NCBI GenBank assembly: GCA_020536535.1
Contig: JAHLWZ010000133.1
Location: 1-44,092, forward strand
Length of the DNA stretch: 44,092 nucleotides
Direction: 5' to 3'
DNA from: Pelomyxa schiedti
Taxonomy: Eukaryota; Protista; Evosea
Below are positions 1-44,092 of the stretch, piece after piece. Both the position numbers and the translations under genes were made by a program. Under the pieces are notes generated by a model that ran no database searches, was not told where the DNA came from, and worked only from the letters and a program-made list of their open reading frames with translations. Within the stretch, counting starts at the first letter, position 1. The number at the start of each line of letters is the position of its first letter.

Positions 1-66
1 CCTGGAGCATTTTAGCCACGGAACCATGTACAACTCAGCAATATACTCCAATAGAAGAAGCCCCAC
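1..66 (-). repeat. Exact 66-bp copy of part of an ICMT exon (34810-34875), joined to unrelated sequence
   Basis: cctggagcat...gaagaagccccac is identical at 1-66 and 34810-34875 and diverges at base 67. The copy may extend upstream of the window. Confidence 0.95.
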
Positions 67-664
67 CAGTTGTTGGAGGATCCCCAGGGCTGCGCTTCCC
101 TTCATCCCCATCATCGTCATCATCGTCGTCGTCATCGTCATTGTCGGAATCATCGAAGTCATGGATCAGCACACCGCCACTGGAATCATCACTCTTGGAC
201 GATGCATTTGACAGTGTCCTGTGGCGCACTCGTCCCACGGGTGTCCCAGGAAGCACAGGCGTCAGTGACGGCGTTCCGCTTGCGGAATTCGAACCTCCGG
301 GCGTTGGAGAATGCGACGGAGAGCGGGCGTTGATGGGCGGCGTGCCCAGCTCAGGCGCGGCGGCCACGCTGAGGGCCGAGAGCCGCGGCGTCGGGGACTC
401 GTCCCGGAGGTCCGGGGAGGTGGAGGACGGCTGGGCGTAGAGGGCGGAGGTGGAGCCGTGGTGTCGGTGGTGGTGGTGCTTGTGGTCGCGGGGGCTGCCG
501 GGCGTGCCTGTGGTGTCGGGGGGTGATGATGGAGACGGTGAGGGGGAGGCCGCTGCGGTATCCAGCGAGGAGGCCGAGGACCGACGTGCAACCGTGGGGG
601 TTGTGGCCGCAAGCAACGAGAGGGGCGACGACGGGGCCGTCGTCGAGGGGGGTGTGGTGCTCAT
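67..664 (-). CDS. 5' part of a Ser/Pro/His/Asp-rich hypothetical protein, cut off at the junction at 66/67
   Basis: ATG at 664 (MSTTPPSTT...), GC-rich open frame with poly-His and poly-Asp tracts. It runs out of frame into the ICMT copy and stops. Confidence 0.6.
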
Positions 665-900
665 TCGATGTGTTTCGTATGTCGCCAAGCACCCGATACA
701 AAACAAACAGGAAAAAAAATGGACAAAACTTCACAAGCGAACTGTTTAGTCCCAGTGTCATTGATGTTTATCTTCGTCGAAAAATCGTTTTTTTTTCCAG
801 ATTCAAGTCACTCAGATATCAGCACCAGCAATTTGGCGTTCTTCCTGCCGCGACCAAAGCGCACCGCAATAGATCAACAAACAGCACAGGCACACCCCGC

Positions 901-1352
901 ATGGGCAACCTGTTGTCCGCGTCCAAAGGGACACGAACAGCGACGCCGCGAGCGTCTCCCGCGGTGCCCGACTACGTTTTTGAGATGCCAGAGGACACCA
1001 GGGTGTGCGTCGTGGCCGAGCTACACGCGATTATACGCGCCATTAAGATGCGGCAGGCGTCACTCTCGCAGGAGGAAACACAGAACGAAGTGGCACCGGA
1101 GCCCATCGCCGAGTCGGTGCCTGGGGAGGAGCAAGGGGAGAAGGGGAAAGAACCGGACGCGTGTGGGGGCGCAAGTCCAGGGGCCGCGGTGGAAGCGGCG
1201 CCCGCGGCGGCGCCAATGACTGTGGACGACGTGTTGGGGAGGTTCACTATGAGAGAGCAGCAGGACATTTTCGAACAGTTGGGCGCCCGCTGTAGGATAG
1301 ATGTTTTTCGGCAGATGTCAAACCCTACTTCAGACCACTTTATGTTTCTGAG
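901..1352 (+). CDS. Exon 1 of a predicted N-myristoylated hypothetical protein; its 3' exons appear to lie at 26880-27158
   Basis: MGNLLSAS fits the MGxxxS myristoylation consensus. Open frame to ...FMFLR with a GT donor at 1353 (phase 2). Confidence 0.7.
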
Positions 1353-1458
1353 GTTTTTTTTTTTTTCCCCTGTTTTCCCCTCTTTGCCTATTCTCCCAGG
1401 ATGGCTTCATTTCTAACACTTTATTTCCTTTCTGTGTTTTTTTCTTTCACTTATCCAG

Positions 1459-4400
1459 AGGAGGAAGATGAAGGTAGAGGCCCCTCCATTCCACACGTTG
1501 TTGACTGTGCACAGATGAATCTGATGATGCAGATTTGACTGTGGAACAGAAATTGGAGAAAGAAAAAAGCCAAGTTGCTCATTGCAAAGTAACAATTGCA
1601 AGTTTGATTGAGCAGATCACAACATACCAGCAGTATGTGGCACTTTTCATTGTTAAGAGAAGTAAGTTGTGTTAGAGTGATGGAAGAAGTGCGAGAAAAT
1701 GAACGAAAAGCTCAACAAGAACTCGAACAGGTTACCCTGCCACATGAAATATATATCTCATATACTTGCAGCAATTGGAACAAGAAAAGCAAAAAAGTGA
1801 AAACCTACGACAACAAACTGTAACACAACTACAGTCTTTGTTGAGTGAATTATCCTCCATTGACCAGGCACCAACTATTTCTGCCATACCCTTGTTACTG
1901 ACTGTGATCAGGCAAATAAAATACTGAATTTTGAACTGGAAACAGAAAAGAAAGCACACTCCGCCACACTTCAACAACTGCAAGAACTAAAAGAAGATGT
2001 CCAAGATACTCCTAGCAGGGTATCCCCAAGCATTTTTTGAGCTTTTCCAATCCAATTTAATAGGGTGTACTTATGGATTCAGACCAACAAATTAAGTTAA
2101 ATATACAAATCAAAGGAGGTAAAATAAAAGTTGTTGAGTTAGTGGAAGATGCTCAGTCAGGTATCTCATTGCTCCCATTTAGACTCATTTAATGTCAGTC
2201 AGCTGAAAAAGACCTTGGAGAGGAAAACATGTTCTTAACACAGAAATGTTGTACTCTCATGCAAGAAAAACAGCAATTAGAAAATGAATTGACACAGTGC
2301 AAAGATCAATGTAAGAGCTCTTAAGTAGGAGTGACATATGCCGCTTTAGATGCTAACTTGCCTCTACAGGTGATGCAATGCAACAGAAATTCAAGTTTCT
2401 TGGTGATAAAGTTCGTGATGCCCAAACTGCTATGAACGAACAACTAGAAGAAGAAAGGAGGCAAAATGACCTCATGGATGAAGCTGTAACCGTGTTACGC
2501 CAAATGCTTGGAGGAAAGGCAGAGGTTTAGTACAAAATAGTGAGGAGCAACAAGCTTACATATTTTAAGTATGCTATTTCTACCCTTCCAGAGGCCTACA
2601 GAAAAAGGCTACTAAAACCTCTGAAAAATTCTCCTGTTAAGCCACTGACACCTTCCTTCCTTGCAGAAGAGGTAACACCACCTCCTCTCCAAATTTAGGG
2701 TGATAACTCTTTTTTTTCCCCATTTTTTTTTCTAGTTCATTCCTCCACCTGCTGCCCCACCTCCCATGAGCAACACTGTTAGAATTACGTCACACAGTCG
2801 ACCAACGATTCCAAATTTCCAACACCTCCCTCCTCCGCAACCAGCTCCTCCTCCCACCATTTCTACATCTACCCCTTCTGGAGTTATTGATGAGAAACAA
2901 TGGATTGAAATGGCAAAAAAGATAGGGCCTCCTGAACCCCACAAACCGACTTTCGATCCAACCTTTTCCCATGAAGAGTATAAGAGGTACATGCAAGAAA
3001 GGAAAGTATATGATGAATGGGAAGAAGCCATTGCTGAAATGAGTAAGAATTTGGCTAAAAATGCCTCCATAATTGGCCTGCCACAGCATCCAGGTGCAAG
3101 GCCAATACAGACACCACGTGGTCAGACAACCAACATCCCTCCCCCGTTAGTCCCCACCTCCGCTGCTGCTTTAACCAAAGTAAAAATACCCCCTCCAGCA
3201 AATACTGTGCTGCAGCCTCCCCCAGGGCCCACACCACCTCCATTGCCCACACCCACGCCAGGACCAACACCCACACTACCGCCACCAGCAGTAACACCCA
3301 CACTGCCACCATTATCCACCCCCGCACTGCCTCCAGTACCAACCCCCGCGCTGCCCCCACCAGTACCAACCCCCGCACTGCCTCCAGTACCAACCCCCGC
3401 ACTGCCGCCACCAGTACTCACCCCCACACTGCCTCCACCAGTACCAACACCACCCCCACTCTCTTCATCACCGCCACCACCATCGGTAACACCACTTCCA
3501 ATATTGCCTCTACAGACTCTGCAAGAGATAGCACCGCCACCATTAAGTACAGCACCCCCTGAAACTTCCACCCCTTTCACTGGTTCAGCTTCAGCCTCAT
3601 CTTCTGCCATAGCCGTTCCTGCGTTTTCCCCTCCTCCCTCTCCCCCGTTACAAACATGTAACACAGCTCTTGAAGCCCCAATTGAGGCGCCCCCAATTTT
3701 GCCACCTGCATTCATGTTGAGAAGCTCGACACAAGAAGAGAAGTCCCGAGCTGCTCAGGTTGTGGAAGGACTGCTTGAAACTGTCTGCGCTCCAAAAGAG
3801 GAAAAGGTTAGAAGCACAGGAACTTAGCAGACGTAACTAAAACAACAAAGATCGAAGAAGCCTTTTCCGATGAGAAGCCTGCAAAGCAAGCTGTAACTGC
3901 AGGCCCTGTTACCTGCATGATTTTGTGCCCCAAACATGTATGGGTTGGTTCTGGAGGGAAACCAGGCTTCATACAGCTTTTCGACAAAGAGGTCTTTGCC
4001 ACTTTTGAGGCTTTTTATGGTTAACTTATTTTTTCCCTCTTGAACTGTGTAGACAGCAGTACTTTCTAAGGAGTTGAAAATTCCAGCTGGAGTACACAAG
4101 TTACTTGCTGTTGCAGCATCAGCAGTGTGGGTAACCAGTGACGATAACATGATAAGGGTCTTCAACATGCTGGTATCTCTGTTACAGTCACATACATTCT
4201 TATTGTTACTATAGTCACCTTCATTTGGCCGCGAACTTTCAGGGCATTCACGTCCAATTGTAGATTTAACGAATGTTAATGACAAGCAAGTTTGGTCAAG
4301 CAGCTCTGATATGACCCTGAAAATCTGGGCTGTTGATGTAATCATACTTGCTCTTTTTAACAATTGTCTAACAATTACGTAGACATTAGCTTGTTTAAAG

Positions 4401-6873
4401 ACAATAGAGTTCCACACATTAATACAAAGAACCCTTTTCCACAACCCAAATTTGTGGATTGGCACACCACAAGGGATATATACCTGTGATATAAATGTAA
4501 GCTTAGTCTTTTTATCGTGAGTATTTAACGTTTCCAATAGTCCCGAAAAATTACGGAACAACCTCGAGAAAAGAACTCTGTGACAGCAATGGTCTATGTG
4601 AGAGGGAGAAATGTGGCTTCAGATGAAATTTGGACAGCACACGCAAATAATTCAATTGTTGTATGGGATGCAGTGGTGTGTATCTCCTTCCCTCCCTCTT
4701 CTGTATTCCCACTGTCAACAGCAAAAAACACTTGCAACCAAATTTTCTGCAGTTCGAGTTCAGGATTTACTATGCATTGGGCAACGAGTTTGGAGTTGCT
4801 CTTTAGATAAGGTAACTTAACTGTAAATGCAAATGATGTAACCAGTTTTAATTATTTTTTTAAAAAGGCCATCAGAGTGTGGGATGTGAGGGTATGCACC
4901 CCTTAAAAGATTTGTTTACTTTATCTGAGCTTATCAGACCAGAGATTGCTTATCTACAATCTTCAATGGGCACTCAGGGTTCATGACCTGCCTATTACTA
5001 GTGCCTGCTCGTCTCAACTCTTCCATATGGAGCGGTATTTTTTATTTGGTCAAATATGATTTCACCTCATTTTTTTTAAAAAGCATCTGACGATCGAAAG
5101 ATCTGCGTTTGGGAAACTCATTTCGGAAGTCATGACTTCCAACATCATACGTTGAAAGTGAACTCACATTGTACTGTTTGCTACAAGTCTATTGGACAAG
5201 GAAAAACTGCTTACCAATGCAGAGGTTGGTTTCACACTCAGAATTATATCAGGCATCTAACAAAATATCTATACAGTGTGCACTGAAGTTTATGTACATC
5301 CTAAATGTGTACCACTGGTTCCTCCCAATGACTTGTGCATACCAGTACTGCATGCCATAAAAATACCCTCCGAGGCGTTGAGACTCAAAGCAACACCTCC
5401 GCTCTCTCCGGCTCCTACACGAGCAACGTCTAATGGCGATTTACACACTTTCCTACGATTAAGTTCAGAGGGCAAACGCCCACCCCTATCAACAATACAA
5501 TCAATCCCATCCCCTTCTAGTGTTCCCACCAGCACCCTCGTTAACATACCACCTCCCACCACACCTCCACCCAATACCACTAATGGCAGTAGTAGTGGAA
5601 CTACATCAGGAAGCAACTGGGAAGGAAGTACCAGTAGTAGCAACTGTAGCACTTACGGCGGCAGTACTGGTGCTAATGTTGTCACCGATTCCTTTTTGCG
5701 TGAGTTCAAAGAAAATCCAGAGAGTGCTGTACAAAAACTTGTAGTAGACAACAATGCCAAATCTGTGAGTTCCAGCTAGAACTTTACACCAACTTAAGCA
5801 AACCTGTAGATTGCACAACTTCTTGTGGATAATTCTTCAACACTAGACAGAGTGGCATTAAGTGATTACCTCTCCGATAGAACTGATGTGTTACATGAAT
5901 TTGCACAGCTCCAAGACTTTTCCATCTTAGATTTTGAGATGGCCCTGAGGCGTTGGGTTGGCCTCTTTATTCCCCCTAGATCTTCCCAGAAGATGGAAGC
6001 TGTATTACATGAGTTCGCGCAACATGCCTATGCTACACTTCCAGAGCGCGACATGTTTTCCGAACCTGAAGTCATCCGAGTTTTGGCCACTGATTACTTG
6101 GCGCTGAATTCCTCTCTTCACGCACCACAAACTGTATTTAGAACTTCAATGCAAAAATGGGTAGAAACGCACACTACCGTCAACAATACAGAATTGCCCA
6201 GGTTTCATCGATCACTTGAATTTGAAAAACCTTAGCGATAACAGAGACTTCCTGGAGCATCTTTACAATCAACTTTTGGACTGCCAACTTGATCCTATGA
6301 ATCTGGCTCAGTCACCCATTATGCAAGGCATGCTCACAAAGAAAGGCAATGTTACAAATAGCCCTAAGTGGTGTGTGCTCACACGCACACAACTGAACAT
6401 TTTCAAAACAGCCAAGGCATGTGAAACCCCCAACTCTCAATCAATACAACTCCCCAGCTCTAACTAACACCGAACTCCCATTAACCCTCCAGGCACCCAT
6501 GGCTGACTACATGCTTCTTACACACACACTCGCAGCGAAACGAAACACACCCACCACCATAATCCTCCTCACGCCATCATCAACCACCGCGCTCTTCCTC
6601 CTTTGTAAATCAGTCTACACCGCCAATGCGTGGATGCGTGCACTGACTGCCGCATCAGCAGCCACATCACACATATTCACAGCACTCCCACCGCCTTCCC
6701 CCTCGACCTCTCCCTCACCTTCACCCTCGGCAGTACCTACTCCACCTTCAACACACACCCACACACTCCCTTTACCAACAAGTGCAACTCCACTGTCACC
6801 CTCACCTTCTTATAGGCATTCCTCCCACTCGCGGTCACATTCACGGGATGGAGGTAGAGACAACAAGGGGTGA
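1459..6873 (+). CDS. Multi-exon coiled-coil / proline-rich / WD40 / Sec7-like / PH protein (5' end probably missing)
   Basis: Coiled-coil exons 1.5-2.5 kb; Pro-rich ORF 2766-3789; WD-type repeats (SGHSRPI..LKIWAVD, GHSGFMTCL..ICVWE); Sec7 helices (LDRVALSDYL, LRRWVGLFIPPRSSQKMEAVLHEFA, LALNSSLHAP); PH-like QGMLTKKG..KWCVLTRTQLNIFK..NAWMRAL; stop at 6873. Confidence 0.8.
3290..3460 (+). repeat. Coding tandem repeat of 24/27-nt units encoding (P)PVPTPALP
   Basis: Recurring ccagtaccaacccccgcactgcc units in the Pro-rich exon; boundaries approximate. Confidence 0.85.
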
Positions 6874-7018
6874 GTCCTCTCAGCAATTCCAAAAAAAATG
6901 GTGCCAGCCAATTCTAGCACCAGTTGTACTCTCAGTGAGAAAAGAACAAATAAAAATGAAAACTACGGTAAAACTTTCTATTACAAAGAATCGTGTATTT
7001 CCCCAAGTGAACAGTCTA

Positions 7019-10000
7019 TCACAAACGCTTATTGGAGGTGGCATTGCTAATAGCAGCCGCAGCAGCATCAGAACGGGTTTGCTGCCGTATTCTCAGAGCG
7101 GGCTGGGATGCACTGGGGCTGGGAATAGGACTAGGTGTTGCAGTGGGATCAGAAAGTGGTGTGGTTGTGCTGGCAGAGGGCGTGCGGTATCTCTCCACGT
7201 TCACAACGGCGTCAAGTTGTGCGGCTTGTTCACTGAAGTTCCGGCCGATTGTGGGGCCGTGAACGCGATACATATAGCGTTGTGCGGCGCGGGTCTCGAG
7301 CTGAGCTTCTTCGTAATGACCTTGCTATAGGCGGGAATCAGTAAAACGAGTGAAGAGAAGTGGTAAGGGAGAACCTTAGCTAATTTGGCAGCGTGGTGCC
7401 TGAAGTGATCCCCGATTACAGTTGCATCAGCTTGATGTTCGGCTTCCTGTCGGCTCTCGGTAACTGCCACTTTTTCAGTTGTGACTCGGAGAAAGATTGC
7501 TCCATTGGGTTTTGTGTATAGGAGCTGCACTTGGAAAGGTACTTCAGCTGGAGCGTTGACTGCATCACCCGAGGTTACTGGAGGAGCTGCAGCTGTATCG
7601 GGTTTCTGAGTAGCCGAGGTGGTTGCTGTACTACTGACGCCCTGGGATCCTTCAGATGGGGTGGGTTCCGCATTTGTACTCGCTGGTTGTACTAAGGTTT
7701 CAGGGGTTGTTTGTGTGGATGTGGTGGCTGGGGGAATATCTGCAGGCGTTGTCGTTGAAGTAGTAACTGGGGGAGTATCTGCAGGCGTTGTAGTTGAAAT
7801 GGTGTCTGATGAAGATGTTGAGGTGGTCTCTGACTTGACAGCAGAGATGGGAGTGTCTTGCGTGGGCGGAGTGATCCCCGTGGCGGGCTGTGCTGATACA
7901 GCGGTTGCAACTTGGGTCTTGGGCCTGAAGGAATAAGAGAAAGTGCACTCACTGGCAGTGGTTACATTACCCTAAAACTTGTAAACATTGGAAAAGGGGG
8001 AAAAATGATACAAACCAGATCTCTCACGAGCCAGAAACGTTGCTCGTTTTCGTCATCCATTTCACCACGGAACCTGAGCGACCGATGAATGAGAACCATT
8101 GCCATCGCCCTAAGGAAAAAAGATGTTAGTGGCATTCCATTTTGAGTCTTTCTCACCCATAGGCAATACTTGAAGGAGCCCCAACGATTGCATTCAATTC
8201 CCCAGTAAGGGAACGGGGATCAACACGGTCAATGGTACCAGATGTCTTTTCTGTAACTGAAGATAAAGTCTCAAGCCTGCAACCATCACCAGTGAGTGAT
8301 AACACTGAAACAACAACTCCTTTCAGGGTGGCTTGTTCTCCTACTTCAGTATAAAACGCTACCATCTCTTGTTCGTTTCCTTCAAGTGTTCCCAGGCCCT
8401 GCTGGGAGTTAAAGGTTGGGATGGTAGGGAGGGGTGACCTGATTTGCAAGGCCATCTGTGCAAACTATTACCTACAGAAGTAAACAAACAAGCATTAAAA
8501 ACAGGGCGCACACTTGGGAACCTGGTGCAGTTCCTGCAATGTTAACACCTAAGATCAATGCAGGTCCCAGAGCAGTGGCACCACTTTCCTCCAGTTCCCA
8601 TAATTTCTTGAGTAAATCTGCTTCAGCCTCTTTGACACTCCTTCCCAAAGCAAATACACCTCCTCCACTTGAGACAGAATTTAGTTCTGCCCAGGAGCAT
8701 AATCTATCACCAGCAACTACCTGTTCAGAACTGCCACAGTCACCAAATACTCTCACCTCATTGCTGAAGGCAATTATTCCCACACGGGAATCTGGTCTCT
8801 CTTGTGCAAGACGTTTAATCTGTGCTTCTATGGCTGCTTGTAAACACTGCAACCTACTCACGTGTGTTACACCACGGCGTTCTCGTGGTAGATATTGACT
8901 CCCATATTCATGGAACCCAGTAGTAAAATCACGAGCTTTATTACGACGTGCTTCACTTCCTTTGATGTTATTCACGCCTTCAATCTTTTTACTTTGAGTA
9001 ACAAATCGATCCACAGGAAACTTACCTCAGAAGTGACACACATAGAGCCACTAACATCCACTACAAATACGATATTACTGCTTGCAGTTGACACTGGTCT
9101 AGGTGGTTCAATGAGATACTCCACACATGAATTTTGTGCAAGTTCATTGACAGCATCTGCGTCAACCATGTTTGGGGCTGCACAGAAGTCACAGCACCAG
9201 TAACTGGTTTTCACTGTGTCATCTACAGGTGGGGCTGCAGCTGAAGTTGACGTTGACGTTGTATTGGACTCTGGTGTGGTGAGGATGATATCATTGACCC
9301 ATGATTTCTTCTCCAGTCGAGGGTGAATTGGTGGTGCGGGAGTAAAATTGGGTCCTAGTGCTGTTGAAAGAGTTATAGCTTGAGCTTCAGAAGGACTGAG
9401 GCGACTAATTTTCGATATGGAGCTCATCATGGTACCACATCTCTTGCAGAGAACGGGATCACCTGTGATGACACTTGCTTCAGAAGCCAGGGTGGCCAGA
9501 TTGAGCTTAAACACATTGACATCTGGAAAAATTAGTGGAGAAAGACAAAAAGTTAGGGTGCCTGTTTTCATTGCTCTGTACGCTCCCGTGCGAGGGGGAG
9601 GAGCCGATTGTGTAGCTTGCAGTTGTCTGAGGGATGCATCCAAGTCTTCTGTTTGGAACATCTCAGTTTCGTCATCATGTAGTCTGACTTCCTTCCTGAC
9701 ATCGAGGACAACAGGTGAAGCTTTAGCATCACATAGTACTCTCACTAGGGAAACAACAGCATCCGTGACATTAGCACCAGTCTTGGCACTGCACTCTGCA
9801 AAAAGCATATTGTGAGCCTCAGCAAAGGCGCGTGCTTCTCTTTGAGGCACAGCACGATCCTCAGTTAAGTCCGATTTCAAGCCCAGTAACATAGCCCGGG
9901 ATTCAGAGCCAGATCTTGCTTGTACCTCATGTAAGAATTGGGTGCATGCATGATCAAAGGTTGCTCTATCGTCAATAGAATAGCACAAGAAGATGCCAGA

Positions 10001-10538
10001 GGCTCCTCTTTATTTGTGTGAGTAATTAATGATACGCCAAGTGCATACCTGTAGTAAGACGAAGTGATAGAACGGAACCTCTCTTGGCCAGCAGTATCCC
10101 TATAAATATGAATTCGAGACGAATAAGAAGAGAGAGTTACATACCATATTTGCAGTTTAACCACACGGTCCCCTACCTGCAAGGAGCGAGATTTCTGGGG
10201 GAAAAAAACTTAGAGGAAAAGCAGTGACTACATCTCAGCATACAAAGTCTATGCCGATAGTCGAGATAAAGGTCTCAGAGAAGAATGTGTCATCACTGCA
10301 AACAGTAAGGGAAAAAAGCAATTAAATCAAGAGTAGGCACCAAAATCGAACGAGGAAGCACGACTTGCCACACTTAGAGTCCCCTAATTGTGGTTTAGAA
10401 AGGTAGTAAACAATAAACAAAAAAAAAAAATTACGGACCCAGCAGAAGCAACTTAAACAACAGATCATAATCCAGACTGGGCGACGCTTGAGTAGCGGTC
10501 GCGGAACGATACGCCTTCTTGCTACCAAACGTAAACAT
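7019..10538 (-). CDS. Rab1-like GTPase fused to a Sec23/24-type Zn finger + VWA + C-terminal module resembling the C-terminal part of cpRAS proteins
   Basis: Spliced frame [75 protein letters not shown], then in the same ORF CKRC..CDFC and [40 protein letters not shown]; stop at 7019. Confidence 0.85.
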
Positions 10539-10636
10539 GTTGTCGTGTTATTTGTCTTTTTTATTTTGTCATTTTGTCGGTTGGGTTTTTAACGACCCCA
10601 AGTTGGGAGGTACGGGGGATTTGAGGAAAGTGGGGG

Positions 10637-12863
10637 CTACGACGAAAAGAGGTGGTTGGTGCGTATGTAGTCGGCGACGTGTGGGTCGATGAATGGGCTG
10701 GTGTCGCCGCCGGTCGCGATGAGATGCCGTACGTGGGTGGAACTGACGTCAGGCAGAGGTGTGCCACCACAGGCAATTGCAACTCGTGTGGGGTGACGAG
10801 AAACAAGCCTCTCTGCCCCGATCTCGGTTGCATTGTAGCCTTCTCTGGCAACACAGAGGCAGGATATTTCTTTGCTGCAAGAATCAAATACTCCTGCAAC
10901 ACTCGGGAAGACATCTATCCCACACACGTATATAACAAGGAACCGGTGCGCGTGCTCTGGAAATGCATCGCGCAACGTGGATAATAGATGTTCAGAAACA
11001 GTATCACAACAAATTTCCATGTATTGGTTGCACTCCCACCTGGAATATTGACGTGAATTACCTTTGTGGAAAAGGAATCTTTACTTGTCACATGATATCC
11101 ATTCATGGCCACTGGTAGCAATATCACACATCTTACATCTGTGTTGGGCACTGGCTCTCTCCTCCTCAAGTCTGAACTTTTTGGCTATATACTTATCATG
11201 AGATGGGGATATGAAACCTCCGACCACAGATAGTCCAGGGCTCCCTTCCAAATGTATCTTGGCAATCTCCATAAGTTGAAGGTGCATGATGTGAGGAGGG
11301 TTAAATGATCCAGTTGTAAGAAGAACTGCAAGTTTGTGATCTGGATGTACTGCGTGTGCGTGTAGCAGTGCCGATATCTTGGTTAATGGAGTTGTTGCAA
11401 GAACATTGTCGCATTCAGATGTGCAGTCTAACAATCGACTTTGATTATGATCTGTTGGTAAATCAAAGGCAATCTTCCTGCATCTCTTGGAGAGAACAGA
11501 GGCATGAAACTGGGATATTAAAAGCGAGGTTTCCACGAAAGAACGGGAGGTTTTTATCAATGGAAGGTATTTTATATGTGAAGCTAGAGATTGAAGCTTA
11601 AACAGCCTGAATAAAAATCAGAGGGGCACCATCTTATGTTTTATACCAATACTGGGACATCAACGGATTGATGAAAAGAGTTGTTCCTTCTGTTCTTTTT
11701 GTTGGGTGGTAATCCCCAAAATGCCCATCCATCGATGCAATAATTGAAGAGCACACCTAAAATACTTAGGGGAAAAAACGGTGAAATAAGTGGCTACAAT
11801 TGAAGGTTGCATGTGGGATGATGCATAATCGTGCGCAGCTCTGAAAGCGCTACCCTCTACTGTGTCTCCCAAAACACTACTACAAGCTAGCAAACCCCCA
11901 TCTTTGATGAGTGTGGCAATATTTTCCAGAACAAGTGTATGAGAAACCGTAAGTTCCACGCCAAACCCGATGGCAGCAAGTGATTTATGCTCATTTGGGA
12001 TACTATCAAGAGTCCAGACAGCCGCAATTGAACTCATATCTATCATGTTGAGTTAGAAGGAGCGCAATACTAACCCAGCATTTGCAATCACCTTCTGCAG
12101 GGGTTCCAAGGTCATCTTCATCTCCAAAGCAAAGGGAGTCTGTTCCACCATCTACCAGCATAATATGGGTAATGCCAAGAGCCGGCACTAAAGCATTTAA
12201 ACTTTCTCGAAGCTGAACAACGCCATTTCGTTTGAAGCAATACACCGGGCAGTGGATCCCCTGGGAATTTTGAGTTGAGAATATCTGCTAGGAATTCGTA
12301 CTTGCTTTTCGAGCCAGCAAGACAAGTGATACTCTGGAAAATACCCGCCATCAGCAAGGGGTGATGCACGATCTACTTTCCCCCTTAAATCGTGCCCCAT
12401 ACGCTCCGCCTTTTTGTACAGCGAAATGGCTGTAGTGAAGTCTCCCTGGGCCTCTGCAGCAGAAGCCTGTTCAAAGAGATCCTCAGCCTGCTGTGTAGTT
12501 TCTCTTAGGCAGATCAATTACAAAGCTGTAGCAGCTCCATTTTTTTTTTAAATCAGGTTGTAAATACTTGTAGTTCTCGGGGTGCAAGAGCGTAGACGAA
12601 GGCGTCACCTCCACACAATCGCCGAATCTACGGCCGGTCACTTCGTCGACCAAGGAGAAACTGAGCGATCCCAAAACAACGCCAAAAGCGGATGTCGCAT
12701 TTTGAGACCGCGCCTCCATGGCTCTGTACACCATAGGCAGTGCACAAAACACGTCATAGCCGCCACCACAGCCCATAGCCAGAACCACAGGATGTTGTCG
12801 TGCCGCAGTCGTACTGCCGTCGCCAGGGGTGCTACAACACGCACGTAGGAGTAGATTCTCCAT
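10637..12863 (-). CDS. DUF1152-family domain fused to an NMNAT/NadD-like nucleotidyltransferase
   Basis: N-part: MGCGGGYDVFCALP, GSLSFS, YFPEYHLSCWL, LVDGGTDSL..GTPAEDMSSIAAV, GFGVE, GHFGDYH..INPLMSQYW. C-part: TGSFNPPHIMH, GGFISPSHDKY, CDKWE, VCGID, DVSSTHVR. Joined in frame across a 40-nt GT-AG intron (11646-11607). Confidence 0.8.
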
Positions 12864-13015
12864 CAGACACGAGCGCCTTGATTTTGATTCGCCGACGAAC
12901 AACGCCCAGTATTTCACAGGCTACGGTGATCTAAGTTCCCTGCAAACCTGATGTCCATCAAACGAGATTTGGAAAACGAAAAGGTGTTTCACAAAACAAA
13001 GAAAAATCATCGCAG

Positions 13016-14320
13016 ATGCGGATGCGGTTGGGGCTCGTACTGGTGGGTGTTGTGCTGGGGTGCGAATACAGGCCGACAGTACTGTGGCATGGAATGGGGG
13101 ATAGTTGTTGCGATCCTTTGAGGTGATTATATCGTGAACGTTAAATTGTACTAATACGCTCTTTTGTGTAGTTTGGGAAAAATACAACGAGAGATCGAGT
13201 CCGCTTTACCTGGCATTTATGTGTACAGGTATTAGTCGTGATTGTTTTTCCACCTAGTTCCTCACGCTGTTGAAGTATTGAAATAGGAGAGTCTACTATT
13301 GAAGACATGATGAATTCTTTTTTCATGAATTCCAACGACCAAATTGACACTGTTTGCGCACTCTTGAAAAATGACACTCGTCTTCAAAATGGTTTCAACG
13401 CTGTCGGTTTTTCCCAGGTAAGTCGTTGAAGAAAAGGAAAGATATTTTTACTTGCCGGATAGGGAGGGCAATTCCTGCGCGCATACGTAGAGAGATGCAA
13501 CGATCCTCCTGTATTCAACCTAGTAACTCTTGGTGGGCAACATCAAGGAGTTTTTGGATATCCTGGCTGCCCAATGGACTATGACCCAAAGTACGTGATT
13601 ACTTTTTGTACTCTTGATTCACTAAAAGAAGGGTATGCGAACTTCTACGACGCCTCATGGATCTTGGAGCTTATTTGCCTTTTGTACAAGAGCACTTGGT
13701 GCGTTTGTTTTTTTACAGCTTCCTCCTCACCATCGGTAGGCCCAGGCGAACTATTGGCATGACCCTTACCTCGACTTGTACATTGACGGTTGCACGTTCC
13801 TTCCGTATATTAACAATGAACCCTCATTGGCGAGCAATCCAAATGCTCAGCAGAACAAAGAACACATGCTAACTCTGAACAATTTCGTCATGGTTTTGTT
13901 TGAGAACGATTCAGGTTAGATGGTGGTGGCTATTTTTTTCCTCTTATTTTTTTTCCCAGTTGTCATCCCTCGGGAATCTGAGGTTGGATCCTCTCAAAGA
14001 AAACCGATTTAACAATTATAGTGGTTTGGATTTTACGCAAATGGTGAAGACTCTGAGGTTATCCCCCTCCGTGAAACGGACCTGTACATAGAGGTACCAG
14101 TGAAACTCACCTCTACTGGACTAACGTCAAAATAGGATTGGCTTGGCCTTCAAACCCTGGATAAGGTTATTTCCCAAATACCAATCTTTTTAACTTTTAC
14201 ACGCAACAGGAAGGAAAACTCATAGAGCTATCAACTGAAGGAGACCACCTCGACTTTACACTGGAATGGTTTGATGACACCATCATTTACCCTTATTTGA
14301 ACAACACCCTTCCGTGCTGA
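13016..14320 (+). CDS. PPT1: Palmitoyl-protein thioesterase 1 (secreted/lysosomal)
   Basis: Signal-like N-terminus, then [60 protein letters not shown]; stop at 14320. Confidence 0.95.
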
Positions 14321-14389
14321 AACAACACCCAAACTAGTCCAAAGGAACACCGGAAAAAAGGAACAACGTTTTTTTTGGTTTTTTTGTGA

Positions 14390-15775
14390 ATGAGCCCCCT
14401 CATGCTCAGCTGTGAGCTCCTTGCTGTTTGTTTGGTTTTTGGCTTGGCAGGCGCACTGGAATGGGGTCTCGTGACAGGTGGAATGTATGCTGATGGGGAA
14501 CAGTCCTTTGAAACCAACCTCGACAACATAATGTGCGAGTATCAGCAGCTTGGTGTCAATTGGATCAGGTACTTTACTCTGGCAAGGGAGCATCCACATT
14601 GACTTGTTTTCTAGAATTGAGAGCGACTGGTATGGAACCCCTGATTATGTGTATCAGAACATTATCTCGAGTGCACATGCAAGAGGAATCAAAGTGAATG
14701 TAATAGTTGCTACTCGCTATTGTGGGTCGGACACTGACACTGCTGCAATAGACGCGTGGATAAACACGTAACATACTGTTTCTATCCTTTGTTTCTACCT
14801 CACACTATTCTAGGTACATTGAACACCTCAATTCAACCATCATTAGTGTGTTTTCTGGTGTGGATTCCATTGAACTTGCAAACGAACCCAACATCGAAGA
14901 AGATGGTTGTGGTGACGGTGTTTCGCGGTTCCGTGTTAGTCCCAATGCCTTTGCATGGCTTTGCCGGCGGGTTATGCAGTGGAAGGCCGCAAGTTCGAGG
15001 TTTCTAGTCTGACATATTTATTCATGAAGTTCAATGTGTTTTTTGCACAGACCGGAATTGATTGTCAGTGGCGGTATACTTAACACCTACACAACAGAAT
15101 CATTTTGGCCTACATTCTTTGCATCTGGAGCTTTTTTCAGTTACCCAGGTGAGTTACCGTATGACTTGTTTGGCATTCATCCATACGACGTGTGGGATCT
15201 GGACCAGGTACTCAGTGAAGAATAAAAAAGCCTTCCCGTTAACGGCCCCATAGACATGTATAAATACAGGAAGTACAAATTGCTTCTCTAGTTGGCAGTC
15301 ATCAGTAACTGCAGGCCTGAAAAGCATTATCGCGCAACTTGATACAGCAACAAGTAATCATTATCCCCGTTCTTGATGAACTAACTCCAGCTCTTGCAAG
15401 AAACAACCACTACGCGCATGTTCGTGACTGAAGTCGGATTCCAGGAACCACTGAATGGGTACTCCTGCACCAGCAACTGCAATTGTGTTCTTAATGACCA
15501 GCAACAGGCGGCTGGAATGAAAGCTGCATGGACAGGTCTGTCCACCTTCATCTTTCCACTTCCTGTAAAAACAACCAATCCACAATACAGCAATCAGTGC
15601 CAGTGGGTGTACAAACACAGCACTGTGGTATGACTACCGTGATGACTCTGCAGAGAAATTCGGGCTACGAGGAGTCTGGGACGGTAGTAGTTATCCCGCC
15701 AAGCAGGATGTATGGTATGCCTTCTGTTCCCTAGCAGCAGGTTCAGCTTGCAACTATCCCCAACAATGCTGGTGA
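14390..15775 (+). CDS. Secreted clan GH-A (TIM-barrel) glycoside hydrolase, family uncertain (GH5/GH39-like)
   Basis: Hydrophobic signal peptide, LGVNWIR, IELANEP (acid/base), FGIHPY, FVTEVG (nucleophile), WYDYRD..FGL; stop at 15775. Confidence 0.8.
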
Positions 15776-15865
15776 TAACAGATGGCCGTGTGTGGGAAAA
15801 AAAAAGCCTCTTTGTCCCGCAGTTGCACGGCAATATTGCCTCTTGTCCAAATTACGTGCGCCGAC

Positions 15866-18645
15866 ATGGGCGACACCGATACTGCGATGCGCCGTGGGGC
15901 GTCGGCGACGGCGGGTTACCGAGTGGGTAATCCCGTCCAACTTGTGAGGGACGACGCATCCGATTCCGACGACGACTACATTCCACTCATGCAAGCGCCT
16001 GCCGCCCCCACCACAACCACAACCACAACCACAACCGCAACCGCAACCGCAACTACAACCACAACCCATCATCCCGACGTGCACGGGGAACCGAAAGCCG
16101 ACGATGCTTCCTGCAGCACCAGCGACGACGAACTGCCACGTGAAGCCAACCTCCAATCACCTCCCGCTCAACACCTACCAAATCAGCTCACACCCGACGA
16201 CGCAACGGCGAATGCAACTGGTGACGCTTCTGCTGTAGAAGCCACTGCCGAGAATGAGGCCAGTGATGTCAATTCTACTGCTGCTGGTTGTCACCGCGAC
16301 GATGTGGACAATGGTGCGCCCCCTGTTGATGCTGCGAATGAGGCACCAACCGCGGCCGCAACAGCCGCGGTAACTAGTGCGATGCCCGTTGCTATCAACA
16401 CAACAACTGGCGACGGCGGTGTTCTGAGTGGTTCTAGTGCAACGTGTGACGTCCAGAGTGACGATGAGGGACTGGCCCCTGGGATGGAAGAAGGCTTTAT
16501 TGCCTTAACTGCGTACCAGTCTGTGTGCAATGCTTCATTGGCAAAGCAGCGAAACCAACGAAGGGGCCCCAGGAGACCCTTGCTTGGTGGTGGAGAGAGT
16601 TGTTTAGACATTATTGAAGACAGGCGTCCTGATGGCCTATCCACAAAGCCGTGGACTGAAAACCCAGGGAAAATCGATGGCAATAGAATTCGTTTGGACC
16701 CCGGTGAGGCATGACATCCGTTCCATCCTTAGTGCTCTCACATTGCAAATCGCAGGAACTTATTGTGTCGGGGTCTTGCCAATTGCGCGTGGAGAGTGGT
16801 GCATGTGTCGAACTTTTTGGTGCAACAATGCACCCGTCGGAACAATTCTTCAAGCTGTACCTCCCTTATCCCTCCCCAAGCACAGGCATATTGGTACCGA
16901 ACCCGTTTCCCATTTGAAAGTACTAAGTCACAGTATGAAATTTCAAGTTTTCAAAAGAGGGGAGCAAAAGGAAAGCAGCTTGGCTTGAGATAAGGTCGCT
17001 TGACGGACCTCCACCACACCCAGATGCCTTTAAGGAGCTACCCCCAGAAGCAGATATTTTGAAAACTATATGTGGATTAAGCATTGTAATGTGCTCATAC
17101 TATAGCTTGCATTCAATGAAATCGTCTCACATTAAGTAACCAAAAGATAGCACCTGAATCGAAAACCGCTCAAGAGAGACTTGTGGTTCCCCCTGGATGG
17201 AGAACAACAGCGTTAGACATTACTAATGACGAAAGGAAAGGCGTGAGAACTTCTGTTGTTGTTATTGGTGATGCAGATACGGGCAAGTCAACTTTTTGCC
17301 GCTATATAACCAATGTTCTGCTCGAGAAGTAAGGCGAATTCAGAATTCAGTCAGTTTAAACGTTACGTGATAGGTACCCAGAAGTTGGTTTCATGGATCT
17401 GGACTGCGGGCAACCAGAATTTGGTCCTGCCACTCTTATTTCGTATCATACAGTAGAAACACCTGTGTTTGGTAACTGCAAATGTTAGTGTCATATTTAA
17501 CAGTCTTAGGCCCACCCTTTTGTCACCTTCAGCCACCAGAAATGTAGACTAAAACTATGTTGTATGACCGCTAACTCATACTGTAACAGTGCATTCTTTA
17601 TTGGTGATACATCTCCTGGGTCAGATCCTGATCACTATCTCAACTGTGCACAAAATCTAATATTATGGCACAATAAAAATGTACCTTGCACACGCCCTCT
17701 GGTTGTGAATATGAATGGCTGGATTCACGGTATTGTACCTTGCTCCATGAACCCTTTAACATGACTCACCTCTCCTACAGGTGTGGGAGTTCAAATATTG
17801 AAACTGCTCCTCAATTGGCTTCAACCTTCGCATATTGTCCAACTTAACATTGTTCCGAAATTGGTTGGAGGAGTCATTGATGAGTTAGACACTACAAAAC
17901 ACTTCTTAGAAAATGAGTTCGCCAAACCCAAGGGGTAATTCTACGCTTCTCTCTGGCCAATGTTAATATTTGGCAGGCAAATGTTTGGTATGGCTAGAGC
18001 ACGGCGAGAACTACAGGCCATATGTTATTTTGAATGGAACGCTGTAGGCGTCTCCAGGCAAATACCTTACTTAATTCAGTGGTCAGCTCTCGCCATCTCT
18101 TTCCAGGGTATTCAGGTACAGAAATACAGTCAAGGGTGTGACTCACTTCTCTCAGGTTCCTCCAAGCCAGGCGTTTTACGCACTTAACGGGTCAATTGTT
18201 GGTCTATGCGTAGCCCCAGATACAATGACTTTTGTGCAGCGAAATACACCAGCAGTTCGCACTGATTTCCCTACTTTCATTGTTGGCTCTCCTGTGCCTT
18301 TCCCTTGTGTTGGACTCGGTATTCCTTCTTTCCCCATCCTTGTGCCACTCATTCTCACCCAGGGATAATCCGAGAAATTGATATGGTCAAGAAAAGGTTC
18401 TATGTGGTCACTCCAGTCTCACCAGACCACCTCAAATGGGTCAATGTCATTGTAAAGGGCTATCCCTTTGAAGGACCAACTGGAATTGGTGTTATCTACT
18501 CACCCGAAAAGGTATTACTCTTTTGCGTCATGGCAAATTCAAATCCCTTCATTAGGGAACCCTGGTTAGTGCACCTTACTATGTTTGGGGCTCACTCCCT
18601 GGCCCTCTCACTTTCTCTCTTTCTGAAAAATTATCTGATCTTTAA
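15866..18645 (+). CDS. NOL9: Polynucleotide 5'-hydroxyl kinase NOL9/Grc3 (Clp1 family); 3' end approximate
   Basis: GDADTGKSTF P-loop, FMDLDCGQPEFGP, FIGDTSP, PLVVNMNGWIHG, CVGLGIIREID..FYVVTP; long low-complexity N-terminus. Confidence 0.9.
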
Positions 18646-18753
18646 TGAATCCCTGAAGAAGGGACCTAAAGAAAAACATGGCACTCTTCCCTTTTTTTTG
18701 TTGTTGTATGTATTACAGACAATGTGGGAGTATGGAATCTGTCCACTTTTCCA

Positions 18754-19395
18754 TCACAGAAGCCTCTCCCAGCACACACTAGACAAGTCGTTATTGTTGT
18801 TGAGGGAGATTGGCAGCCGAGGGGGTGGTGGCAGTGGCTCAGGCACGGTCTCCTCGTCCATCAGTGAGACAGGGGGCGACGGTGTGGCTGATCCCTGTAT
18901 GCCGCTGCCGCTGTTGTGGCTTGTGCTGCTTGCCGACGTGATCACGTCGATGGAGCCCCCGCTGCTGTCGACTGCGAGCCGCATGGTGGTGCCGTTGAAC
19001 ATGTAGACACGCGCCCCTGTGATTACAACCCCGTTGCCGGGTTTGAGCTGGTCCACTTGTTCTTTGGGTGGGGGGGGTTAGCGTCGTTCAGCCGTAACGT
19101 AATGGGGAGATGGGAGATTGCAGAGGCTGGCCCACGCACCATTCCTGGCGGACATTGTTATACAGCCGGTTTCATCGCCTACAACGACCTCGGCGACCTT
19201 TGTCCGTGTGCCACTAAGCAGGCCCACGCCGGTAGTGGCGGTGGGCACCCTCTCAGCGTTGACTAGGGTCCGGCCGACCAGGCACGCAACAGTCACGCCG
19301 CGGGACGTGGGCGTGAGCTCTGCCACTTTGATTGGAGCCACACGCTTACTAAGTGCCGCTCCCGGCCTCGTTCGGCTCGCCGTCCCGCTAGCCAT
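18754..19395 (-). CDS. Single OB-fold nucleic-acid-binding protein (At4g28440-like)
   Basis: KVAELTPTSRG..VAEVVVGDETGCITMSARN, intron, then QVDQLKPGNGVVITGARVYMFNGTTMRLAVD. Confidence 0.85.
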
Positions 19396-19478
19396 TCGTT
19401 GTCTTGTATTTAGATCTCCTCGCGCTTCTGCACAAAAAAAGGAAAGAAGTTCTTTTCCCGTTGGTGGGTGCTTGTGGT

Positions 19479-22464
19479 TCACATGACAGAGCAATTGCTT
19501 GGGGGCGGGGCTGTGGGTTTGGTTGGCGCTTTGTTTACGTTTACGTCTGTTTCTGCCTTTACTTTAAGCCATAGTACTTGGGCTACCCGGTAAAACAGCA
19601 GATCTATGTTGGCACCAGTTTTGGAACTCACCTCAAGGTACTCACGCTTTCCAAATGGCTTTTGGATGGGATCCACACGGTTTAAAGTGGCCGCTGCCTG
19701 TGTGTCTATTACAAGTTGTGGATGTGGTAGAATAAAATACCTCCTCATACGCTACTTCTCTCTTTGCTGTGAGGTCACTCTTTGTTCCCACATAAAATAC
19801 ATTGACATCTTCTCGTCCATACCGCTCAATTTCCTTATAACTCATCAAAAGCGTGAGGGACAACTCGGATTTCTACCGTGTCCCAGGTGCGCATGTGTTC
19901 ATAAGTGTCCCTTTTCGTTACATCATAAACCACAATGATGGCATTTGCCCCACGGTAATATGCAGAGGAGTTGTGGTGTCTAAATCTTAACCCAATTAGA
20001 AAAGAAGACTGTTTGAAGATGTAAATGCCTTTCCTCATGTGTATCCCAGATCTGAAGCTTTATTCTCTGGTTCTATGTGATTAATTTCATTTAAAAAATG
20101 AGAACTACCTCGCCATACATCTCTACAGTTCTGCAGAATTAGAGAAAAAAAAAAACTTAGTGCTTTCACAACAATAGAACAACATGAGATAGAGTACAAA
20201 CTTGATCTAAACAGAGAACATTATTATACGATTTCAGTGAAGAGATTATACCTTAAAATCAATTCCGATTGTATATACGTATGTCTCTGTGAATATATCA
20301 TCTGCGAATCTGTTGGACGGTTGTTAAAAAAAAAATTGGAGGAAAAAGGTGCCACCTTGTTATAATGCTGGACTTTCCAACTGAAGAATCACCAATAAGA
20401 ACAACCTGGCACAAGTGAGAATGAAGGAAATAGTCCCGAAATTAAGTACTTTGAGAAGTTTGTGGTAGTCCCTCCCAGATGGGTCACTAACTGGGATAGA
20501 TGGTACAGCACGAGCAGCCTCTATTTCTTTTCTCACAGTAATCAGGCGATACTCCATTGCTTTGCATGATAGAAATTGGGACTGATTTTTAATTAGAAGT
20601 TTCGCAATACACTAGACGCACTTTCTCCAATCTGTGGGTAATCCAGTATTCATCGGAGGCAATAACTGTTCTAGAAATATGACACAAATTCTTGCATACA
20701 CGTTGTAAACGAAATAGATCTTGTGGTGGGAGCAAACTCAAAATGTATACAACAACTTCAACAGGTATGCGAAGAATATGCTGCAGGAAAAATGAGTTGC
20801 AGGCAGAAAAAAAAAAAACCCGACACACGATGGAGAGTGCATCTAGCATGGCAGGCGGGTATTTCAATGACGTGGCCAACTCAAGAACGGTTTGGCCATC
20901 AGGGCCTGCCACCTGGTATTCTATTACAACAGATTTAATTTACAATGAAGGCTACGTTAGGGTCAGCTCCAGCTTTTAATAAAGCTCCCGCAATCTCACT
21001 ACTACAACCATTGCTTAGAGCCCATATGAGGATTCCCAAGCCTTTTACATTGATGGAATTCAGTGTAGATTGTACAGAATTAATGGAAAGCAGCTCGTTC
21101 ACCGCAACAATATTTTTTGCCAGTATCGCGGTAGTGAGAGGATAAAACCCTAGGAGGCATGAATAACCTACCGGCTGAGATCTGGAGAGTGTACCTGAGA
21201 AGTTACATTCAGCAGCTGAGTCTTCATTTCCCATGACAAGCTGCTGGAAGACACCTCGGTAAAGTGCTTCATCCATAATATCTTTAATCCTGCACATCAA
21301 GTAAACTGCAGAATTTCCAGTGTCTGTTTGGACTGCAGAGGCATCAGCACCACAAGAAAGCAAGTAATTTGCCACCTGGTAGGAAAAATGTAAAAACAGG
21401 GGACATTCTGGCTTCTTCATACAACTAATTGCCCGCAAAATATGGAAACAAGGAGAGGTGTACTGCCCATACTATCTGGCATGTTTAAGTTGGCACCATG
21501 AGAAACAAGCCACTTTGCAAGGAAAAGATTTCCAGCATAGCTGGATTTTTTTGGTCAAGTCAAATAAGGAGAATGAGAGTAATAATTGAAAATAATACCT
21601 TGCAGCATGCAGCATTGTCTGGCCCCCAGAGTCAGCCTCGTTAAGGGACAGCTCTCCTCGTGACAAAGCATCATTAATTGCAGCTAGTAACTGCTTATTT
21701 GAGGGGGTTGAGTCACTGTCAGATGGTGGAGCAGCCATAATTTTGCTTATAAGCAAGTCAAATGCTGGTCTTGAGAAGGGCTTGACATAGGCAAACCAGT
21801 ATACCGTTGCTGCTCCTTCCTTATGAATAGTGGGGGTGAAACCTCGAAACAGTTCAAGAGCCATACATTTTGCTTCAACTTCAACCGCAGTGACGTGCGA
21901 GTAACTTCGTAACGAGAAGGTGGGAATTTTTCAGCAATGGGTGGTAGTGTAGTTGAGGTAAATGTAGGGGGCACAGTGGGAGATGGTGATCCCCGTAGAA
22001 CCCATACGGCTACACTGGGAATAGGCGTATCTGCAGGAAACGGAGGATGGAAAAGGAAGTCCTGAAAACCTGCCTTGGTGGTGCTTATGTGAAGCAGGTT
22101 AAAACGCAAAAAGGACATATGTATACTTCAAAGAACGATAACTATTTCTATTATTTTCCAAACAAAACGGGGGAACACCATTGTTTGAGCCCAGTTCTCC
22201 CACTTTGAAACGGTGAATGCGTCCGCGCCTATCCGCTACTCAGTTTCATATTGTCAAACTTGAGGTGACCAAAAAAAAAAGTACAGGAAATGTGCTGAGG
22301 ATCAAATTAACAACACTCAGAGCATCCTTCCTCTGCAAAGTGAGTGCAGTCTTAGCAGCTGCCAACTCAGCTCGCAACCTCACAACTTCTTCAGCTGGAT
22401 CTTCTCCCTCACTACTCCTTGCTGACGACGATGTGGTTGTGGTCGAGACAGTGGTCGTTGTCAT
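19479..22464 (-). CDS. Ankyrin-repeat + F-box + Rab-like GTPase + CaaX fusion protein (start approximate)
   Basis: ANK motifs (GQTMLHAA, GNSAVYLMC, LLKAGADPN); F-box LRIPVEVVVYILSLLPPQDLFRLQRVCK; GTPase VVLIGDSSVGKS, YTIGIDFK, WDTHEERF, YYRGANAIIVVYDVT, GTKSD, EVSSKTG; ends CSVM-stop. Confidence 0.85.
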
Positions 22465-22716
22465 TGGAGGTTTTTTCTTTTTGTTGTTTCGGCTGGGGAG
22501 TTTCGAAGGAGCTCCTTTCCACGAAGGACCTTCACTCAAGAAAAAAGGGGTTCAACAGCATTTGGCTGAGGAATTACCTGGGAGTCCTCACGAGAGCCTC
22601 AGTGTGGTACTCGCCGGAGGATTCCTTATATGCCTGGATGAGTGAGATCCTTCTGAACTGTGTATAAATAGTGTCAGCCTTGATCGACGACGAAGGAAAA
22701 AACAAAAAGATCATCG

Positions 22717-25700
22717 ATGAAAGGGACAGGCCCTCACGTTTTCGAGAGCCTGTTCACTTTCCACTTGGTTTTGAAAGGTGAGCCCAACCCTTCACTCCTC
22801 TAAATCCAATCAACGCCCACCAACATCGCACACCTGTTTACAGATGGGAAATACCGATCCACTCTGGCCCACAGATTCCCAGCGGTAACCACAGGGACCG
22901 GGAGCGAAGGCAAAGAGAAAGACGAGGGCGGGGCGTCGTCGCCGGCAGCCGTGGAGAGATTCTGCTTCCCAGAGGAGGACTACGTTGCCGAGCCAGGGGG
23001 AGGCGTCTCTCCCCTCGTCGAATCCGGCAGCCTCATCTTCAATGCCGAGCCTACTGATGGTTCGTCCGATGCCACCAGTGGGAGTGGGACTGGCAGTGCC
23101 AATTCTTGTGAGACATCTCCTGCCGCCAAACCAAGTGCGAGTAGCAGTTCAAGTGCCATTGGGAGTGTTAGTGCATTAAGGGGAAGGGTGGAGAATTTCG
23201 GGTTTGTGATGACGGCTTCTGATGGTTCCAAGAGGTTTGGATACTGCAGGAGGATACTTTCTGCTTCGCCACCTGTTTGTTGGTGCATGCTGACTGATGT
23301 GTATTTTTCCCGTTCTTGATTCGATTGTCATGACCTTTCACTCAGGTCATCACCATATATGTTTTCTACCATTCTGGAACACGTGGACAGTATCACCAAA
23401 AAGTCACTTGCCGATTTGACCTCGTTTTTAACTGTATCAAATCGTAATTTTGATAAGCTTGGCAGTAACCCAAAAAACGCAAAATGTTACAGATTCTGCA
23501 ATCAACAGCATGCCCTGAGCCAGGCGAAACCCTTTCTTTCAAGGTTCCGTCTGCTGCACCACCTAAAAAAATTGAAGAATATTCGATACTCAGACCACTA
23601 ATGTTGAGAAAATTCATGCCCGATAGTGCAAATTTCCCTACCTTGGACTATGTATGATAGGGGTCTTTTTTGCCTTTTCCTCACGTTTATCTTCACTGGC
23701 TTTGTGAAGGTCTCTCTATTCACTCTTGCCACAAAATTGAACGTTTCAACAATTGTGAAAACTTGGGGTTGGCTATTATGTGAGAGACGTATTGTCATCA
23801 CTGCCAGTAATTTGGAGGAGTTAAGCGAATGCGTTTGTGCATTTTGCACGTTGCTGTATCCATTTGCTTGGCAGGTATTGTAAGAACATAAGTTATATGC
23901 TGATAGCAAATAGCACGTTTTTATACCTATCTTACCAAAATCTTTAATTGGCTATATGAGTGCACCCATGCCCTTTTTAATTGGGTGTTTGCATTCTGCT
24001 ATTATCGCAGTCAACAAAACAGGTATACCCCTTGAAGAGGTATGAGGACAACAACAATTTTTTGATGGAACAACACGTTGCATAGGTTTTTCTTTTGGAT
24101 CTGGATAGTGGCACATTCCTCCAAAAAGCTCCTTTTCCAGATGTCCTTCCCCGAAAACCAAGTGCAAGACTAAGAAATTGTCTTGGGACACTCCTAAGTC
24201 TTATCCCCCGCAATAATGCCTGCAAATGTATTTTGAGTATTTTTGGTGAACTCAGTTAATTTCTGTATAGTGTCCCCGGAAAACAAAGAAATTGATGGCT
24301 GGGTTTCTGCTGCCTTCATACACTTCTTTAGAAGCCTATTCAGGAACTACAATAAATTCATTTCGGCCGATCCAAATATAGCTAGAACAAAACGAAACCC
24401 CAAGGCATTTAATTTTGATACTAGAGGCTTTATCCTTGCACACAAAGGAGATGAGCAAACAGTAAATGCTACTTATACTCCTCCTTTGTGACTAGATATC
24501 TAGTTCCTTGAAGCGTTTGAGGGGTCCCAAATATTTTGGATGTTCATCAACAACCAGGAGGACTTCGTTGTACAGGGGGGTGATGTACTGAGTTCCTGCG
24601 TTCTATTGCAGAAATCTGATATGGAACCTGTATTCCGTGATATAAATTTCTTCACCAAGTACACTAAAACTCCAATAAGTTGTACTAATTATATAAGAAC
24701 TACCTCCTTGAAGTGTTTCCAATGTGGCTGGCCTCTGAAAATTGGACAGCCGTGCTCTTCTGTGACTTTCGACACTGTTGTTTACTTTCACACAAAGGTT
24801 TCTTCTATCAAACAACCTGAATATAAACACTCCACCCTGCAGTGTCTTTCTTGTAACATATGCGTATCCCTGACAGAGGGAGAGGCTTTCTCTACCAAAA
24901 ATAATGTAATCACATGTATGGACTGTGTAAAGAACCCTTCTGGCGATGTGTATGATAGGCATAGGCATGGTTGTTAGAAATTCTAAAAATGAAAGTTTTT
25001 ACAGCCTCAAGGATGGAAAAACAACCTGCTCGCTAACTTGGCAGCCACTGCTAATGATGGCTCACATCGTGCTGAAGCAGTGTACTCTCAATTTAAGCTA
25101 AAAACGAAACCTCTCTCAAAGACAATAAATGTTCTCAAGAAGATGAGGGATGATGGTAATTCACATTCCGACGATGAAGCTCCCCCACCTATGGAGGTGC
25201 AACTTCTCTATTTGATTTTTACAAAATAAGACTCAAGCTCATTAGATATCGGCTCCAATTCTCATTGAGCACAAAGGTTTTGTGTCCTGGCCAATTTTCG
25301 GTTAACAGATTCATAGAATTTTACTTTGACATGGAACACTCTCTATCAGACAGCGAAGAACCAGGTGGAGTAAAAATGGAAATCCTGCCCACCTCTAATC
25401 TCATATTATAGAGAGGTCAAAGTCCTACGACGCTCTTGAAAAACCACGCAAATTAGTCTCTTTTGCACAACTATCCTCTTCGCCAACAACGGATGGCACT
25501 CTGGACCACCAGCCAGGGAGTCTACCTACCACTTCACACACACTGCATCAACAGTTACAAATACAATTACATCGCCAGCATATGAAAAAAATGAACGAAG
25601 ACAGCGTTTCTGACAACCCGACTGTTCAACCGTATCAGCTTCATCAACGTGCAGCTACCCTACGCCCTCTGCGGCCACCTCAAACCACCACTTCTGCACA

Positions 25701-25911
25701 ATCATCACTTAAACCTACACCAATTTTGCCAGCACAAAAAGTAGACACCACATCACCAATTTCTACGCCAGCCCCCAAAAATCCACCACCCAGGCTACCA
25801 TCCACTTCCATAAAGACTTCAACATCAGCACTATACACAGCACCCTCGTTCGCCCCTCCTGCACCTCCACCGCCCCCACCACCCCGGAATACTGCCAAGC
25901 AGCGGGACTTA
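22717..25911 (+). CDS. DENN-domain protein (putative Rab GEF) with a LIM domain and proline-rich tail; interrupted at 25911
   Basis: uDENN (VERFCFP, FGFVMTASDGSKRFGYCRR), cDENN (LLCERRIVITAS..LLYPFAWQHVFIPILP..APMPFLIG), dDENN (AFIHFFRSLF..FDTRGF..SQIFWMFI), spliced LIM CFQC..HTKCLSCNIC..CMDC. Confidence 0.9.
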
Positions 25912-26635
25912 GGATTTGGAAGAGGGGGGAGGGAGGGGTCTCTTGGGCACAGGGGGCAGAGGCTGCGAGGGAATTGGCGGTGGTGTGGTTGTTGGCGGCG
26001 GTGTGCTTTTGGGTGGAAGAGAAGGTGCAGTTGCCGGTGAGGTGTTTGGTTGGTGTTGTTTTGGAGGTAGCGGGGGGCGGGGGGTGGGCGTTTGTCGTGG
26101 CCCGCGGGGGCGGCGGCGGAGGGGGCATTGATAGTCCCGTCCCGCTGGCGCTGGCATTCGATGTGAGGGAGTGCGAGTGAGGCTGGGGGGGTTGATGGGT
26201 GGCCGGCGGCGGGGGTGGGGGCGGGGGAGCGGGGTGTGAGGGAGAAGCTGAGGCGGAAGGCGTGGCGAGTGTGGGTGATGGGGACGGGTGCAGTGCGGAG
26301 TCTGGGGGCCGCGGGGGCGGGGGCTGCGGAGGTAGTGCCCGTGTGGTTGGGGGCACCTGTGCTGGGCGAGTTTGTTGCGTTCTTGGAGGAACGGGTGGCT
26401 GGGCGGTGGCGGTGTGTGTATGGCGGGGCGGGAATGTGGCCGAGTTAAAGTCGGGGTGGATGTTTTGTGGGGGTACTAGTGGTTGGTTTGGTCTTGGGGG
26501 TGGCGGGGGCAGTGGTAAGTCCCGCTGCTTGGCAGTATTCCGGGGTGGTGGGGGCGGTGGAGGTGCAGGAGGGGCGAACGAGGGTGCTGTGTATAGTGCT
26601 GATGTTGAAGTCTTTATGGAAGTGGATGGTAGCCT
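25912..26635 (-). other. Inverted continuation of the DENN gene proline-rich exon, with a 120-bp inverted duplication of 25792-25911
   Basis: The reverse complement of 26516-26635 equals 25792-25911. The minus strand continues ..RNTAKQRDL into PLPPPPPRPNQ.. without a stop. Confidence 0.9.
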
Positions 26636-26735
26636 NNNNNNNNNNNNNNNNNNNNNNNNNNNNNNNNNNNNNNNNNNNNNNNNNNNNNNNNNNNNNNNNN
26701 NNNNNNNNNNNNNNNNNNNNNNNNNNNNNNNNNNN
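26636..26735. other. 100-N scaffold gap
   Basis: Run of exactly 100 N. Confidence 1.
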
Positions 26736-27158
26736 CTGTAGGATAGATGTTTTTCGGCAGATGTCAAACCCTACTTCAGACCACTTTATGTTTCTGAGGT
26801 TTTTTTTTTTTTTTTTTTTTTTTTGGACGATCTTCATCAAATTGTATATGCATGAGAATAACGTGTCTATGTACTATAGGTGCTCGGAACAAGGAGTTAT
26901 AATTCAGGAGAAAACTCTAGATGTACTGACTTTTTGTATTCTTATCTTTATTCCTTCCCTACTGCTTGACTGTTACTGATTTCTATCTTCCCACCACAGG
27001 AGCTGAAACCACTCCTGCTTCCGCTATCACCTTCTGTACGTATAAATCTCCTGGATATCCTACCCCAGGGGGGTGTAAACAAAATTCTACCACTGCTGCC
27101 CCAAGAAGAGCAACAGCTGTACCTTAAAAACACCAAAGACCTACAAATGTTTGCATGA
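26736..27158 (+). CDS. 3' portion of the myristoylated protein begun at 901 (duplicate of 1290-1366, then exons 26880-26922 and 27000-27158)
   Basis: Starts with the sequence of 1290-1366. GT-AG splicing gives ..FMFLR-CSEQGVIIQEKTLD-ELKPLLLPLSPSVRINLLDILPQGGVNKILPLLPQEEQQLYLKNTKDLQMFA-stop. Confidence 0.75.
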
Positions 27159-27597
27159 ATGTGAATATGCTGTCAGTGCCCCTCCCCACCATGCTTGCCG
27201 ATCGAGCACACCCATCCTTATCTGTCCATCCACCCACTCCTTTCACCTGTAATAACTCCTCCCTCCCACACCCACTAGACCAGAGCTCTTTCTTCATACC
27301 CCTTTCTTTCACTTTTGAAACAAAATTTGAAATCCCTTCCCGTAAACGGGGTTGTAGAAGAGTTTTCTCGGCTACACAGAAAAACCACGAAAACAAACCC
27401 CGAACACCAAGTACGCGACCTTCCATCGTCTAAAAGACCGTCCGTCCCACATCGCAGAAGCTATACATCTACTAGGCCCCCCCACAACAACCAACAGACA
27501 CAACCGAAAAAAACCAAGCTACAGTGCACAAGAAACCCAGCAATACAACAACTACAAGCGGACGCAACAACCAAAACCTTCACGTTGGTAGTCGGGA

Positions 27598-27876
27598 ATG
27601 ATGGCAGCGTCGGGTCTGTCTCTGCCCCCTGGGTGGAACTTGATAGACGAACTGAGGGGCGTGTGGAGTCGCGAGCTGGTCGATCTCCCTGTGGCCATCG
27701 ACCTGCCTCGCCTGGCTGGCCGCATCGTCGTGGGAGTCTACGATGCTTCCACTAAGGCGATTGACGGCTACGACGACGACGAGGACATTACTCCTCCCCC
27801 GCCGCCCCGCTCGAAGCACCACCGTCGCAAGGCCAGCCAGCAAGTAGATGTCCTTAAACGGGAGGAGCTGGCCGCC

Positions 27877-27908
<32 letters not shown>

Positions 27909-29683
27909 GCGGGAGGAGGGGTACCAAGTGGCTACGGACAAAGGCAGTGACGGCCAGACGAATGGTCTGGGGGGGGAAGGTCACAGCAAAGTGCGCGAGG
28001 ATGAGAACGAGGCCGCTGCGGGAGCGGGAGCGGTGGGAGGGGGGGAAGGAGAAGCGGGGGAAGGGGAAGGGGGAGAGACAGCAGCAACACCACGGAGCAG
28101 GGGGAAGGGGAAGAGGCGGTCCAGGAGAAAGAAGGCGGCACTCGCACAGAGCAGCTTACTGCAAGAAGACGCCGGTAATGTCAAGAAGGAGCCAGAGGGG
28201 GAGACTGTTGCCAAGGAACCAGAGGAGAAAGAGGAGAGAGAAAAAGAGGTGGAAAGGGAGAAGGAGGGGGAACTGGATAGGGTGAAGGAGATGGAGAAAG
28301 AAAAGGAACCCACCAAGGCAAGTGAAATGGTTACTCAGAGAGAACCTGAAATGACCAATGTGAAAGAGGTCATTGCCACCTCTCAAGAGGAAAAAGAGAC
28401 CGCGAAGGAATCCACCCCAAGGGATATTACTGACGGATCAACGGATGGAACAAACGATCCAGTAATGGAAGGGGAAGTTAAAACTACCAAAAAGCACAGA
28501 CACCGCCATAGGCACGCTCGCATAAAGAGAGATTCCAACGAAAATACTACAGAGCCGTTTGTTGAGGCACAAGGTGACGACACTCCGCGTAGTGAGACTG
28601 GGGGTTCTGAACCTCAGCCTTTATCTGATAGCGTCCTTTCTACTAGCCTTGACTCTAGCACGGGACCTGCAGACAAATCTAATGTTAGTACTCCTTTCTG
28701 CGCTGATAGTGGCAAGCTTGTTGTTATTGATAATGATGAATTTGATTATGCCGAAGAGCCTGTACCATCATCAGAAACTACTACCACAACCACTGTTGCC
28801 AAAGAGGTCACCACAGTTGTTCCCAGTGTAGTGGGTGTCTCAATTTCCACTACCGAAGTGCTTACAACCCCAACCACAACTCCCAAACTATCTTCATCTT
28901 CGACGCCAACTGAAGTTGAAACATTGTCATCTTCAGCTACTTCCACTAGTACCTCAAACCAAGATGATTCGAATGATATACGACAAACCGTTGTAGCGGT
29001 TGTGAGTTTCTTAGAGGGGAAGACTGCTGTACTATTTCAACATACACAAACAAATCTAATGTGAAAATCAGGTTGAAAAATGCGAAAAATTCTTTGCAAA
29101 TGTTGAGAAAGGCCTACAGGATAAATCTGGAATTTGTGCAGAACTGTTTCAGGAAGTTTTGGGTGCTACGAGGTTCCTGCCTCCTATTTTCATTTTTGTT
29201 TTTGACTTTCTGTAAGCAAAACTGCGCGAGTATTCAAGGCAATTCATCAAAATATTATATTTATTGGTGAGTTTCCATCCTCTTATGGTATACTTTAAAT
29301 GGATATACGATTAGGAGTTTATGCACTGAGAGCACAATTACACAATTTACCTCTGACCAAAGATGTACGTGGGAAAGAAGGATGGCGTGTTCATGTAGGA
29401 TTAAACAACCAAGTGATAACTGTAAACCACACACGCCGGGAAGCATCATGCGACGCAAACAACAAGTATATTCCAATCTTTCAAAAATAACAACAACAAA
29501 ATCCACCCATACTGCAGGTTTTGGTTTGAGTGGGTTCTTACAATTACCTTTGATGGTAACATGTCCGATATCCAGGCTGCAACCCTCAGGGTGAATAGAT
29601 TGGAATTCCAGACTCCCATCACTGTGCAAGTGATGGAGAAAGTTCGTGCAGCTCTCTGCGGTGGTTCCCTTTTAATATCTTGA
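27598..29683 (+). CDS. Hypothetical protein with a long acidic low-complexity region and a C-terminal domain resembling the Dictyostelium GlfB-like C-terminal domain
   Basis: 488-aa ORF, then spliced VFKAIHQNIIFI..TKDVRGKEGWRVHV..VNHTRRE..FWFEWVLTITFD..ATLRV; stop at 29683. The family call is from memory of the motif. Confidence 0.6.
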
Positions 29684-29982
29684 TACCTTTATTCGTACTA
29701 GTGTAAAAAAAAAAAAAATTTACAACAAACACCATACCCCGGCACCGTTTTTCATCTACAATCGTAGGCGAAAAACCAAAACAAAAGAAAAAAAAAAACA
29801 GGCGAGTGGTAACCCACTACGATCTGCACCGACGACAAGTCAGTGGTGTAATAGGCGGATAGTGTTGTGAGGGGCGCGTGTTGTGACCACAGTGGTTTTT
29901 GAGGCGACGTGACGCTATCTGAGTGTTGAGAAAAATCGAAACCAACACCAACAAGGGCGTGCTAATACAACACACCGGCGTG

Positions 29983-30787
29983 ATGTCGGCGTACAATAAC
30001 GGGGGTCATTGTGGTACGGTGGTGGTGGAGCAAGAGCAAATGTATGAATTGGACGGGCACGGCGAGCAGCCGCTGCACAATTCCACGTCCTCGCCCCGGT
30101 TGAGGAAGATCACTTTACTCTTTCAGGTCTGTTCTTTCTATTGGTTTTCAAGTCATGAACTGCTTTTAATTCGATTACTTCAGGAATCTGTTACGAGTAA
30201 TATCACGGAGCTGTCCCTCGTAGGCTGTGATATGAAGTCCACTACATTTCTACAATTCATCACACACAATCATACACAACTTCTTGATAATGGGCAAGTA
30301 CCTAGTATGCATCACCGCCACCAGCTACCAGAACACTTGAGAGTGTGTCCTTTTTTATTTTATGCTCCTCTCACCCAGAGTAGCTATTCCTACGAGGATA
30401 TGAAATCGACCCAAATTCGAAACTTTGTGATCACGGCGTACTGTACGCAATCTCCCTTCCATTCCATTTTCAAATATAAACCTAGTGATGGTTGTATCAT
30501 TATTTACACTCTGAGACGAGCTAATAGCGATACCATAAGTACACATTTACAAACCATATTCAATGTACTGTGTATCTCAGGTATTCCTTTCACGCCTCAC
30601 ATCCATTCTTATAGTTATCGCCAGGATTAGTGCTTTTCGGCATAATGATTCTGAGCCTATATTATCCCAGATATTTCACACACTTCACCAACGTTGTGCT
30701 GTTCGTCTTTGCCATACTGTGGCTCATCGCCGCACTTTTCTACGGTCTTTCCACCTATCTGTGAACCACAACGAGCACATGCCTTGA
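29983..30787 (+). CDS. Hypothetical protein
   Basis: ATG at 29983 downstream of A-rich intergenic DNA, ORF with intron-like breaks; no recognised motif; end approximate. Confidence 0.4.
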
Positions 30788-30875
30788 TCTCCCCACTTTT
30801 CGGCAGTTGCATCTGTAGTTAAAAAAAAAAATAAGACTTATTTTTCAACAAATACAATAAGTTGGGGTGGTGCCG

Positions 30876-32010
30876 ATGGACCGCGGCACGTGCTTCGGTC
30901 CGCTCCTCTGTGGGTCGTGGTTGTAACTTTCTTTACTACATCGGCTGATACACTGACGAGTGGCCAGCAGGTTGTGGGGAGTGACCACACATACTGTCAG
31001 TTCAGTGTCTGCCTTGGGGACTCCCCGTGTTGTGGTGGAGATACCAACAAAGTACCCCATCGTGCTTTGTCATGGTGTGCCTTGTTTTTTGCTCTTTTCC
31101 GTCGTCAATTGTCCGGCTTTGCTTACAGAGGAATAGGGATTGTTAATAGTACAAGTTTTCATGGAGTGCAAGAGTATCTGCAACAGAGGGGCTATGTAGT
31201 CTATAAAACGGCGGTGGGGGTCTAAAAGCAACACAACTGCTCTAAGTCTTTTAGGTGAAATCCTTTGGAAGTATTGCGCACAGAAGTGAGCAGTTGGTTT
31301 CACAACTCCGGGATATTTGTGCAAAGTCTTCCTGTGGCAAAGTCAATCTGATTGCACACAGTATGGGAGGACTGGATGGTCAGTTTCTTGCTTTTTTTTA
31401 TGTAGCAAACACCAAGATATCAAGGGCGTTATGCTATCTCACATCTTGGGGCTGAAGTATATGTTGCATCATTGACTACGGTAGCTACACCCCATCGGGG
31501 GTCTGCTCTGGCAGATAGGTTTAAAGCCAATTAATTAGTGCTTGAATCGTTGATTGCATCCCTAGGTTGTGGAGAACTAGATTCTTCAATAAAATTCCTG
31601 CAATCCAAGACCTCACGACAAGTCACATGATTAATTCCTTTAATCCATCCACTCCGGATAGCCCAAATGTCCATTACTTTTCAGTTGCCGGATCTACAGA
31701 CATTCCCCTCACAAACTGGATGAAATATCCTGCAACAGTTCTCTTCAAAGAAGAAGGTCCCAATGATGGTTAGTTACTTATATAGTTTCATAACTCTCTT
31801 ACGTAACCCAAGGTCTGGTCAGTGTGGAATCTGCCAAGTGGGGAGACATCATCAATACTGTCCCTCTCAATCACTGTGAACAAGTCAATGCAATGTGTTT
31901 GTAAGAGTTCTTGATCTCTCCAAGTAACCTCAACAAATTGTAGGAACCCTCAAAGTGCTGCCTTTTTTTACCTAGAGTTGGCCCGAAACCTGTTTAGGCA
32001 TGGCCTATAA
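30876..32010 (+). CDS. Triacylglycerol lipase, alpha/beta hydrolase (Tgl2/lipase-2-like)
   Basis: TKYPIVLCHGL, KVNLIAHSMGGLD, SLTTVATPHRGSALAD, FNPSTPDSPNVHYFSVAG, GPNDGLVSVESAKWG; stop at 32010. Confidence 0.9.
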
Positions 32011-32805
32011 AGAGACTCGCTGAAGAAAACCAACAGAAACATGGTACTCAATACCCCGGTCACATTGCCTCCAAAAAGTGATCGATCACAGAAAAGTGTG
32101 GCAAAGATTTTTTTACTGGACGGGATTCGGGAGTTTGATTGATGTTGGATGAGGTTTGCATTGTCCATAGTTGCTGGAATTGCATCAATTGGCAGTGGTG
32201 AAAGGCTTGACGTGACCATTGTTGTCAAAGGTGTGGGGTTAAAGCTGGTGTCCATCACGTTCCTTGTTGGTCGTGAGGTAATAGTGGCTGCAAATGGGTT
32301 CTACAGGAGCTTCCACATCATATACTACTCTCAATGGCACTAAGTAGTTCTTGTAAATTTTCTGCTGCAAGTAGGAAGACTGTTCTGTGGACCGTTAGGG
32401 CAGTGTTCAGATAACCAGGTTGTCATTTTTACTTGAATATTTTTGGCTGCGTTCCTTCTCTGTGTTTCAAAATGTGTTACTTCAAGAGAAAGCATCGTAT
32501 ACCAGCCGAAACTGGCTCCAATTACAGGGACTTGTTTGAGAATGGATACTGTGGATTCAGCTATCTTCAAGGTATTCATCTCCCGTGAGGTAGCCTGTCA
32601 TTGACTTTCCGATTGAATTTAAGTACAAACTTTTGCCGCAGTAGCAGCACCCCTTACAGAGATCAATGTAAGTGTTTTTGCTCAGTGTGTCCAGCAAACT
32701 GTGGAGCCTCACGGGATCAATCTCACCGAAGGTACGCGGCACACCACTAACTGTTATTTGTTTCAGGTCCGTGGCAACAGAGTGTTCCTTTGCTTTGTTC
32801 ACCAA
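31968..32805 (-). CDS. Hypothetical protein (exon structure unresolved)
   Basis: Series of minus-strand ORF segments (32557-32805, 32340-32579, 31968-32258); no recognised motif. Confidence 0.35.
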
Positions 32806-33119
32806 GACGGAAACTTATCTTTAAAAGTGCACATTTGTTTCCATGAATCAATCGTGTTCGATTCCTGATCGTTAAGAAGGGAGTTTCCTGACTTAACTAC
32901 CTTCTTTCGAGTCCCACAGATTCTTAGAGTAACCTCTCGTTCAAGCATTCTATGACAGTGGCGAAAAAGCCTCAGTCTGTGCCCGAAGACGCCAGATCTC
33001 TAGATCCACTGTAAAAGGCGAAAGCACAGTGAAAACCCTTGAGGGAAGAGAAAATAGCCTTCTGTGGAAATCCGTTCCAACAAAGCCAAACGAAAACCAC
33101 CTCCACTTCCAAGCCACAC

Positions 33120-34172
33120 ATGTCATCATCACGGACGGCCCTTGATTGGTTTCCAGCAGCTGCCTCCGCCTTCCTCTCGACGAGAGTCAGGCCCCCTCCC
33201 CGGCCCCGCCCAACCTCCCGCCGCACCCTGGTGGCCTCTCCCCGCCCCATCGGCACCCCTTGCTCCTCTTCCACTGGCACGAGTATAAACCAAGCCACTC
33301 TCACGCCCCTGGCTGCTCAGAAGGTAATCAATGGGATCACGGGACAGGCACAGAGCGGAGGCGTGTGCTTGGCTTGGTACCTGGGCCGCCTTGTTCAGTA
33401 CGGAGGGTTCAGTGAGTGCTCTTTGGTAGCGAGCTTGGCTTTGATTGATCGGGTGGTTGACAGAAACCTGGAGTTCGCTGTTACTGATTCAAACGTGCAC
33501 ACTCTTCTTCTGGCCAGGTGGAATTCATTCCTAATACCTATTAACCCAGCCCATACACCTGTACATAACTTAAATGTAAAGTACAAATAGTTGCCTACTT
33601 CTCACCACAATCCCAGTGTACTGGTGGCATCCAAATTTTATGAGGATGAGTTTTATCCTAATTCGTATTATGCTCGGGTGGGTGGAGTCACTCCTGATGA
33701 AATGAACGAACTCGAAATAGCCTTTTTAGTTCTTGTACGATTTGACTTGCTCATCTCAAAACCCTTGTATGACGTCTACTTGTGTGCACTACAGCCACCC
33801 CGAGAAAGTACTTTCCTCCCAACAACTTGGGCTCCACTAATCTGATAAGGAATATCATCCTGTCGACCCACTGTTGCACCTCCTAGACTGCAATATGCTC
33901 CTCCTGAATTTTCCTCCGCGAGTAAGGGCGGAACTGCACAGGACGAGAATGGGATATGCACTGATACCCCTCCCACAGACAAACAGGCACAGAAACCTGA
34001 ACTGTTGGAGAAAATGGCACCAAACAAAGGACTGATAAACGGAACAACCATGAGTTCCAACAAGGAAGCCACTGCACCAAAGTTCCCAGAGCTGGAGAGC
34101 GAGGCAAATTCAACAAATACACCTCCTCCTGAAAGGGAACTCACACACACTACCACACTTACTCAGACATAA
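33120..34172 (+). CDS. PHO80/PREG-like (P/U-type) cyclin
   Basis: YLGRLVQYGGFSECSLVASLALIDR..VTDSNVHTLLLA-SVLVASKFYEDEFYPNSYYARVGGVTPDEMNELEIAFL; Ser/Thr-rich tail; stop at 34172. Confidence 0.9.
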
Positions 34173-34301
34173 ACAAAGCTGGCTCATACCCATAGCCACT
34201 GCACCACGAGGTGTGATGAAGTGGAAGGACGGTATTCCTACTAAGGATCCCAGTGTTCTTATCAATATTGTATTTGTGTTCTCAAGAAATAAAAATGCTC
34301 A

Positions 34302-35332
34302 TTACAGAAGCGGGATACCAATAAACGTTTGTTTCTTATAGTCGGTATACTCTTGGCCAAACATTTTCTGTAATGTCTCTTCCTCAAATCTTTGGATACG
34401 GTTAGTAATAATCAACCAAAACTCACTGTACTTCACACGGGAACGGTAAGTACTCCACATCACAGAAGGGAAAACGATGACAGATATTGGGTTCCCCATT
34501 AAGATACAAAGTCCAACAGTCCACCAGAAGTACCCTGTATAGGAGGGATGTCGTAGGTACCTTTACCCATATTAGAATCAAGAAAGAAAGAAAACAAGAT
34601 TTATGACCGGTAAATTCCGTAGGTAACTAGAGTATGGTCCCTTCTCTGTGTGACTTCAATCATATGATTGAAATTGGGACCCAAAGTGAACATTGCCAGT
34701 GTCCTGACAAGTTGCCCACATACAACCAGAAGTGATCCAACCCAGACAGCAAATCTTCCTTAATTTCATATTGTTTCTTTTGTTTGCACATGAGTAAATG
34801 TGAGATATACCTGGAGCATTTTAGCCACGGAACCATGTACAACTCAGCAATATACTCCAATAGAAGAAGCCCCACACACTTCAAATACACGCCTCGTTTC
34901 CTATAAAATTGGAATGCTGCTAACGTGAGTCATGTGAAAAGTATAGAGGAGGGTGAAGGCAAAAAAAAAAAAAAAAAACACCACACCATACACATCCAGT
35001 TCGGCATTTCTGCACAGAGCAACAAACAGCCACTCTAGTGTATGATAGAGAGCCAGAGCCAACAACCCCAGCCACCACCCAACCCACTCACCCAGTCCAG
35101 TGAATTGGCCACTCACCAGGCATCGTACGACAATGCCGCACACGGATGCCCCCATCACAACCCCCAGGCCCCAGCCGATACAAACGCTGCTCGCTGTTAC
35201 GCTCCACACACTCGCCTTACTGGCTCCCTTCATCAAAAAAATATTTCTTGGGCGCAATGGAGCACAAACAAGACAGACACCACACGGAATTAATCACTCC
35301 CAGTACCTCGGGAAGCCTGGAGTTGGTTGCAT
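34302..35332 (-). CDS. ICMT: Isoprenylcysteine carboxyl methyltransferase (Ste14)
   Basis: MQPTPGFPR-NIFLMKGA.., YHTLEWLFVA, LLEYIAELY, GNPI, RIQRFEEETLQKMFGQEYTDYKKQTFIGIP-stop. Confidence 0.9.
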
Positions 35333-35666
35333 TTTTACTTGTTGGATATTCACACTCTTGGAAATTGACAAGGTCCCACAGTAGTGAGCAAAGTGGTTCT
35401 ACAAGCATGGTAATAAAATGACCTTATAATACGGTGACATCCACGAACCCAACTCTAACATTCTGTCTATGGTCCCTTGTGGCTCTTTACGTTTTGTACC
35501 GTAACGTTGGTTCGACGTTGAGACTGTGCCACTGAAACTCCCTTTTCCATGAATCACCGAAAAAAGAAAAGTGTCCGGTCATGAAAAAAGAAATTTTGAT
35601 AACAAAAATCGTTGCAACGAAAAAAAAAAAAAAAAAGAAACATCAACACAAGCAACAACCACAGCG

Positions 35667-36633
35667 ATGCAGCAGTGCAAGTGTGTCGTGGTAATCTACC
35701 ATTTTTGTTGGTTTCTTTTCCCAGTTTTAACCTTCCGTGTCCAGGTTGGCGACGGGGCCGTTGGTACGGTTTTTCCCCTTGTAAACATCGGATACAGCAA
35801 CAACCAACAATATAAACTCAGCCACCACTGAAAACCAAAAACCTCAAAATCACCAACTAACCTTGGGCAGGAAAAACTTGCTTACTTATCACATGGAGTT
35901 CGGGGGCTTTCCCCACGTACGCAGCTTGCCTATGGCTTCCTCTTCTAACAGATTTCGTAGCGGCGAATACGTTCCAACGGTTTTCAATAACTATGCCAAG
36001 AACACGTCAGTTGACGGGTCACCTGTTACTGTTACTTTGTGGGATACAGCCGGTCAAGAAGACGTAAGCGTCCCTTTTTCCTGTTCACCCTTTTTAAGCT
36101 ATAAGAAAGAGAAAAGTAACAAACTAATTTTACTTTTTTCCTAGTATGACCGCATTAGACCTTGCTCATACATGGGTACTGATGTGTTCCTCATATGCTA
36201 CTCTGTTGTCAGCCCGGCCACCTTCTCGAATGTCAGAAACAAATGGTAGGGAAGTTCCATAAGATAGTTCCTCTAACAGAAGGGAAGGGTCCCAGAAGTT
36301 CAACACCACTGCCCCAATGCCCCGTTCCTGCTTATTGGTACAAAAACTGATCTTCGCGCCGATGACCGCACATTAAAGACCCTGCAAACCAAGAGCAAAA
36401 GAGGGCCAATAACCGCAGAGGAAGGCACAGCAGAAGCGGCGCATTTGGGTGCCGTTAAATATATGGAATGCTCTGCTGCCACAAACGATGTTAGTCTTCT
36501 GTTTTCCGTTTCATGCTCACTTATCCGCAACTAGAATGTAGGCAATGTATTTGAGGAGGGAATCCGAGCAATCAACGCTCACAAGAGGAAACCAGTCAAG
36601 AAGACAGGAAAAGGTGGCTGTTCCGTAATGTAA
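35667..36633 (+). CDS. Rac/Rho-family small GTPase
   Basis: Spliced [59 protein letters not shown]..polybasic KRKPVKK..CSVM-stop. Confidence 0.95.
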
Positions 36634-37189
36634 TCAAAAAAACTCCGAGTTTATTTTTTGTGGATTGAGAAGCATAATTCATTGAAATACTACAGTTACG
36701 AGAAGTGATTCAAGACCTCGTGTGTCGTTTGGTTGTCGTGGCGGTGGGTAGTGATAGCACCACCGTGAGCGCCCACCTCATACTATCCCTGACGTCGTAT
36801 TTTTTCGGCGTCTCCGTGTGAGTGCATGAGATGGCGGGGGAAGTTTATTATGTGGTGGCCGACAAACAGTGTCATTGACCACTTGCTGAACTGAAACTCA
36901 CAGAATACGAAATTACGTAGGTATGTGCCCACACTCGACATTGAAAAAGTTCCAGTCACTGTTTCTGTGGAACGTTTGGTCCGGGTTGCTGGGTCCTTCC
37001 ACGGCCGCCGCCACCACCGCCACCACTCCCGCCCCCAACCCCCCAACCCCCCAACCCCCCGGCCAACACACCCCACAACAGACCGCCGCCGCATGCTGCG
37101 CCGCTTCCAGGGCAAGGGTCCGCCCGAGCACCGCCCCTCTCGCCCCGGTCCGTGGCACTGCCCCCATCGCACGCTCCCCCGCCTCCCCC

Positions 37190-40100
37190 ATGTCCCTGGA
37201 CCACACAGCCCCCCCCGACTATCTCCGCGCCTCATCCCCCCCGCCCACATCCACGACTACCACCAGCAGCAGCGGAACAGCCACATCTGCATCGTCATCT
37301 TTGGGCATTGGGGGTGGCGGCACACCAGGGGTTGTGGTATCGCCTCGTAACACCCCACAACCTCAGGATGATGCGTCGGCCGTGGCGGTTGACATTCCAC
37401 CACCACCGCCCGAGCATGTGAGGCCATCACCCCCAAACAAGGAGCTGCCTGCCATACCCCAGAGAGAACCTTCTGGTCATGCCAGGGAACAGCCTCAACC
37501 ACAACAGCAGCCGCAGGGGCCTCTGTCTGTCTCGGATACTGGTGGTGTTGCCTCAGGGCTTCTACTGGCACTCCTCTCAATACTAGTGCTCCCATCCCAG
37601 TTCCACAGGGACCTGAGGGCAGCAGCAGCAGCAGCGGGACTTCGAGCAATCGCTGGTCATTCTCCCCAGAGACAGCTAATAAGCGTGGCATCAGGCGCCT
37701 CCTATCGAGTCTGGCGTCGTCTCAGGTACCTTCTGACGCCACGGCACAGCAAGCCACTGCTGATGCGGATCACCCTTTGCATGACAAGACTGTGCATGCC
37801 GCAATGTATGTTGGATGATTCTAATGTTTAACAGCCCAGTAGTGGTACCCACTCATTTACACAGAAATTTACCTCCCAAGTTGCCACGCATGTCTCCAAC
37901 ATATTCGTGGAAGGCATTTTCGTCAATATGCCAATTCGAGCTGTGATGTTCCAAAGTGGTAAAACGTTAGCCATGGCAGGGCAGCAACCAAGTGTTGAAT
38001 TTGCTACCCATACACATAACCACCAAAGGTTTTTGCTTGGTCCTTTGGGTATGGGGACCAAACTCCTATGGCCAGTATCCCATCAGCAAAATTAACTATA
38101 ACTCTTACGGGTACCTCATTTTCCCTTCTAATAGAAAAATTGATTGGTATTAGGTTTTAGTATTGCTATTGATGGGAAATTTTTACATATGTTGGGTAGC
38201 CTTCAACTTGCCCACCACCAATCCCGTTCTTAAAGAAGCCATACGTTTGATACTGACTCATCCTCCCGAGTTGAGCCCCAAATTACCAGAAAATGTTGAA
38301 GAAAGTGTGCGGTGTGTTCCCTGTGGCATAGATAAAACAGCCAAACTACATCAGGAAGTATCAGTCAATGGCACTGCTGCTGATGGACAGACTTTACTGC
38401 ATGCAGCTTCATATGCCGGAAATCTTGAGCTTATTATGTGGCTATTAAAGCAGGGAACTGAAATTGATCCCAAAGATGAACTGGGATGGACACCACTCAT
38501 GTCAGTCTGCTATTTTTTGTTCACAATCTTAAATGTTCTAAGGTGTGCAGTAAATCAAGGCCATTTCTCTGCAGCGCAGTGTCTGATGGAAAAGGGAGCC
38601 AGCTGCCTGCAAATGAATGTAAGAAAGCAAACAATTTTGCACTTGCTTGCCAAGTCTTACAATTCTGCACACCCAAGTTCACATATGGTATCTTCATTGA
38701 TTAAATATCTCACTTACTTCTCGAAGATCTTGCATTCGTTACTATCGTCCGAAATTGACATAAATGGTAGGTCAGATAGTGGAGATACTGATCTGATGTT
38801 TGCCTGTTCCTCAAATAATGTGCAAATGGACCTCATTACCACTCTTCTGGAGGCTAAAGCTGATCCAAGTAGGTAAGAAAACTTGTCAATAAGACTAACA
38901 GGAAAAAGATATTTCTAATTTTCGTGGTGACACCCCACTTTCCAAAGCAACGGCAAGTAACAACCAAGAGCTGATTGATGCACTTTCACTGTAACTCTCA
39001 TGTCAATATCACATCGACACCTTTTCTAAGCAGTTTCACAGATACAGTGCTGGTCCCTCTCAAACACCACAAGACACAGCCGAGGCACCAACACTCCCTC
39101 AGGTACCAGCAGTTGGACAGCAATAGGTCTCACTCAAGTTGGCCCGTGATATATTTTCCAAGTTTCCAGAAAAGGCTGTTCTTTTTCAAAGCGGGAGGTT
39201 CAAGATACAATATGTGAAGCCCACACATTGATTTCACAGCATCGTTTGCTCGTCAGCCGCGAGTATACGCATGGTCTATATCTGGAACACAGTCTCTAAT
39301 TGCAGAAGTTGGAATATCCCTTAGTTTGACTGGTGCCAACCCCAAACAAAAAAAAAAGAAGTGTAACAATAACTAGGCTTTGATATTCTCCTTACGGGAA
39401 CCCCATACCATAGTGCTCTCAATTGGGTGGCTTTCTTGACTCCCCAAGTTGGAGAGGGGAATACTGAGACCAGTTCCCTTACACAACAGCACTGTTGAAC
39501 AAGTACCTTTCTTGGGGCTTTTTCTTGCATTCTTACCTGGCACAGAAACCTGTCCAATCTGGCTCCTATTCTTATCGTATTATCACCAAAATCTGCAGAA
39601 GCCTCTTCCGTGGTATACAATTGCTCTCAGGTTTCTTCGTCTCTAATTTCCTACAGCATGTACTTGAGCCCAATGACCCTCCACTCGCTATTCACAGAAT
39701 ATTATACTGCCTTTGAAGAACAGGACTCTGACGATAATGTAAGATGGTCTGTTTTAGCAAGCAATTGTGTAAGTGTTTTCCTTCTTCTGCATTTTCTCAC
39801 GGTTATCAGGAGTCCCTCACAACCAAGGATTATACAATTTGGGGTGGGAATATATTCAAGCTTGTTCAATACCTCACCAAAATGGTGTGTACTGTATTTA
39901 TTCTCCTTTTATTAACACGTCGGAGATATGGAATTTGCTCATTCCTTTCTCATTTCACATCCCGCTTTTATTGATGAGCTGAAATTTTTGGATCTTCTCA
40001 CTGTCAGGTACTTTTTGTAAGAAACTGGCTGGACTGTATTAACTCCTACTGAACAAAGATATTTTATTCGAAAACCAGAGCAATTTGATACCAATGTCTT

Positions 40101-41632
40101 CAACATTCATGTCAAAAATATCATCCGACTAAGGTTCCATGCCCCTGTAATTTTTCGTTTCTTAAAAATTCCAAAAGAATTGTTAACATCCTAAAAACTT
40201 GGGTGTCACTCTATTATGAGGATTTTGTGGAGAACCCCACTATGCTCCAAAAGCTTTCAGAGATGTTATTACTATTTTCTAAAACATGCAAAGCTGCATC
40301 ACTTGTTTTAAAAGTTTTGGAGAGGGTATGTCCTGCAAGTTTAGAGGTGTATATGAAGTAACACACTTTCCAGCAAAAAGCTGCACTAGCTGCTCCTGTA
40401 CATTTGGGTGAACCTCCTCCCCCATCTATTTTGCTTGCCAAAGGCGAACCCAAGTCGTTACTCGATTTTCATCCTGAAGAGCTAGCGCAGCAGATGTCAC
40501 TTATAGAATGGAACATTTGGAAGAGATTTCGACCCAAAGGTTTGAAGACTTGGCTTTCATTTTATTTATCACCTCCTAGAGTTTATACGAAATTCATGGA
40601 CGAAATTCCTGGACAAAACCTACCCTCAAGGACAAACTTGCCCCCAACATAACGGCTATGATAAACGAGTCAAATAAGAGAACACTATGGGCAATAGCAG
40701 AAATTCTTCGGCATCCACATGAAAAAGAAAGAGCAATTGCTATACATAGACGGATCTTGACAGCTGAAGTATGGACGACGAAGAAAATCACAACGCTAAC
40801 CAACACTTTAGTAGGTCCCTGAAAATTCGAAACTTCAATGGGCTTATGGAGTTGGTCTCAGCTCTGCAAAATTCAGCCATTCACCGTCTCAAGAGATCCT
40901 GGAGGGTGACTTTACTATTTTTTATTGTCCGTCAGTTAACATTTTACACACCTGTAGCATCTACCTGCCTCAACGTGGGAAATATATGACAAGCACTGCG
41001 CACTCTTTGAAGCGAGGGGAAATTTTCAGATATACCGAGAAGCAATAAAACAAGCAGTTCCTCCGTGTATCCCTTATCTTGGTATCAAAAATAGGAATTC
41101 TGTTGTGTTATCTTATATTTTTCAGGAATGATTCTCACAGATCTCACTTTTGCCAATGACGGGAACCCTGATCTTATTGCAGGAACTCAATTGGTCAACT
41201 TCACCAAATACCGCAATACATCCAATATAGTCAAGTACTCTCAACTAGTTCCATACCCATTCAACCCATTCAGATTCATTTGGGTTTTTAGAGCGGCACC
41301 ACACTGGGCCGAATTTTACGCCAGTGGAAATACTACAGCACGCTCTAGCTAATGGAACCGGGCCAGTCGTTACTGTAGACGAGGCATTTGAAATAAGTAC
41401 GTGTATTGAGCCTCCAATACGTGATAGTGCAGCAACAACAAACTCCACTCCATCAACCACTTACAAATCTGATAAAGTATCAAAGGTAACAAAAGACTGC
41501 GACCTCATCAACCTTAATGTTGCAAACAGGGCACTTTCAATAAAGATGACAACACCGTCACCAAAGTTAAAAAAAACGCCTATGCCGAACTCACGAAATC
41601 CTAGCGGCCTGTACAATACAAGTAATGTGTAA
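37190..41632 (+). CDS. Ankyrin-repeat RasGEF (REM + CDC25 domains); both ends approximate
   Basis: Pro/Ser-rich N-terminus; ANK (GQTLLHAASYAGNLE, GWTPLMS, GDTDLMFAC); REM (LNILKTWVSLYYEDF); CDC25 (LLDFHPEELAQQMSLIE, NFNGLMELVSALQNSAIHRLKRSW, PCIPYLGMILTDLTFANDGNPD..NFTK). Confidence 0.9.
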
Positions 41633-41771
41633 ATTTAATCACCCCCACATCCACACCACTTTTTTTGAACAGGATGCACTATGTAACAAACCCATTGCTG
41701 AATTAATCAGTTCGTACTGACCAAAAACTTTCCCCAGACCAACCTGTCTCTGCCAAACAAACAATTAACCA

Positions 41772-43178
41772 ATGTGTAGCAACAAGGATGGGCATGTGGA
41801 GTTAACAGATATCTCTGTTGTTGGTGAACAAGAAGGTAGTAATGAGAACTCTCAGTGGCCAGAAGGTTCATTGGTTCCGTGTGAATTTTGGAACAAGTGC
41901 TGTGTAGTGTTCAATGGGCTACCAAAGAAAGGTACTTGGGTTGTTTTTCTTCATATTTTGAGGTTATCACAGCCAGAGTGGAAGATGTCAATTTGGTGTC
42001 GATTGCCGACGCGAAGGCAAAATGGAGAGCTACCTACAAGGGGGCCACTCTCTTTAAGTGCGACTGTATTCTCAGTATGCTGGAGCTGAAAAATAATGGG
42101 ATGATGTCAGTGAAGAGTTTCGTTTTGGGTTGTTACTTGCTATCCAAGTGTGGTATGCCAGAACACTGCACTGTTCAGCAGTACAGAGATAGGTACAATT
42201 TCTTGTTTCTTGTGTCATTTCCAAACTCAGCTCTCTTCGTAGTGGCTTCAAAGGCTCTGATACCCTTTATTGGCTTTGCTCTAATGAACAAGATAGACAT
42301 TCTATGTTGCGTTGTTTTGGCATTTTGCTTGTTGTGAACCTTTTCCTCTCGGTATAGTAAACAATACAGTACATTTTATTCCGTTGTGCTCATACTCTCA
42401 GATTGCCAGCATATCATACTGGGCTACCTCTGTTTTGGGGATATTAACATTAGGTAATGCAATTTTCTTGCATTTGCTGTGGCACAGGGTTTTGTTTATA
42501 TGGAGCAATGAACATCTTTCAGGTTGCATACTATTCCAATGACTGGATTTGTTTAATAGTTGGGAAATTAGGCAGTACTCTTGGCGTTGCCATTTTTGGA
42601 TGTGCCTGCTTAATTGGTGGTTTCGTAGGTGACATTTTGATGGGAGCTCAAACTATGTTTTGGTACCTCTACTTGGGTGGATTTGGGCTCCTCCAAGTGG
42701 TCTATGCAGTGCTCAGCACAATATTCCTTGCAAATATATGTTGTTTATTGCACAAAATGTCATTGAAACTCTCTGTTCCTGTTCCGGAGGTTAAATACCC
42801 ATTGCCATAGATATATAAAGTGGGGTTGGTTGTGAAATAATAAGAAATAATCACTGACACGAACGAAAATAGTATTCAGTATGCACCTCGCTTCTTGTAG
42901 CCGGCATTGTCTTCGTCAGTGCAGAGATTCCTGCGTTCATGTGTGCGCTCATTTTTGGTATCTGGTTTGGGGCCAACGAGCTGGTGCTCATGTTTTGCAC
43001 TGTGGCTACTTTGGGGATGTTACCAGTTATACTTTTTGTATCAATGGCGTGCAAGAGATACCCATCACAGGCAACAATTCCTGGCATCACTGTTTCTTCC
43101 CTGTTGGTTGTGCTGGCAGTCATGTTAATTGTATTGCAGTGGACAGGTCATCTTGTTCCTTATGATAGTGCAATGTGA
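41772..43178 (+). CDS. Hypothetical multi-pass membrane protein
   Basis: Many consecutive hydrophobic segments in ORFs 41888-42337, 42457-42810 and 42939-43178; no family recognised. Confidence 0.6.
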
Positions 43179-43199
43179 CTCAATTTATTGTAAACATTA

Positions 43200-44092
43200 T
43201 TTACTGCTGGCGAAATGGAATGTTGTTAACAGCGTCGCTATGGAGTGAGGAATTGGGTGTAACCGAGTATGCGAGGTGACTTCGTGTCGCTGTGGTGCTA
43301 ATCACTGATGACTCTCTGGGAAAACGGTTCCATCAGTTGGTACCCTTCGGGAGATTTAGGCAACACCTAGAACTGAGTGTAGTGCCTTCGTAGGAGCAAC
43401 ACCATTGCATTTACCCATGCAATAAGTAAAGAAAGAAAACTATCAACTCTTGTGTTTGCATTTAAGCTTCAAAAATACAACTGTCAATACTCCAGCACCT
43501 CAGTGTGGTGGTCACTATCCCCACCCAATCTAACTTGGCACACTGAACCCTGCAACAAGTAGTGCCCCACAAGTTTTGCAGGGAGGTACTGGTCAACACT
43601 GCCCTCTGCACCAAACACAAAAAACAAGAAGTAAAAGGGGCAACCACCGAAACAGACACCGCGGTGTCTGTTTCGGTGGAGAAGGAGATGGGTAGGGTGA
43701 GTGAATTGGGTGTGAGGGTAGGGTAAGGATGGTGATCATCATTACCACACAACATAAATAGATGTGCATATGGGCACATTGCCAGAAGAGATAGGCACTG
43801 GTTGAGGTATTCATACTCATTTTTTGAAATTTTTTTGAAACTTGCTGAGTTGGATCTTAGCACCTCTGCGTCGGCAGCCACTGGACCTACGGTTATGCAA
43901 CGTGTCTTAAAAGGCTCTCAGAAATAAGAAATACCAAGAACGAAATGCTGAGCAAAAGCGATGCTAATGCAAATTGTTTTGGTTACGGCCATATTAGTTG
44001 GTAAACTCCACTTCCCGTCCGATCAGTGAAGATAAACCAACTGAAGCACTGCTAGTACTAGGGTAAGGGATTACCTGGGAGCGCTGTGTGCT
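43200..44092 (-). CDS. 3' portion of a hypothetical gene running off the window end
   Basis: GT donor near 44074 and ORF 43462-43881 with intron-like breaks; exon structure unresolved. Confidence 0.35.

Follow-up and report, generated by a model that had tools for sequence, protein, structure and literature searches.

Can a Sec7 domain that lacks its catalytic glutamate still act on Arf, and if it cannot, what is it kept for? The question is raised by a gene on scaffold C133 of the amoeba Pelomyxa schiedti, located in the window analysed here (the whole 44,092-nucleotide stretch of contig JAHLWZ010000133.1). In Sec7 exchange factors, the glutamate (the glutamic finger) inserts into the nucleotide site and expels GDP, and its mutation inactivates the domain (PMC6724607, PMC2823772). 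This residue is usually called invariant, and natural exceptions have rarely been analysed, human BIG3 being the main one.

The region 5700-6420, which contains the domain, is eukaryotic coding sequence interrupted by short introns. It belongs to a gene on the + strand extending from about 1505 to 6873, with ~21 exons separated by introns of 34-76 nt (Table 1). The start codon lies further upstream; 1505 is the minimum 5' extent of the gene. The domain order is a coiled-coil-like region, a Pro-rich exon, a WD40 propeller, a C1 finger, a linker, Sec7, PH, and a low-complexity tail. The initial annotation had already described a WD40/Sec7/PH architecture from the letters of the sequence; domain matches agree with it and add the C1 zinc finger, which it had missed. 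Searches were made with the C133 gene exon by exon, and whole-protein analyses used the public protein of its paralog on scaffold C68 (Pelo_856, here P0001). Evidence for the propeller in the C133 gene itself consists of weak Pfam matches on single exons, while beta-propeller families reach an E value of 1e-21 on P0001, and the Mastigella relative P0003 passes the PF00400 cut-off. The C1 family PF00130 scores 22.1 bits on the first half of the finger alone and 28.1 bits on P0001 (cut-off 26.5). We take the C133 finger to be atypical, with shorter spacing and no Pro at the lipid-binding position. The PH domain adjoins Sec7 directly and is encoded by two half-exons, each a weak PH match; its counterpart in the C68 paralog, 79-91% identical, scores 30 bits (cut-off 25.1). 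A 34-nt intron (6202-6235), likewise in frame, is an alternative to the second Sec7 intron listed in Table 1. The intron within the PH domain is of the GC-AG type, which makes up 1.59% of introns in the P. schiedti genome (PMC8887013). Upstream of the gene, window positions 1-1400 are GC-rich (53%) and carry overlapping long open frames on both strands with Arg/Gly-rich translations; this stretch looks like low-complexity sequence.

Table 1 Features of the Sec7-PH gene on scaffold C133, in window coordinates. Motif 2 residues follow ARNO numbering.
Feature	Position	Strand	Remarks
N-terminal helical (coiled-coil-like) region	1505..2690	+	~8 short exons; 79-94% identical to P0001 exon counterparts, stop-free
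Coiled-coil-like exon	1514-1639	+	present in the C68 paralog locus, omitted by the NCBI model
Large Pro-rich exon	2736..3809	+	conserved block ~2900-3090 common to the whole WD40-C1-Sec7-PH family; no match to any Pfam family
WD40-type beta-propeller	3854..5130	+	~9 short exons, 68-91% identical to P0001
C1 (phorbol-ester/DAG-type) zinc finger	5131..5338	+	5131-5224 plus 5277-5338, interrupted by intron 5225-5276 (52 nt)
Ser/Thr/Pro-rich linker	5339..5686	+	57% identity to C68 paralog
First Sec7 helices (exon end)	5687..5764	+	Pfam Sec7 match begins at 5687 when the intron is read through
Intron, 45 nt, GT-AG	5765..5809	+	in-frame stops; position as in NCBI model of C68 paralog
Sec7 core exon	5810..6201	+	Pfam E 4e-20
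Degenerate catalytic loop FIPPRSSQKME	5966..5998	+	Arg (5978-5980) for Gly; Ser, TCT (5981-5983), for the glutamic finger
Degenerate motif 2 (helix H, Arf-binding groove)	6068..6127	+	Y186R, M194A, N201A
Intron, 43 nt	6202..6244	+	junction ELPR/DFLEHLY as in NCBI model of C68 paralog
Last Sec7 helix, short linker, first PH half	6245..6416	+	91% identity to C68 paralog, among the best conserved
GC-AG intron, donor GCATGT	6417..6492	+	same donor at same PH-domain position in C68 paralog (L019:7138-7258)
Second PH half (to ~6660), Ser/Pro/His-rich tail, stop	6493..6873	+	TGA 6871-6873

The assignment to the Sec7 family is firm. The open frame of the core exon (5810-6232) matches Pfam Sec7 (PF01369) with 72.5 bits (E 4e-20, cut-off 22), and the match through the intron reaches 81.6 bits. 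Among all PDB chains, the top phmmer matches of the exon are cytohesin-1 and ARNO. The catalytic loop reads TTT ATT CCC CCT AGA TCT TCC CAG AAG ATG GAA in frame 3, the same codons at exactly the same coordinates as first annotated. Its translation FIPPRSSQKME aligns without gaps to FRLPGEAQKID of cytohesin-1/ARNO, confirming that Gly155 is replaced by Arg and the finger, Glu156, by Ser. The loop contains no acidic residue; the nearest one, the Glu in QKME, lines up with Asp161, a position conserved in its own right. The finger codon TCT differs from GAA and GAG at all three positions, so a single-base sequencing error is excluded.

The loss extends beyond the finger. Among the best 150 database representatives found with the Sec7 exon, all but 3 have Glu at the finger column. 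Comparison with 148 canonical Sec7 domains identified five columns that are 96-100% conserved there and altered in the C133 gene (G112S, L153P, G155R, E156S, and R162A), as well as the changes Y186R, M194A, and N201A. Residue numbers follow ARNO, with the aligned finger set to 156, and were compared with what we take to be the positions of known BFA-sensitising mutants. Relatives of the same architecture that have the canonical motif retain every residue changed in the C133 domain. Because the finger, R162, and the loop glycine are all lost, canonical exchange activity of the C133 Sec7 domain is very unlikely, and we infer that it does not release GDP from Arf in the canonical manner. Groove and loop residues with 84-100% conservation among canonical domains (Y186, M194, N201, L153, G155, and R162) are changed as well, so that canonical Arf binding is also doubtful. 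In its original wording, the initial proposal of an inactive Arf-binding scaffold or effector is therefore not supported.

The fold has nevertheless outlasted these changes. An AlphaFold2 model of the Sec7 core exon has a pLDDT of 88, and Foldseek superposes it on the cytohesin-1 Sec7 domain (4a4p) with a TM score of 0.85 and an rmsd of 1.8 A over 129 columns, so that the all-helical Sec7 fold is kept in the model despite the lost catalytic residues. The Sec7-PH tandem of the C68 paralog was modelled with a pLDDT of 87.8 and a pTM of 0.86, the model resting on nine sequences only, and its best structural matches are the Grp1 and BRAG2 tandems. In this nine-sequence model, the predicted orientation of Sec7 and PH is unlike that in Grp1 and BRAG2, with whole-tandem rmsd values of 17-22 A.

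To see how the gene has evolved, we compared it with its closest paralog, Pelo_856 on C68, which has Ala at the finger. The NCBI model of Pelo_856 was mapped to the C68 locus, and its exons were then placed one at a time on the C133 window, where 20/20 mapped exons have collinear, stop-free counterparts that are 53-94% identical. One further exon (L019:2551-2676 in C68; window 1514-1639; 79% identity between the two) matches the N-terminal region of P0005 and is absent from Pelo_856. Pelo_856 begins at the next exon, so the NCBI model is probably truncated at its N terminus. In all 16 ungapped segments of the comparison, pN is 0.035-0.215 and pS is 0.42-0.90; synonymous sites are saturated, for which reason pN and pS are given instead of dN/dS. 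The low pN beside saturated pS in every segment indicates that both copies have been under purifying selection since the duplication, and the Sec7 exon is no exception (pN 0.17, pS 0.78). Amino-acid identity between the two genes is 68% in the Sec7 exon, against 92% in C1, 79-91% in PH, and 79-94% in most coiled-coil exons, the last three being the best conserved parts, and the Sec7 exon evolves several times faster than these. Its most diverged stretch is the catalytic loop, in which 6 of 11 residues differ (FIPPRSSQKME vs FISLKAPPKME) between flanks that are almost identical. Both genes still have some of helix H as well as the LN.SLH.P signature, and with helix H fairly conserved between them a binding surface could survive.

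To place the loss in time, we searched 1.84 billion representatives exhaustively with the Sec7 exon. P0001 is the sole close relative (68%), followed by a steep drop. LPGE is present in each of the next relatives that have the WD40-C1-Sec7-PH layout: transcripts P0003 and P0075 of Mastigella eilhardi, the P. schiedti protein P0005 encoded on C93 (named 'Cytohesin-3' at NCBI), P0030 from environmental contigs, and probably also P0002, from an environmental contig with an open frame that covers the C1 end, Sec7, and the PH start only. The domain set of the C133 gene recurs in P0151, P0005, P0003, P0075, and P0030. Word searches of the protein collection were also made. With P0001 the product of the C133 gene was not found, which means that it is unannotated, split, or withheld; with the Sec7 exon, for which this search sees similar-length proteins only, there were no matches; and with Mastigella P0003 no more family members appeared, only generic WD40 proteins. 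An intron-less canonical WD40-C1-Sec7-PH gene lies at locus 3001-5571 of L023 (ENA ERZ15610562, NODE_796), a 52-kb eukaryotic environmental contig, and the family therefore extends beyond Pelomyxa and Mastigella. Its known occurrence is so far limited to pelomyxid amoebae and two environmental contigs.

The P. schiedti genome contains 18 Sec7 loci, 12 of them with the Glu finger. The other six have Ser (the C133 gene and C761), Ala (C68), Asp (C1006 and the GBF1-like C455), or Asn (C797). Four of these, C133, C68, C761, and C1006, form a Pelomyxa-specific clade of finger-less paralogs and have in common the replacement of G112 by Ser or Cys. A tree of full-length public proteins, in which P0001 represents the C133 gene, groups C68 and C1006 as sisters (100/99), followed by C93 (Glu) and then Mastigella (Glu); C761 is collinear with C1006. 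That the two finger-less pairs (C133/C68 and C761/C1006) are sisters is shown by this full-length tree but not by the Sec7-only tree, in which the stem branch to C133/C68 is long (1.18). Because C93, M. eilhardi, and the two environmental contigs all keep LPGE, the loss arose inside the Pelomyxa lineage; together with the tree, the collinearity, and the shared G112 change, this means that the catalytic site was lost once. The dead Sec7 module has since outlived at least two rounds of duplication under purifying selection. In the ortholog search called for in the initial annotation, the finger loss thus proved to be shared among P. schiedti paralogs, but an ortholog with the same substitution outside this species was not found.

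A Sec7 domain that naturally lacks the finger is rare but not unprecedented. In human BIG3 (ARFGEF3) the Sec7 domain is naturally without FRLPGE and the essential Glu, its orthologues conserve this state, and GEF activity has been proposed to be absent (PMC4096751). However, BIG3 is a large BIG-type animal protein, whereas the C133 gene encodes an amoebal cytohesin-type Sec7-PH protein whose loss is independent. A further known protein close to this case is FBX8 (F-box plus Sec7), which is cytohesin-derived and was reported to lack GEF activity in vitro (PMC6724607); it differs from the C133 protein in accessory domain and lineage. Two unrelated non-Glu cases occurred among the best 150 representatives. 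One is P0011, an F-box-Sec7 protein of 501 aa from public read assemblies with LPRSS at the loop, which converges on the RSS of the C133 gene. The other, P0056 (Massospora cicadina KAI0244268.1), is a fungal BIG-like large GEF with a Ser finger (LPPSA).

By sequence and structure the best match of the C133 Sec7 exon is with the cytohesins (ARNO/cytohesin-2, Grp1/cytohesin-3), which consist of a coiled coil, Sec7, and PH, and which share with it a Sec7-PH tandem behind an N-terminal helical region. Unlike cytohesins, the C133 gene has a WD40 propeller, a C1 finger, and Pro-rich regions ahead of Sec7, and has lost the glutamic finger and groove residues. A parallel in organization is found in the ankyrin-repeat cytohesins (ARCC) of Amoebozoa, a lineage-specific subfamily in which a repeat domain was added before Sec7-PH (Pipaliya et al. 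2019). Both ARCC (for example, P0007 and P0008) and the C133 family are lineage-specific, cytohesin-derived, and equipped with a repeat domain ahead of the tandem; however, ARCC have ankyrin repeats in place of WD40 and C1, and their catalytic motif is canonical. PH strands 1-2 of the C133 protein, where a basic phosphoinositide-binding signature would lie, contain only KKG...PKW, as opposed to the basic motif K-x-W-K-R-R-W in the ARCC rows of the alignment. The initial annotation knew of no Sec7-PH protein preceded by a WD40 propeller. This holds for the literature searched: the term 'WD40' has no occurrence in the 2019 eukaryote-wide ArfGEF survey (PMC6727740), the WD40-C1-Sec7-PH layout is absent there, and it was not found in the other literature searched either. 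It does not hold for databases, where such proteins from Pelomyxa and Mastigella lie unremarked. The cytohesin-derived WD40 plus C1 architecture is thus so far undescribed.

What, then, is the finger-less domain kept for? The C133 protein belongs to the Sec7 family by sequence and fold, yet it lacks the defining residues of a competent ArfGEF, and it appears to be a cytohesin-derived pseudo-GEF in a lineage-specific architecture. The term pseudo-ArfGEF used in the initial annotation is well supported by the replacement of the finger and at least seven near-invariant residues, by the four-paralog clade, and by purifying selection. The gene is an intact, selection-maintained member of the finger-less clade, and we consider it reasonably probable that its product is a non-catalytic scaffold keeping the targeting, partner-binding, and oligomerising parts of the family. 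In such a protein, C1 and PH would provide membrane targeting, the WD40 propeller and Pro-rich region would bind partners, and the putative coiled coil would mediate oligomerisation. The Sec7 domain may be retained chiefly for a structural reason, as partner to the Sec7-PH junction, which is tightly conserved, and the protein would modulate active paralogs such as C93 or compete with them. A role of this kind, as scaffold or regulator, seems most likely from the analogy with other pseudoenzymes.

A narrower proposal is that the four finger-less paralogs serve specifically as pseudoenzyme regulators in Arf signalling, acting by pairing with active exchange factors through the coiled coil conserved across the family, or through a remodelled groove that binds a new partner. 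We regard this as speculative. If true, the finger-less paralogs would tune Arf activation at the membranes of a giant multinucleate anaerobic amoeba, and the Sec7 family would gain its first regulatory pair of a pseudo-GEF and a GEF.

Alternatively, the dead domain may still bind Arf-GDP or nucleotide-free Arf without nucleotide release, and so sequester Arf or serve as its effector or scaffold. Such behaviour is documented for ARNO, in which the finger mutants E156K and E156A are inactive and form abortive Arf-GDP complexes (PMC6724607, PMC2823772), and it is consistent with the intact predicted fold and with the parts of helix H and the LN.SLH.P signature that C133 and C68 keep. However, Y186R, M194A, N201A, L153P, G155R, and R162A replace residues conserved in canonical domains, motif 2 is largely gone from the sister pair C761/C1006, and the old catalytic loop drifts freely between paralogs. 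Because several groove residues are replaced and the loop drifts in this way, we judge an Arf trap unlikely and prefer the reading as a non-catalytic scaffold or regulator.

Less probable still is that the C133 protein remains an active exchange factor, by a non-canonical mechanism or on a different GTPase substrate. The purifying selection that still acts on the Sec7 exon and the canonical state of other family members are compatible with activity, but the loop and its neighbors offer no acidic residue, the Sec7 Glu is described as invariant and required, R162, 100% conserved elsewhere, is lost too, and the stem leading to C133/C68 is long. Finally, a decaying pseudogene or a sequencing or assembly artefact is rejected as highly improbable: the assembly was made from amplified single cells (PMC8887013) and the C133 product is missing from the protein collection, but the mapped exons are intact and collinear, all domains show a strong depletion of non-synonymous change, TCT shares none of its three bases with a Glu codon, and three other loci have independent non-Glu states.

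If the C133 protein is a non-catalytic scaffold, the finger-less clade shows that selection can maintain a Sec7-PH module for something other than catalysis. Active and finger-less members of one multi-domain family coexist in one genome, a natural experiment that makes matched active/dead pairs available for testing the role of the dead Sec7-PH module. The family also adds a WD40 plus C1 architecture to the catalogue of lineage-specific ArfGEFs. To our knowledge, P. schiedti cannot be genetically manipulated, and in an obscure free-living amoeba of this kind the practical impact is modest.

Two other non-Glu loci of the genome were noted. L017/L022 (G000:C797:100500-110400) is a divergent WD40-Sec7-PH member with an Asn finger (LPPNNDKK); it sits on a very long branch and resembles P0001 and P0005 weakly, though in collinear order. 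L003 (G000:C455:2844-6191; Sec7 exon at locus 1513-1911) is GBF1-like and has an Asp finger (FKLPIDS); its branch in the Sec7 tree is long. If C455 encodes the sole GBF1 of P. schiedti, an essential Golgi GEF may function with Asp at the finger position.

Follow-up and report, generated by a model that had tools for sequence, protein, structure and literature searches.

The window analyzed here is the whole stretch of 44,092 nucleotides of contig JAHLWZ010000133.1 from Pelomyxa schiedti, which like the other Archamoebae is an anaerobic protist akin to Entamoeba. Its minus strand carries a gene whose product joins a DUF1152 domain to an NMNAT-type nucleotidyltransferase domain in a single polypeptide. 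The structure of this gene is as follows:

12863-10637, minus strand: whole coding sequence of the DUF1152-NMNAT fusion gene, from splice joints in RNA contigs and a stop-free spliced translation
12863-12568, 12503-12302, 12260-12092 and 12039-11798, minus strand: exons 1 to 4
11756-11647, 11606-11085 and 11039-10637 (stop included), minus strand: exons 5 to 7
12504-12567, minus strand: intron 1, 64 nt, GT..AG; joint in contig X1, with a shorter side of just 23 nt; splice required for the frame
12261-12301, minus strand: intron 2, 41 nt, GT..AG; joint in X1 and X2
12040-12091, minus strand: intron 3, 52 nt, GT..AG; joint in X1 and X2
11757-11797, minus strand: intron 4, 41 nt, GT..AG; joint in X1, X2 and X3
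11607-11646, minus strand: intron 5, 40 nt, GT..AG, splitting the Trp340 codon into TG and G; joint in X1, X2 and X3
11040-11084, minus strand: intron 6, 45 nt, GT..AG, within the NMNAT half; joint in X1, X2 and X3
11172-11217, minus strand: optional splice, 46 nt, GT..AG; in X1 alone
11339-11452, minus strand: interdomain linker, about residues 392-429, stop-free and in a single exon shared with the flanking domains

The reading frame opens with an ATG at 12863 and closes with a TAG at 10639-10637, and all six joints between its seven exons are contained in contigs from single-cell RNA-seq (X1, X2 and X3; three runs of a single sample, evaluated as assembled contigs rather than raw reads). 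The spliced coding sequence of 1944 nt encodes 647 aa without internal stops, and the product is identical, letter for letter, to the public database protein P0001 from the same contig. This entry was deposited under the name "cell surface glycoprotein", a misnomer that probably goes back to the Ser/Thr-rich tails of DUF1152 paralogues. A preliminary description made from the genomic letters had listed the motifs GCGGGYD, YFPEY, DGGTDSL, GTPAED, GHFGDYH and INPLMSQYW, the signature GSFNPPHIMH at 11311-11282, several introns and, among these, one of 40 nt within a Trp codon. All of the motifs are present in the spliced product, the coordinates are correct throughout, each of the six introns has its RNA splice joint, and the 40-nt intron is a real joint in contigs from all three runs. 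The DUF1152 tail, the linker and the nucleotidyltransferase signature indeed lie in one exon with no stop between them, and the junction is crossed by both X1 (1657 nt, 12590 to 10605) and X3 (1255 nt, 11990 to 10610), which argues for one transcript with one continuous open reading frame rather than two transcripts. The in-frame Met residues of the junction exon (in HIMHLQLMEIAK) are all located where GSFNPPH ends or beyond it, and therefore no independent NMNAT start exists there. The optional 46-nt splice in X1, a stretch that X2 and X3 leave unspliced, is probably unproductive because it shifts the frame and removes the ISPSHDKY motif.

The DUF1152 half of the protein contains the following features:

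11453-12794, minus strand: DUF1152 domain, about residues 24-391, introns included, ending at the family's C-terminal LP motif; from PF06626, alignment and AF2 model
12753-12773, minus strand: GCGGGYD Gly-rich loop after strand 1, residues 31-37, near-invariant in the family and free of His
12302-12503, minus strand: exon 2, residues 99-166, a helical-hairpin (TPR/MIT-like) insert followed by the conserved YFPEY
12132-12152, minus strand: DGGTDSL motif, residues 203-209, invariant in the family
11939-11962, minus strand: degenerate loop GVEL--TVSH, residues 249-256 (family consensus GVDxFHGVSH)

Pfam PF06626 matched the whole protein with 54 bits against a gathering cut-off of 27 (E 2e-14, residues 177-366), whereas in exon-wise searches of Pfam, NCBIfam and PDB its best score was 25.5 bits, slightly under the cut-off. 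A methyltransferase reading, which came from an ESM Atlas feature search with an 80-aa exon, was rejected as fragment noise with matches below 0.9. Across the whole stretch bounded by GCGGGYD and the C-terminal LP motif, the fused domain is collinear with 34 stand-alone members at 39–47% identity. For stand-alone proteins of the family taken together, identity over the full domain is 35–47%, and all large motifs are shared. The insert of about 50–55 residues encoded by exon 2 occurs in none of these 34 proteins and is shared with two other fused copies, P0151 of Mastigamoeba balamuthi and L085 of an uncultured relative; on this comparison it is specific to Archamoebae. Its helices (residues 102-117 and 121-133) are confidently predicted in the AF2 model, and its Pfam matches to TPR/MIT are weak (E about 4e-3).

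DUF1152 proteins are rich in invariant positions occupied by Asp, Glu, His, Ser or Thr; the fused copy does not retain all of the invariant residues and is therefore a divergent member. In its degenerate loop Asp is replaced by Glu and Gly by Thr, and a two-residue deletion takes out a His that is present in 34 of 34 stand-alone members. Loss of this His together with a change of the Asp is found in all three fused copies that can be read at this position; the fourth, a Mastigella fragment, stops short of it. Among the highly conserved columns (at least 94%), the Pelomyxa copy keeps 64 of 74 and the Mastigamoeba copy 62 of 74. Both retain DGGTDSL, GTPxED, PSIVCSS and GxFGDYH, a pattern that would also be compatible with a still-active enzyme. 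The L085 copy has lost about ten further invariant residues, including D203, T206, S208, H256, H320 and R324.

In the library searched, no paper mentions DUF1152 (PF06626, IPR010581). We compared its predicted structure with solved ones. The AF2 model of the domain has a pLDDT of 85.7, and the top seven matches (VIA-align Z of 11.6 for 3dfi, 10.4 for 3we7, 10.0 for 2ixd, 9.5 for 1uan, 9.4 for 5bmo, 9.2 for 5cgz and 9.1 for 1q7t) are all LmbE/PIG-L-like, with the next unrelated fold at a Z of 7.1. The matches are moderate, with an rmsd of 3.4–4.5 Å and 6–12% identity over 181–212 residues. Foldseek against the PDB returned no match at E ≤ 1e-3 (probabilities 0.6–0.85), and a profile-versus-PDB sequence search gave only chance-level matches, the best of them to a SIS-domain protein over the Gly-rich loop (E 0.14). 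Going by the model, DUF1152 has an LmbE/PIG-L-like Rossmannoid fold. The closest structures thus belong to a group that comprises MshB, the teicoplanin deacetylases Dbv21 and Orf2*, diacetylchitobiose deacetylase, TT1542 and the hydratase GalB. Both this group and DUF1152 have a Rossmann-like core in which conserved residues sit where the strands end on their C-terminal side. DUF1152 differs from this group in lacking sequence similarity to it, in its GxGGGxD loop and other motifs and in being about 100 residues larger. [quoted passage not shown] A Zn site of this type was not found in the fusion protein: the corresponding loop is the His-free GCGGGYD, and the PIG-L Pfam (PF02585) has no match on the whole protein. 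DUF1152 may possess another metal site, and naming its active-site residues would be a guess.

The second half of the protein is accounted for by these features:

10640-11338, minus strand: NMNAT domain, about residues 430-647; PF01467 (CTP_transf_like) at E 1e-9 and TIGR00482 at E 6e-21
11282-11311, minus strand: GSFNPPHIMH nucleotidyltransferase signature, residues 443-452, aligning with GSFNPPTFMH and GSFNPITNMH of solved NMNATs
11189-11221, minus strand: GGFISPSHDKY motif, aligning with GGYMSPVNDAY of the solved NMNAT 9rpk
10727-10744, minus strand: SSTHVR motif (in VSSTHVR) near the C-terminus, aligning with the Ser-Ser of 9rpk (ISSSRLR)

SxTxxR is the consensus of the C-terminal NMNAT motif. 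In the PDB this half matched the NMNAT 9rpk with E 1.5e-12 and human NMNAT1 with E about 1e-9. Its score of 75.3 bits lies under the equivalog cut-off of TIGR00482 (112.45), a model whose training set was prokaryotic NadD/NMNAT. Every top match in the PDB and in NCBIfam is an NMN/NaMN adenylyltransferase, which speaks against cytidylyltransferases of another specificity; judged by its sequence, the C-terminal half is a eukaryote-type NMN/NaMN adenylyltransferase.

The fusion is conserved in Archamoebae. Mastigamoeba balamuthi possesses it as a protein of 649 aa (P0151, from an independent genome annotation) with both Pfam domains and 46% identity, an independent transcriptome of Mastigella eilhardi yields the DUF1152 tail, linker and NMNAT (P0002), and in L085, an independent metagenome contig of an uncultured relative, tblastn reveals a collinear fusion with the same insert. 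The linker is partly conserved in P0002 and P0003. Among DUF1152 proteins of 356–1132 aa, the search for NAD-type fusions retrieved this architecture and a single GNAT fusion (P0324) only, and the reverse order was not found among NMNAT proteins of 550–650 aa, whose C-terminal halves had no Pfam match. Pelomyxa additionally encodes two canonical stand-alone paralogues, P0306 and P0319, both of which keep GVDxFHGVNH. When 185,579 genomes were scanned with a sequence pattern, DUF1152 turned up in about 400 species of bacteria and archaea, which is a lower bound. The preliminary description had regarded the domain as mostly prokaryotic and as possibly acquired by lateral transfer, and neither view holds up well: DUF1152 is widespread in eukaryotes too, with stand-alone members in the amoebozoan Stereomyxa, the sponge Oopsacas and Naegleria, and in the tree the fused domain groups with Physarum and Balamuthia in a eukaryote-type clade of good support, with no sign of a recent transfer into Pelomyxa.

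A genomic link between DUF1152 and NAD genes, which had been set beforehand as a test that could refute the proposed role, is present in bacteria. Genes of NAD salvage or ADP-ribose metabolism lie close to DUF1152 in 10 of 80 bacterial loci from three to four phyla, a raw count that is phylogenetically clumped into perhaps three to five independent arrangements; the remaining 70 loci have no such neighbour. The positive loci span Verrucomicrobiota, Bacteroidota (Aquimarina), Kapaibacterium and Armatimonadota, with co-directional clustering in more than one phylum. At six of them an NrtR-family gene is situated just upstream of DUF1152 or of its operon-like gene run, and four of these NrtR-associated loci also contain PncA-PncB-NadE or Prs-NadV. 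The verrucomicrobial locus L009 reads NrtR-ARH-DUF1152-PncA-PncB-NadE-Tpt1-ARH, L057 and L076 both read DUF1152-ARH-SPFH-NAD-kinase-like with an NrtR-family ORF immediately upstream, the Aquimarina locus L068 reads NrtR-Prs-Macro .. NADAR-DUF4291-DUF4291-Macro-DUF1152-x-Tpt1-2OG-Metallophos-x-NadV, and the Kapaibacterium locus L080 reads Macro-DUF1152 ... NadE-Tpt1-ARH. Four Armatimonadota loci have Macro and GNAT only: L050 and L054 (GNAT-DUF1152-Macro), L007 (DUF1152-Macro) and L021, in which both were found via the seed search. An eleventh locus, L044, has a NadE-like ORF alone. The GNAT neighbours and the GNAT fusion P0324 hint at acetyl chemistry.

Clustering of all ORFs from the 80 loci gave no universal neighbour of DUF1152 (maximum 8 of 80), unlike the annotation of immediate co-directional neighbours, in which the NAD link becomes visible: of the families present in these 79 genes, Macro (4) and ADP_ribosyl_GH (3) rank with the most frequent. 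The neighbourhoods in Gemmataceae, a deltaproteobacterial MAG and Abditibacterium show no NAD link. NAD genes are regulated by NrtR in response to ADP-ribose (PMC2330246); neither the NrtR regulon paper nor the NAD-ADPr survey names DUF1152. The Rosetta-stone inference drawn from the fusion gains independent support from the bacterial loci in which DUF1152 lies near NAD-salvage or ADP-ribose genes. Of the original proposal, the placement of DUF1152 in an NAD-related pathway is thus supported; as to the substrate, the context points no less to ADP-ribose derivatives than to the pyridine mononucleotides suggested initially. The idea of two consecutive enzymes is weakened by the lost His, by the further losses in L085 and by the canonical paralogues in Pelomyxa.

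We infer that the fusion is a two-module NAD-homeostasis protein conserved in Archamoebae, in which the DUF1152 ligand belongs to the class of ADP-ribose derivatives and the fused copy acts as a sensor, and we assign this reading a probability of roughly 55%. The C-terminal module would be an ordinary eukaryote-type NMNAT that converts NMN or NaMN with ATP to NAD or NaAD, and the N-terminal module a divergent DUF1152 paralogue. Stand-alone members in free-living bacteria would most likely be hydrolase-type enzymes whose substrate is a soluble compound that contains ribose phosphate and arises when NAD is consumed, with ADP-ribose-1''-phosphate, its 1'',2''-cyclic phosphate and O-acyl-ADP-ribose as candidate substrates. 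The fused module would bind the same class of ligand beside the NMNAT and so couple NAD resynthesis to NAD breakdown. Because the invariant His is lost, Asp is changed to Glu and canonical stand-alone copies are retained, this module is more likely to sense or bind its ligand, serving allosteric control or recruitment, than to convert it.

It could be argued instead that the fused DUF1152 is active and catalyzes the step directly before or after NMNAT, passing its product to the adjoining site, either as an NMN to NaMN amidohydrolase analogous to PncC or as a hydrolase that cleaves a derivative of ADP-ribose or NAD to free a usable precursor. The conserved columns kept in the Pelomyxa and Mastigamoeba copies, all large motifs included, would suit such an enzyme, the LmbE-fold matches are by title amide or ester hydrolases or hydratases, with the amidase chemistry in keeping with the PncC-like variant, and in L009 DUF1152 immediately precedes PncA-PncB-NadE. 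The NMNAT fusions NadR and NadM-Nudix unite consecutive steps as well. We nevertheless consider this arrangement less likely: the deleted His and altered Asp recur in all three readable fused copies, L085 maintains the fusion in spite of its further losses, Pelomyxa keeps canonical paralogues alongside, and nothing in the neighbourhoods points specifically to NMN deamidation.

An unlikely alternative is that DUF1152 is unconnected with NAD and works on carbohydrates, for instance as an LmbE-like deacetylase of sugars, its fusion and bacterial contexts being incidental. GlcNAc-type deacetylases do represent the nearest fold, most bacterial loci (70 of 80) have no NAD context, one has a GH20 hexosaminidase-like neighbour, and the deposited name of P0001 alludes to glycoproteins. 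The name, however, is probably explained by the paralogue tails, the PIG-L match and the His after strand 1 are both missing, at least four Archamoebae-type organisms maintain the fusion, and Macro, ARH, Tpt1, NADAR, NrtR, PncA/B, NadE and NadV turn up near DUF1152 repeatedly across several phyla. That two neighbouring genes were misread as one through annotation or assembly is highly improbable. The three RNA runs stem from a single sample, and a contig spanning two genes is in itself no proof of a single transcript, but a single exon carries the open frame across the junction with neither a stop nor a usable internal start, six splice joints are in the correct phase, and the architecture reappears in an independent genome annotation, a transcriptome and a metagenome contig.

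If the fused copy turns out to be a sensor, it would represent a new way to match NAD synthesis with NAD consumption. NAD turnover yields ADP-ribose derivatives, and to our knowledge several of the steps by which these are cleared and recycled have no assigned enzyme, especially outside yeast and mammals. Two independent lines, the NMNAT fusion in Archamoebae and the recurrent bacterial placement beside NAD and ADP-ribose genes, converge on one pathway for DUF1152 and lead to a short, concrete list of substrates and a first testable function for the family. As a tentative extension, DUF1152 might take a hitherto unrecognised part in the recycling of ADP-ribose and NAD in organisms as different as bacteria, sponges and amoebae; its stand-alone members would carry out a missing hydrolysis of an ADP-ribose derivative released by Tpt1/KptA-, sirtuin- or ART-type enzymes, and its duplicate in Archamoebae would have become a sensor gating NMNAT. 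If so, this would be the first NMNAT under direct control of a fused pseudo-enzyme domain.

When compared to known proteins, the stand-alone DUF1152 members (PF06626) of bacteria, archaea and eukaryotes have neither the hairpin insert nor the His deletion nor the NMNAT extension of the fused copy. Human NMNAT1-3 and 9rpk can be aligned with the Pelomyxa C-terminal half over the whole catalytic domain and share GxFxPxHxxH, ISPxxDxY and SSTxxR with it, and the fusion differs from eukaryotic NMNATs by about 430 additional N-terminal residues comprising DUF1152 and linker. In bacteria, NadR combines NMNAT with ribosylnicotinamide kinase and NadM-Nudix combines NMNAT with ADP-ribose pyrophosphatase, while CinA consists of a COG1058 ADP-ribose pyrophosphatase and the NMN deamidase PncC. 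Like the Pelomyxa fusion, these proteins hold an NAD-salvage step in one chain with a domain for a neighbouring metabolite, which in NadM-Nudix and CinA is ADP-ribose itself; unlike them, the fusion is eukaryotic, restricted to Archamoebae and has an uncharacterised, LmbE-like partner with a lost invariant residue. A precedent for the proposed sensor is NrtR, in which a Nudix-derived ADP-ribose fold has lost catalysis and serves as a ligand sensor controlling NAD synthesis (PMC2330246). NrtR regulates transcription via its DNA-binding domain, whereas the DUF1152 sensor would act directly on the enzyme to which it is fused.

The preliminary description had proposed one spliced gene encoding both a DUF1152 and an NMNAT-like domain. 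An ORF reading of the window reveals open minus-strand segments in three frames from 12863 to 10637, and contigs from three single-cell RNA-seq runs of one sample, placed on 10300-13300, contain six GT..AG splice joints on this strand, whose borders were fixed after resolving equivalent cut positions.

Introns of the fusion gene
12567-12504, minus strand: intron 1, 64 nt, GT..AG, RNA joint
12301-12261, minus strand: intron 2, 41 nt, GT..AG, RNA joint
12091-12040, minus strand: intron 3, 52 nt, GT..AG, RNA joint
11797-11757, minus strand: intron 4, 41 nt, GT..AG, RNA joint
11646-11607, minus strand: intron 5, 40 nt, RNA joint, splits Trp340 between TG and G, as initially predicted
11084-11040, minus strand: intron 6, 45 nt, GT..AG, RNA joint

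The spliced product of the seven exons comprises 1944 nt, or 647 codons with zero internal stops, and two RNA contigs (12590-10605 and 11990-10610) cross the junction of both halves. The in-frame Met residues of the junction exon (in HIMHLQLMEIAK) all lie where the GSFNPPH motif ends or beyond it, which makes a separate NMNAT start impossible in this exon. With the junction exon as query, exhaustive HMMER searching retrieved a 647-aa protein (P0001) with 100% identity, whose sequence equals the spliced model; its public name, "cell surface glycoprotein [Pelomyxa schiedti]", is a misnomer. The splice joints, the continuous frame and the database match thus confirm the gene as originally described, including all quoted motifs (GSFNPPHIMH at 11311-11282).

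An extra 46-nt GT..AG segment in the NMNAT exon (11172-11217, minus strand) is removed in one RNA contig (X1) and retained in two others (X2 and X3). Its removal shifts the frame with loss of the ISPSHDKY motif, and is probably unproductive or noisy splicing. At position 12492 (exon 2, insert region) the window carries T and a near-identical DNA contig, probably the source assembly's data, carries G. Two GT..AG joints in an RNA contig on the plus strand (13120-13274), skipping 49 and 47 nt, indicate that an intron-containing, divergently transcribed neighbour gene begins just upstream of the fusion gene; directly downstream, split ORFs (9877-10538, minus strand) carry Rab-type GTPase motifs (LLLLG..).

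Whole-protein Pfam analysis of P0001 yields CTP_transf_like (PF01467, E 1e-9) for the C-terminal half, and the solved structures that match this half best are without exception NMN/NaMN adenylyltransferases (9rpk, E 1.5e-12; human NMNAT1 and NMNAT3, E 1e-8 to 1e-9). NCBIfam matches comprise nicotinate/nicotinamide-nucleotide adenylyltransferase models only, with TIGR00482 at E 6e-21, under its equivalog cut-off, and the GxFxPxHxxH, ISPxxDxY and SSTxxR motifs are intact. Based on these matches, models and motifs, the C-terminal half can be classed as NMNAT-type, as had been proposed, and not as a cytidylyltransferase of other specificity. Other NMNAT architectures were also recorded. P0031 (1186 aa) combines NAD synthase, a 2OG-Fe(II) oxygenase of the family that also adjoins Tpt1 in Aquimarina operons, NMNAT and a C-terminal region in which a phosphoribosyltransferase-like motif can be recognised by eye; P0035 (1375 aa) combines NAD synthase and NMNAT. 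Many proteins of 550-650 aa (P0012, P0013, P0021, P0029, P0032, P0040 and others) carry an N-terminal NMNAT followed by about 300 residues without a Pfam match and form another uncharacterised NMNAT fusion class.

The N-terminal half matches DUF1152 (PF06626) with 54 bits at a cut-off of 27 and can be aligned over its full length, GCGGGYD loop through C-terminal LP motif, to stand-alone DUF1152 proteins (39-47% identity). Exon 2 adds an insert of about 50-55 residues with weak TPR/MIT similarity, which forms a confident helical hairpin in an AlphaFold2 model of residues 1-400 (36 aligned sequences, mean pLDDT 85.7, pTM 0.85). Foldseek returned no match to this model at E <= 1e-3, its highest-probability rows being LmbE-type deacetylases. 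In a structure search independent of Foldseek, the top seven chains (Dbv21, diacetylchitobiose deacetylase, BC1534, TT1542, LnmX, GalB and MshB) are all LmbE/PIG-L-like (Z 11.6-9.1, 181-212 aligned residues), followed at Z 7.1 by UDP-GlcNAc 2-epimerase, CARF and GT-B. A profile search against the PDB found no sequence-level relation to solved structures, and whole-protein Pfam found no PIG-L match on P0001. Unlike LmbE enzymes, which carry their metal-binding His after strand 1, DUF1152 has a glycine-rich GxGGGxD in this place and lacks a His there. Hence, we regard DUF1152 as LmbE-like in fold, yet outside the LmbE family. A SIS (phosphosugar-binding) Pfam match is recorded on a DUF1152 protein of the sponge Oopsacas minuta (P0314), and the best PDB match of the family profile, itself non-significant, pairs the Gly-rich loop with a SIS protein; these sequence matches hint that the loop may bind a sugar phosphate.

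In a word search with residues 1-390, a Mastigamoeba balamuthi protein (649 aa, 46% identical) proved to carry both Pfam domains as well. A Mastigella eilhardi transcript ORF (P0002) begins within the DUF1152 tail and runs through the linker to a complete NMNAT. An exon product of 150 aa (P0003) pointed to a metagenome contig of 562 kb; there, tblastn with the Pelomyxa protein located, in collinear order on a single strand, DUF1152 (again with the helical insert), the linker and NMNAT. The fusion therefore predates the split of these Archamoebae-type lineages. On this ENA contig (L085:4695-6853), the fusion belongs to an uncultured Archamoebae-like eukaryote, with an aldehyde dehydrogenase gene downstream. 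Among proteins of 356-1132 aa, we found no further NAD-type DUF1152 fusion and one GNAT fusion only (P0324, 611 aa, PF14542); ESM Atlas also holds a DUF1152/DUF6829 cluster.

In a maximum-likelihood tree, the two Archamoebae fusion domains cluster (SH-aLRT 99) with sequences of Physarum and Balamuthia and with a metagenomic clade. That clade is eukaryotic to judge from its neighbours in L086/L087, namely GLMP, tetraspanin, Frag1 and HECT, all present as split ORFs. A "Stappiaceae MAG, chromosome 10" (L047) falls into the same clade, and this contig is for that reason probably eukaryotic and wrongly binned as bacterial. Stand-alone DUF1152 proteins also occur in Stereomyxa, Oopsacas and Naegleria. 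Hence, nothing here points to recent lateral transfer; an origin by lateral transfer had been suggested. Two stand-alone paralogues, P0306 and P0319, exist in Pelomyxa too, the former clustering with other Amoebozoa (SH-aLRT 96), and the fusion made use of a duplicate copy. Both paralogues share the name "cell surface glycoprotein" with P0001 in NCBI; their long Ser/Thr/Ala-rich N-terminal tails probably attracted it.

We compared the fused copies at 74 columns, each conserved to at least 94% in 34 stand-alone proteins.

Conserved DUF1152 columns kept in fused copies
Pelomyxa: 64/74
Mastigamoeba: 62/74
Uncultured eukaryote (L085): 50/74

The His of the GVDxFHGVSH loop, invariant in 34/34 stand-alone proteins, is removed by a two-residue deletion in all three fused copies readable there (the Mastigella fragment does not cover it), and the invariant Asp is replaced by Glu in Pelomyxa and Mastigamoeba. 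The L085 copy additionally lacks D203, T206, S208, T219, S226, H256, H320, R324 and T325; degeneration of its DUF1152 half is marked, with DGGTDSL changed to SGGADFL, GDYH lost and H256 replaced by P. The Pelomyxa paralogues keep a canonical loop.

A pattern scan with one genome per species returned 398 DUF1152-encoding stretches, of which the best 80 loci formed the context set (Bacteroidota, Armatimonadota, Abditibacteriota, Planctomycetota, Myxococcota, Verrucomicrobiota, Melainabacteria, Gemmatimonadota, Deinococcota and Pseudomonadota). None of the neighbours is shared by all loci, the top neighbour cluster occurring in 8/80, and the first three loci inspected by hand had no relevant neighbour. 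Among 79 co-directional ORFs within 150 bp, the most frequent families include Macro (4) and ADP-ribosylglycohydrolase (ARH; 3).

Bacterial DUF1152 loci and their neighbours
L009, Verrucomicrobiota: NrtR - ARH - DUF1152 - PncA - PncB - NadE - Tpt1/KptA - cREC-ARH
L057 and L076, Verrucomicrobiota: DUF1152 - ARH - SPFH - NAD-kinase-like, NrtR-family ORF just upstream
L065, Aquimarina: NrtR - Prs-like - deoxyribosyltransferase-like - DUF1152 - Tpt1 - 2OG oxygenase - Metallophos ... NadV
L068, Aquimarina: NrtR - Prs-like - Macro ... NADAR - DUF4291 - DUF4291 - Macro - DUF1152 - small ORF - Tpt1 - 2OG - Metallophos - ORF - NadV
L080, Kapaibacterium: Macro - DUF1152 - small ORF ... NadE - Tpt1 - ARH
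L050 and L054, Armatimonadota: GNAT - DUF1152 - Macro
L007, Armatimonadota: DUF1152 - Macro
L021, Armatimonadota: DUF1152 and Macro, both found by seed search

Such a context of NAD salvage or processing of ADP-ribose derivatives is present in 10/80 loci from three to four phyla, so the neighbourhood link implied by the suggested NAD-pathway role exists; the positive loci are phylogenetically clumped, and 70 loci lack this context. In an eleventh (L044), a NadE-like ORF is the only such gene within 7 kb. Since Macro, ARH, NrtR and Tpt1 genes each occur about once per genome, we estimate from this rough copy number that their recurrence beside DUF1152 is far above chance. NrtR represses genes of NAD synthesis and salvage and responds to ADP-ribose (PMC2330246), and a recent proposal holds DUF4291, whose neighbours include Nudix, Macro, ARH and Tpt1, to be ART-like (PMC12522546). 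For the small ORF that follows DUF1152, similarity to clusters named "ADP-ribosylation/crystallin J1" was seen (feature score 0.97), which we regard as a lead only. The SPFH/Band-7 and weakly NAD-kinase-like (E 8e-5) genes lie at L057:11488-13559 and L076:9313-11374. GNAT genes flank DUF1152 in Armatimonadota and Abditibacterium (L049, L050, L054; L004:9066-9635), and a Gemmataceae genome encodes an intein-containing RtcB and Archease 3-6 kb away on the opposite strand (L001:12052-15474).

Direct evidence covers the gene and its transcript, the domain identities, the conserved fusion, the fold and the bacterial contexts; the ligand, chemistry and role discussed next are inferred. Given the nearby Tpt1/KptA, Macro, ARH, NADAR and ADP-ribose-sensing regulator, ADP-ribose-1''-phosphate, its cyclic phosphate or O-acyl-ADP-ribose would be the most indicated ligands, and DUF1152 proteins would accordingly deal with a soluble product of NAD consumption that contains ribose phosphate. 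The predicted LmbE-like fold, together with invariant acidic and His residues, suggests hydrolase chemistry. The GNAT fusion and GNAT neighbours hint at a link of DUF1152 to acetyl chemistry. A role unrelated to NAD, to which the many loci lacking such neighbours would be no obstacle, is unlikely beside the recurrent ones and the fusion itself; an artefact of annotation or assembly is very improbable beside the RNA joints and the Mastigamoeba protein.

The loss of one invariant His with most other conserved positions kept, the further decay in one lineage and the presence of canonical paralogues are as expected for a fused domain that still binds its ligand without converting it. The NrtR Nudix domain offers an analogy, having likewise lost conversion while binding was kept. 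We thus favour, with a probability of roughly 0.55, that the fused DUF1152 acts as a ligand-sensing or ligand-recruiting module, which would couple NMNAT to NAD breakdown. Classical two-step channelling, the main rival, would equally place both domains in one pathway and require a converting DUF1152 half; it is a possible, if clearly less probable, explanation.

Public databases already contain the fusion protein, wrongly named, together with its Pfam architecture. The literature searched contained no paper naming DUF1152, PF06626 or IPR010581, and neither the NrtR regulon study nor a recent NAD-ADPr survey names the family. The chief value of the fusion is as a functional lead for the widespread DUF1152 family. 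Fusions of NMNAT with neighbouring salvage or ADP-ribose enzymes, as in NadR and NadM-Nudix, are a known theme; the Archamoebae protein follows the same theme, but its partner is a new, uncharacterised domain.
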